Positions 1-64,000 of a stretch of DNA of 64,000 bases are shown here, piece by piece. A program made the translations under genes and the position numbers. The number at the start of each line of letters is the position of its first letter. Position 1 is the first letter of the stretch. Where the stretch lies: NCBI GenBank assembly GCA_038087875.1, contig CM075978.1, positions 60,016,001 through 60,080,000 on the forward strand, given 5' to 3'. This DNA is from Malacoraja senta. Taxonomy: Eukaryota. The notes beneath the pieces are model-generated. The model had not been told where the DNA came from and did not search any database. It was given only the letters and a program-made list of their open reading frames with translations.

Positions 1-247
1 TTCTATACCTTTTGCCTGATGGGAGAGGGGAGAAGAGGGAGTGGCCAGGGTGAGACTCGACCTTGATTATGCTGCTGGCCTTGCCGAGGCAGCGTGAGTC
101 ATAAATGGAGTCAATGAAAGGGAGGTTGGTTTGTGTGATGGTCTGGGCTGTGCCGCAATTCTCAGCAATTTCTTGTGGCCTTGGATGGAGCTGTTCCCAA
201 ACCAAGCTGTGATGCATCCTGATAAAATGCTTTCTTTGGTGCATTTT
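1..247 (-). mobile_element. Rex1/Babar-type LINE 3' fragment
   Basis: Reverse translation ESILSGCITAWFGN...HPGHSLFSPLPSGKRY parallels the C-terminus of the Rex1-type ORF at 39684-40871. Confidence 0.75.
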
Positions 248-919
248 ATCATTTGACCAAAGTCAAATTGTGAAAAGAAAAGGGCACAGAGTAGCAGCTG
301 AGAAAGGATCGTGCATATTGCAGAATGACTCACATTCCTCTGTACCCAGCAGTGCTGCTCATGCCTATGGAAGAGATTATTAACAAGAATCAAAGATCAC
401 AGAATAAAAAGCTGTGCCACAAGCTGGCAACTCTCTGGTAGAGAACCAGACAACATAACATAAGAGAATAGGAGCACGACTAGCTACTCGGCTCCTCAGC
501 CTGCTCCTGCCCTTCAATATGATCTTGGATGATCTCTGCAAGATGATCTTGAGATCAAGAGATCTCTTGAATGATCTCCCAGGCCTCTTGCCCCTTCTGT
601 GCCAGTTCTTGATTCCTCAATCCTACCTCGAGAAATATATCAATGATCCAGCCTCCATGATCCTGTGGAGTGGTGGGGTGAGGGAAATTCACCACCCTCT
701 TGAGAAGATGTTCCTACTCACCTCAGGGTAAAATCTCTGCCAATCATGTAACTATGTGCCATCATTCAAGATACTTCCAGTAAAAGAAACGTCGGGACAT
801 TTACCCTGTTATGGCCCCCCAGGAACATGGAGGAGGGGAGAGGGGGGATTGCCACTTGGGTGGTGTAAGTGGCAAAGGTGAGATGTCAGGGTGTCTGATA
901 AGCAAAACAAAGGAGTGAA

Positions 920-1352
920 ATGTAAACCCCATATTCCTCCCTCCAGCTTTACATTTCACTCCGCCTCTTCTTTCTCGATCTGACACCCTTTTGTCTCCTT
1001 TTCACCTCTAGCCTTTGTTACTTACTCCATCTGTCTGCCAATAAACCCCTCCTCACCTGTAGGATGGAACTGCAGTTGCTGCTTGAAACCGAAGATAGAC
1101 ACCAAATGCTGGAGTAACTCAGCGGGTCAGGCAGCATCTCTAGAGAAAAGGAATAGATGACATTTCGAGTCGAAACCCTTCTTCAGACCTCCTCACCTGT
1201 ATCCACCTATCACTTGTCAAGCTTTGTCCCACTCCCACCTTTTCTTCCCTCTTCCTTCCATCAGTCTGAAGAAGGGTCTCAAGCCCAAAACTCATCTGTC
1301 CATTTCCCCCACAGATGCTGCCTGACCTGCTGAGTTCCTCCAGCAGATTTTC
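920..1352. mobile_element. Penelope-like terminal-repeat fragments (inverted pair)
   Basis: Two opposite-orientation copies of the ...GCTGGAGTAACTCAGCGGG...CAGCATCT... repeat, each with a degenerate CTGAAGA...GAAAC motif. The same repeat terminates the Penelope ORF at 28333-29420. Confidence 0.65.
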
Positions 1353-1412
1353 TTTAACATAGTAAAAGTAGTACGTGATTGAACGTAGATGGACTCCATA
1401 ATATAAAATGCT

Positions 1413-1551
1413 TCTTCTTCTTGCGTATGGCGTGCACAGCCTAAAGTTGTAAGACAACTTGTTCTATTTGATCTTATTAGGTTGTGCACGACAGGTTGAT
1501 TGCATTCGTCGAAACAGGGTGGACCACGTGAAGGTTGCAATCTTCCACCCC
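1413..1551 (-). mobile_element. ~140-nt ribozyme-headed short retroposon, copy 1
   Basis: 12-bp TSD ATATAAAATGCT (1401-1412 / 1552-1563), (AAG)n 3' tail, and a homologous copy at 22953-23090. Confidence 0.85.
1498..1551 (-). ncRNA. Minimal HDV-like self-cleaving ribozyme (54 nt)
   Basis: GGGGUGG(P1)-AA-GAUUGCA(P2)-ACC(P3)-UUCACGU(L3)-GGU(P3')-CCACCCU(P1')-G-UUUCGA(reduced P4)-C-GAA-UGCAAUC(P2'). All pairings checked by eye. Confidence 0.85.
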
Positions 1552-2461
1552 ATATAAAATGCTCACGTACAGACATACAGTGGGTGGACATTAACGTAAC
1601 GTATTCACATCAGCACGCTCTTTTATACAAATGGAAGATCGCCACACTTGAATAGAATATACACTTGACAAAGGTCATACATTTGGCCATAAACATACTT
1701 TGATGGCCAATGACTATGCACTGGGGTGGCTGCACAGTCATGCCTGCAACTTGTTGTTACTTCATTTGGCCCAGCAGTAAACTATGGCCTTACCACATGC
1801 CTGAATAATGTAGTGATGATGGATTCCATTTTAAACGTCTCTTCACCCTCAACCCCGTTGGCCAGGAGGAGGTTGGGGGAAATGGGCTGTGCCACGGTTA
1901 GTTGAGTTGATTCTCCACAACCTCACCTACCTCCGGTGCTGTATGTGTCGAATTTACATGCTTTTCCTGTGACTGTCAATGGTTCCTTCTGTTGGGTTAT
2001 GTCCGCGCCCGGGTGGTACTTGAGAGGGACTATGCACTGTCCACGGGCACCCTGGTGGATTTCTGGGACCACTGGGCACCGCAGGAAGGTGGAATGTTTC
2101 CTTGACAAGGATTCTGATATGGTTGTTTAATATTCAGTATTTAAGAATATTTGTTTTACTTGTATTATGGTGGTGGGTTTATTGGTATTGTTTTAAGGTC
2201 ATAAGTAATAGGAGCAGAATTAGGCCATTCGGCGCATCAAGACTACTCTGCTATTCAATCATGGCTGATCTATCTCTCCCTCCAAACCTCTTCTCCCCAT
2301 AACTACTGACACCCATACTGATCAAGTGGGTGACGTTTCGGGCCAGAGCCCTTCCACTTTATAGACAAAGCTCCACATTGTGTCTATCCATATTTTCCTC
2401 CCAAGCAGTGCTTTCCTGGGAATATTTTACTGTTGTTCATTATATTGTTCATAATATTGTA

Positions 2462-2903
2462 AATCCAATCACCGTCTCTAACTTTTCATAGGGATGGATT
2501 CAGTGAGTGTAGACTGAACTCCCCTCCACCCCCCTCTTCCACCCTCCTCTCCCCTCCCCCACTTCTTCCCTTCCCCCCTCTTCCTCCCTGCTCCACTCTT
2601 CCCCATTCCCCCCACTTTCTCCGACGCCCCCCATTTGTGGACCCAGCCTGTGACAGCTAGATCCCACTAATAGTACTGCACAAAGGCCACATCATCTGTT
2701 TTAGTAACATTGATTATGGCATGAATGCAGACTTTGTGAACAACAGGGGGGAAGTGAAGAAGGGGGGAGAGGGGAGGGGAGAAGGGTGGGGGGGTGGAGA
2801 AGGAGGGATGGGGTGGGAGGGGGGAAGAAGGGGGTGGAGAGGAGAGTGGAGCTCAGTCTACACTCACTGAATCCATCCCTGTGAAAAGTTAGAGATTGGA
2901 TCG
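2462..2903. repeat. Foldback element with ~45-bp inverted arms and complementary C-rich/G-rich tracts
   Basis: CTCTAACTTTTCATAGGGATGGATTCAGTGAGTGTAGACTGAACTC (~2475-2520) is inverted at ~2849-2895. A pyrimidine tract (~2521-2631) faces a purine tract (~2746-2848). Confidence 0.7.
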
Positions 2904-3144
2904 GGAAGCGGACCAATACATCTGTAAATAAAACTGAACGACTCAGACATCTTTTCATTTGGACAATTGATTTTATTGTATTAATTTTAATATATTAATG
3001 TTTAAAAACCGTGCATTGAAGGAATTTTTTCTTTTCAACCCACTCTGTCACCTTATCAATAACTTGCTTAACTTTGTTAAGCAGAATTTGTCTTTAAAAA
3101 GTCTAAGTAACTGATATTTCTGTCCCTGATTATTGTTTCTAAAA

Positions 3145-3555
3145 AGAGTTCCCACGGTAGAATCACGAGTCACAAAGTTAAACGCACGGGCCACTACGTT
3201 CTTACAACGAGTTTAAATGTTTCAATTTTTAACCTCAAGAGTACATTTTACTCGTGGAAAAGTTCAAACATGTTTGAACTTTTGCAAGAGTTAACAAGTT
3301 TCACGGGTACCTGCCGTTAGCGCCAAGAGTCGCTAAGTTGCGTCCACGAGTTCCGACGTTCCCGCTACGTTAATTGTACGTGATTACCACGAGTTAAATT
3401 TGTTTTAAACTCGGGGTCACTCCTGGGTCAACTCGCACAGTGAGACAGCCCTTTAACCCGACGTCACCCGCAGGTGAGCATATGTCAGCGTGTATGTCGT
3501 ATAACTTGACGGTTTTGCGGGCGTCAGTCACTGACGCTCGCAGTCGCCAAAAAAA
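3145..3555. mobile_element. PIF/Harbinger-type MITE remnants
   Basis: CpG-rich and partly palindromic. The terminus ...AGTGAGACAGCCCTTTAA resembles the TIR of the element at 31273-31788. Confidence 0.5.
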
Positions 3556-4007
3556 TCACAAATTTGGAAACCAAGAAGAGAATGCAGCCCGTGTTCAGTC
3601 CAATATCTGCTCACAAGCAGCAGTACAGACACTGCTATAACACCATTCCACGAGGCAACAGTATGTTTGCAATTACCCAGTGTTGAGGAATAAACATGTG
3701 GAAGCAAAGTAATGCACAACACAAATAAGTCCAAGCACAATCCAACTCCGGATTGTTCTTGGCAAATTCACAAAACCTTACGAGGATAATTTTACTCAGC
3801 AGCTGCACGATCACATGAGTTCTGGAAACAACCCAACTGGGAGTAGTTGTCATGTGTATGAAGGAACTACAGATGCTGGTTTAAACCGAAGACAGACACA
3901 AAAATCTGGATACATACATAGATACATAGAAAATAGGTGCAGGAGTAGGCCATTCGGCCCTTCGAGCCTGCACCGCCATTCAATACGATCATGGCTGATC
4001 ATCCAAC

Positions 4008-7000
4008 TCAGTATCCCGTACCTGCCTTCTCTCCATACCCCCTGACCCCTTTAGCCACAAGGGCCACATCTAATTCCCTCTTAAATATAGCCAATGAACT
4101 GGCCTCAACTACCCTCTGTGGCAGAGAGTTCCAGAGATTCACCACTCTCTGTGTGAAAAAGTTTTTCCTCATCTCGGTCTTAAAGGATTTCCCCCTTATC
4201 CTTAAGCTGTGACCCCTTGTCCTGGACTTCCCCAACATCGGGAACAATCTTCCTGCATCTAGCCTGTCCAACCCCATAAGAATTTTGTACGTTTCTATAA
4301 GATCCCCTCTCAATCTCCTAAATTCTAGCGAGTATAAGCCAAGTCTATCCAGTCTTTCTTCATATGAAAGTCCTGACATCCCAGGAATCAGTCTGGTGAA
4401 CCTTCTCTGCACTCCCTCTATGGCTATAATGTCCTTCCTCAGATTTGGAGACCAAAACTGTACGCAATACTCCAGGTGTGGTCTCACCAAGACCCTGTAC
4501 AACTGCAGTAGAACCTCCCTGCTCCTATACTCAAATCCTCTTGCTATGAAGGCCAACATACCATTCGCTTTCTTCACTGCCTGCTGCACCTGCATGCCTA
4601 CTTTCAATGACTGGTGTACCATGACACCCAGGTCTCGCTGCATCTCCCCATTTCCTAATCGGCCACCATTTAGATAATAGTCTGCCTTCCCGTTTTTGCT
4701 ACCAAAGTGGATAACCTCACATTTATCCACATTATACTGCATCTGCCAAACATTTGCCCACTCACCCAACCTATCCAAGTCACCTTGCAGTCTCCTAGCA
4801 TCCTCCTCACAGCTAACACTGCCCCCCAGCTTAGTGTCATCCGCAAACTTGGAGATGTTGCTTTCAATTCCCTCGTCCAGATCATTAATATAAATTGTAA
4901 ATAGCTGGGGTCCCAGCACTGAGCCTTGCGGTACCCCACTAGTCACTGGCTGCCATTGTGAAAAGGACCCGTTTACTCCTACTCTTTGCTTCCTGTTTGC
5001 CAGCCAGTTCTCTATCCACATCAATACTGAACCCCCAATACCGTGTGATTTAAGTTTGTATCCTAATCTCTTATGTGGTACCTTGTCGAAAGCCTTCTGA
5101 AAGTCCAGATACAACACATCCACTGGTTCTCCCCTATCCACTCTACTAGTTACATCCTCGAAAAATTCTATAAGATTCGTCAGACACGATTTACCTTTCG
5201 TAAATCCATGCTGACTTTGTCCAATGATTTCACCACTTTCCAAATGTGCTGCTATCCCATCTTTAATAACTGACTCTAGCAGTTTCCCCACTACCGATGT
5301 TAGACTAACTGGTCTGTAATTCCCCGTTTTCTCTCTCCCTCCCTTCTTAAAAAGTGGGGTTACGTTTGCTACCCTCCAATCCTCAGGAACTACTCCAGAA
5401 TCTAAAGAGTTTTGAAAAATTATCACTAATGCATCCACTATTTCTGGAGCTACTTCCTTAAGTACTCTGGGATGCAGCCTATCTGGCCCTGGTGATTTAT
5501 CGGCCTTTAATCCATTCAATTTACCCAACACCACTTCCCGACTAACCTGGATTTCACTCAGTTCCTCCATCTCCTTTGACCCGCGGCCCCCTGCTATTGC
5601 CGGCAGATTATTTATGTCTTCCTTAGTGAAGACGGAACCAAAGTAGTTATTCAATTGGTCTGCCATATCCTTGTTCCCCATGATCAATTCACCTGTTTCT
5701 GACCGCAAGGGACCTACATTTGATTTAACTAATCTCTTTCTCTTCACATATCTATACAAACTTTTGCAGTCAGTTTTTATGTTCCCTGCCAGTTTCCTTT
5801 CATAATCTATTTTCCCTTTCCTAATTAAGCCCTTTGTCCTCCTCTGCTGGTCTCTGAATTTCTCCCAGTCCTCTGGTATGCTGCTTTTTCTGGCTAATTT
5901 GTACGCATCATCTTTTGCTTTGATACTATCCCTGATTTCCCTTGTTATCCACGGATGCACTACCTTCCTTGATTTATTCTTTTGCCAAACTGGGATGAAC
6001 AATTTTTGTAGTTCATCCATGCAGTCTTTAAATGCCTTCCATTGCATATCCACCGTCAACCCTTTTAGAACTAATTGCCAGTCAATCTTGGCCAATTCAC
6101 GTCTCATACCCTCAAAGTTACCTTTCTTTAAGTTCAGAACCGTTGTTTCTGAATTAACAATGTCACTCTCCATCCTAATGAAGAACTCAACCATATTATG
6201 ATCACTCTTGCCCAAGGGGGCACGCACAACAAGTCTGCTAACTAACCCTTCCTCATTACTCAATACCCAGTCTAGAATAGCCTGCTCTCTCGTTGGTTCC
6301 TCTACATGTTGGTTTAGATAACTATCCCTCATACATTCCAAGAAATCCTCTTCCTCAGCACCCCTGCCAATTTGATTCACCCAATCTATATGTAGATTGA
6401 AGTCACCCATTATAACTGTTTTGCCTTTGTTGCACGCATTTCTAATTTCCTGTTTGATGCCATCCCCAACTTCACTACTACTGCTAGGTGGCCTGTACAC
6501 AACACCCACCAGCGTTTTCTGCCCCTTAGTGTTTCGCAGCTCTACCCATACCGATTCCACATCCTCCAAGCTAATGTCCTTCCTTTCCACTGCGTTAATC
6601 TCCTCTCTAACCAGCAACGCTACCCCACCTCCTTTTCCTTTCTCTCTATCCCTCCTGAATATTGAATATCCCTGGATGTTCAGCTCCCAGCCTTGGTCAC
6701 CTTGGAGCCATGTCTCCGTGGTCCCAACTATATCATAATCATTAATTGCTATCTGCACGTTCAACTCATCCACCTTATTACGAATGCTCCTTGCATTGAG
6801 ACACAAAGCCTTCAGGCTTGTTTTTACAACGCTCTTACCCCTTATACAATTATGTTGAAAAGTGGCTCTTTTTGATTTTTGCCCTGGATTTGTCTGCCTG
6901 CCACTTTTACCTTTCACCTTGCTACCTATTGCTTCTGCCCGCATTTTACACCCCTCTGTTTCTCTGCTCACCCATTTAAGAACCCCACCACCTCTTATTC

Positions 7001-7133
7001 TCTGTTTATTATTGTTTTCTTCTTTCCCCCCTACATGTTGGGTCTGAGTGCTTTCCCTCTCTGCCTCCTGCCTCACACACTGTCTAATAGCATTCTCTAT
7101 TTGAGTCCCTCCCCCCAACCATTCTAGTTTAAA
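4008..7133 (-). CDS. CR1 ORF2: APE endonuclease + reverse transcriptase
   Basis: Motifs LNARSIRNK, ETWL, GDFN, SDHN (endonuclease) and YLDFQKAFDKV, GVPQGSVLGP, FADD (RT), with no internal stops. The true start is uncertain (frameshift site at 7133 or Met near 6944). Confidence 0.93.
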   Translation of the reverse strand, partial: FKLEWLGGGTQIENAIRQCVRQEAERESTQTQHVGGKEENNNKQRIRGGGVLKWVSRETEGCKMRAEAIGSKVKGKSGRQTNPGQKSKRATFQHNCIRGKSVVKTSLKALCLNARSIRNKVDELNVQIAINDYDIVGTTETWLQGDQGWELNIQGYSIFRRDREKGKGGGVALLVREEINAVERKDISLEDVESVWVELRNTKGQKTLVGVVYRPPSSSSEVGDGIKQEIRNACNKGKTVIMGDFNLHIDWVNQIGRGAEEEDFLECMRDSYLNQHVEEPTREQAILDWVLSNEEGLVSRLVVRAPLGKSDHNMVEFFIRMESDIVNSETTVLNLKKGNFEGMRRELAKIDWQLVLKGLTVDMQWKAFKDCMDELQKLFIPVWQKNKSRKVVHPWITREIRDSIKAKDDAYKLARKSSIPEDWEKFRDQQRRTKGLIRKGKIDYERKLAGNIKTDCKSLYRYVKRKRLVKSNVGPLRSETGELIMGNKDMADQLNNYFGSVFTKEDINNLPAIAGGRGSKEMEELSEIQVSREVVLGKLNGLKADKSPGPDRLHPRVLKEVAPEIVDALVIIFQNSLDSGVVPEDWRVANVTPLFKKGGREKTGNYRPVSLTSVVGKLLESVIKDGIAAHLESGEIIGQSQHGFTKGKSCLTNLIEFFEDVTSRVDRGEPVDVLYLDFQKAFDKVPHKRLGYKLKSHGIGGSVLMWIENWLANRKQRVGVNGSFSQWQPVTSGVPQGSVLGPQLFTIYINDLDEGIESNISKFADDTKLGGSVSCEEDARRLQGDLDRLGEWANVWQMQYNVDKCEVIHFGSKNGKADYYLNGGRLGNGEMQRDLGVMVHQSLKVGMQVQQAVKKANGMLAFIARGFEYRSREVLLQLYRVLVRPHLEYCVQFWSPNLRKDIIAIEGVQRRFTRLIPGMSGLSYEERLDRLGLYSLEFRRLRGDLIETYKILMGLDRLDAGRLFPMLGKSRTRGHSLRIRGKSFKTEMRKNFFTQRVVNLWNSLPQRVVEASSLAIFKRELDVALVAKGVRGYGEKAGTGY

Positions 7134-7960
7134 GTCTCCCCAGTAGCCTTTGCAGATCTCCCCGCCAGGATATCGGTCCCCCTCAGGTTCAAGTGCAACC
7201 CATCCTTTTTGTACAGGTCGAACCTTCCACAAAAGAGGTCCCAATGATCCAGAAATTTGAATCCCTGCCTTCTGCACCAGTCCTTCAGCCACGTATTTAT
7301 CCTCCACCTCGCTCCATTCCTACTCTCACTGTCGCGTGGTACAGGCAGTAATCCCGAGATTGTTACCTTTGCTGTCCTTCTCTTTAACTCCCCTCCTAAC
7401 TCCCTAAATTCTCCTTTCAGGACCTCTTCTCTTTTTTTACCTATGTCATTGGTACCTATATGTATCACGACCTCGGGCTCCTCTCCCTGCCCTTTCAGGA
7501 TGTCTTGGACACGTTGAGACACATCACAGACCCTGGCACCAGGGAGGCAAACTACCATCCGGGTCTCCCGACTGCGTCCACAGAATCGCCTGTCTGACCC
7601 CCTAACTATAGAGTCCCCTATTAATATTGCCCTCCTCTTCTTTTCCTTACCCTTCTGAGCAACAGGACCGGTCTCTATACCGGAGGCCCGGCCGCTGTCG
7701 CTACCCCCAGGTAGGCTGCCCACCCCAACAGTGCTCAAACAGGAGTACTTATTGTCAAGGTGTACAGCCACCGGAGTACTCTCTAGTCCCTGCCTGTGCC
7801 CCTTGCCTCTCCCAACCGTGATCCACTTGCCTGCCTCCTGTGGTGTTGGAGTGACCACATCCCTGTAACTCCTCTCAATGACTTCCTCGCTCTCCCTGAC
7901 CAGACGGAGGTCATCGAGCTGCTGCTCCAGGTTCCTAATACGGTCCATTAGGAGCCCCAT
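7124..7960 (-). CDS. CR1 ORF1 C-terminal part: coiled coil + SGNH/GDSL esterase
   Basis: IGDSIVR (block I), CLPGA, HIGTNDI (block III), DGLHLN (block V). The N-terminus is lost by truncation. Confidence 0.9.
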   Translation of the reverse strand: MGLLMDRIRNLEQQLDDLRLVRESEEVIERSYRDVVTPTPQEAGKWITVGRGKGHRQGLESTPVAVHLDNKYSCLSTVGVGSLPGGSDSGRASGIETGPVAQKGKEKKRRAILIGDSIVRGSDRRFCGRSRETRMVVCLPGARVCDVSQRVQDILKGQGEEPEVVIHIGTNDIGKKREEVLKGEFRELGGELKRRTAKVTISGLLPVPRDSESRNGARWRINTWLKDWCRRQGFKFLDHWDLFCGRFDLYKKDGLHLNLRGTDILAGRSAKATGETLN

Positions 7961-8576
7961 CTCGATACACCTGGCGCAGATGTGGACGTCTGGGGGGGGG
8001 GGGGGGGGGATGAACTCAGCGGGACAGGCAGCATCTCTGGAGAGAAGGAATGGGTGATGTTTCGGGTCGAGACCCTTCTTCAGATCTATGACTTCAACTT
8101 AAGGACAGTCTGCGATGAAAGATCAATTGTGGGGTAGTACTGCCCCCTGGAGGTCATTGAAATGCTACACAATGGCGTGCAAAACCTGCAGATTTTTCCA
8201 GCACAAAGTCCACGGCAAGGTTAGGTAATGCATTCTGCTAATCTGGTCATTCGTGTTATTCTGAAAATTCATCTTGGGGCTTTAACGAGTGAAATGGCTT
8301 TGCTAACATGAACCATTTTCCTCATTGCATTGGCAATAGCAATGCATTATTTCAGGTGTTTATAAAATCAGGTCTGGTTGCTCAAATGCGTAACTGTGAC
8401 TGGGCACCCACACCTCAAACATATTTTCATAATGCTTCCTACACCACCATTATGTGATTTATAAAGCATCTTCTAATCTAACCTAATCTAACACTTTCTA
8501 ATCGAAGATGCAAGCAGCTGCAGAAGGTGGTGTAAATTGCCTATTCTTTCTGAAAACTGGTCCTATTCTTCCAGCT

Positions 8577-8790
8577 CCAGAGACCCGGGTTCGATCCCGA
8601 CTAAGGGTGCTGTCTGTACAGAGTTTGTACGTTCTCCCCGTGACCTGCGTGGGTTTTCCCCGGGAGCTCCGGTCCCCCCCCCCCCCCTAGGGTAGGGTAG
8701 TGTTAATGCGCGGGGATCGCTGGTCGGTGCCGACTCGGTGGGCCGAAGGGCCTTTTTCCGCACTGTATCGGTAAACTCAAAATTAAAATC
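8577..8790 (+). mobile_element. HE1-like tRNA-derived V-SINE (partial)
   Basis: B-box GGTTCGATCCC, conserved body GTTTGTACGTTCTCCCCGTGAC, and CR1-like tail GGGCCGAAGGGCCT. Confidence 0.8.
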
Positions 8791-9389
8791 CTCTCTCTAG
8801 CAGCTTGCTGTTGACGGCAGCGTTAAACTGGTCATTGACGATCTGGGCCAGAGGGAGAGGGACGCCTACTCCTTTGCTCTCTGCAGAAGTGATGAGGCGT
8901 GCGGATGTAAACATGGAAAATAGGTGCAGGAGTAGGCCATTCGGCCCTTCGAGCCAGCACCACCATTCAATATGATCATTGGTTGATCATCCAGAATCAG
9001 AACCCTGTTCCTGCTTTCTCCCCATATCTCTTGATTCCGTTAGCAATAAGAACTATATCTAACTCTCTCTTGAATACAGCTCTCTCTTGAATACTAGCAC
9101 TGTGGCCTCTCCCAAAGTACAGATCGAGCTCTTGCTCCATCTCAGAACCTTGCCTGAATCACAATCTGATTCACTGACCCAACATCACCATAGTCAACAG
9201 CAGGTGTGAGGAGCTCTCAGAACTCTCCCCTTCATAGACTGCTCTTCTTGTGTATTTGAGGCACGCCGCTGTCCTGAAGGATAGGCTTTTCAGGGAGAAG
9301 GGCTACATCCCCGGTTCTTTGACTTCTTCACATTTTTCAACTAAAGCACCTGTGGGACCACAAGAAGCTGGGCCGAGACCACCATCGTT

Positions 9390-9925
9390 AGTGTAGTTTA
9401 TTATTGTCATGTGTACTAAGTTACAGTGAAAAGGTTTTTGATGTGTGCTATCCAGTCAGCGAAAAGACTATTCATGAATATAATCAAGCCGTCCACAGAC
9501 ACAGGATAAAGGGTATAAAATTTAGTGCAAGATAAAGTCCATTACGTGCGTTTGAAGATAGTTTGAAGGTCTCCAATGAGGTAGATGGGAGGACAGGACT
9601 GCTCTCTAGCTGGTGAGAGGACAGTTCAGTTGCCTGATAACATCTGGGGAAAAACTCTTCCTGAATCTGGAGGTGTGTTTTCAAATTTCGATACCTCTTG
9701 CCTCACGGGAGAGGGGAGAAGAGGGAGTGACTAAGGTGAGTCTGGTCCTTGATTATGCTGCTGGTCTTGCCGAGACAGTGTGATGTGCAGATGGAGTCAA
9801 TGGATGGGAGGTTGTTTTGTGTGATGGTCTGGGCTGCGTCCACTACTCTCTACAATTTCTTGCAGTCTTGGATGGGGCAGTTCCCAAACTAAGCTGTGAT
9901 GCATCCTGATAAAAGGCTTTCTACG
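9390..9925 (-). mobile_element. Rex1/Babar-type LINE 3' fragment
   Basis: Same sequence as 1-247, plus the 3' tail ...CATGACAATAATAAACTA. Confidence 0.75.
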
Positions 9926-11344
9926 ACCACTGAGCTCCCACTGTTTGCAGCCTCAGTGCTGTCCAGGTAGGGTTTTACACCCAGTCGATGTCAGCTGCAT
10001 CCTGCACCACCACTTCCCCTCACTCTACTTCTTCCAGCTGGAAGAGGAGCAGGAAGAGCTGCAGGACGGCTGGTGCCAGAGGAGGGGAAAGATAGATTCC
10101 CATTATAGAGAAGATAGTTACATTAAAACCGAATGCCTGCACACACAGCCACTACCATTTGCCAAGGGCCCATGGTAAGAAGTCACAGAGGCACAACTAA
10201 CCTTCCATGAAATACCACAGTGTCTCTGACATACAGAAACTATCGATAGTCTGCATTCCTCTCTTTAGACCCATCAGAAACATGGTTTCTGTTCATGGTT
10301 GCAATATTATTGTATCGGCTGTAACTCCTCAAAAAAGTGGTTCCATTGCAGAGTTTTCATCAAGTTGTACAGTGCAGAGACAGATCGTTCAGCATACCAT
10401 GTCCTTCAAATACCCATCTGTACTCATCCCATTTACCATCAAGGTAGTTCCTATCCTTCTGGTCCTATCCTCGCGACTGGTCAGTGCTTCAGGAGCACTG
10501 TCCACTATGACTGCTCAATTCCAGTAGCGCTTATTGTCAGATGCACAAGTATGGTGCGGTACAGATACAATCAGAATGTTGCTTGTGGCAGCATCACTGG
10601 GATACTCAGGCAACACACAAAAACATAAATTATACATAAATTACACACATTCTCCAAGACAGTAAAAAGAAAATGACTGCAAAATAAGACTGAAAAAGAC
10701 TTGTGCAAAAATACTTAATTAAAAAATGTCACGTCCACGTCAGTGGAAGAGGTGAGCCATAGTGTTCTGTTGCCAAGTTAGGATTAGGGATGTGCAGGTG
10801 GGTTCAAGACCCTAATAGGTGCAGGTAAGGAGCTGTTCCTAAAGCTCGGTGTGGGACTTCAGGCTTCTGTACCTCCTGCCCAAGAGTCACAACAAGACCA
10901 GGCATGGCCAGGATGGTAAGGGTCTTCGGTAATTCAGATAATCAAGATAATTCAGCAGCATGACCTGTAGTCATAGATACTCTCCATCGCAAAGTACCAA
11001 GCCTGGTTTCTTCGATTAAACAGCCATAAAGTATTTATAGTGAGGGACTTTTAGAAGGCACCTGCCATGACAGATGTGTTTGCTGCAGCTGTGGCACCAG
11101 GCATGTCAATGAGACAAATTATGAAGTTACTACAGCTTGAATGAACATCAATAATGGGCAAATGATGAGTCATTATTTTGTACTGTATCTTCATTTAACT
11201 GTGCATGAGATTGTTTAGATCCAGAACTAAGGCACTGAATCTCCTGCTCTTAGGGTTAGTCCTTAGGCCAGGGAAGTGAAATATAGCTTTATGTTTAAAA
11301 TCAGTTATGTGCAAAAACAGATGCTTCACTGATATTAGAATCTT

Positions 11345-11740
11345 CGAATTTAGAAGGATGAGAGGGGATGTTATAGAAACATATAAAATTCTTAAGGGAT
11401 TAGACAGGTTAGATGCAGGTAAAATGTTCCCGATGTTGGGGGAGTCCAGAACCAGGGGTCACAGTTTAACAATAGCCATTTAGGACTGAAATGAGGAAAA
11501 ACTTTTCCACCCAGAGAGTTGTGAATCTGTGGAATTCCCTGCCACAGAAGGCAGTGGAGGCCAATTCACTGGATGTTTTCAAGAGAATGTTAGATTTAGC
11601 TCTAAGGGCTAAATGAATCAAGGGATATGGGGAAAAAGCAGGAACGGGATACTGATTGTGGATGATCAGCCATGATCATATTGAATGGCGGTGCTGGCTC
11701 TAAGGGCCGAATGGCCTACTGCACCTATTTTCTATGTTTC
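11345..11740 (+). mobile_element. CR1 3' fragment
   Basis: EFRRMRGDVIETYKIL... followed by the same 3'UTR and tail type as the CR1 at 3908-7992. Confidence 0.85.
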
Positions 11741-13584
11741 TTCCTGTTTAATCAAATGAGATCAACTGGGTGAGGAGACTGTGTTGGGAGGAACATCACT
11801 TTCATCTAACAAAGATCAAAGGATGATGATCCCTGCATTAATATTTTTCTCAAAATAAACAAGTTGTGCATTTGGAGAGGGTGGATAGTTGCTCGCCCAT
11901 CAGAGAACTAATGACTTAAATGTCAAGCTCCTGTTGACATGCTTGTATTTTACTGCATTTATCTCGTAGCATTCTTGGAATGAATGGATAATCCTGAACT
12001 AGCCATTCTTAGATAGAGTATACAGTCAGAACCTTTTCCCCAGGATGGGAATGTCAATTAGAAGGCATGGCTTTAAGGTGAGAGGGCAACGTTTAAAGGA
12101 GATGTGCAGGGCAAGTATTTATTTATGGAGAGGGTGGTGGGTGCCTGGTACACATGACAGATATGATAGTGGCATTTAAGAGGCTTTGAGAAAGGCATAT
12201 TGATATGCAGGAAATTGAGGTATTTTGATCATTAACAGGGCAGAGGAGATTACTTTAGCCTGGCATTCATGTTCACCCTTCTTCAGACTGCCACAAAGTG
12301 CTGGAGTAACTCAGCAGGTCAGGCAGTCTGAAGAAAGGTCCCAACTCTAAATGTCACCCATCATTTTTCTCTAGAGATGCCACCTGATCTGTTGAGTTAC
12401 TCCAGCACTTTGTGTCTATCTTCGGTATAAATCAGCATCCGCAGTTCTTTGTTTCTACATTCAGGACTTTGCACTAGCTTGGTTTTTGCACTATCACAGT
12501 ACAGTTAACTTACAATAACTGATCATTTATTGTTTTTGTTGTTGTTGTCGTTGCATTTAATGTGTCTGTAAAGCTGCAGGAAACAGAAATGTCATTTGTC
12601 CGGATCACATCTTGTGCAAACGAAAAAAATGAACACTCTTGGAACTCTTGAGATGTCCAAAATAGGTGGCTGCAGGACGCATTAATCATGTGACCCAGAG
12701 GTTGCAAACACCATTAAAACCTCCAAAACCCAATGACCAAACACTGGTCTATGACTCGTGTGTAAGAAGAAACTGCAGATACTGGTTTAAACCGAAGATA
12801 GACACAAAAAGCTGGAGTAACTCAGTGGGTCAGATAGCATCTCTGGAGAAAAGGAATAGGTGACGTTTCAGGTCGAGACCTTTCTTCAGACTTTTCACCA
12901 GATATGCTGTCTGACCCACTGGTCTATGACCCTATGGTCTGCTTCCTGTGGACTGGTATTATCTAGAGTCCCAACTTCCTTACAGCAGATAAAGAGGACG
13001 TTTGGGCCAGTGAGTCTGTGCTGGCTCTCCAGGCAATCCCAATCCCCACTAATTTTCCCTGCAATCCCATTATTTTCCACCCAGACTCTACCACTCACAT
13101 AAACTAATTGGCCAATCCTGCTGTCTTGGGAAGTGGGAGGAGATTGGAGGAACCGCACACAGTTACTGGGAGAACTTGGAAACACCATATAAATGTCACC
13201 CGAGGCCAGGATCCAACCGGTTGCTGGAGCTATGAGGAATCAGCTCTATCAGTTGTGTGACTGTGCCACCCTAGTCAGCTCTCAGCTCCATCGTACAGCA
13301 ATATGCTCCCAACCATCACTGTGCAGGAAAGCAATCTCTCCACTCTCACATATTAATCTGATCCCAGTGGAATTCTAGTGGGATCCGTCCGAATCTCTGC
13401 AGAGGCACAGAGGCTGTGAACGCAGTCTGTGTCTCCATAGAAACAGAGCCGGCAGCTGCTGTCACGCTAAAGTGCTGTTTGCAGGGGAGCTGTGTTACCT
13501 TGAAAGGGAACTGTGCAGTACTGCCTACACGCATCTCCATGCACGAGTCTCGAGCCATCTCTTGTTTCAATCCAGTTCCTGGAT

Positions 13585-13935
13585 AGAGATAGGGTTGGAT
13601 AGGGTGGATGTGGAGAGGATGTTTCCACTAGTGGGAGAGTCTAACACTAGAGGTCATAGCCTCAGAATAAAAGGATGTTCCTTTAGGAAGGAGATGAGGA
13701 GGAATGTCTTTAGTCAGAGGGTGGTGAATCTGTGGAATTAATTGCCTCAGAAGGCTATGGAGACTAATGGTTATTTTTGGCAGAGATAGATAGATTCTTG
13801 ATTAGTACGGGTGCCAGTGGTTATGGGGAGAAGGCAGGAGAATGGGATGAGGGTGAGATAGATCAGCCAGTTTTGAATGGCGCAGTGGACTTGATAGACC
13901 AAATGGCCTAATTCTTCTATCACTTACGACCATAT
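13585..13935 (+). mobile_element. CR1 3' fragment
   Basis: GLDRVDVERMFPLVGESNTRGHSLRIKG...FSQRVVNLWN. Confidence 0.85.
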
Positions 13936-14719
13936 GCTCTCCAGAGAGGAGATTACTGCAAGCATTTCAATGTGCAGGAACAATATTCACCATGGTTTAC
14001 GGAGAATTAGGGAGAGATCTATTGAAGATGGCTTGATGTAGGGAGAGGTTGAGAACCTATAAAACAAGGGTCACTATCCCAGAACAAGGGGAAGGCCGAT
14101 CGGGACTGAAAAGAGGAGATTTCTTAACTCAGAGGTGGAGAATCTCTGGAATTCTCTACCATGGCGGCCTTTGGAAGCCAAATTTTTTATCACGACTAAA
14201 GTTCACTCTAAAGCAGTAAGGCATGGAGGGGCGAGGATTAGTTTTGTGAGACCACCAAACAACAAGTAGACACAAAAAGCTGGAGTAACTCAGCGGGTCA
14301 GGCAGCATCTCTGGAGAAAAGGAATAGGTGACGTTTAGGGTCGAGACCCTTCTTCAGACAGAGTCAGGAAAAAGGGAAACGAGAGATATAGACGGTAATG
14401 TAGAGAGATATAGAATAAATGAATGAAAGATATGCAAAAAAAGTACTGATGATAACGGAAACATGCCATTGTTAGCTGTGTGTTAGGTGAAAACGAGTTA
14501 CAGACAGGTTTAAACCAGCATCTGCAGTTCCTTCCTACACATGTTTATCAAGTACTTGGCTCAAGGTCTTGTGCAGTGCAGAAAGGCCTTACACATTAGA
14601 ACATGCACAATGTGTTGTCTCTCTCAGCCATAGATGTGGGTGGGAGGGGAGGAAGAATGAAGTGTTTGGGAGAGGAGTTTGTGGAAGTCATATCAAAAAG
14701 TGACATCGTTTTTTTAAAG

Positions 14720-15022
14720 TTTTAGAAACAAGCCCTTTGGCCCACTGAGTCCGCACCGACCAGCGATCCTCGCGCACTAACACTATCCTACAAACGCATT
14801 AGGGCCAATTTTTACACATATAGTTATACAAAGCCAATTAACCTACAAACCTGTACGTCTTCGGAGTGTGGGAAGAAATCGAAGATCTCGGAAAAAACCC
14901 ACGCAGTCACAGGGAGAAGGTACAAACTCTGTACAGACAGCACCCGTAGTCATGATCGAACACGGGTCTCAGGCACTGCAAGCGCTGTAAGGCATCAACT
15001 CTACCACTGCGCCACCGTGACC
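14720..15022 (-). mobile_element. HE1-like V-SINE
   Basis: Near full-length reverse copy with tRNA-like head (GGTGGCGCAGTGG...GTTCGATC) and conserved body. Confidence 0.85.
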
Positions 15023-15827
15023 CCCTGATTTACTGGCTATTTAACATCAGTTGGTGTGTCTGGGGATGTGTGGGGTTGGATGGAGAGGAGAGATGTACAG
15101 AGGATCTTTCCAAACCATGACACGTGCACAAAGGATTCATAAATGAATGGCCAATACATGGGAATACTGTATTATTCCTTTAAATTTAGCAATTCAAGAG
15201 AAATAAAAATGGGCAATGAACTCCCTCAGAGGGTGGTGGGGTACACGGAACGGGCTGCCGGGGCAAGATGTGGAGCCAGGTACAATTACAACAGTTGAAG
15301 TCATAGTCATACAGCACGAAATAGGCCCTTCGGCCCAACATATCTGTGCCCAGCAAGATACCCATATATGCTAGTCCCATTTTCTCATTCGAAAGATACT
15401 TGGATGGATACATGGATAGGAAAGGTTTAGAAGAATATGGGCGAAAAGGAGGTAAATGGGACTAGCTCATTTGGGCAACTTGGTTGCCACAATCTTTGGG
15501 GGCCAGTGGGAAGAGAGCATTTGAAAATCAGGACCTCAAACCCAGCCCAAAGTTAATGGTCCACTGGACAGCAGTGATCCAGGCACTCTTGTATACCCCT
15601 AACTTTGGATCACCAACAGCACACAACCACAAACAACTGCAGAGGTACCGGCAACACCAACTCCACAAGATCTCCAAACACACAAGCAGGATAAGCAAAC
15701 TAATGTCAGCATCCTCCCATGAACCAGTGGCCAAGGCTCCGATCATGTTCACAACTATGACAGAAAGGTCACATTGTCCGCGCACCTGAAGCAGATTGTT
15801 GTGCGCTCTGTTAGGGAAAGAGTGTAC

Positions 15828-18227
15828 TGTGGCGGTTCCTAGTGAGTAGGCCACTTCCTGGTTCATCCCCCTCAGCACTTGATGGACAGGTCCGGGGGCG
15901 GCTTCCAGCTACGAAGATAAGAGCAGGGATTTTAGGCGCGAGACCAGTTTTCAGTGTCTCACTGAAGCGGAGAGTAGTGTGCTGTGCTCATTAAAGCCTC
16001 AACAGAATTTGTCTAGCTTTTCGCCGTCATTCCGGGCTCTCTCATGCACCCGCCACACCGATGACCCTCGACATTTCGGCGCAAGTCGCGATGGACCCGA
16101 ATGTTCTACAGGACGCACAACCCGGTCAACCGTCCTTGGACCATGCCGGTCAACCGTCCTTGGGTCCTGCCGGCCCTGCTGATCTCCACGCCGTTGCGCT
16201 GAAGCTGCCTACCCTGTGGACTGACGAGCCCGGAATCTAGTTTGACCAGGCCGAGGCGCAGTTTGCACTGCGGGGCGTTTCAGTCGACGCTTCCGGTTGT
16301 AGCGGTTGGCGCGGTGCTAGAGCAGCTGATCGACGGGCTTTGGCGGCCTCTGGCCTTATTCAGCAGGCACCTCAGCGGCGCACCGCGGCACTACAGTGCC
16401 TTTGACCGCGAGCTCCTCGCCCTTTACCTCAGCGTGCGCCACTTCCGTTACTTTTTGGACGGACATTTACAGCTTACATGGACCACAAGCCCCTCAACTT
16501 TGCGTTCGCCAAGATTTCTGACCCGTGGTCCACTCGCCAGCAGCGGCAGTTGGCGTTCGTCTCGTAATACACTACCTCCAGTCGTTTCATCGAGGGCAAA
16601 GACAACAGAGTAGCCAACGACTTGTCTCGTCCCGCGGTCAACGCCGTTTTACAGGTGTCCAATGGCATTGATTACTCAGCCCAGGCTGCTACCCAGCTGA
16701 CGGATGATGAGATGTCCGCCTATCGTACCGCAGTTTCGGGCCTGCGGTTGGAGGACGTTCCATGTGGCCCCGGGGGTGCGAGGCTGCTGTGCGACAACTC
16801 GACTGGTCAGCCGCGGCCCATCGTCCCCGTCGCCTGGCGGCGCAGAGTGTTCGAGGTGCTCCACGGGCTGGCCCACCCTTCTATTCGGGCAACGCCGGCC
16901 CTCGTGGCTTCCTGTTTCATGTGGCACGGGTTGCGCAAACAGGTTGGGCATTGGGCGCGCACCTGCATCCCGTGCCAAACTGCCAAGGTACAGCGGCATG
17001 TGCGGGCACCGCTCCAGGAGTTCCGCGTCCCTCGCCAGCGGTTTGACCATATCCACGTGGACATCGTGGGACCGCTGCCGCCTTCTCGGGACTTCACCCT
17101 CCTCGTGGTCGACCATTTCACGCGGTGGCCGGATGCGGTTCCATTGGCAGACACCTCTGCGGCCACGTGTGCCCGTGCTTTGGCGGCACAATGGATTGCC
17201 CGATTCAGAGTGCCGCTGGACATTACGTCCGACCGGGGTCCTCAGTTCACATCTGAACTCTGGCAGCCATGGCTCGCCTTCTCGGGGTTAACCTGCACCG
17301 CACCACGGTGTATCATCCGCAGGCGAACGGCCTGGTGGAGCATTTCCACCGCAAGCTCAAGGCTGCCCTGAAGGTTCGGCTCACGCACCTGGACTGGGTC
17401 GGCGCATTGCCGTGGGTTTTGCTGGGTGTCCGCACCGTGCCCAAAGAGGACCTGGCCACCTCCTCAGCTGAGTTGGTGTACGGGGCCCCGCTGACAGTGC
17501 CCGGTGAGTTTATCCCATCAGCACAGGGCCAGGCGGAGCGGCCATCAGCCGCCCTGCAACGGCTTCGGCAGACCGTGGGCAAGCTGGCACCGGTGCCGAC
17601 GTCTCGCCACATTTCGTTCAGGCCGCACGTTCCTTCCGCTCTCCAGGACTGCCCGTTTTCCTGCGTCGGGACGCGCACCGGACGCCCCTTCAGTGGCCGT
17701 ACGAAGGACCATTCAAGGTCCTCGAGTATGGCCCTTTCACTTTCGTTTTGGACATGGGGGGTCGTCGTGAGACGGTCTTGCGCGGCTGAAGCCGGCACAC
17801 GTGGACATCAGCTACTTGCGTGACCTCGCCCTCGGGGTCGCCCTCGGTTCCGGCCCTTTCCCCAAGCGCCCGCGCCGCCACCTTCGCCTGGCAGTGTGTA
17901 TCCGGTTCCTGCGCCCGCCATGGTGCGCACACGGGCTAGTCGTCCCGTATGTCCCCCTGTCCGTTTCGTGCCTCCGGTTCTTGGGGGGGGGGGGTCCTGT
18001 GGCGGTTCCTGGGGAGAGGGCCACTCCCTGGTTCATCCCCCTCGGCACTTAATAGACAGGTCCAGGGGCGGCTTCCAGCTACAAAGATAAGAGCAGAGAT
18101 TTTTGGCGCGAGACTAGTTTTCAGTCTCTCACTGAAGCAGAGAGTATTGTGCTGTGCTCATTAAAGCCTCTACAGAATTTGCCTGGCTCCTCGCCTTCAT
18201 TCCGGGCTCTCTCATGCACCCGCTACA
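15828..18227 (+). mobile_element. Gypsy/Ty3 LTR retrotransposon, internally deleted
   Basis: 230-bp TG...CA LTRs at 15828-16057 and 17998-18227, 4-bp TSD GTAC, G-run PPT at 17983-17994, degenerate PBS. Remnants of gag start (LKLPTLW), RNase H (YSAFDRELLA) and integrase (HHCC zinc finger, HVDIVGPLP, SDRGPQF, YHPQANGLVE) with frameshifts. Confidence 0.95.
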
Positions 18228-18267
18228 GTACCATGATGAAACATGTTTAGAAAATCCCCTTGTAGAG

Positions 18268-18575
18268 GGGGCAGTGAGTGGTGCAGTGGTAGACCTGCTG
18301 CCTCACAGGGCCAGAGACCAGGGTTCGACCCTGGCTACAGGTGCCGTCTGTGTGGAGTTTGTACGTTCTCCCTGTGATCGCATTGGTTTTATCTGGATGC
18401 TCTGGTTTCCTCCCGCATTCCAAAGACGTGCAGGTTTACTGGTCAATTGGCTTCAGTAAATTGCTCCTCGTGTGTAAGATGCAAAAGTGGAATGAATATG
18501 GAACTAGTGTACGGGTGATCGATAGTTGGTGTGGACTCAGTGGGCCAAATGGCCTGTTTCCACGCTATGCTGTAA
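18268..18575 (+). mobile_element. HE1-like V-SINE (diverged)
   Basis: tRNA-like head with GGTTCGACCC, conserved body and CR1-like tail. Confidence 0.8.
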
Positions 18576-18598
18576 AAAAGGAGAAAGTGTAATATCCT

Positions 18599-21495
18599 TT
18601 GATTAATATTTTTATTAGAAGCAAACATATTATAAAGTATAGTAACATATTATAATAGAAAAAAAAACTTTTCATATACATCAATCATACATTATTAAAA
18701 TTGTCAATTGTCAATTAATTCTGCTTCTAGTGGGTTTTTTTTTGTTTTTTTTTATATAGATAGAAAAAGAGAGGTAGAAAGAAAAAAGCATTACAAATAT
18801 CGAGAAGAAAAAAAAAGAGGTGGAATGAGTTATTTATAATACGTCATTGGAGATAAGTTCGTAGGTTATGATAATTTTACATCTAATCCTGAGTTCAAGC
18901 TTCAGTTGGGTTTTCGTGCTGGGCCCATCTATCCCTTCAAATAGTTAATGAATGGAGCCCATATTTTAACAAAAAGTTCTTGTTTGTCCATTAAGACAAG
19001 TCTAATTCTTTCTAGATGTAGGGTCTCCGACATTTCCACAATCCACATTTTAATTGTGGGGGTTATAGGACCTATCCAAAATTTTAATATTAATTTTTTC
19101 CCAGTTATTATACTGTAGTCAAGGAAGTTTCTTTGGCTTGTTGTGAGTATTAAACTTTGTTCTGATATCCCAAGTATTATTAATTTTGAGTCTGGATCCA
19201 ATTTAGTATTAACAACTTCAGAAATTATTTCAAAAATATCAATCCAGAAATTTTTGATTTTTATACAATTTGCAAAAGTATGTGTTAAATTGGCCTCCAG
19301 ATGTAGGTATTTATCACAGAGAGGAGAAATATGTGGGAAGATTCTATTTAGTTTTATTTTGGAATAATGTAATCTGTTGTATTAAAGCATGTCTGGCATT
19401 TAACGAGCATTGATGTATATGTTGTAAACTTTCGTCCCAAATGTCTTTCGTTATAGAGTGACCTAACTCATTTTCCCATGTTTGTCTATATAGTTCCATC
19501 GGTGGTACCTCATTGTTTAAGAGGATGTTATAGATATAAGCTATTAATTTTTCAGTGTTAGGATGCTTATTCAAACATTCATCAAGAATTTCTGGTTCCC
19601 TAGTCCTATATACTTGTGTATTAGATTTAACATAATCTCTAATTTATAGATATCTGAAAAAATTATTTGAGTGTAGTCCATAATTCTGTTGTAACTCTTG
19701 AAATGACAGAAAGATGCCTTCCCTATAAAGATGTCCAATCTTTTTAATTCCATAATTTTTCCATTGTATAAAACCTCTATCCAATATGGATGGCTTGAAT
19801 AAAGGATTATTTACAATGGGAAGACATAGTGGTATATTATTCAGTTTTAAAGCTTTTTTTAATTGTTTCCAAATTCGTATTCCACTATGTATTATAGGGT
19901 TTTCCTTATAGGTTTTTTTATGCAATTTTGTGGGAGCAAGTATAATCGAACCAATTTCAAAAGGTAAACAGTCTTCCTTTTCCATCCTTAACCAATCTGG
20001 ATATTGATCCATTTCTTCCAGCCAGAAATTCATGTTTTTAATATGGACTGCCCAAAAATAAAATAAGAAATTTGGCAAAGCCAAACCTCCATTGCTCTTT
20101 GACTTACATAAATGTTTTTAACTTATTCTATGATTCTTATAATCCCAAATAAAGCTTGTAACAATGGAGTCGACTTTTTTGAAAAAGTTTTTTGGGATAT
20201 ATATCGGAATTAATTGAAATAGATACAGTAGTTGCGGTAAGAAGATCATTTTTATAGCATTAATTCTACCAAGCATTGAAATGGGAATTGTTTTCCAGTA
20301 CTGAATATTCTTGTGTAATTTATTAAGTAAGGGTGGAAAATTTAGTTTAAATAAAGAGGTATATGTCTTAGTTACATAGATTCCTAAATATTTAAGTTTA
20401 TCTTTAACTATTTTAAAAGGGGATTGTTGCAATGTATTTGAATTGAATTTTGTTATTGGCATAATTTCACTTTTATTCCAGTTAATTCTATATCCTGAGA
20501 ACTGACCAAATTGAGTTATTAGATTTAATAGATTTGGAATACTAGTTTCTAACTTTGTGATATATATTAGTACATCATCTGCATATAAGGAAATTTTATT
20601 CCTTGTATCTCTAGTGTTGTACCCGTGTATTCCTGAATGGGTTCTAACGCTTTCTGCTAATGGTTCAATTGCAAGAGCAAATAATAGTGGGGATAGTGAG
20701 CATCCTTGTCTGCAACCTCTAGAAAGATTAAATTTAGCTGATAACATTTGGTTTGTTAATATTCTAGCTGTTGGATTGGAGTATAACAGTTTAATCCATA
20801 TACAGTACTTCTCTCCTAGTTGAAATTTTTCCATTACCGAAAATAAATATGACCATTCTACCTGGTCAAATGCTTTTTCAGCATCTAACGATATAATTGC
20901 TAGATCTGCATTAGGAATTCTATTTGTATATATAATATTGAATAGTCTTCTCAAATTATAAAATGAGTAACGTTTTGGAATAAAACCAGTTTGGTCGGGG
21001 TGTATTAATTTGTTAATCACTAAGCTCAATCTATGAGATAGGATTTTGGTTAATATTTTTTGAGAGCTATTGCTCTATATGAACCTGGGTCTTCAGGATC
21101 CTTATCCGTTTTTGGTATAAGTATGATTGTAGATTCATTTAGAGTTTCTGGGAGTTTCTGTTGAGTATAAACGTATTTGTATAGTGTCTGTAGGCGTGGA
21201 GAAATCAGATCGTAATTTTTTTAATAACATTCAGAGCTTAGACCATCAGGACCTGAGGCCTTTCCGTTTTTTAAAGATCTAATTGACTCTACGATGTCTT
21301 TTACCGTAATTTCTGCATCTAGTGATTCTCTCTCTTTCTGATCTAAACCTGTAAGGTTACATTTCTGTAGAAATGTTTCCATTCCTGCTGATTGTTCTGT
21401 CGTTTTAGATGAGTACAGTTTTTGATAGTATTGTAAAAATCTATCATTTATATCTTTAGGCAGTGTTAATATTTCTCCCTTGTCTGATCTAATTT
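18599..21495 (-). mobile_element. L1-clade LINE, 5'-truncated, frameshifted
   Basis: RT motifs HPDQTGF, LDAEKAFD, GCRQGCSLSPLLF, YADD, KYLGI. AATAAA at 18611-18616. Candidate 11-bp TSD TGTAA(T/G)ATCCT at 18588-18598 / 21496-21506. Confidence 0.92.
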
Positions 21496-22952
21496 TGTAA
21501 GATCCTCACGGACATTTGGGAATCTTCTGTTTGTAATAATCTATAAAATATCTGGAACAGCTCCCGGAATCTCAGGATTCTTTATCGGGAGAATATGGAG
21601 AGTGCTGAAGAAGCAGACATTTCCCGACCTTCTCAACCATGGAAGGGGCCATGTTCAAACATCAGGCTCATAGGAACCCATGGATGGGAGCGGAAACAAA
21701 CATGGGATGGAAGTGCTCCAGTCCCAGATCCAGCCAGACAATGACCCACCTATGTTTGGGATCCCTGGTGTTCGCAACCCAAACCCTGGCTCCAGCTGCA
21801 CAACTGGCCCACAGTCTGCACCCTGTCCCAGCTGAACTCAGGACCCCCAGCTCTGGATAGGCACACTGCACTGGATACTGGACAAGCACTGGAAGCACAC
21901 TCTGCTGGACCAGCTCTAGAATCACACTGCACTGGCACTCTGGGCCCCAGTTGGCATTCCCGCCTAATGAGTGAGTCAGATGGCCGGCCATTTGGGTATT
22001 CTGAACAATCAGAGGCTTGATAATCAGCGTTTTACTGTGTTTTAACATGGAATCTTGACCAAATGGACAACCCTCCCCAAGCAAACAAAGTGTTGGAACA
22101 ATCCAAGTTTTTGCACTCGTTTAAAGGTTGAAATGTGATTCAAAGAACTGAATGAGTATACCTGCAGGACTAACTGAGGAAATGTCCTGGAAAAGGTGCG
22201 AGAAGCAAGTTTCCACATTTCAGAAATTAAATTTATAAACAGAAGGCACATTTCCTTCTCCTCAAACATAACATCGAGAACTCAAAAGATGTTTCATCCC
22301 CATGCAGGGTTACCATGGAAACAGCCCCACTCCTAGACGCTACCCGAGGAGACAAGGAAAAGCACTTTATTTTTATACAAAGCTTGTTGTGAACGCAACA
22401 CCTGTGAGGATGTTGAGAGCACATTTAATAATTACACTGGAAAACTGCAGGGACTTAAGGAAAAGCTTTTACAGGATTACGGTAAAAAGATAATGACGCA
22501 TTTACTCAGTGCCTTTCAGGTCCCTTTACACAAGAACAATGTAAAACAGGAGCAGCATTAGGCCACTCGGCCCCTCAAGCCTGCCCTGTCCTTCAATGTG
22601 GTCACGGCTGATTTGTCCCTTATGCTAAAACGAAATGGTCAGTTGAGCATTCCAACAAGCGTAGTCTCAGTTGGAGTGCAAGTCCATGAAAATCATAGAC
22701 ATAAAATGCTGGAGTAACTCAGCGGGACAGGCAGCATCTCTGGAGAGAAGGAATGGGTGACGTTTTTGTCACCCATTCGAAAGGTCGAGACCCTTCTCAG
22801 ACCCTGAAAGATCAAGGTTTACAGCGTACAGCACTGTCAGCTTTCAATCTGTAATGACATTATTGTGTTCTCAGTATTGGCACAGCAGGTACAATCCATG
22901 CAAGCAACATGCTCCCTGGAGTGCGGTGCATGGAGGGGAATGGCAGGGGTTC

Positions 22953-23090
22953 TTCTTCATCTTTCGTGTGGCGTGCACGGCCTAAAGTTGTTGGACAACT
23001 TGTTCTATTTGATCTTCCGTTTGTGCACGTCGAGTTGATTGCATTAGTCGAAACAGGGCGGACCAAGTGAAGGTTGCAATCTTCCACCCC
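22953..23090 (-). mobile_element. ~140-nt ribozyme-headed short retroposon, copy 2
   Basis: TSD CAGGGGTTC (22944-22952 / 23092-23100, or 10 bp with one mismatch), AAG-type tail, and the same 5' end as copy 1. Confidence 0.85.
23037..23090 (-). ncRNA. Minimal HDV-like ribozyme, copy 2
   Basis: Same fold as copy 1. P1' is CCGCCCU (U-A becomes a U.G wobble), L3 is UUCACUU, J4/2 is CUAA, and the catalytic C is retained. Confidence 0.75.
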
Positions 23091-23107
23091 ACAGGGGTTC
23101 AGTGTAC

Positions 23108-23312
23108 TTTAGTTTAGTTTACCGAGTCTGCGCTGACCAGCGATCTCCCCCGTATACTATCCTATACACCAGGGACAATGTTACTATTTTTTTTTACTGA
23201 CCTGGATATCTTTGGACAGTGGAAGGAAACCGAAGCACCCGGAGAAAACCAACGCGGTCACAAGAACATACAAACTCCGTACAGACAGCACCCGTGGTCA
23301 GGATCGATCCAC
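23108..23312 (-). mobile_element. HE1-like V-SINE fragment
   Basis: Reverse body and (CTAAA)n tail. Confidence 0.7.
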
Positions 23313-23694
23313 CCCTGGATGGATAGATGGATTTCACAACAATAGGAATAGGTTGGCACATGCCCCCAAGAAACCAGAGAAACCTCAGTGGACTGCAGAG
23401 GATGAGAGCCCACAGGTGACAGGATGTTTGTCCAGTGAGTCCACAGGGATCTCCAGGCTGCAGCCAGCCACTCCGGGTTGAGGTTGTCAGGAAGGTCTCT
23501 GAAAATGCCTGCAAGTCGGGCAATAAAAATGGAAAATGCCAGAAACACTCAGCAGGTCGGGCGGAATCTGTGGAGAGAGAAAGTGTGGTCCCAGCATTTT
23601 CTGTTTATATTTTGGATTCCAGTACCAGGAGATTTTCTTTAATGTCTCAGAGAAGACTCCTGCATGGGCCAGTGTTCACATCCACTCTGCGGAA

Positions 23695-23880
23695 GGAAGG
23701 TTTACACCGAAGATAGACGAAAAATACTGGAGTAACTCAGCGGGACAGGCAGCATCTCTGGAGAGAAGCATTCGGTGATATTTCAGTCTGAAGGTCTCGA
23801 CCCAAAACGTCACCCATTCCTTCTCTCCAGAGATGCTGCCTGCCCCACTGAGTTGCTCCAGCATTTTGTGTCTATCTTCC
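23695..23880. repeat. Inverted pair of Penelope-derived terminal repeats
   Basis: ~23708-23770 and ~23818-23879 are near reverse complements of each other. Confidence 0.7.
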
Positions 23881-25344
23881 ACATCCCCTCTGCCGGCTGC
23901 TGTGGTCTTAAGGCAAAGTAAGTGAAATCTCCTCTCCTCAAGTATGAAGTTAGGGAGATCTCCCGAATGCAGCAAGTCGTGGGAATAAGGCAGTGATCCG
24001 TGGCTGCAGCATGGGATGGTGCTGAAGCCACAACACTGAGTGATTGTGGTGTAACCCTATTCCCAACAGGCAGCACCATCGAGGTAGGCACCTTTGAGAT
24101 GGTACTTCAGTGAGAATGAAGAATGCAATGAGTAAATGGCAAAAAATCATCCTGACCATATTGACCATTTGGGGAGAATTTTACACCAGAGATTGTTCAA
24201 GGGAGAAAGGAATTCCTGCCAAAAACTGAGTAGATTCAAGAGTTTCATGACAGCCAATACGAAAACTACAAATCTGTAGAAAACTGCTCGACTCCATGTA
24301 AACCCATTTTAGGAGAGTTGTGCAGGTGCGTTTCTAGTGCAGGTCTGCTTACTGGGGAATCCCACAAGAATTTCAGAGCACATTATTTTTATGCAGCTTC
24401 AAAATAACAAGTTGGTTCCACTACAAGCCTGCCACGCCGAGTAACCCTGATTTAATTACATACAATGAATTTCTTCTAAAATGTAGTGTAGTCTGATGGT
24501 AAAAGATGGTGGTGGGCCAACAGTGGTTACCTCTGCTGCACAAATGAGGTTGTGAAAGGGGGTTGGGGTTGTGTTCATGTACTTACCAGAACTACGCTAT
24601 ATTAGCTGGAGTAGTGCTGCACTTGTGAGGTAGGGAGATTCTCAGACTGGAAGCCAAAAAAATGCATGTTCCAAAAGAGTCAAGAATATTTTATTGTCAT
24701 ATGTCCCAGATAGAACAATGAAATTCTTACTTGCTGCAGCACAACAGAATATGTAAACATAGTACACTGTAAACAATATGATAAACGAGAGAAAAAGTTC
24801 AGTGTGTGTAACAAAACCCCACAATAATAGTGCAATAATAACAATAATTTAGGTAGTTCAGAGCTTATGCCTGCCTTTTTGATGTTTTCACGAAGAGTCC
24901 TTGTTCCAAAACGACCACCCCCCCCCCCCCCCAATTCTTTCTCCGTTACGCGGAACTCGTCAATTATTATCAACTTTTAGCAGCTCATCGTCAAATTCTC
25001 GGACTATTTCTTGCATTGGTCTCCCCTTTCTGGAGCTCTGTCCATCTTAGGAGACAAACTATCCACTGTTTTTTATTACAGATCCACTGAATCCCAAAAC
25101 TACTCCTTTCACCGTTTCTTGTAAGGATCCCATCCCTTTCTGTTTCTCCTTTTCTGCCACATGTTTTGTTCTGGGACTCTTTTAATGTCCTTCTTTAGGA
25201 ACTGTAGGTGTGCATCATCCCTATCGTAGTCAGAGTCGTCACCTGTAATTCCTCCATTTCCAGGGATAGAGTTACCATAGTGCTTACCTTTCATCCAGCC
25301 TTTGCATCTGGCATATGTTTGCCAGCTTCAATGTGATCTCCCCA

Positions 25345-27125
25345 CCAGTCACATCACCGCCCCACCCATCCCTTCCTGCTTTCCGCAGATAAGATTCTCT
25401 CCATAATGGTTTGCTCAACTCACCCCATCCATGTCTTGTCGTCCGGCACATTCCCCTGCAACCCTAGGAGGTGCATTACTTGTCCCTACACTTTCTTCCT
25501 CACCACTATCTAGAGGCCCAAACAGACTTTTCATGTGAGACAAATTCACTTGTACCTCCTCCAATATACAAGAGAGATTGAAGAAGTCTCGACCCGAAAC
25601 GTCGCCTATTCCTTCGCTCCATGGATGCTACCTCACCCGCTGAGTTTCTCCAGCATTTTTGTCTTCCTCCAATATCTGGTCTTTCTGGCATTCATCTCTA
25701 ATTGGTTCCTGCAGCAGCTCAGTTAGTGGGGGATCCAAGACTTTAATAGGGATTGTACAGCAAAGATTTAAGAAGCAAAGGGAAAAGCTTTTAAAAAACA
25801 TGAAAGCAAGTTAATTTCATTGGGTCTCGCTCTGGGTTCTGCATGAGTGAGACCAAGCGACGACTAGACAAATGCTCTGCCGAACACCTGCACTCTGTCT
25901 GCAAGTGCCAACTTGAGGTCTGATCGGATTTTTCTTCACTCCTTTCCATTGCCACAAAAAAAGTGAGGGTCCTTGGCTTTCTTCACTGGCAACGGCGAGG
26001 CCAAATGCAATGTAGAGGGACAGCACCTCGTGTTCCACTTGAGTAGCCCTCAACACAATGTTGAAAACGTTGAATTCTCCAACCTGTACAGTGTTTTTTT
26101 CTCCTTTATCACCCAGGTCCTCTCACCACCCCTCATTACAGTTTCATTCCCCTTCCCCACCTGGTTCCATCCATCAATCTACACTTTACCTAGAGGGTTT
26201 CCCCTTCCCCTCCAGCACCCCTAATTTATATGGTTCATTATCGTCCTAATCAGACTTCAGGATCTGCAGCCCTTTGCCTGCACTTATCACCTGCCAGCCA
26301 GTATCTACCTGCACTCTCCATCATCAACTAGCTCAATTTGCTCATCACCCCCCAGCTCATCTGCCTTACCTCTTCCCTTCACCTTGTGACACTGGCCATC
26401 TTTCCTCTGCACTTTCAGCCCTGATGAGGGTCAAGATCAGTCAAGACCCAAATCGTTGCCCCCTCCTCTGCCTCCGCAGACTATGCCTGACCTAATGGGT
26501 TCTTCCAGAAGTTCGGGGTATTTTTGCTCCAGATTCCAGTATCTGTAGTCTCGTGCCTTTATAAACACTTTGTGACTTCTTTAAACCAGAGGCTTAGGAA
26601 TTATGATCACAATATGCTTTAAAAAACCTAAGTATATCAATCATGTAATTGTACTTCTCATTTATCTGCCCTGGTTAAAACTGAGCAAAAAATCCAGTGA
26701 TGAAGCAACTTCGCGAGTCAGACAGCATCTGTGGAGGGAATGAACATATCACATTTCAGGTCAGGACCTCCGCTGTCATTTTCACAACACTTTAACTCCC
26801 CCTCCCATTCCCACACTGGCCTTTCTGTCCTGGGCCTCTTCCATTGTCAGAGTGAGCCCAGCGCAAATTGGAGGAACAGCACCTCATATTTCGCTTGGGC
26901 AGCTTACACCCCAACAGTATGAACAATGACTTCTCTAACTTCAAGTAACCCTTGCTTTCCCTCTCTCCACCCCTTCCCAGTTCTCCTACCAGTCTTACTG
27001 TCTCCGACTACATTTTACATCTGTACCGCCCACTCTTCTGACATCAATCTGAAGGGTCTCGACCTAAAATGTCACCCATTCCTTCTCTCCAGAGATCCCG
27101 CCTGTCCCACTGAGTTATCTTCGAT
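25345..27125 (+). mobile_element. Cluster of degraded Penelope-like fragments
   Basis: GIY-YIG C-terminal remnants (HFNSPSHSHTGLSVLGLFHCQSE; EEQHLIFRLG-like) and associated terminal repeats. Confidence 0.7.
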
Positions 27126-28332
27126 TTAAACCAGCATCTGCGGTTCTTTCCTACACCTTTCTTCAGACAGTCAGTCTTAAAAAGGGTTCTGATCCAAAAC
27201 ATTGTCTGTCCACTCTCTGCATAGATGCTGCCTGACCCACTGAGTTCCTCCAACAGTTTGTTTTTTCGATCAAAATTCTGACATCTGCAATTTCTTGTGT
27301 CTTCAGGGTTAATACTAATGTCTATTGTAAACTTTGGATTTTCTTTGTGTAAATCATAAATAGGGTTGTAACTTTATACTGCTGAGGAATTTTCGTATAC
27401 TTCTATTGCTCAAGAGAAATCGATTCTTGCATGATGCAGTTTGAAAACATTGTAATTTTTTTAGAACGGAGCATTTAATAGCTTCAAAGAACATGTAGGG
27501 ATGCAGAACCAAGGCTTGGACAGAGTGGATGTTTCCACATAGCCTCAGAATTAAAGGACATTCTTTTGATTAGTAGGGGTGTTAGAAGTTATGGGGAAAA
27601 GGCAGGACAATGGGGGTAGAAGGGATAGATCAACCATGATTGAATGGTGGAGTAGACTTGATGGGCCGAATGGCCTAATTTTACTCCAATTACTTATGAT
27701 GTAGCACACATTTAACAAGTTAAGGCTGTTGTACTTAAATTATTGCTGTTACTTCTCCAACGCATTCTTAAATATATTACTTTCACAGGCCTCGATGCTT
27801 ATTGGACTAAATCAAAACACCGAAGACTGCAAATGGCAAGCTATACAATTGATTCACTAGAACTAGCAAGCCGGTGGACCTAATAAAAATTGTTGTTGTG
27901 CCCTTAACTCAGTATAATGGTGGGCTGGATCTCACCGACTTGCTGGTGTTGAGTTTGCAGTAAGTCTTTGACTTTCGTCATGGATATTTGTGATGTATAT
28001 GTACACTGTAAATGGCTCAATTGTATTAATGTATTATCTTTCTACTGACTGGAAAGCACACAAAAGCTTTTCACTGTAGCTCAGCACACATGACAATAAA
28101 CTTAACTGAACCGACTTGCCGACAAGATTCGGACAGATTAATCTGTCACTTTGCCTTCTAAAGGATCTGGTCTTTCTGGGATTCATCACTATGCAGCTCA
28201 GAGTTGGTGCAGGATTCAAGACTTTAATAGGGAAAGTACGGCAAGGATTTAGGAAGTAAAGAGAAACATTAGAACAAGCTAATTTTACGTTATTTACAAG
28301 TGTTTTAACCTCATACCTTTAAAAACATGTTT

Positions 28333-29420
28333 AAGGAACTGCAGATGCTGAAAAATCGAAGGTAGACAAAAATGCTGGAGAAACTCAGCGGGCGAGGCAG
28401 CATCTATGGAGCGAAGGAAATAGGCGACGTTTCGAGTCGAGACCCTTCTTCAGACTGATGTGGGGGTGGGGGCAGGAAGAAGGAAGAGGTGGAGACAGTG
28501 GGCTGTGGGGGAGCTGGGAAGGGGAGGGGAAAGGAGAAAGCAGATACCACCTAAAATTGGAGAAGTAAATGTTCATACTGCTGGGGTGCGAATTACCCAA
28601 GCAAAATATGAGGTGCTGCTCCTCCAATTTACGGTGGGCCTCACTCTGGCCATAGAGGTGGCCCAGAACAGAAAGGTCAGATTCGGAATGGGAGGGGGAG
28701 TTGAAGTGCTGAGCCCCCGGGAGATCAGGTTGGTTATTGCGAACCAAGCGGAGGTGTTGGGCAAAGTGATCGCCAAGCCTACGCTTGGTCTCACCGATGT
28801 AGAGCAGCTGACACCTAGAGCAGCAGATGCAATAGATGGTTGGAGGAGGTGCAGGTGAACCTCTGCCGCACCTGGAAAGACTGCTTGGGTCTTTGGATGG
28901 AGTCAAGGGGGAAGGTAAAGCGACAAGTGTAGGATTTCCTGAGGTTGCAAGGGAAAGCGTCAGGAGAGGGGGTGGTTTGGGTGGGAAGGGACGAATTGAC
29001 CAGGGAGTTACAGAGGGAGCGGTCTCTGCGGAAAGCCGAAAGGGGAGGAGATGGGAAGATGTGGCCAGTGGTGGAATCCCGTTGGAGGTGGCGAAAATGT
29101 CGGAGGATTATTTGTTGTATGTGGCGGCTGGTTGAGTGGAAGGTGAGGACAAGGGGGACTCTGCCCTTGTTACGAATGGGGGGGATGGGGAGTGAGAGCA
29201 GAGTTACGGGGGTATAGAAGAGACCCTGGTGAGAGCCTCACCTATAGTAGAAGAGGGGAACCCCCATTCCCTAAAGAATGAGGACATCTCCGATGCCCTG
29301 GTTTGGAACACCTCATCCTGGGTGCAGATGCGGCGTAGACAGAGGAATTGGGAATAGGGGATGGAGTCCTTACTGGACGCAGGGTAGGAAGAAGTGTAGT
29401 CCAGATAGCCATGGGAGTCA
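28333..29420 (-). mobile_element. Penelope-like retroelement 3' part (RT C-terminus + GIY-YIG endonuclease + terminal repeat)
   Basis: DSHGYLDYTSS...IPYSQFLCLRRIC and IYCICCSRCQLLYIGETKRRLGDHFAQH...LEEQHLIFCLG, followed by the hammerhead-bearing repeat. Confidence 0.9.
28423..28458 (-). ncRNA. Minimal type I hammerhead ribozyme motif of Penelope-like element
   Basis: CUGAAGA-A-GGGUC-UC-GACUC-GAAAC-GUC: CUGANGA and GAAA cores, stem II, palindromic ACGU stem III remnant, and GUC cleavage triplet. Confidence 0.65.
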
Positions 29421-29769
29421 GACATTAAAAACATGTAGTATATTTTAATTCATTTCGATTATTAGCTTTTAAAAGCTCTAAATATGGGAGTTTGCTGCTT
29501 AAATCGTTCATCTTGTCTCCCTGGGCAGTTAAGGCCAGAAGGCTAGGCTCACCCCATTCCCTTATGTCCAATGCAGGCAAAAGGGATGTAAGGTCAGTGG
29601 CGATGATTCAAAGTGGGATGACAGGGCAACATGATCTGACTTCATTTAATAACCAGATGATGCATCTCCATAACTATCCACATTTAAAAGGACTGCTTGG
29701 TTCTTACTTCCAATTCCTCTCATGATCTTGACCAGAAACAACTTGCAATTCTGTGGAAATGTCTTTAAA

Positions 29770-30167
29770 TTGGAATTTAGAAGGATGAGAGGGTATCTTA
29801 TAGAAACATATCAAATTCTTAAGGGATTGGACCGGCTAGATGAAGGAAAAATATTCCCGATGTTGGGGAAGTCCAGAACCAGGGTCACAGTTTAAGAATA
29901 AGAGGTAGGCCTTTTAGGACTGAGATGAGGAAAAACATTTTCACCCAGAGTTGTGAATCTGTAGAATTCTCTGCCACAGAAGGCAGTGAAGGCCAATTCA
30001 ACGGATGTTTTCAAGAGTTAGATATAGCTCTTAGGGCTAATGGAATCAACGGATATGGGGAGAAAGCAGGAATGGGGTACTGATTTTTGATCAGCCATAA
30101 TCATATTGAATGGCGATGCTGGCTCAAAGGGCCAAATGGCCTACTTCTGCACCTATTTTCTATGTTT
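29770..30167 (+). mobile_element. CR1 3' fragment
   Basis: Same family as 11345-11740, with tail CACCTATTTTCTATGT. Confidence 0.85.
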
Positions 30168-30271
30168 AAATGTATTATTGTACCTATTAGTTGCAAAAGG
30201 CATTCCAAATTTAGTAGTATGTTGATCTCATTGGTTTACAGCTTGGGTTGAGGTAAGGCAGATGCAATAAC

Positions 30272-30778
30272 ATCTTGGAGTTGCCGGCCTTTACTGGAGA
30301 CCGATTTTTAGAGCTCTACCGCGGTCGCCTGAGGACTTACCATCGCGGAGCTCGCGATCCCTTTGCCAGGGGTTGACCTCGGGGCTCCAACCATGGGTGC
30401 TTGCAGACTTTAACATCACAGAGCCCGCGGTCTCTGGTCAGAGAACGACTTCGGGAACTCCAAGCCACGCGTTTCGATTGTCTCTACGCGGGGGTTTTGA
30501 TCGCCCCGATGCGGGATTTCGATCAACCGGACGCAGGGGCTTCGACCACTGGCTGCGGGAGCTTTGACTGCCCCGACCACGGGAGAAAAAGAGGAAAAAG
30601 ATTGGATTTTTTGCCTTCCATCAGTTAGGAATGTGGGGAATCTGCTGTGGTGGATGTTTATGTTAACTTTTATGTAGTTGTGTCCTGTTTTTTTTTCGTA
30701 TGGCTGTATAATAATTCGCATATCACTGCACCTTAATTGGTACATGGGACAATAAAAGACCTTTTAAACCCTTTGAAG
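30272..30778 (+). mobile_element. Non-autonomous retroposon with Rex1-like 3' tail
   Basis: CpG-rich body with repeated GCTT(C/T)GA(C/T)C units, ending TTGGTACATGGGACAATAAAAGACCTTT. A related reverse copy lies at ~45892-46176. Confidence 0.5.
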
Positions 30779-31272
30779 ATCATACTGTATTGACAGCTTG
30801 GCCATATCAAGTTACTTTGTCATGTGCAGATAGCAATTATCTTAAGAAGTTCATTCAAGTCACCTGGATATTGAATTTACATATCAGAAATGGTAGCACA
30901 AACCGTCAGCAGAAAAGCACAATTCAACACGATCAGGCAGCAAAGTTTCTGGAATAGGTTGTATCTTGTGCAATTCTTTTCCGTAGTTTATTGGGTGGAA
31001 TGTTGCAGGTGATCAAATAAACTGATGAAATATTTCTCTTATTCTTGAGAGATAAACATAGAAAATAGGTGCTGGAGGAGGCCATTCGGCCCTCCGAGCC
31101 AGCACCGCCATTCATTGTGATCACGGCTGATCGGCTTTATCATGGCTGATAAAGAAGCACGTAAATAATGGCCTCTCATTCAGCATAGATGAGAATCTGC
31201 TGTACAAGACTTTCACGAGTCTTCATCTGAATGGGATTGTCGATTGAATCATAACTAGGTTTGGGGCAGTAA

Positions 31273-31788
31273 AGGGCCTGTCCCACGGGCATGCGACTCC
31301 ATGCGGCAAGCGCGACCTAACCGGAAGCGGGGGCCACGCGGAGGTCGAGTGATCCCCGTACAGGGCCGGTCCCACCAGCATGCGGCAAGCGTTACCAAAC
31401 CGGAAGCGGGGCCGCGCGGAGGTCGAGTGACGTCAAGACGGTGTGTACGGCGGCGAGGCGGTGCGCACGGCTTCGAGGCGGCTGCGTCCGGCGTCGAGGC
31501 GGTGCGCACGGCCTCGAGGCGGCAGCGTCCGGCGTCAAGGCGGTGCGCACGGCCGTCAATGCGGCGCGCACGGCCTCGATGCGGCTGCGGGGCAGCAGGC
31601 CGTTGCCGCGCGGAATTTTTCAACACGGTCAGTTTTTCGGAGCCCCGCGCGATGTCGGGACCAGCTCCGCACAACTCCATACGGCTCTGGCGATCGAAGT
31701 GGGACCAGCCCCGCGACCTCCACACGGCCCCCGCTTGCGGTTAGGTTGCGCTTGCCGCATGGAGTCGCATGCCCGTGGGACAGGCCCT
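31273..31788. mobile_element. PIF/Harbinger-type MITE, complete
   Basis: TIRs of about 75 bp starting AGGGCCTGTCCCAC, 3-bp TSD TAA on both sides, and an internal ~39-bp CpG-rich tandem repeat. Confidence 0.88.
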
Positions 31789-32452
31789 TAATGGGCATGG
31801 GAAATGCTGAGTGATGGTATGGAGAGACAATGTTTTGTTTATACAGGTGAAGGCGGATAAAAGTGAATAATGATTTGTATTTACTGTAGCAGTTATTTGG
31901 AATAAAATGCAACAGTAACAGTGAAAACTTTGGTCTCAAAATTCCCAGGGGAGAGTAATGATACAGTTGTTTGTGAGTGTGAGCAGTTTCCTATTGAAAA
32001 CTTCAACGACTTTTCAGTGCTTTTTTATGTTTGTTCGAGCCCCTTTCCTATCACAAGGCTGGCCAAATTTGTTTCTGGCATGATTTCTAATTTCTCTGAT
32101 CTAAGACTAACACATAGAACAATTCTGCAATGTCAGATGCTGCTTTGTACACACGATGAATTGCTTTAGCTATGGATGATGAAGTCCCTCTCAGTTTCCT
32201 AGCTTTGGGATCATTCCAGTTGCTGGTCTGTGCATATTTTGTTATTGATTACTGTTATGCAAGAATGTCGCTCAAGCTTCATAATGGAGGACAGTAGATT
32301 TAATTAGTTTACCTGCAGCCCATGTAAACAGGCACAGTATCTCCCAGTACTGCAGTCTGCAATGTGCAGGCATTCATGTAGTGACCTCCTTATAGGAGAC
32401 ATACCTGACAACCAAGGACCCGATTGCCCTAGTACATAATGAACATACCACT

Positions 32453-32760
32453 TTTAGTTTAGTTTAGAGATACAGCGCAGAATCAGGCCCTCCGGCCCAC
32501 CGAGTCTGCACCAACCAGCGATCCCTGCACATTAACGTTGTCCTACACACACTAGGGACAATTTACACTTATACCAAGCCAATTAACCTACAAACCTGTA
32601 CGTCTTTGGAGTGTGGGAGGAACCCGAAGATCTCGGAGAAAACCCACGCGGTCATGGGGAGAATGTACAAACTTCATACAAACAGCACTCATAGTCGGGA
32701 TTGAACCCGGTTGTCCGGCGCTGCAAGACAACAACTCTACTGCTGCGTCACTGTGCCGCC
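32453..32760 (-). mobile_element. HE1-like V-SINE
   Basis: Full-length reverse copy with (CTAAA)n tail. Confidence 0.88.
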
Positions 32761-33121
32761 CAAACTTGCAGTTACTGTTCTTCATCTGGCTGCCCAGTCC
32801 TCTCCAATGCCAAGGCAGCACTCTCATTCTGCAGCCTCTCATTGTAGCAATACTCCCCCGCACTAGAAGAGTGCCACTTGTACTGTGGTATCCCATCAAT
32901 GCCATCAGCTGCTAAAATCTTCCATCATTATTCTGCAAACCTCAAAAGTAAAGATCTTTATGGGACTTCCAGACAATATTGGGGTGATGCACAGCACTGA
33001 TTTGTCATTATAAAGAGGCAATTGAACAATTACGAGTCAAATGATTCCTTTCACTGCAGTACCAGTAAGGTACAATAATATGTAAAATGTCTGCAATATA
33101 AAATATATTGATTTTAGTTGT

Positions 33122-33127
33122 TTTATT
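33122..33127 (-). promoter_or_regulatory. Candidate MGA polyadenylation signal (AATAAA)
   Basis: AATAAA on the minus strand about 825 nt past the stop codon, at the end of an AU-rich 3'UTR-like stretch with no recognisable repeat. Confidence 0.55.
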
Positions 33128-33951
33128 GCAAGGTCACATGAGCCCTCTTACCACAGGAGGTTCTAATCAGGTCTGTTAGCAGTATGAATTACCTAAAAAA
33201 ATAGTGCTATCTCGACAAAAGAAAACACAAAAAAACGTAAGAAAAGTCTCTGCTACACATTTTAAAAACCATATTGTGAAATACAGTATTTACACATCTT
33301 CTAATACACACCAGACATTAGATTTGTCGGCTTAACTTCTGCTGCACAACATAATTCATTTTCATTAGATTTAACACAATAATACACAATTTAAATCACA
33401 TTTGTTCTGGTATTCAAAAGGTAGTTTGTGCATTTCAAATGCACCAACATCTTTTCAGAACTTTGGATTATCAAAACACTGAAAGTAATCTTATGCTACA
33501 GTTCAATGATTGCTCTAGCAAGCAAAGCTCAAATTTCATTATACAAGCTACATACAAAAGGTTGCCCGAAAGTTAAGCTTGGAATCTCCATGCTTAAAAT
33601 AAGGAGTTAAAAACTACACAAAAATCCTCCAAATTAGTTAAATTGAAGATTCCACGTAGCAAGATAGAACTAGGAATACCTAGCTTTAGCTGAACTCCCT
33701 GCAAATGATAGCACCGCAGCATTCAGCCATGATCAGCGCAACTTCATGATGGACAATACCAGAAACTGTACATCAGATCCATTATCCAATCCTGCACTTG
33801 GTAATTTAATAACATTCATTACATGATCACCACAGATCTCCAAACCTCAATTTCATATTTAAACTCCCCATTGGAGAGATCGAACATACTTTTGCTTTTT
33901 GTAAAATTACTCTGAGCTGGCAAGAAGCAAAAATTAAGTAATTTTGAAGTT

Positions 33952-35249
33952 CTAGCGTTCTTCCGAAGCAACTTCTGGACTCTCCGTGCTGGTTTGTTGT
34001 GGGGAGGAGATCCGAGCCAAAGCAGGCATAGGCTTGCTACTCTCTGGAGAATTCTCAGATTCTGACTCAGTCTGGTCTGATGATTCACCTTTCCCAGACC
34101 CCTTAACTAAACCAAGTGGTGCCAGCTTAGGCATGGGTCTCCAGAGCAGATCCAAAGAACTTGGGATCTCTGTATCTGTTGAGGAGGTTAACTTCATATG
34201 GATGAGTGGGGGAGGAGAAACGTTTATTGAACTGTTTGAACCACTCATAGAGTTGCCCTCAAAGTCCAGTGTGCAATTATCTAACTCACTCTGAGAATCC
34301 ACAGGCATCTCATCGCCAAGCAATTGTTCAACATTCAAGTCTTCTCCTTCCAGCTGCAACACCAGGGGACTGGTGGAGCCACCACTCCCCCTCCCTTCCA
34401 CATGCTTCAGTACTGTCGTACTGTCAACAGCATCGATGTCCATCAGTCTTACTGGTCCATGGATCAACAATTCATCCATGCTGTCCCCTTGGTTTCCACT
34501 GCCAATAAAGCCCAATGTGTGGTGGTCTGACATTGATGTATCTGGACTTTCTTCATCGGAGAAATGCTGATTTAAAAACGCAAGCTCGTTTAAAAGTGAA
34601 GTGAATGGCTCATATCCCTCAGTGTCCACCATGTCACCAGTTGCTGAGCCATTTGCTTTCAACAATGGTTCGAGGAGCTGAGATGCTGATAGTTCTGCAT
34701 CTCTGTCACTCTGCCCACCAGCTTTGTCCATACTGCATGCCTGCAATCGGCCACTCGTAACCTGCAGTTCCAATTTATCTCCAAGTATTATCTCAGTCAC
34801 AGATGTCGACTCTCCTGGGACCAAATCTTGATTCCAAGAATGTCTTGCATCAGGCAAACCAGACAGATCCAGCGCTTTGGGTAACTCCGCATTCTTGTCA
34901 GCATTCATTGAACGAGAATCTGCAGTCTGTTGGGTTTGTTGCTGGGCACATTCGGATTCGGTGGCCTCTGATGAAACAAGAAATGACATGGCCTCACTTT
35001 CATCAGGTGCAGTAAACTGCCCAGATGACTGCGAGTTGCTCTTTATAATGGGAAAACTTGGTTTCTTACTGGTCATAGGACTGAGCTGTTGTGATGTATG
35101 CTTCCTCCCTTTCATGCTGAAATCAAGTGGCTGTGGAACAAGTGCACAAGAATCATTCGCTTCTTCTAGATTTAGCAATGGGGATTCGCCAGTTGCCAAT
35201 GACGTTACATTCACTATTCTCGGCATCATGAATGAAGACACTTCATCAT
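33952..35249 (-). CDS. MGA: MGA terminal coding exon
   Basis: caccctag|AT acceptor. Begins DDEVSSFMMPRIVNVTSLAT and contains SPPPL and LLWRPMPKLAPLGL, typical of the MGA C-terminus. TAG at 33952-33954. Confidence 0.93.
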
Positions 35250-35809
35250 CTAGGGTGACACACAAAACAAATAAAAATGTAATTGCAAGATTAGTGATCC
35301 ACTATTGATACCTTTTTTTGTAGTTCAGTTTCAATGTACAACAAGTTTATTAACGTTATTTTCGTCTGTCATGTTTCCAGTAATGAAATGTGCAAACAAC
35401 AAATTCCCTCAACCAATATTGCTCCTTAAATGGTTACTGTGAGGTGTGCAACCTCAGCTTGGGTGAGTCACTTCTGATGTGTATTTCCATGAACTGCCAG
35501 GCCATCACCCAGAGGTCAATGATCAGGTATGAAAAAGTAAAATGTGAGAAATATCAAGAAACATCATAAGACACAAATGCTGGAGTAACTCGGGACTGGA
35601 GGGAAAGAAACGTCATCCTTTCCTTCTCTCCAGAGATGCTGCCTGAGTTACTCCAACATTTGCGTCTATCTTCTGTTTAACACAGCATCTGCAGTTCCTT
35701 CCTACACATCAAGAAACACATTTCCTGTACTGTAAATTCATTGTAATTACATGGAAATCCTCATAACAAACATGACTCACATAACATCAGTTAATCTTAT
35801 CTCATATGT

Positions 35810-36510
35810 TGTTATGGGACTATCAGCACATTTGTGTGACCAAGCACTCTCTAAAACAGAAATCTGGGACCAATGAGAAGGATGGTCAAGCTGATCTTAA
35901 ACCAGCTAGGCCGCCAGACATTCAGTCGGAGCTCACAAGTTAGTGATACTAAGACAAGAACCGGTGTTACTGATCAGTGATTGAATATTCAACATTGGTT
36001 CAGGGAAAGAGAAAGATTAGGGAAGCAGACTCACTGTAGTCTTGGTTTCTTGCCTCTCCTTTATTTGGAGGGGTGCATTCAAAGCCTCCCTCAAAGTCCA
36101 TTGAGGTGACTTACAGTGGCTGGGTGGGAGGGATATTCAACTGATCAAGCAGAGAGGTTTCTGGAAGGCCACAGCAGGGGCATAACCAATCAGCAGTATA
36201 ATCAGCAGGAAGAACCTTAACAGCAGCCAGCGAGGATCACAACCAGCAAAAGCCTACATTGTGAGCTCCAATCAAAGGTGTGGACAGCAACAGCACCACC
36301 TGAGATGGAGACAAACCTTCATGAAGAGTAGTGAACCCCACACTCTGGAAGCCCAATGAAGATACCGGTGACAAACACCAAAGGTGACAGACGGTAATTT
36401 GGGACGGATAGATAGAGCCTAAAGTATTGCATTATTAACCGTGTGGGTGCGTGAATAAAGCTGCCTTTGCACTGGGATCTGACGTGTGTCCTTTTTTAAA
36501 TCTCAAAACT
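35810..36510 (+). mobile_element. Possible old solo LTR in an MGA intron
   Basis: CCAAT (~36186), TATA-like (~36196) and AATAAA (~36454) occur in LTR order. Ends and TSD not resolved. Confidence 0.3.
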
Positions 36511-37150
36511 ATAAAGCACTGGGTAAAGCAACCCCAAAAGGGACATTCGTCAAAGTGCTCAGAAAGAGTAGAGGCAACAGTTATCAAATATAGCTTTAAC
36601 CATCCCTCATCAACCAAAGTACCAAGATAACTCGATATTAACTTAGAATGATTGAAGTTGAATTAGGATGAACCCTCAGACCCTCAAAGCTTCTTCAGGT
36701 ATCAGAGATTTTGGGAAAAAGGCAGAGAATGGGGGTTGGAGGGAGAGATAGATCAGCCATGGTTGAATGGTGGAGTAGACTTGATGGGCCGAATGGCCTA
36801 ATTCTGCTCCTATTCCTCTTGACCGAATTATCTTGTGTTAACTAACAACTGCAATGGTGTCGAAAGTGAAAGATTGGGTGGGGAGGGGGCTAATTGTCCA
36901 TCTTTATCTGTTGTCAGCCAGAAAGTGCACTCTCGTCAGATTTCGACTGATGGGCGTTAACCAATATACATCCTGGAAACGGAAGTCTGAATGCGTCTAT
37001 TATTTTTATATGATCACAATTCTCTCCTCCATTTGAAATCTCCCTCACACTAATGTATTGGGACAATGGGCATATATTGAAAACTTGAGTTCTCGGTATT
37101 TTAAAACATACTATGCAAAGCAGAAAAGGAAATACTGATGTAGTGCTTAC

Positions 37151-37354
37151 CAACTGAATCTGCGGCCACGTTCAATCTGGCATCCTTGCCTTGACACGCA
37201 TCAGCCAAACTGAAGCTTGAGGCCTCCATTCCAGGTCTAGTGCTCATCTGTGTAGACGTTGTCAATGTAGAACTGAGTGAACCCGCAATAGTAAAGTTAT
37301 TTACCTGAAGTGGTACTGGCAACCCTTGCAGTTGTATAGTAACTGAGGCAATGC
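37151..37354 (-). CDS. MGA: MGA coding exon
   Basis: ctccctctag|GC...GTTG|gtaagc. 204 nt, open frame GIASVTIQLQGLPVPLQV...AADSV. Phase 1 to 1. Confidence 0.8.
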
Positions 37355-37560
37355 CTAGAGGGAGAAAGGGATAGTGAGAGAGTTAGACAAAGGGAGAAAC
37401 ACAGCAAAACATTGGGGGGGGAGGGGGAAGGGTCAAGGAGGGAGGAGGGGGAGGGAGGAGAGAGAGGGGAGGTAAAGAGAGGGGAGTAGGAAAGAGAGGG
37501 GGGGTAGGAAAGGTGGGCTTTCACAAATGTGGAAGTTCCAGCCTAAACTCAATAGCATAC

Positions 37561-37737
37561 CTGCAATACTTGTTCCACTAACACCATCTCCCTTGGACTG
37601 GTTTTCACTTAGGAGTCCCTCAGCAGTAAAGAATGGAGTTTGGCCGGAAATAAGAGGACCCTTTAAAGTCAGAACCTGACCCTGTGGTGTCATTAGCAGA
37701 CTTCCAGTTGTCAGCGGGATGGAGGAGGTTGAAGACT
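37561..37737 (-). CDS. MGA: MGA coding exon
   Basis: ttttttgacag|AG...GCAG|gtatgc. Encodes ...LTTGSLLMTPQGQVLTLKGPLISG..., an MGA-like block. Phase 1 to 1. Confidence 0.92.
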
Positions 37738-38672
37738 CTGTCAAAAAATTAACATCCCAATGACATTTCATTTCTAATCATGCACCTAATAGTTCAAATT
37801 TCTTCCTCTTCTCTGTTCCCTGTCATCACTCACTGTTCTCTCCCACATATCATCCAGTGATTATATCTTTCTGACCCATCATTATATATTCACATCACCC
37901 TCCAATGACCTAATTTCAAACCTATTGCGTGCGTTTCAAACCTTCCCCCAATTATGTTTCCCACCACCCTACCACAGAACAATTACTCCCAGCTCAAACA
38001 AACAGCTCACCATCAGTCGCGAAGTCAGAAACTCTCCCTGATCCTCTCACCTCTTTCCCCAATGCATGACCCATTTGCTCAGCGAGCTCTGCAATGGCTA
38101 AAACCTACAAAGAAAAGGCTCGGCACAAACCTAAACAAGAAGTGATGCACAGCTCATTGACTTTGTGCACATAAGATTCATGCTGCAGGGGGGCTCTACA
38201 AAGTGATTTGGGCCCTTACACTGTTGTTTTCATGAATCTTTTAGGTCTTGTTATAATTTTTGGCCAATACCCAAACTGTTGTCAGGAATTCCTCCTTCAC
38301 CTCAGATCAACACATCTATTTTGATTTTTTCTTATGTCAAATCTCTTGAAAGGAGATAAAGTTAAAACTCCTTGATCTTACCCACAGCATCAAAAGCAAA
38401 TTCAGCACGAGTCAGACTAGAGAGGCAGAAGCATTGCAGTTAAGTGTGCGTCTGTTTCAACCAGACTTTATAGGTACCTTGAAGAAGATTGGGTCCCATA
38501 CCTATGAAATGTTTTTCTAAACACTAGTTTTCTAAACACCACTGAAACACTAAGTCTCAATTTATAGCTCTAAACTCAAGTCAACTCTCATGGCAGCTTT
38601 AAAATCGTCCAACCAATGACAATGGCTGAGCTCATTTCCTCAACTTGGACAACGATAGAATCAAGAATCAAG

Positions 38673-38962
38673 CGCGGCACAATGGCACAGCGGTAGAGTT
38701 GTTGCCTTACAGCGCTTGAGCCCTGGGTTCGATCCCGACTACGGTTGCTGTGTTTGTACGTTCTCCCCATGGGTTTTCCCCGAGATCCTCGGTTTCATCC
38801 CACACTCCAAAGACGTACAGGTTTGTAGGTAAATTGACTTGGTATAAGTACAAATTATCCCCAGTGTGGGTAGGATAGTGTTAATGTGTGGGGATCGCTG
38901 GTCAGTGCGGGCTCGATGAGCCAAAGAGCCCATTTCCGTACTGTATCTCTAAACCAAACAAA
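38673..38962 (+). mobile_element. HE1-like V-SINE
   Basis: A-box TGGCACAGCGG, B-box GGTTCGATCCC, conserved body and tail. Confidence 0.88.
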
Positions 38963-39043
38963 CCAATTGCAGAATTGCCTTGTTCTCCCGTAACACAATA
39001 TTAACATTGTCAATACACCACTAAATTCTTAAAACCATGTACA

Positions 39044-41680
39044 TAGTGCCCTACATAATGTTTGGGACAAAGACCAATCATTTATTTATTTGCCTCTGTA
39101 CTCCACAATTTGAGATTTGTAATAGAAAATAATCACATGTGGTTAAAGTGCACATTGTCAGATTTTAATAAAGGCCATTTTTATACATTTTGGTTTCACC
39201 ATGTAGAAATTACAGCAGTGTTGAAACATAGTCCCCCCATTTCAGGGCACCATATTGTTTGGGACACAGCAATGTCATGTAAATGAAAGTAGTCATGTTT
39301 AGTATTTTGTTGCATATCCTTTGCATGCAATGACTGCTTGAAGTCAGCGATTCATGGACCTCATCAGTTGCCGGGTGTCTTCTCTGGTGATCCTCTGCAG
39401 GCATCTTTAGCTTATGCTTGTTTTGGGGGCTAGTCCCCTTCAGTTTTTTCCAGCATATAAAAGGCATGCTCAATTGGGTTCAGATCAATTGGCCACTCAA
39501 GAATTGACCATTTTTTAGCTTTGAAAAACTCCTTTGTTGCTTTAGCAGTATGTTTGGGATAATTGTTTTGCTGTAGAATGAACCGCCGGCCAATGAGTTT
39601 TGAGATATTTGTTTGAACTTGAACAGATCGGATGTGTCTATACACTTCAGAATTCATTATGCTACTACCATCTACTCTACTACAAGAGTAAGGTGACGTG
39701 CCTCAATGACTATCGACCTGTGGCACTAACGCCTGTGGTGATGAAGTGCTTTGAGAGGTTGATCATGACGCAGATCAACTCCTACCTCGACAAAAACCTG
39801 GACCCACTGCAGTTCGCTTACCGCCACAACAGATCAACAGTGGATGCGATCTCGCTGGCCCTCCACTCCGCTCTGGACCACTTGGACAACAAAAACTCAT
39901 ATGTCAGGCTGTTATTCATCGATTACAGCTCGGTATTTAATACAATCATCCCCTCCAAGCTGGTTACCAAACTCGCAGAACTGGGTCTCTGCGCATCCCT
40001 CTGCAATTGGATCCTCGACTTCCTCACTCTCAGACCACAGTCTGCTCGTATTGGTGGAAATGTGTCAGACTCGATAACATTCAGCATGGGAGCACTTCAA
40101 GGCTGCGTGCTCAGCCCCCTGCTGTACTCACTCTATACTCATGACTGCGTAGCCGGACATAGTGCGAACTCCATCATCAAGTTCGCTGACGACACCACTG
40201 TTGTGGGACGTATCACTGATGGGGATGAGTCAGAGTATAGAAGAGAGATCGAGCAACTGTCCATATGGTGCCAGCACAATAACCTGGCCCTCAACACCAG
40301 CAAAACCAAGGAACTGATTGTGGACTTTGGAAGGAGTAGGATGGGGACCCACAGTCCCGTTTATATCAACGGGTCGATGGTTGAAAGGGTCAAGAGCTTC
40401 AAATTCCTGGGCGTGCACATCTCTGAAGATCTTTCCTGGTCCGAGAACACTGATGCCATTATTAAGAAAGCACATCAGCGCCTCTACTTCCTGAGAAGAT
40501 TACGGAGAGTCGGTTTGTCAAGGAGGACTCTCTCTAACCTCTACAGGTGCACAGTAGAGAGCATGCTGACCAGTTGCATCGTGGCTTGGTTCGGCAACTT
40601 GAGCGCCCTGGAGAGGAAAAGACTACAAAAAGTAGTAAACACTGCCCAGTCCATCATTGGCTCTGACCTCCCTTCCATCGAGGGGATCTATCACAGTCGC
40701 TACCTCAAAAAGGCTGGCAGTATCATCAAGGACCCACACCATCCTGGCCACACACTCATCTCCCTACTACCTTCAGGTAGAAGGTACAGGAGCCTGAAGA
40801 CTGCAACGACCAGGTTCAGGAATAGCTACTTCCCCACAGCCATCAGGCTATTAAACCTGGCTCGGACATAACACTGAACTTTATTAGCCAATACTGTTAT
40901 TTGCACTTTATCAGTATATTGATTCATGCGTGTATATATTTATAGAGTGCCTTGTAGTCAATGCCTACTATGTTCTGTTGTGCTGAAGCAAAGCAAGAAT
41001 TTCATTGTCCTATCAGGGACACATGACAATAAACTCACTTGAACCATCCGCAGTTGTATCATCAATGAAGATAAGTGAGCCAGTACCTTCAGCAGCCATA
41101 CATGTCCATGCCATAACATCCCCACCACCCTGTTTCACAGATGAGGTGGTATGCTTTGGAACTTGGGCAGTTCCTTCTCTCCTTTGTTCTTGCCATCACT
41201 GATATAAGGTAATCTTTGTCTTGTCTGTCCACAATACTTTTTTTCCAGAACTGTGGTTGCTCTTTTAAGTACTTCTTGGCAAACTGTAACCTGGCCATCC
41301 AATTTTCGTGGCTAACCGGTGGTTTGCATCTTGCAGTGTAGCCTCTGTATTTGATGGAAAGACTGGAGGAAAGACTAGGTGCTGAGAGCTCTCTTATACC
41401 TGCATTAAGGAGGCATTTAAACACACCCGAGCAATTACAAACACCTGTGAAGCCATGTGTCCCAAACATTATGGTGCCCTGAAATGGGGGGACTATGTAT
41501 AAACACAGCTGTAATTTCTAGATGGTGAAACCAAAATGTTTGAAAATACCCTTTAATAAAATCTGGCAAAGTGCACTTTAACCACACGTGATATTTTTCT
41601 ATTATAAATCTCAAATTGTGGAATACAGAGGCAAATAAATAAACGATGTGTCTTTGTCCCAAACATTATGAAGGGCATTG
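39044..41680 (-). mobile_element. Tc1 transposon of IR/DR type (decayed transposase), interrupted by Rex1
   Basis: ~225-bp TIRs (39044-39268; 41456-41680), each carrying two CATAATGTTTGGGACA-like repeats. TA follows the right end. Transposase remnants [35 protein letters not shown]. Confidence 0.9.
39673..41042 (+). mobile_element. Rex1/Babar LINE, 5'-truncated, RT frame intact
   Basis: [35 protein letters not shown]. Stop at 40871, 3' tail AATAAACTCACTTGA, TSD ACCATC (39667-39672 / 41043-41048). Confidence 0.92.
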
Positions 41681-42158
41681 TATCCACATTCAAGGCGTGC
41701 CTGTTTCTTCTAAGTTGCTCAGCCTCAAAAGTTATTTCATTTGGCAGAGTAATCTTTGTAGAAGGTAGCAACAGAAATGAAACAAAAAAAATATTCTCTT
41801 CCACTATTTCTATATTTCATTGTATATCAGCAAAACTGAATATGGAAAATATTTTTGCCAGCAGATTATGCAGATGAAAAGTCTTCAGTAGATAGGGGAC
41901 CCAATGATCTTCAAGACACCTTTAACGCTGGAGGGCTCCACCCAACTCTCCTGTTACTCAGTGATGGAGAGGACAGACGTAGACTGCAAATTAACAAAAA
42001 GGGAACGGAACAAGATATACCCAACCACTGTATTTAGAAATTGCTTAATATTGTTTACCAACTACAGATGAGAAGATAACAGTGTTACACCATGCGGCTT
42101 CCACAATGTGCAATTATACAAAAACATTATAATACCTATAGAAGGCAAAATTACATAC

Positions 42159-42452
42159 GGGGAGTTGATGAATGTTTCCTGGTGAGAATAAGAGGTCTTG
42201 CACGACCACCCTCAGACATCAAGTCCTGTCCACTACATAGCATAGTGACATTGGGTGGTTTCTGGATTTGCAAATCCATGGCTACCTTCTGCAGAGAATC
42301 CATAGATGATATAGATGCTGTATTCCAACTGGCGGAATGCTGTTCACTTGCATCATCTCCTTCCTGCATTAACTTTCTCTTCTCAACATCTAGTGCTCTC
42401 TGCTTTGCACAGATATATTCCAGTTTCTTCAAAATAACTTCCTCAGTCTTTC
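42159..42452 (-). CDS. MGA: MGA coding exon
   Basis: gtttgtag|GA...CC|gtatgt. Encodes GKTEEVILKKLEYICAKQRAL...ARPLILTRK, the MGA post-zipper block. Phase 1 to 1. Confidence 0.93.
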
Positions 42453-42879
42453 CTACAAACAAAACATATAATAAAATAAATACAGCAATGATTAAATCTT
42501 AGGTAAGCTGATGTGAACATCTTAACATCCTGAGCATTCTCTTCTTAATTCTGCATCTCATGTCAACAAGTTAGGCCTCAATTGGATTCTTAACCTTATT
42601 ACATAATCCAAAAACTTCAGTTTCACTCTTTGCAACTGAGAGGTAAGATATCCTTCCATGTTGTGCAAGGTTTCTGAGCAGTATGTGTTCTCTGTTGGAT
42701 ACGTGGATCTGTCTTTCTTTCACTTATTCAGTCCCCTCCACCTATTATTCTGTTGCGATAATGACTATATTAGTGCTGCTCTCCGCACTCACACAGAATT
42801 CCCAAGTTTTCTTATCTTTACTACTAATTTCCATCCTCCTTTCACTTAACACAAGCTGTTTCTGACTCTTTCTTTTCCT

Positions 42880-43630
42880 TTCTCAACATCTCTTACACCA
42901 TCTCAGGAGATAATTTAGTTACCAGTATCCTTTGTGCCCAGTATCCAGTTACCCTAGATCAATTTTATTTGCTATGATGACATTTTCTACACCAGTGCCT
43001 TAAAGATGTCCTCCTTTCCCCCTCACCACATTGACAGGGCTCTCAACTCGTCTCCTGCTTTTCCCTCACATCTGTTGTTAGCCATTCCTCAAAGCCAGAA
43101 TAAGCATAGGGTTTGCTCTGTCTTCACCATGTACCTCAGCAGCCTCCAAATTCAATGGGTAATTTCCAACATCTTCAATGGGTTGTAACAACTTCAAAGG
43201 GACTTGCTGCTCTGCCCTTCCTTGGCCCGATCTTCCATCACCATCTACAATATCCTTTCTTTTTGCATCGACCCATGTAACATGTGCCCTCTTGCCTCTT
43301 CCCACCCTGGGACTCAAATAATCCCTCCAGGAGAAGCAGCAACTCACTTGCACTGTTTTGCAAATTTGTGCATTGCATTCGGTGCCCACAACATTGACTT
43401 CTCTACAAAGGACTAAGCAAATGCAAATTTGGTGACCACTCTGCTGCACACGTATGCAGTTTCCAATCACCTGTCACAGTAATTCACTGTTCTCAACCCT
43501 ATTCTAACCTGACTTTGGCTTCCTGCATGGCTCCAGTCATAATCTATGCAACTTCAAGGAACATTGCCTTATCTTCCATGTGGGCAAATGCAGCCCTTAA
43601 GACATAAGGCTGAATGTAATACTTTCATCT
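42880..43630 (+). mobile_element. Highly decayed Penelope-like fragment
   Basis: Collinear but degenerate similarity to the reverse complement of 28550-29420. Confidence 0.5.
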
Positions 43631-44617
43631 GTCCCCCTTCCCTCCGCATTTTTAATCTCCCTTCACGGATTTGGTTTTTTTATCTTCCATCTCTGTCGGT
43701 ATAATTGTGACCCAGGCAATTTTATTCTGCTCAATATCACAAACATTTCATCTGTTCTCTCCTAACTTCGCTGTAATTCGCTGTAACTTTAAAAACTTTT
43801 ATTTTCTCACTTTTCCAGTTCTGATCAAAGTTCTTGAACTAAAATGTCAACTTTGTATCTCTCCTCACTGATGCTGCTTGACCCACTAAGTGCTCTCATC
43901 ATTTTCTGTTTTTGTCCCCTTGTTCTCAATACTCCACAGGAGAAATATTTTCTTTCAATCCTAACAATTCTTTTAATCATCTTAAAACATCCCACAATTA
44001 GATCATCTCTTAATCTTTAATACTTTAGGGAACAAAGGGTTAAATATTCATGTACCATCATTTAACCCTTCCCGCTCCAGTATAATCCTGAAGGATTTTT
44101 GCTGTACCCACTTCAAGGTTACCAAACTAATTCTTCCCAGAACCTTCTTCACTGTGGACATCCTAAAAGTCCCAAAGAGTTGTCAGGGTGCAGAGGGCTA
44201 TGAGTTCCTGCACCTCATTGCAGAGATTATTTTTCCAACTTCCAATAAAGGTTTGCTGTTGCATGGTACCAAAACATTATTTTGATCTTTAAGGACAACC
44301 TTTGTCTTCAGATATACTGTTCACTCACCACAACTGTACAAATGATCTCAATTCTAGCAAACTAACAAAGAAAAGACAGATGAACGGAATCGTTTTTTGC
44401 ACGTCTTCGCAGTGGAAGACACCAGCAATGTGCTAGAAATGCAAGAGAGTCATGGGGCAGTCACCATTACTGACGCGAAGATGCTTGGGAAGTTGAAAGG
44501 TCTGAATGAGGATAAGGCACTGGGACCAGATGGACAACACCCTTTGAAAAAGGCAGCTGTTGAGATTGTGGAGGCATTAGTAGGGATCTTTCAATAATCA
44601 CTGGAGTCAATCCTTAC

Positions 44618-44729
44618 CTGTCAATTGAGAGACTTTTCGAATAAGAAAATCCCTTCTGCGAGTCTGGATACTTTTCCCAGCTGATAAACAATCAGAATAA
44701 TCCTGCAGATTCTGGATTTCTGCAAATGC
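44618..44729 (-). CDS. MGA: MGA helix 2/leucine zipper exon
   Basis: tgttgtag|GCA...ACAG|gtaagg after a 79-nt intron. Encodes AFAEIQNLQDYSDCLSAGKSIQTRRRDFLIRKVSQLT(G). Confidence 0.95.
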
Positions 44730-44808
44730 CTACAACAGCAGAGAACTAACAGTCACAAAATATTCCGAAAAATACAGGAACTCAGACATTTTAAATATCT
44801 TTACAAAC

Positions 44809-44994
44809 CTGCTTCAGGATAAAGTATTTTGAAGCTTTCTCCTCCCCACGAATGGCCAAAGTTGTCTTCAACTTTTCAAAGAGGTCTCGCAACTCAGAAC
44901 GCCTCCGCCGCTCATTTACTGTGTGCGCGGTCCGATACACTACCAGAGCATCCAGCTGAGCTTGTGCTTCCTTATCGAGATCAGCAATGTGTTT
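44809..44994 (-). CDS. MGA: MGA bHLH exon (basic region, helix 1, loop, start of helix 2)
   Basis: ctttag|AAA...CAG|gtttgt. Encodes KHIADLDKEAQAQLDALVVYRTAHTVNERRRRSELRDLFEKLKTTLAIRGEEKASKYFILKQ, with the H-x3-E-x3-R E-box-binding basic motif of MAX-network proteins. Confidence 0.95.
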
Positions 44995-46229
44995 CTAAAG
45001 CAGCAAGAAATAATCAAGATTTTACAGTACAGAATTTCTTGCAGTTGTCAACAGTCTTTTGGATCAGACAAAGCAAGGAATGTGAAATGTTTCTTGTATT
45101 CACTGGACTCAATTCCAGGGATTAGTGTGTTTTCCCATCATGAATTGCTAACTAAACTGGAGATAAAGTATTTAGAAGTGATCTGATTGAAATATGCAAG
45201 ATCCTGAAAGTATGAATGGTAGATAAAATCTGTTGGAACAAACACATCTTGGAGGAAAAGGGATGGTCGATGTTTTTAGTCGGGACCTTGCCATAGGGTC
45301 CTGACCAGAATGTCATCCATCTCATTTCTACAGATTCTACTTGACCCGCTAAGATCTTCTAGCAGTTTATTTTTTTGCCCCAGATTCCAGCGTCTGCAGT
45401 CTTTTATGTCTCCATGACAGGATATTGAGAGATTTTAACTCAAAGGAGAATCTTGAACAAGGACACAGAAATACAAGAACAGGTGGCGTATGTTTAAAAC
45501 TGAGATGGGTAGTTCACCTCTCACAGGATGGCAAATCTCTGGAATTCTCTACCCGAGCGATTTGTGGAGCCAAGATTGTTGCGGGTAAAGAGCAATCAGA
45601 AAATGTTTTTGAATAAGATAGTTGACAATAGGAAACTGCCACAGGAGTTGAGGCTTTGGGCAGATCAGCCACAATCATACTAAATGGTGGGACTGGCCTA
45701 CACCTGCTATTTTCTTCTATTACAAAACAGTGACAAAAGTGAAGCCTGCTATGAATTACAGCGGGACCAACTCTTACAGTTGCAGATTTTCCTACTTCTT
45801 TCAGCAGTACAAATGATAGGATATGAAATAACATATTAATGGCACTAATGCTTTCCATCCACAGGTATTATCTCCCTCCGAGGGTACCCTATCAAAGGAC
45901 AAAGGACATTTATTGTCACATACACCAAATGGTGTAGTGAAATTTGTTCTTGCCATGCAGCACAAATAGACACAACATTAAAGAAATTTAACATAAAACA
46001 TAAAAACATCCCCCCACAATGGATCCCATGATGGGGGAAGGCACAAAGTCCAGTCCATATCCCCTTGTCCACCCATAGTCTGGCCTATATAGGCCTCCAC
46101 AGTCGCCGCTACGGGGGCCGATGTTACAGGCCCTTCTTCGCCGGGTGATGGTGCTCCGGTGTCGGGAGAACCCTCAGAAGGCTTTGAATCAACAGTTGAT
46201 TCAAAGCCTTCCTCCAAACAGGAACTTAC

Positions 46230-46308
46230 TGGCTTGGATTTGATGTCGCCCTCCTCCTCCTCATCCTCATCCGATCTATTTGTAAGGTATGGGTTGTGGA
46301 AATGGCAT
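46230..46308 (-). CDS. MGA: MGA coding exon (79 nt)
   Basis: tttccttccag|A...CCA|gtaagt. Encodes (K)CHFHNPYLTNRSDEDEEEEGDIKSKP. Phase 2 to 0 bridges the flanking exons exactly. Confidence 0.8.
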
Positions 46309-46871
46309 CTGGAAGGAAAAAGGTTTATGTATTAACCAGCAGATGTAACAAGGAAACAAATCTGAACACAAAACTTTAACACATGCAGAGTTAGTTAGTT
46401 AGACTCTCGAGATAGTTCATTAATAGACTTTTGGAAGATCAACACTGATCCCATCTACTTCAAAACAGCAAAGCTAAATACTGGTCAACATCTCATTTAA
46501 AGAACTTAAAGCCATGATGCAAGAAATATCGCTAAATGCGGTTTATGCAGAACAGACCACTGTAAAATAGTGTCCATATAAACACAAACTCCACATTTAC
46601 ATTAATGTGCAAGTATCTAATACCAATTAAGCCTAGTTGTAGAATTTGGAATTTGCCCAACAGTAGAACAATGTCCAAACTCACCCATTTTTATCTAATC
46701 AATAATATGAGTAAGAAAAATAAACAAACAACAAATGTCGAGGCTTTGAGATTTTGATTCCTTAAGTTATTAAGCTGTTGACTGAAGGTTGAACACAGAA
46801 GTTCATCATAACTTAGCTCAAGGAGGTAGAGAGGAATTCAGTCCAAAATACTTCAGGATTTGCAAGGACTA

Positions 46872-47970
46872 ACGATACAATATAACTTTATTTATCCCAG
46901 GAGGGAAATTGATCTGCCAACAGTCATAAAACACAAGAAGAAACATGAAATTAAAGTGACGAGTGGAACGTCCAGGATTGGGGATGTGCAAAGATTGGGG
47001 TGGGGAGGGGGAGTCAGTCTACCCCTCAACATAAGGGGGAGGAGTTGTACAGTTTGATAGCCACAGGGAAAAAGGATGTCCTGTGCTGCATCTTGGTGGA
47101 ACCAGTCTGTGCTGAAGATGCTCATCAGTGTGACGTGGAGGGGGTGAGCTGCATTGTCCAAGATGCTACACAGTTTGAGGAGCATCCTCCCCTCCAAGAT
47201 CACCTTCAATGAATCCAACTCCACTCCCAGGACGGAGCCAGCCTTCCTGATGAGCTTGTTAATTCTGTTGAAGATGGCACCGGCCACCACCGATTGATAG
47301 AACATCTGCAGCATCTTACTGCAGATGTTGAAAGAGCAGAGCCTCCTCAGACAGTATAGACGGCTCTGTCTCTCCTTATACAGTGCTTTAGCATTCCTGA
47401 ACCAGTCAAGTTTACTGTCCAGGTACACTCCAAGGTACTTGTACTCCTTGGTAAACTGCACATACACACCCTTGATGGAGACAGGGGACAGGGGTGCTCC
47501 TTTCCTCCTAAAGTCCACCATCATGTCTTTAGTCTTGTTGGTGTTGAGCTGCAGGTGATTCAGCCCACACCACTTGACAAAGTCGTTGACTACACCTCAG
47601 TATTCAGCTTCCCTCCTCTCACTGATGCATCCCACTATGCAGAGTCATCCAAAAGCTTCCACAGGTGGCAGAAGTCAGAGTTGTATCTGAAGTCCATGGT
47701 GTAGATGGTGAACAGGAAGGGAGAGAGGACCATCCCATGTTGTTCACCACCATGTACGAGACACAGTTCTGTAGCCTGACATACTGTGGTCATCCAGTCA
47801 GGTAGTTGGTGATCCAGGACACAAATGGAGCATCCACCCGCTTCTTTGTCAGTTTGCTCCCTTGCAGTGCAGGCTGGATGGTGTTAAACGCACTGGAGAA
47901 ATAAAAAAAAACATGACTCTCACAGTGCTTCCCAGTTTACCCAGGTGAGCAGAGGAACAATGGAGCAGGT
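46872..47970 (-). mobile_element. Rex1/Babar LINE fragment (different family, decayed)
   Basis: VLSPFLFTIYT, MMVDFRRK, YKYLGVYLDSKLDW, QSRLYCLRRL. 3' tail ATAAATAAAGTT. Confidence 0.8.
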
Positions 47971-48301
47971 TCATCCTAAGAAATGCCTTCAAGATGTAGA
48001 AAATGCCTCAATCCCCCATTCTTTAATCAATACTATGATATTAGCAGCTGAATCACTGCAGCAACAAGTGATGTAACAGAGGTCCCCATACCGTGCCAGC
48101 CTCTGTAGATTATTACAAGGCTTTCGATGAAGCCCCACATGACTGGCAAGCCAAAAAAGTATAAGTTTACAGGATCTAATGGAGTGTGCCAAACTGAATT
48201 CAAAACCTGATCAGATGAAGAATGTAGAAGAAAGTATCTGATGGTTATTTTTGGCAATGGAAGGCTAATGCCAATGGGGCTTCACAGAGTTTTATGTACA
48301 A

Positions 48302-48835
48302 CTAGACCAAGCGCGGACGCGTTGGTTCCCCCTCCCCAACGCAATATTCCACAACTCACCTACACACAAGGTGATGTTCAATGAAAATGGCGATCCCGGC
48401 CAGGCAACCCACCCCCAACTGTGCAGGTGCGGCTGACGGGTCCCCGTTGTGACGCGAGTCAAAATGGTGGCGGTCCAACTGCGCAGGCGCGGCTGACGAT
48501 CTTAAAATGGCGGCGGGCCCGGCAACCCCAAACTGCATACGCTTGGATAGTGGGCCTGGCAACCCTCCCGCAACTGCGCATGGGTCGGCAAGTGGGAGCG
48601 CAGTTAACGGTGAAAAGTAAAGAAAAGTTTATTAAGGGAATAACTTGGGAATTAATTTGTCAAATAGAACGAAACTTGCTACTGCACACCCCAGGCGAAT
48701 GGTGAGTAAGATGGGCTGAAAATTATTGCGCTATCATGTACCGTTTTGGCTGCATTTCGGGCATATACATACATACATACATACAAACAAATATATATAC
48801 ATACATACAAGTTGAGAGTTTTTGTTATATATAGA
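48302..48835 (-). mobile_element. Non-autonomous Helitron
   Basis: Minus strand starts A|TCTATATAT and ends CTAG|T, with a degenerate subterminal hairpin and no TSD. Shares CAACGCAATATTCCAC with the element ending at 60553. Confidence 0.75.
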
Positions 48836-49162
48836 TGTATTAATGCATTAAAACGTAAATAAATGGGCCGAGAAGTTTGTAGATAATACAAAAAATTTCC
48901 ATGTGGTTGACAGCGAGGATGCAGCAAGATATTAATTGACTACTCAGTTGAGCAGAAAAACTCCAAATGACGTTCAATCTCAAGATGTGAGGGAGAGATG
49001 CAATAAAAGTAGAGTATACTGAAAGCTGTGGAGCAACAGAGTACCCTAAGAGTGTATTGACAACAAATACCGAATTTCCCGGCCATGAAGACGCACCCCC
49101 AATTTAAATTGCTAAATTTGAAAAAAAGGATGGCGGGACAGGATCAAGAGTTTGGTTTAGTC

Positions 49163-50164
49163 CAGGGGTCGGTGCCCCGGGACTGGCTGCAGTTCCCAGA
49201 TCCCTCGCGTCACTGGGACTGGCTGCAGTTCCGAAGTCGCCTGTCCCAGGACTGGCTGTAGCGCCCAGGTCGCCTGCGAGCCCCGGGACGAGCTGCAGTT
49301 CACAGGTCGCCTGCCCCGGGACTGGCTGTAGCGCTCAGGTCATCTGCCCCGGGAGACAGAGAGAGACAGAGACAGAGACAGAGGGAGAGAGACAGAGAGA
49401 GAGAGAGGGAGACAGAGACAGAATGAGACGAGACAGATACAGAGAGAGGGAGACGGAGACAGAGGGAGACGGACAGAGACAGACGGAGACAAACAGAGGT
49501 AGACGGAGACAGACGGAGAGGCAGAGAGAGAGAGAGAGTGGGAGAGAGAGAGAGGGGGATAGAGAGACAGAGGGGGTAGGGGGAGGGGGAGAGGGGGGTA
49601 GAGAGAGAGGGGGAGTGAGAGAGAGGGGGATAGAGAGAGAGGGGGATAGAGGGAGAGAGGGGGATGGGAAGAGAGGGGGATGGGAAGAGATGGAAAGAGG
49701 GGGATGGGGAGAGAGGGAGATATGGAGAGAAGGAGAGGGAGAGGGAGCGCCCAGGACGGAGCAGCCAGCCTTCCGCCCAGTAGTTACCTGCCATGCACCA
49801 CCTCCACCGGTTGCGCCTGTGGCAGAAGGCGCTGACGTGGCGGTCGGTTCCGCTGTCCGGTCCCGGCATCCGCTTGCAGCCACCCAGGTCGGCTGTGTGC
49901 CCCACGAATGGCTGGAGTTTCCAGGTCGGCTCGCTTGCCCCAGGTCTGGCTGCAGTTCCCTGGTCGGCTGCGTGCCATGGAACTGGCTGTAGTGCCCAGG
50001 TCGGCTCGCTTGCCCCAGGTCTGGCTATGACACCCAGGTCGGCTGCGTGCCCCGGGACTGGCTGCAGTTCCCAGGTCGCGAAAACTAATTGAAAAAAAAT
50101 ATGCCTGCGGGCCGGATGAGTTCGGGTTACGGGCTGGATCCGGGCCATAGGTTGCCGACCCCTG
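49163..50164. mobile_element. hAT (Charlie-like) non-autonomous element nested in the above
   Basis: Termini CAGGGGTCGG...CCGACCCCTG with degenerate 8-bp flanks (GTTTAGTC / TGTTAGGC). Carries a GC-rich minisatellite and a GA-rich tract. Confidence 0.6.
49353..49745. repeat. GA-rich microsatellite / polypurine tract
   Basis: (GA)n, (GAGACA)n and G-rich runs. Confidence 0.95.
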
Positions 50165-51407
50165 TGTTAGGCCTCATTGTGTCTCCCCCCCATGTTTTGA
50201 AAGCAATTTGGTCCAAGTCTATCTTTTGTGGCTAACAAGCTAACCTTCGGCCTCCAAAACGCAGGTAAATTTTCGGGCTTTATTTTAGGGTAAAAAATAG
50301 CATCTTCATTTCCGGGAAATACGGTCATTTAATATTATGACAAAATATTGCACGGTTGCACTCACTAATGATCATGAAATATAATTATCAAGCAAGTAAA
50401 GAAAAATACGATGATCATGTATTTTTACAGAGGTGCCGGCCCGGCATCAACTCGTCCTGACTCTCCCGCAGCTCTGGGCCCGCACACACACACACACACA
50501 TACTCCCACACACTCACTTCTGCACACACATACTACCACCATTGACCCTCGTCTCTCCACCGGCCACCAGCGAGCCGGAGCAGTCACCTCACCAGAGTTC
50601 CAGGCACCAGGCCCACAACCTCCACGATGCAGGCAGCATGTGGTCTGACCCTGCTGGGTCCTAGTGCTCCTCCCCTCCATCCTACCGGGAACGTCGTTAG
50701 CAAACATATCTAACAATGTTTCCCAACATTTAATAAAAATACGCATTATACACGATGAAAAAACACCACATTACGCTGCATGAATTGATACTTTTATCAT
50801 AAAGTGAATTTTCAATGACTTTTAAGGACCTACGATAAATCCAGACTTTCAAGGCCTTGTAAAACAGTTTCAAATTCCAGGACTTTCAAGGACTGTACGA
50901 GCCCTGGAAAAAGTTGTCCCTTAGGTTCATATTAAATCTTTCCCCTCTCACCTAAAAACATATGTGCTCGTGTTTTTCCTTTCTATTCCCCTTATGTTCA
51001 TACATCTCTATAAGATCACCCCTCAACATCCTGCCCATCTAAGGAATAAAGTTCGAGCCTGCCCAACCTCTCGAGCTCAGCCCCTCAATTCCTGACAACA
51101 TCCTTGTAAATCTTATCTGCACTCTTTCCAACACTACCACTGTTGCAGTTCAGAAAGAGGCACCTGACCTGCTGCAGTACTAGAGCTATCCAGGCAGCTG
51201 CTCGGTTTTCCTCACATCACCCTTTGCAACTTTTGACAACATTTTGAATCTGTACTCTGGTGCTTGTACCATCTACCAATGGGAACAGTGTCTCGATATG
51301 AACATTTACATCAATACGCCCATATACAGATTTAACAGATGAAATCTGCAACGACACACATTATGTTAAACAGATTATATTTCAAATTTATAAAAAATTC
51401 ACAATAC

Positions 51408-51523
51408 TTTGATTTGCTTGTAAGACGAGAGGCAGAAGCAATAAGACGAGCAATGTTGATTTTCTCAGAGAGTTCCTCCACAGTCTCGATGTCCACTGCC
51501 TCTTCACTGGAGGTTGAGTCGAA
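51408..51523 (-). CDS. MGA: MGA coding exon
   Basis: ttttcacag|TTC...TCAAA|gtattg. Encodes FDSTSSEEAVDIETVEELSEKINIARLIASASR, resembling the vertebrate MGA VDIETVEELSEEIN segment (recalled). Phase 0 to 2. Confidence 0.9.
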
Positions 51524-52079
51524 CTGTGAAAACATTAAGGTTAGTAAAGCACAATACTGACTCTTCACGCACTATCCAAAACACCACATTTTGAAGAACA
51601 GCCTCAGCTCCATACATGCTTTATAGAAATGGAGAATAAGCATGAAATCCATGACATGTCATCTTCCATTTGTCACTAAAATAGACTGCCTTGAAATTGG
51701 ATTTTTAACCTTTTCTGACAAGCTGAACCATTTTTGTATTTTGTACTTCCCTGCAAGAACTGGAGAAATTGGTCCAAAAAATACTTGATGTGGCATTGGC
51801 GATTTTCATCTAGAAAGAGCACAGTTCACAAATCATCTGGTAATTTACTGCAAACTCATTTCAGAAAGGGATTAGTCCTTAAAGGCAGGGACAGCTGTAA
51901 TAAAGTTAATGACTGCAATGGATGAGAGGGAATCTAGAGGGGAGAGGGATATTTTGAGAGAATGACTTGGGTATTCTCCAATAGAAACAAATGCCAAGAA
52001 GTACAGTGTGAAAGAGGGGAGGGGAGATTGGTGCTGGTAACAAGTAGGGCCAACATGTTAAAAGGCTGTTCCACCTCCT

Positions 52080-52752
52080 ACGCAAAAAAGTGATCAAGGA
52101 ACAGTGGAGCCCACAACGATCCATTGTTGGCTGTAGACTAGGTGATGACGAGTTATAGACAATGAAACTCAACAGAACGATGACTAGGGTGGGAGAGGGA
52201 CAGAGAGAAAAGGGATGCAAGAATTACTTGAAGTTAGAGAGATCAATATTAATACTGCTGGGTTGTCAGCTGCCCAAGCGAAATATGAGGTGCTGTTCCT
52301 CCAATTTGCATTTGGCCTCACTATGACAATGGAGGAAGCCCAGGACAGAAAGGTCAGTGTAGAAATGGGAAGGGGAGTTAAAGTGTCCAGCAACTGGGAG
52401 ATCACATAGGGCAGGATGACTGAACGGAGGTGTTTAGCGAAACGATCGCCCAGTCTACGTTAGCTCTCACCAATGTATTAGAGGCTACACGTGGAACAAT
52501 GGATACAGCAGATGAGGTTGGAGGAGGTGCAAGTAAACCTCTGCCTAACCTGAAAGGACTGTCGGGGTCCCTGGACAGAATCGAGGGAGGAGGTAGAGGG
52601 ACAGGGAAGATTGCTGAACACGTTATCTCTCGTTTCCCTTTTCCGTGACACTCAGTCTGAAGAAGAGTCTTGACCTGAAACGTCACCTATTCTTTTTCTC
52701 CAGAGATGCTGCCTGACTCACTGAGTTACTCCAGCATTTTGTGTCTATCTTA
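52080..52752 (-). mobile_element. Penelope-like fragment plus inverted terminal repeat
   Basis: GIY-YIG C-terminal remnant at 52220-52605. Hammerhead-like CTGAAGAAGAGTCTTGACCTGAAACGTC on the + strand at ~52657-52684. Confidence 0.75.
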
Positions 52753-53186
52753 AATATGCTGGGGTTTAGAATCAGGTGGAAGCCTTATTAAAAAGATTGC
52801 TTCCAATCAGAAGAACCTGGAAGGAATATGCAGGATTCAAAACACGAAGCTGCAGGTAGAGTACAAATGGTTATTTCTATTAGCATATACACTTTTCATT
52901 AATCACACATATTAACTGTGATTAGTTGATAAGATGAGTTATATACCACGTTTTCCTTATCATTTTGCCACCCTGACAGTTCTGGGTTAAAGAGGTAATC
53001 AAATATTTCTAAATCAAATGGATCTACACTTTGCCATGAAAAAGAAATAAAATTAGCGAGGATGAAGCTCATAAGGTAATCCCTATATTATTTGGTGAAA
53101 TTACAATACTACTCAAAAACACAACCTATCCTACACTGTCAAACAACAAGCTGATCATTACAATGCCGACAAGTGAAACTACTCAC

Positions 53187-54277
53187 CATTCTCTCAACGT
53201 CAATTTTCTCTGCATCACTTTGACTGTCACCATCCTCCAGATCACTCTGAGAGTCAGTATCTTTATCAGAGTCCATAAAGTTTTCATATCGCAGTAATCT
53301 TTGATGAAAGTCTAGTTCCACATTCTCTGGATTTTTTAGTATATCATCTTCCCTTTTAAGTGGAACATTAAATGTACTTGCTTCAAACCAACATTTGTTA
53401 TCTTCCATCTCTACTTCCATCTGTTCATCTTGCAACCAATTTGTTTCCTCCATACCAGGAATTTCCCCTGGTTCCTTATCAACCACTTCATGGTTAGATC
53501 TGGAAGAATCTTTATCAACAGCACTTCTTTTTCCAGTTCTTGTGGAATTCTCCAGTGCAGAATTTTCATTTTCTTCTTCCACAATCTGTTTTTCACTGGT
53601 GTATGAATGGTCAACTAATTCTGCTGGAGTAGGGTGTTCAAATGCATTTTGATGGTCCATAGAATCATCTTCCAACTCATCGTCGACCTCACGGACTGAA
53701 GGCGTGGAAGGAAATGCATCAGTCGCCTGTTTAACTTCTGGCAATGGATCAGTATTTACATGGTCCTCATCTGGTACACCCTGAGACACCGTTGTCTCAA
53801 TAAGCTCAGAATCGGCAACATGAATCTCTTCTAGCCCAGGTTCAATCAACTTTTCTTCTGATTTGTTATTCTGGTTGGCAGTCTTCTCAGAGCCTGCGCA
53901 TTCAAATGACTGATTTGCAAGCTTCAATGACTGTCCAGTAGTTATGAAGGCATTTGACACTCCTGGAGGCAGCTGCAGTAGAGCAAATCCCACTGCCTGA
54001 AGGGGAACAAGATGCCTTGCACTGATAGTTTGACCAACACCATTAACAGCTACAAACTTAGCCTGTGAAGTCGTTTTAACAGGTACCTCTGACACTACTG
54101 CAGAAATAGGTTTAGAGGTTTGCTTCAAAGCAACGCAGGCTGGTTTTACAACAGGGGTTGAACGTGGCCTTCCTCTTTGTGGTATTATCCCTTTAGGACA
54201 TAGAATGACATTGCTGGGAGATGAAGCCACTGAACAAGATTTTATTGGGGCAGGCAGACGATTTCCACTCCCTGAGC
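53187..54277 (-). CDS. MGA: MGA coding exon (first one visible in window; low-complexity/acidic region)
   Basis: Acceptor ttcttag|GC at 54277 and donor ATG|gtgagt at 53187. Open frame (ORF 53139..54230) ends ...DAEKIDVERM in phase 0, compatible with the next exon. Confidence 0.8.
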
Positions 54278-54814
54278 CTAAGAATATGAAAATAAAAAAA
54301 GAAGAAATGTTAGATAAAACAAACTGAGATTATAAAAAATAGAAATCAGTTAGAAGTTTGTGCAGTCCAGTTCCATATTATGATAGGTGCAATTATCTTC
54401 TTGTGTGGAATTGTCTGGGTTGACTTCCACTTCTGTATATTTATCTTCACCAATCTGTGCTGCATGTCCAGAAGTTTAAAAGTGAGAGCAGAAATTATGA
54501 TTAGGTGAAAGGGATAGCAGTGGAAACTCAAGAGCGAGGGTGGCTTTTTGGAGCAGGAATTATATTAGTTGATGAGAAGAGATTACTTTTGGCTGCTTAC
54601 GTTGTCAATTATTTAAATTAAAAGCTATGAAAATACGACATTCAATTAATTGTTGTAAAATACAAAAAAATGAAGCAATTAATGCCTTAATTCCGACAAA
54701 AAATGTGTTTAGCAGAGGATGGCAAAGGAAGTGGTTCACAGCAGCCCAATTCCAAGCAACTATATACACAGTAAGTTGGTGTCTCTCAATAAACCTGATT
54801 AAACATCTCTTCCT

Positions 54815-57800
54815 GATGCCCTGAACACTTTTTATGCTCGCTTGGAGGCTTCCAACACCTCCCCCAGCTGTAGGTTCACTCCCACCAGGTGAGCTGCCTC
54901 TCAGGGCGACTGCTGAGGATGTGAGGAGGTCCCTGATGAGAGTCAACCCCCGCAAAGCAGCAGACCCGGATAACATCCTGGGACGGGTTCTGAGAGACTG
55001 CGCTCACGAACTCACCGGGGTACTGACTGACATCTATAACACCTCCCTCTCCCAAGCTGTGGTGCCGACATGTCTCAAGACAACCACCATCATCCCTGTG
55101 CCAAAAAAGTCAGTGGTGTCAGGCTTGAGTGATTACCGTCTTACCCCGATAATTACAAAATGCCTCGAAAGGCTGGTTATGGTCCACATAAAAGACAGCA
55201 TTAACATCAATGTGGACCCTCATCAGTACGCCTCCAGGAAGAACCGGTCTACATATGATGCAATCTCATCCGTCATTCATTCAGCCCTCACTCATCTGGA
55301 GAACAGGAGTTCATATGTCAGATTGCTCTTCTTGGACTTTAGTTCTGCCTTCAATACCATCATTCCGCAGACTTTTGTCAACAAACTGCTGCTGCTTGGA
55401 CTTAAACCATCCATGTGCAACTGGGTACTAGACTTCCTGATCAACAGGCCATAGTCTGTTAAAATCTAGTGTCTCATCCCCCCCCCCCCCCCCCACCCCC
55501 ACCCCATTACCCTCAACACCGGCTCCTCACAGGGATGTGTCCTGAGCCCCTTGCTGTACACTCTTTTCACTTATGACTGTTCAGCCGAACACCCAAACAG
55601 TCATATTGTGAAATTTGCAGATGACATGGCCGTGGTGGGACTAATCTCCCACAATGACGAGTCGGGCTACAGAGAGGAGGTGGGAGATCTTGTGAGGAAA
55701 TATTATATAAATAGAACCGCTCGGATAGTGACTTTTATATAAGCTAGGGAATTTGCAACAGAAAGGCTTCGGGTTTTCCTAACGAAATAAAGTACGGGGA
55801 GACACATACACACAGGGAAAGATGAATCAAAGCATGGAGGCCTGAACCTGAACCTGCTTAGCTTAGTTTATTGCTTTGAGGCAATTGTATCGCTGGAGGA
55901 AATTGTATTTGGTATGATTGTGTTGGAGAATGGATAGCTGAATTGGGGCCTCTTCTTATGCCAGAGGTCAACTCTTTTCTCTATGGTACATTCTTAGGCT
56001 ATGAGGTTTGTGCTGAGTTTGAGATATAATTCAAGGCTGAGAGATAATAGACTGTAGTTAGCCTTGGCTATGTAAAATTATAATGAGATTGTGTTAAGGA
56101 ATGGGATGTGTGTGAAGAGGAGTAGTTGCTTGGAGAAGAAGATAATTAGATTGATGGAGTTGTTTATAGGAAGTCGAAGAAGCAGATGTAATTCTGATGT
56201 CATGGTCTGAGTTGTACCTTGTAAGAACCTTGTGTTCTGCCTGGTACATGAGATTGGAAATCTAGCTTCCAGATAGCAGGAAAGGGGCTCCAAATTAGAA
56301 TTCTGTATCCTGGCACCAAACACTTATTAAGTAAGTTGACAGATTTACGACCCATGTATGCTTGGTTGGGATGTGTATGGGTTTTGAACTTAGAAACTGT
56401 AATTCAGCAAACTTATATAATTAATGTTTTAAATACATATGTAATAGTGAAATTGTAGTAAAACAAATTATGAAATGTATTGTCTTAGTAGGAATGTAAA
56501 CATTAGACTCATAGAAATTGTTTAGATTTATAGAAATATCTTTCTTCTTGGTATGGGAAGTGTGTATAACTTGTGTGATCATTGTATTATATATGTATCT
56601 TATATTTTGAGGAGTGGTCTTTGATAATTGGGCCTACTGGAGTTTTGCTGTGTTGAAATAAAATAAGCAAAGTTATAGCACAGGCAAACGAAGGTTGTAA
56701 TGAGGCCAGGGAAGGGGGATCATGTGACTGGTGTTGTAAATCACCAGAAGGACTCAGATGATTGGTTACTAGCTTGTCATACCCTCTGTATCTGAAATGT
56801 CTAATACCTATATAAATGCCATGAGTTTCTATCAAAGTTACTCCTGTCTGGACCCGCCCCAGAGCATCAGCTCTATGTTGGAAGGTTCATAGACCAGTCT
56901 CAGCTGAATAAAGAATTGATTTCAAGAGCAACAAGTGTTTGAGTCAAGTTGACTTTAGATTGACAAAAGAACTCAGTTTAACACTTGAAGTCTGGTGTAA
57001 AGCAAACAACCTCTACATCAATGTGGGGAAGACAAAGGAGGCGATTGTGGACTTCAGAAAAGGCGGCTTCACCCCCCTCCCCTCTACATCGGAGGAGAAG
57101 CTGTGGAGATGGTGTCCAGTTTTAAATATCTGGGGATGCACATTTCTGACGACCTCACCTGGACATGCAACACGGCTAGCATCATTAAAAAAGCCCACCC
57201 ACGCCTTTACTTCTTGAGGAAGCTGAAGCGTGCCAGCCTCAGCACCCTAGTCCTGACATCTTTTTACAGGTGTGGTGGAGAGCGTCCTCACATCGTGTAT
57301 CAGTGTGGTACGGAAACTGCTCTGCTGCTGAAAGGAAGGCGTTGCAGAGGGTGGTCAAATCTGCCCACCCAAAAAAACAAATAACTGCCTCCCTGCCATT
57401 GAGGACATTTACATCAGCAGGTGCAAGAGCAGAGCCTCAAACATCATGAAGGACCCCACCCACCCGGCAAATGGACTCTTTGCCTCCCTCCCCTCAGGGA
57501 GAAGGCTGCGCAGCATAAAGGCCAGGACAACAAGGCTTAAAGCCAGCTTCTTTCCCAAGGCCGTGAGACTTTTAAACTCCCTACCTCACTGACTGAACTT
57601 TCACTACCTCAGTGAACTGTCTGCTGTTACTGCTGCTGCTATGGACATTATTATGCTGCTGTCTTTTAACCATGCTGCTTTTTTACTTTTGACTATTTAT
57701 TCATGGGCTCATTATTATTTAGATTTTATTGTGGAAGGTTTTTATAGAGGTTAGAATTTATTGATTTCTTTACTGCACTTTATTGATGTCATACTGCACT

Positions 57801-57900
57801 ATTACGTTGCTCGGACCCGAGTACAAATTTCTTTCATGATTCATGTGGAAGCATGTTTTTATCAAATGACAATAAATAAATAAATAAATAAATGAAATGA
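54815..57900 (+). mobile_element. Rex1/Babar LINE, decayed, split by an LTR
   Basis: [34 protein letters not shown]. The frame EEVGDL|EVWC resumes after the LTR. (AATA)n tail at ~57871-57892. Confidence 0.88.
55693..56983 (+). mobile_element. Solo LTR, 1291 bp (ERV-like)
   Basis: TG...CA termini, exact 4-bp TSD CTTG, ATTGG at ~56761, TATAAA at 56811-56816, AATAAA at 56907-56912. Interrupts the Rex1 reading frame cleanly. Confidence 0.85.
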
Positions 57901-57984
57901 AGCATCGCTGAACTGTTAATCATGAAGAGAAAGATAATCTGGACACCATAAACTAGGAGTGAGCAAATGTTCCTCTGAGAATGG

Positions 57985-58660
57985 AATACAACATAGCAAA
58001 GTTAAAGCTAATTTGCAGGTTGAGTCAAGTGGTAAGGAATGCAAAAGCAATGCTAGCATTCATATTGAAGGGACTAAAAAATGAAAGCAAGGAGGTAATG
58101 CTGAAGCTTTATCAGGCTCTGGTGATGCCACATTTGGAATATTATGAGAAGTTTTAGGACCCACATCTGAGGAAATGTTGAATTTGGAGAAGGTCCAGAG
58201 GCCATTTACGAGAATTATCCTGGGGATGATTTGGTTAACATATGAGGAAAGTTTGAAGGCTCTGTGCCAATACTCACTGGAGTTTAGAAGGATGAGGGCC
58301 GATTTCATCACAACCAATGAAAGGCCCAGATAGAGTGAATGTGGACAGGATGATTCCAGTAATGGGAAAGTGCAGGACAAGAGGGAACAGCCCAAGAATA
58401 ATGGGACGCACCTTTAAAATGGAAATGAGGAGAAATTTCTTCCGCCAAAGGGTGATGAATCTGTGTAATTCATTGCCACTGACGGCTGTGGAGGCCAAGA
58501 CACTGGGTATTTTTAAGGTAGAGATTGATAGGTTCTTGATTAGGAAGGGTGTCAAAGGTTATGGGAGAAAGGATCAGAATGGGGTTGAGAGGGCAAAATG
58601 ATTGAATGGCAGAATAGACTCGATGGGCTGAATGGCCTAATTCTGCTCCTATGTCTTATA
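57985..58660 (+). mobile_element. Old CR1 3' fragment
   Basis: Degenerate ORF2 C-terminus (TRGNSPRI...FFRQRVMNL) and tail. Confidence 0.8.
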
Positions 58661-60055
58661 TTATAGACAATAGGTGCACGAGTAGGCCATTCGGCCCTTT
58701 GAGCCAGCACCGCCATTCAATGTGATCATGGCTGATCATCCCCAATCAGTACCCCGTTCCTGCCTTCTCCCCATATCCCTTGACTCCGCTATTTTTAAGA
58801 GCCCTATCTAGCTTTCTCTTGAAAGCATCCAGAGAACCTGCCTCCACTGCCCTCTGAGGCAGAGAATTCCACAGACTCACCACTCTCTGTGAGAAAAAAC
58901 GTTTCCTCGTCTCCGTTCTAAATGGCTTACTCCTTATTCTTAAACTGTGGCGCCTGGTTCTGGACTCCCCCAACATCGGGAACATGTTTCCTGCCTCTTG
59001 TGTGTCCAAGCCCTTAACAATCTTATATGTTTCAATGAGATCCTCTGTCATCCTTCTAAACTCCAGAGTGTACAAGCCCAGCTGCTCCATTCTCTCAGCA
59101 TATGACAGTCTCGCCATCTGGCGAATTTTTTTTTAACATTTATATCTCTCTGATTTTTCATCGATGGGAAAAATCCTCCAGTCCAGTCCGGCGGAGGGGG
59201 GCTCTGAGCGAGGTGGCCAAAAATGACGGCCGTAAGTGGCCGTAAGATATTACAAATAGTAAGATCTTGACCGCTTTTGACTCACTGCGATGTGATTTCC
59301 GAGAGAACGCCGCCACTTACGGCCGTCATTTTTGGCCACCTCGCTCAGAGCTGGACTGGACTGGAGGATTTTTCCCATCGATGAAAAATCAGAGAGATAT
59401 GAATGTTTTTAAAAATTTCGCCATTCACTCTGCTGCCCCCGCTGACGGCGGGGGGGCTGTAAAACCCGGAAGTGTCGTGGCTCATGGCTCTCTGAGCTGC
59501 GAATAACACTGAACGCACGTCTTCTCCACGGTGAGTCCCCGGGATGTGGTTTTCAGCAAATGTGTTTGTTGTTTGCAAAGTGTTTGCCCAATTAGGTTGG
59601 CTTTTTAAAGGGCTTTCAGCAAATGTGTTTTTGTCCAATTGGCTTGGCTTTTAAAGGGCTTGCTTGCAACAGTTTTCGGATGGATAAAGCGTGAATAAAC
59701 ATTTTATTAGATCAGGACTGTGTTTAATTTCAAAATTGGCGCTCATTCTGTGATTTTCGCTTAGTTGCAAGATGGCGCCGATGACGTCATTTCCGGTTAG
59801 CGGCATGCTGACGCTGAGTGCGTCATTTCCGGTTCGTGGGAAGAAGCGAGAGGGTGACGTCAAGACGGCGCCGAGTGCAGGCGCCGTTGAATCATTCAAG
59901 AGAGCTGACTGCTCTGTCTATGGTGAGTGTGTTTGTTGGATGTCATTTAAAGCACGTTTTTGTTTCAGCAGCAGCAGCCTCTACAGGAGGCTTTAAACAT
60001 GTTTTACACACTGTATATTCAACACGTTCTGAAGTTACTTGGCATTTTAGTATTG

Positions 60056-60189
60056 GGTGAGTGTGTGTGAGTGAATGAGTCTGTGTGTGTGTGAATGAGT
60101 CTGTGTATGTGTGTGTGTGTTTGTGAATGTGTGTGTGTATGTGAATGAGTCTGTGTGTGTGAATGAGTCTGTGTGTGTGTGTGTGAATG

Positions 60190-60235
<46 letters not shown>

Positions 60236-60249
60236 AGTGTGAATGAGTC
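60056..60249. repeat. (GT)n compound microsatellite
   Basis: (GT)n interspersed with GAATGAGTCT, running into the gap. Confidence 0.95.
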
Positions 60250-60391
60250 NNNNNNNNNNNNNNNNNNNNNNNNNNNNNNNNNNNNNNNNNNNNNNNNNNN
60301 NNNNNNNNNNNNNNNNNNNNNNNNNNNNNNNNNNNNNNNNNNNNNNNNNNNNNNNNNNNNNNNNNNNNNNNNNNNNNNNNNNNNNNNNNNN
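60250..60391. other. Assembly gap
   Basis: Run of N. Confidence 1.
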
Positions 60392-61189
60392 TGTGATCAA
60401 CAAATAACAAATAATACGAACTAGCACAACAGAAAGCCCCCGTCCCCCCCCCACTGGCCAGCAATATTGGAATTAGTGGAGAGGTGGAATATTGCGTTGG
60501 GTGACCAGCCCTCCCGTGTGATGCTGGGACCCAAAGGGTCCCACTTAGTCTAGTTAACCTTGCAAACCTACGCTGCATTCCCTCAATAGCAAGAATGTCC
60601 TTCCTCAAATTAGGGGACCAAAACTGCACACAATACTCCAGGTGTAGTCTCACTAGGGCTATGTACAACTGCAGAAGGACCTCTTTGCTCCTATATTCGA
60701 TTCCTCTTGTTATAAAGGCCAACATGCCATTGGCTTTCTTCACTGCCTGCTGTACCTGCATGCTTACTTTCATAGACTGATGTACAAGGACCCCCAGATC
60801 GCGTTGTACTTCCCCTTTTCCCAACTTGACGCCATTTAGATAGTACCAACTTGACGCCATTTAGATAGTATGGAAGTCATTTGTCAGTGCTTAGTGAGAG
60901 ATTCATTTTTCCCTTACGCCGTTCAGCATTCGACCGGAGAAATCCCATTGACCTCATTCTGTTTATTTTCCTCTAATCTATTCCCTCTCGTATGCTCACA
61001 AATTCCTCCCCGATTCTCCTACCACCCATCTGCACTAAGGGCAATTTCCAGTTATCAATTAACCAATTGTAGCCGCCATGGAGAGTAGCAAGAATTCTCG
61101 TGCCGTAGGTGGGTCGCCAGGAGGTCCCATTCGTAAAAGTTGTCTGCCTTCTTAAAAGTTGTCTCCATTCCTTCTCCCCCCCTCTGTTA

Positions 61190-63337
61190 ACATAGAAAAT
61201 AGGTGCAGGAGTAGGCCATTCGGCCCTTCGAGGCTGCACCGCCATTCAATATGATCATGGCTGATCATCCAACTCAGTATCCTGTACCTGCCTTCTCTCC
61301 ATACCCCCTGATCCCTTTAGCCACAAGGGCCACATCTAACTCCCTCTTAAATATAGCCAATGAACTGGCCTCAACTACCTTCTGTGGCAGAGAGTTCCAG
61401 AGATTCACCACTCTCTGTGTGAAAAATGTTTTTCTCATCTCGGTCCTAAAGGATTTCCCCTTTATCCTTAAACTGTGACCCCTTGTCCTGTACTTCCCCA
61501 ACATCGGGAACAATCTTCCTGCATCTAGCCTGTCCAACCCCTTAAGAAATTTGTAAGTTTCTATAAGATGCCCCCTAAATCTTCTAAATTCTTGCGAGTA
61601 CAAGCCGAGTCTATCCAGTCTTTCTTCATATGAAAGTCCTGCCATCCCAGGAATCAGTCTAGTGAACCTTCTCTGTACTCCCTCTATGGCAAGAATGTTT
61701 TTCCTCCGATTTGGAGACCAAAACTGTACGCAATACTCCAGGTGTGGTCTCACCAAGACCCTATACAACTGCAGTAGAACCTCCCTGCTCCTATACTCAA
61801 ATCCTTTTGCTATGAATGCTAACATACCATTCGCTTTCTTCACTGCCTGCTGCACCTGCATGCCTACTTTCAATGACTGGTGTACCATGACACCCAGGTC
61901 TCGTTGCATCTCCCCTTTTCCTAATCGGCCACCATTTAGATAATAGTCTACTTTCCTGTTTTTGCCACCAAAGTGGATAACCTCACATTTATCCACATTA
62001 TACTGCATCTGCCATGCATTTGCCCACTCACCCAGCCTATCCAAGTCACCTTGCAGCCTCCTAGCATCCTCCTCACAGCTAACATTGCCCCCCAGCTTCG
62101 TGTCATCCGCAAACTTGGAGATTTTGCATTCAATTCCCTCGTTCAAATCATTAATATATATTGTAAATAGCTGGGGTCCCAGCACTGAGCCTTGCGGTAC
62201 CCCACTAGTCACTGCCAGCCATTCTGAAAAGGACCCGTTTACTCCTACTCTTTGCTTCCTGTTTGCCAGCCAGTTCTCTATCCACATCAATACTGAACCC
62301 CCAATCCCGTGTGCTTTAAGCTTGTATACTAATCTCTTATGTGGGACCTTGTCGAAAGCCTTCTGAAAGTCCAGATATAACACATCCACTGGTTCTCCCT
62401 TATCCACTCCACTAGATACATCCTCGAAAATTTGTATAAGATTCGTCAGACATGATTTACCTTTCGTAAATCCATGCTGACTTTGCCCAATGATTTCACC
62501 ACTTTCCAAATATGCTGCTATCCCATCTTTAATAACTGACTCTAGCAGTTTCCCCACTACCGATGTTAGACTAATTGGTCTGTAATTCACCGTTTTCTCT
62601 CTCCCTCCCTTTTTAAAAAGTGGGGTTACATTAGCTACCCTCCAATCCTCAGGAACTACTCTAGAATCTAAGGTGTTTTGAAAAATTATCACTAATGCAT
62701 CCACTATTTCTGGGCTACTTCCTTAAGTACTCTGGGATGCAGCCTATCTGGCCCTGGAGATTTATCGGCCTTTAATCCATTCAATTTACCTAACACCACT
62801 TCCCGGCTAACCTGGATTTCACTCAGTTCCTCCATCTCATTTGACCCACAGTCCCCTGCTATTTCCGGCAGATTATTTATGTCTTCCTTAGTGAAGACAG
62901 AACCAAAGAAGTTATTCAATTGGTCTGCCATGTCCTTGTTCCCCATGATCAATTCACCTGTTTCTGACTGCAAGGGACCTACATTTGTTTTAACTAATCT
63001 CTTTCTCTTCACATATCTATAAATACTTTTGCAGTCAGTTTTTATGTTCCCTGCCAATTTTCTTTCATAATCTATTTTCCCTTTCCTAATTAAGCCCTTT
63101 GTCCTCCTCTGCTGAACTCTGAATTTCTCCCAGTCCTCTGGTAGGCTGCTTTTTCTGGCTAATTTGTACGCTTCATCTTTTGTTTAGATACTATCCCTGA
63201 TTTCACTTGTTATCCACGGATGCACTACCTTCCCTGGTTTATTCTTTTGCCAAACTGGGATGAACAATTGTTGTAGTTCATCCATGCAGTCTTTAAATGC
63301 CTTCCATTGCATATCCACCGTCAACCCTTTAAGAATT
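61190..63337 (-). mobile_element. CR1 LINE, 5'-truncated, same family as 3908-7992
   Basis: RT ORF 61274..62704 is nearly identical to the first copy. A 1-bp deletion near 62713 breaks the frame. Confidence 0.95.
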
Positions 63338-63469
63338 AAAGGACATATCGTACATGCGTGTCTGTCTCACCTTGGCTTAGCACCATGTGAATTAAACTCA
63401 GAGCTCCCCACGCACAGAACGGTGTGTCTGTGTCTGTGTGTCTGTATGTGTGTTCCATTCTGACAGTCG

Positions 63470-63550
63470 CCGTTCCACTTGCCGCTTTTTCAGGCGACTG
63501 CCGGCAACTTCACAGTCGCCTGAAAAATCGCCTGTCGGACAGGCCCATTA
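63470..63550. mobile_element. Short Harbinger-type MITE remnant
   Basis: Internal inverted repeat TTTTTCAGGCGACTG / CAGTCGCCTGAAAAA and terminus GGACAGGCCCATTA. Confidence 0.55.
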
Positions 63551-64000
63551 GGCACTTTACTACGGTCCAAGCTGCAAAAATGCATTAAGCCAGGGGAGGA
63601 GAAATTTATTAGGACCATTTGCTCTAAGAGGCATCACATCTCTTAGATTAAATCATTTACACTGAACACAAGATGACGGACCAGATGATAAGATTGTAAG
63701 TGAAGGAGGTGTGGGGATCCAGAGGTAGGTATTGCAGAAGCCTTGGACCCTGTTTTTGGTCCAGTAAATTTGAGCCTTTTGCAACCTGCGTGAACATTGC
63801 AAAAGAGACTGTAGCACTAGTGAGGGAGTTAAAAGTGATGCAGATATAGTGAAGGCCAGTATTGTTAGAGGGATAGACAATGCCAGGAGATGAAAATGCT
63901 TAGATGCCAATCAGGGCCAGGTGAGGGACACTAATCTAACAACTAAAATCCATTTAACAAAATAAAATTAGCAAATAGTTAAAATTACTAAAGCAATATG

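What the first reader, a model, noticed from the sequence alone, without database searches (positions are those of the whole stretch)
1401..1563. A ~140-nt retroposon that begins with a complete minimal HDV-like ribozyme
Seen in sequence: on the minus strand, nt 1551-1498 read GGGGUGG AA GAUUGCA ACC UUCACGU GGU CCACCCU G UUUCGA C GAA UGCAAUC. This gives the HDV architecture: 7-bp P1 with a G1.U wobble, 7-bp P2, 3-bp P3, an L3 matching UYCHCGY, a single G available for P1.1, P4 reduced to a UUCG loop, and a catalytic C followed by GAA. G1, the predicted cleavage site, is the first base inside a 12-bp TSD. About 85 nt of structured RNA and an (AAG)n tail follow. I see no tRNA, 5S or 7SL head. 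Established: HDV-like ribozymes define the 5' ends of R2, RTE and L1Tc/ingi-type non-LTR elements. Inference: this is a promoter-less, SINE-like family that cuts itself out of read-through transcripts and is mobilised by an RTE- or Ingi/Vingi-type LINE. I do not know of a description in cartilaginous fish, but cannot search.
Basis: partly seen in the sequence, partly recalled or inferred. Interest (0 to 1): 0.92.

Follow-up and report, generated by a model that had tools for sequence, protein, structure and literature searches.

The report
Ribozyme-headed mini retroposon, cleavage untested
A 140-base jumping element, present in many thousands of copies in this fish and its relatives, starts exactly at the predicted cut site of a very small self-cutting RNA of the hepatitis-delta type. 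It probably frees itself from longer host transcripts this way instead of carrying its own promoter, a trick already known from other jumping elements, and the cutting itself has not been shown.

Summary
On the minus strand, 1551-1498 form a complete P4-less HDV-type fold, with all 17 stem pairs standard. It is followed by a hairpin domain and an (AAG)4 tail, between 12-bp target-site duplications.

The fold is not chance. My descriptor matched only the two window copies and one fetched copy, and nothing in 7.7 Mb of surrogate sequence. Of 4227 Rfam models, only two HDV models align, both end to end but below threshold.

The core numbering matches the mammalian CPEB3 ribozyme: L3 UUCACGU at 20-26, then G37 and U38.

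In four runs, each under a different organism label, similarity to the family starts at G1, or one T before it, and stops at the tail. Flanks are unrelated between copies.

No Pol III head was found.

Weak points:
- I saw no compensatory changes, only wobble-compatible ones.
- Poly(A) RNA reads mostly run across G1, with no pile-up of ends there.
- The partner LINE is not in the window, so RTE versus Vingi is untested.
- Cleavage is untested.

The design (5' ribozyme plus LINE-type 3' end) is known from R2 SIDEs and NARTc/RIME. The new points are the vertebrate host, the minimal ribozyme and the abundance.

This scan has already noted the family many times elsewhere in this genome.

The parts
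1552..1563 (-). Upstream target-site duplication, AGCATTTTATAT. It ends directly before G1.
   Evidence: The same 12 letters recur at 1412-1401.
1498..1551 (-). 54-nt minimal (P4-less) HDV/CPEB3-type ribozyme fold. P1 is 1551-1545 with 1522-1516. P2 is 1542-1536 with 1504-1498. P3 is 1535-1533 with 1525-1523. L3 is 1532-1526. G37 at 1515 is the P1.1 partner of C22 at 1530. The L4 region is 1514-1509. The putative catalytic C44 is at 1508. The rest of J4/2, GAA, is 1507-1505.
1423..1497 (-). 3' domain with a long imperfect hairpin (core CGUGCACA with UGUGCACG). Presumed recognition element for the partner LINE's reverse transcriptase.
   Evidence: MFE -21.9 kcal/mol, z = -3.69, 0 of 200 shuffles as good. 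The role is inferred.
1411..1422 (-). (AAG)4 microsatellite tail. It is longer in many other copies.
   Evidence: The loose-end consensus ...CTTCTT at 1411 is.
1401..1412 (-). Downstream target-site duplication, AGCATTTTATAT. Its AG overlaps the tail.
22953..23090 (-). Second full-length copy, 88% identical. G1 is at 23090. The fold is kept: U5-A32 becomes U.G. Also L3 G25>U and G45>U. AACCCCTG lies at 23099-23092 and again at 22951-22944, with one extra T (23091) between it and G1.

Best explanation
Window 1411/12-1551 (minus strand) is one copy of a very abundant, roughly 140-nt non-autonomous non-LTR retroposon. It is built from two modules.

1. A 54-nt head that folds as a P4-less HDV-like ribozyme with a CPEB3-type core.
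2. An 85-nt LINE-type 3' module: a hairpin followed by a variable (AAG)n tail.

Proposed cycle:
- The element has no promoter of its own and is transcribed inside longer Pol II transcripts. Transcription across both ends is shown. The absence of a promoter is inferred.
- The ribozyme cuts 5' of G1 and so makes the exact 5' end of the element RNA (inferred).
- A stringent-type LINE reverse transcriptase recognises the 3' hairpin and tail and copies the RNA by target-primed reverse transcription (inferred).
- This yields full-length copies that begin at G1 and carry 8-13-bp target-site duplications at AT-rich sites. The insertion structure is shown.

The family most likely arose by internal deletion of a ribozyme-headed LINE, making it a 'bipartite non-autonomous LINE'.
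For: Fold:
- All 17 stem pairs, the G1.U wobble, G37 and C44-GAA are in place.
- The descriptor is unique to the family and has 0 hits in 7.7 Mb of surrogates.
- The only Rfam alignments are to two HDV models, both global with P4 deleted. Divided by the 4227 families, the per-family E-values are about 2e-4 and 5e-5.

CPEB3-type core:
- L3 UUCACGU sits at positions 20-26, as in the mouse Cpeb3 ribozyme. [quoted passage not shown]
- The P1.1 partners U21/C22 with U38/G37 are as in the CPEB3 structure paper (bioRxiv 10.1101/2022.09.22.508989).
- P4-less HDV-like ribozymes are published as active in vitro (PMC10879173).

Common 5' end:
- Three sequenced copies start at G1 and have different TSDs.
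- In contigs of three runs under three organism labels, 12,460, 17,832 and 15,413 pieces align, and depth is confined to 1411/12-1551/52.
- The letters beyond G1 agree only 0.34-0.35, so the flanks are unrelated. RNA runs show the same.

Common variants inside the ribozyme all fall where the fold tolerates them:
- A8>G lies in J1/2.
- A32>G gives U5.G32.
- C31>U gives G6.U31.
- U36>C gives G1-C36.
- G45>U/A is the nucleotide after the catalytic C.
- The remaining ones are CpG transitions in L3 and L4.
- C44 is kept in 94-98% of depth.

No Pol III head: no tRNA, 5S or 7SL similarity and no A or B box.
Against: - No compensatory double changes were seen. In three aligned copies, 54 of 54 cells pair, but through conservation and two one-sided wobble changes. 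The structure is therefore supported by fit, not by covariation.
- Rfam scores are far below the gathering thresholds, and the CPEB3 model gives no hit.
- In oligo-dT RNA reads, 561 + 653 reads continue past G1 into unlike flank, against a summed depth of about 1474. No place where many molecules begin or end was reported. The libraries are unstranded, and cleaved RNAs may be lost, so this does not refute cleavage, but it gives no support.
- P1.1 has only one G-C pair and there is no P4, so activity may be low.
- No autonomous partner with the same tail is in the window.
Confidence: 0.68

Rival explanations
1. The head is an inherited relic. The family is an internally deleted LINE that kept the LINE's first 54 nt, for example because the LINE protein binds it or because of how the deletion arose. 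The P4-less fold no longer cleaves. The uniform 5' end simply reflects complete reverse transcription of RNAs made from a few source copies.
For: - No read-end pile-up at G1, and abundant read-through RNA.
- No covariation.
- The fold is weak by Rfam scores.
- Bipartite non-autonomous LINEs normally keep the LINE's 5' end (PMC5786205).
Against: - Without cleavage or a promoter at G1, RNAs from differently located source copies would carry different upstream sequence. Yet the flanks beyond G1 are unrelated in thousands of copies, and at least two subfamilies share the same start.
- All subfamily-level changes in the head spare the fold and C44.
- P4-less HDV-like ribozymes are active in vitro (PMC10879173).
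Confidence: 0.14
2. The 5' end is made by transcription initiation at G1 from an internal promoter within the head, as Pr77 does in L1Tc/NARTc. The ribozyme-like fold would then be secondary, or would serve in translation or protein binding.
For: - Pr77 of L1Tc/NARTc is both a promoter and an HDV-like ribozyme (PMC3383444).
- A precise 5' end is equally expected from a fixed start site.
Against: - No tRNA, 5S or 7SL similarity and no A or B box.
- The RNA reads that cover the head mostly continue upstream into flank.
Confidence: 0.12
3. The HDV-like fold is a chance pattern in an ordinary short retroposon.
For: - Rfam scores are below gathering.
- The nested MFE of the 54 nt is no better than shuffles, z = 0.06. 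That calculation cannot count the P2 pseudoknot.
Against: - 0 descriptor hits in 7.7 Mb of surrogates.
- The fold starts at the very first base of the element.
- Core length and letters are identical to CPEB3.
- Only HDV models align, out of 4227 families.
Confidence: 0.04

Closest known systems
R2 SIDEs (short internally deleted elements) of Drosophila (PMC3414825)
   Same: - No ORF.
- A 5' HDV-like ribozyme that makes the element's 5' end from a co-transcript, joined to a LINE 3' end used for target-primed reverse transcription.
   Different: - R2 SIDEs insert only in 28S rDNA and are rare.
- They carry the large R2 ribozyme, in the first ~184 nt (PMC6765202).
- The element here is dispersed, very abundant, found in a vertebrate, and its ribozyme is 54 nt without P4.
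NARTc / RIME / SIDER, non-autonomous partners of L1Tc/ingi in trypanosomatids (PMC3185411, PMC4035085, PMC3383444)
   Same: - Short non-autonomous elements that share with their LINE a 5' head holding an HDV-like ribozyme.
- Very many copies lie within host transcripts.
   Different: - The Pr77 head is 77 nt and is also an internal promoter.
- The hosts are protists with polycistronic transcription.
- Cleavage was shown experimentally there, but not here.
Bipartite ORF-less non-autonomous LINEs of RTE, Ingi, Vingi and R2 (Kojima 2018, PMC5786205)
   Same: The architecture: the extreme 5' end plus the extreme 3' end of a LINE, with a microsatellite tail.
   Different: - No autonomous LINE sharing both ends was found here, so derivation is inferred.
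[quoted passage not shown]
Mammalian CPEB3 ribozyme
   Same: - The same lengths up to position 38.
- L3 UUCACGU at 20-26.
- P1.1 made of C22-G37 plus U21.U38, and no J1.1/4.
- From my memory of the sequence only: a catalytic C followed by GAA.

   Different: [quoted passage not shown]
- The Rfam CPEB3 model gives no hit here.
Minimal (P4-less) HDV-like ribozymes: drz-Mtgn and theta ribozymes (PMC10879173)
   Same: P4 is replaced by a short loop, and the size class is the same. These ribozymes are active in vitro and are inactivated by a C-to-U change at the catalytic cytosine.
   Different: - Nearly 99% of those found were in bacteriophages, often next to tRNA genes.
- No retroposon context is reported there.
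- I did not test sequence-level similarity to the theta consensus.

Membership tests
HDV-like self-cleaving ribozymes (structural family) | Nested double pseudoknot: P1, P2 and P3 in the order P1-P2-P3-L3-P3'-P1'-(P4)-J4/2-P2' | tested here: met
   17 of 17 standard pairs. Found by the descriptor. 54 of 54 cells paired in three copies.
HDV-like self-cleaving ribozymes (structural family) | G1.U wobble at the cleavage site, and a P1.1 partner G directly after P1' | tested here: met
   G1.U36, and G37 facing C22 of L3.
HDV-like self-cleaving ribozymes (structural family) | Cytosine at the first position of J4/2 (the catalytic C) | tested here: met
   C44 at 1508, followed by GAA. It is kept in 94-98% of read or contig depth across four runs. 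Whether it is catalytic was not tested.
HDV-like self-cleaving ribozymes (structural family) | Self-cleavage 5' of G1 that depends on divalent metal and is lost on C-to-U change | not testable with these tools
   RNA reads gave no pile-up of ends at G1. The libraries are unstranded and oligo-dT selected.
HDV-like self-cleaving ribozymes (structural family) | Pairings supported by compensatory changes | tested here: inconclusive
   0 double changes in three copies. The common population variants in stems (positions 31, 32, 36) all keep pairing.
Rfam HDV_ribozyme RF00094 / HDV-F-prausnitzii RF02682 | Score at or above the family's gathering threshold | tested here: not met
   16.4 bits against 50, and 15.9 bits against 44. 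The alignments are global, with P4 deleted.
CPEB3 ribozyme (Rfam RF00622) | Match to the family model, including the P4 helix | tested here: not met
   No hit at E <= 10. P4 is absent. The core numbering and L3 are nevertheless identical.
Minimal (P4-less) HDV-like ribozymes | P4 domain missing, the rest of the fold intact | tested here: met
   Only UUUCGA (38-43) lies between G37 and C44. Both Rfam alignments replace the P4 region by 5 nt.
Classical SINE (Pol III head) | Head derived from tRNA, 5S, 7SL or snRNA, with an internal promoter | tested here: not met
   No tRNA. No such Rfam match even at E <= 10. A and B box matches are no better than shuffles.
LINE-mobilised retroposon | Target-site duplications of variable sequence and a 3' microsatellite or A-rich tail, in many dispersed copies | tested here: met
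   TSDs of 12, 8-9 and 12-13 bp in three copies, with an (AAG)n tail. More than 10,000 contig pieces per run.
Bipartite non-autonomous LINE / SIDE-type element | 5' end and 3' end shared with an autonomous LINE of the same genome | not tested
   No element in the window or in L001-L003 shares the tail or the head. Earlier scan notes name a Vingi/Ingi-like LINE, but I could not read those stretches.

The most novel reading that the evidence does not exclude
The CPEB3-type ribozyme core (7-nt L3 UUCACGU at 20-26, and a P1.1 of G37-C22 plus U.U) may be the head of an old vertebrate retroposon or LINE lineage that is still active in cartilaginous fish. On that reading, the single-copy mammalian CPEB3 intron ribozyme would be a domesticated remnant of such an element. 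The skate family would also be the first natural eukaryotic source of P4-less 'minimal' HDV-like ribozymes, able to cut host transcripts at tens of thousands of sites.
Probability: 0.15. Interest if true: 0.8.

Novelty: new variant of a known kind. Interest (0 to 1): 0.55.

Why it matters
If the head cleaves, three things would follow.

1. At 140 nt, this would be an unusually small self-processing retroposon, and it is in a vertebrate.
2. It would give P4-less minimal HDV-like ribozymes a eukaryotic home and a clear job. The 2024 theta-ribozyme paper says their origin and function are still undetermined and found nearly 99% of them in phages.
3. Sense-oriented copies sit in many host transcripts, so the family could cut host RNAs on a large scale, as proposed for SIDERs in Leishmania.

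The core shared with the mammalian CPEB3 ribozyme also makes the origin of that ribozyme testable.

Against this, the design principle is already published: a 5' ribozyme in place of a promoter, joined to a LINE 3' end. The scan has also recorded this family many times in the same genome.

Tried and rejected
- **Rfam at gathering thresholds:** nothing in the whole window. In E-value mode on the whole window there were no further HDV-like hits.
- **Metagenome scan:** an exact scan of JGI metagenome contigs with the invariant 23-mer of the head gave 0 matches.
- **More copies through spurious ORFs:**
  - The 46-aa translation of copy 2 found no candidate in the word-indexed protein search.
  - The full HMMER scan gave one real hit, P0122, which led to copy 3 in L003, and one spurious hit to a cysteine-rich repeat protein, P0121.
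  - Searching with P0122 found only itself.
- **More genome through LINE proteins:** I used relatives of the window's RT at 20118-21029. L001 and L002 hold no copy.
- **Partner LINE:** no other (AAG)4 tail and no similarity to the element anywhere else in the window. The four LINE or RT stretches in the window are therefore not the partner.
- **Pol III head:** rejected.
- **Nested MFE folding of the head:** uninformative, because it cannot count the P2 pseudoknot.
- **Literature:** no paper in the held library contains the head sequence, or combines self-cleaving ribozyme, skate and retrotransposon. Kojima 2011 and Ruminski 2011 are not held.

Full report
**What is in the sequence.**

Read on the minus strand, the window shows the following, in order.
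- AGCATTTTATAT at 1563-1552.
- 75 further nt, 1497-1423.
- (AAG)4 at 1422-1411.
- AGCATTTTATAT again at 1412-1401.

Numbering from G1 = 1551, the head folds as follows.
- P1: 1-7 with 30-36, including the G1.U36 wobble.
- P2: 10-16 with 48-54.
- P3: 17-19 with 27-29.
- L3: UUCACGU at 20-26.
- G37, then U38.
- UUCGA at 39-43.
- C44, then GAA at 45-47.

A script confirmed that all 17 stem pairs are standard pairs. The observation and its coordinates are therefore correct.

**Is the fold more than chance?**

I wrote an HDV descriptor with these terms:
- 7-bp P1 with G1.U;
- J1/2 of 0-3 nt;
- P2 of 5-8 bp;
- 3-bp P3;
- L3 of 7-8 nt;
- a G after P1';
- 3-40 nt in place of P4;
- C-N-A-A;
- P2'.

No L3 motif was required.

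- In the window's two strands it matches only this site and a second copy at 23090.
- In 60 dinucleotide-matched surrogates, 7.7 Mb in all, it matches nothing.
- A still looser version finds only three sites in the window and three fetched loci, and all three are copies of this family.
- Rfam gives nothing at its gathering thresholds.
- On the 61-nt stretch, the only two alignments among 4227 families are to HDV_ribozyme (16.4 bits, E 0.88) and HDV-F-prausnitzii (15.9 bits, E 0.23). Both run end to end, form P1 and P3, and have only the P4 region deleted.

These scores are far below the gathering values of 50 and 44. By Rfam's standard this is not a family member. By architecture it is a P4-less HDV-like fold.

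**Relation to CPEB3.**

- The CPEB3 structure preprint describes a 7-nt L3 with A23-C24-G25-U26.
- It describes a P1.1 made of C22-G37 plus U21.U38, and no J1.1/4.
[quoted passage not shown] That places UUCACGU at 20-26.

The element has the same letters at the same positions: U20 U21 C22 A23 C24 G25 U26, G37, U38. It differs in lacking P4 altogether. P4-less 'minimal' HDV-like ribozymes are published as active in vitro and as inactivated by a C-to-U change (PMC10879173). Absence of P4 does not therefore argue against activity.

**It is a retroposon family with a fixed 5' end.**

Three full-length copies were read.

| Copy | Position | Identity to copy 1 | TSD |
|---|---|---|---|
| 1 | window 1551-1412 (-) | n/a | AGCATTTTATAT |
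| 2 | window 23090-22953 (-) | 88% | AACCCCTG, with one extra T before G1 |
| 3 | L003:3200-3336, an ENA contig reached through a spurious 90-aa ORF | 89% | TTGCCACAGAAG(G) |

In the alignment, similarity begins exactly at GGGG and ends in the tail.

At population level I laid reads and contigs on the element.
- In contigs of three runs under three organism labels, 12,460, 17,832 and 15,413 pieces align at 80% or more.
- Depth is confined to 1411/12-1551/52.
- The letters that continue beyond G1 agree only 0.34-0.35, so the flanks are unrelated and AT-rich.
- Two raw-read RNA runs and two RNA contig sets show the same sharp limits.
- Runs under nine organism labels hold a third or more of the sampled 31-mers of the element or its locus.
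- Loose ends past the tail often continue ...CTTCTT, so the (AAG)n length varies.

**Variation.**

Within the 54-nt head, these variants reach 3% or more in the rows shown. Fourteen further rows were not shown.

| Position | Change | Share | Effect |
|---|---|---|---|
| 8 | A>G | 44-66% | lies in J1/2 |
| 32 | A>G | 54-90% | U5-A becomes U5.G |
| 45 | G>U | 12-41% | nucleotide after the catalytic C |
| 45 | G>A | 4-8% | nucleotide after the catalytic C |
| 31 | C>U | 6-9% | G6.U |
| 36 | U>C | up to 5% | G1-C |
| 24, 25, 41, 42, 44 | CpG-type transitions | 2-17% | in L3, L4 and at C44 |

- Every common change in a stem keeps the pair.
- C44 is retained in 94-98% of depth.
- The 3' domain varies much more and splits into at least two subfamilies.
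- There are no double, compensatory changes. In the three aligned copies, 54 of 54 cells pair, but the covariation measures equal their shuffled controls.

The structure is thus supported by fit and by tolerated changes, not by covariation.

**Transcription and cleavage.**

- No tRNA was found.
- No other RNA-family similarity was found, even at E <= 10.
- A and B box matches are no better than shuffles.

A Pol III head is therefore not supported.

- The element is abundant in oligo-dT RNA-seq, at about 800-1300 reads deep per orientation in 5% of a run.
- Of a summed depth of about 1474 at G1, 561 + 653 reads continue upstream into unlike sequence.
- The tool reported no place where many molecules begin or end.

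So most poly(A)-selected RNA that holds the element is uncleaved or antisense. The libraries are unstranded, most copies are decayed, and cleaved products may be lost. The result neither shows nor excludes cleavage. It is a real gap.

**The 3' module and the partner.**

- The 3' domain of copy 1 folds into a long hairpin: -21.9 kcal/mol, z = -3.69.
- Its core, CGUGCAC with GUGCACG, is kept in the other copies.
- The hairpin, the microsatellite tail and the TSDs fit a stringent-type LINE partner.
- Nothing else in the window has an (AAG)4 tail or any similarity to the element.
- The window's CR1 element and its three other RT fragments are therefore not the partner.
- Two loci fetched through LINE proteins held no copy.
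- Earlier notes of this scan name a Vingi/Ingi-like LINE with a CPEB3-type ribozyme.

**Comparison with what is known.**

- R2 SIDEs are exactly 'a 5' ribozyme and a 3' end of an R2 element' (PMC3414825).
- NARTc, RIME and SIDERs share with L1Tc/ingi the Pr77 head, which holds an HDV-like ribozyme with cleavage shown in vitro (PMC3185411, PMC4035085).
- Kojima 2018 lists RTE, Ingi, Vingi and R2 as the clades that yield ORF-less bipartite non-autonomous LINEs. [quoted passage not shown]
- A 2019 review recalls that hundreds of HDV-like ribozyme copies with conserved downstream and variable upstream sequence had already been seen in genomes (PMC6765202).

The design is therefore known. Three things are not described in the library I could search: a vertebrate family of this kind, a P4-less CPEB3-type ribozyme as a retroposon head, and its very high copy number.

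**Verdict.**

I put 0.68 on a ribozyme-headed, promoter-less, non-autonomous retroposon whose 5' end is made by self-cleavage. The main rivals are an inactive inherited head (0.14) and an internal promoter that starts at G1 (0.12). A chance fold is unlikely (0.04).

This is a new variant of a known kind. The same family has already been noted many times by this scan elsewhere in this genome, so this window adds a clean, intact copy and population-level checks rather than a first sighting.

Noticed in passing
window 1309-1345 (also 14279-14314): A 36-37-nt motif, GCTGGAGGAACTCAGCAGGTCAGGCAGCATCTGTGG on the minus strand, lies about 55 bp beyond the element's downstream target-site duplication. 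In the RNA runs it is several times more abundant than the ribozyme element, at about 6000-7000 reads deep per orientation. Many reads 'go back 37' with a 29-nt spacer, so elsewhere it occurs as tandem units of about 66 nt.
   Followed up: partly
window 1552 and 23091: In roughly half of the family's copies, the base just 5' of G1 is a T on the element strand. Loose ends at 1552 are as many as, or more than, those at 1551: 250 against 197, 149 against 136, and 653 against 561. In copy 2 this T is not part of the TSD. It could be a non-templated addition during reverse transcription or a target-site preference. It remains unexplained.
   Followed up: partly
window 4008-7960 (-): An apparently intact CR1-type LINE. 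A 278-aa ORF1 carries a GDSL esterase domain. It overlaps a 1099-aa ORF2 with endonuclease and reverse transcriptase domains. It does not share the tail of the ribozyme element.
   Followed up: partly
window 16622-17371 (+): An ORF with integrase zinc-binding (Integrase_H2C2) and integrase core (rve) domains, indicating a fragment of an LTR retroelement.
   Followed up: no
window 23732-23857: A long palindromic hairpin matches several microRNA-precursor models on both strands, all well below their thresholds (best 39.9 bits against 73). It is probably an inverted-repeat transposon remnant. It lies about 650 bp from the second ribozyme copy.
   Followed up: no
L003:3120-3360: The third copy of the element is inserted inside another repeat. 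The sequence ...GGAATTCATTGCCACAGAAGGCTGTGGA... continues across the TSD, so the element inserts into other repeats as well.
   Followed up: no
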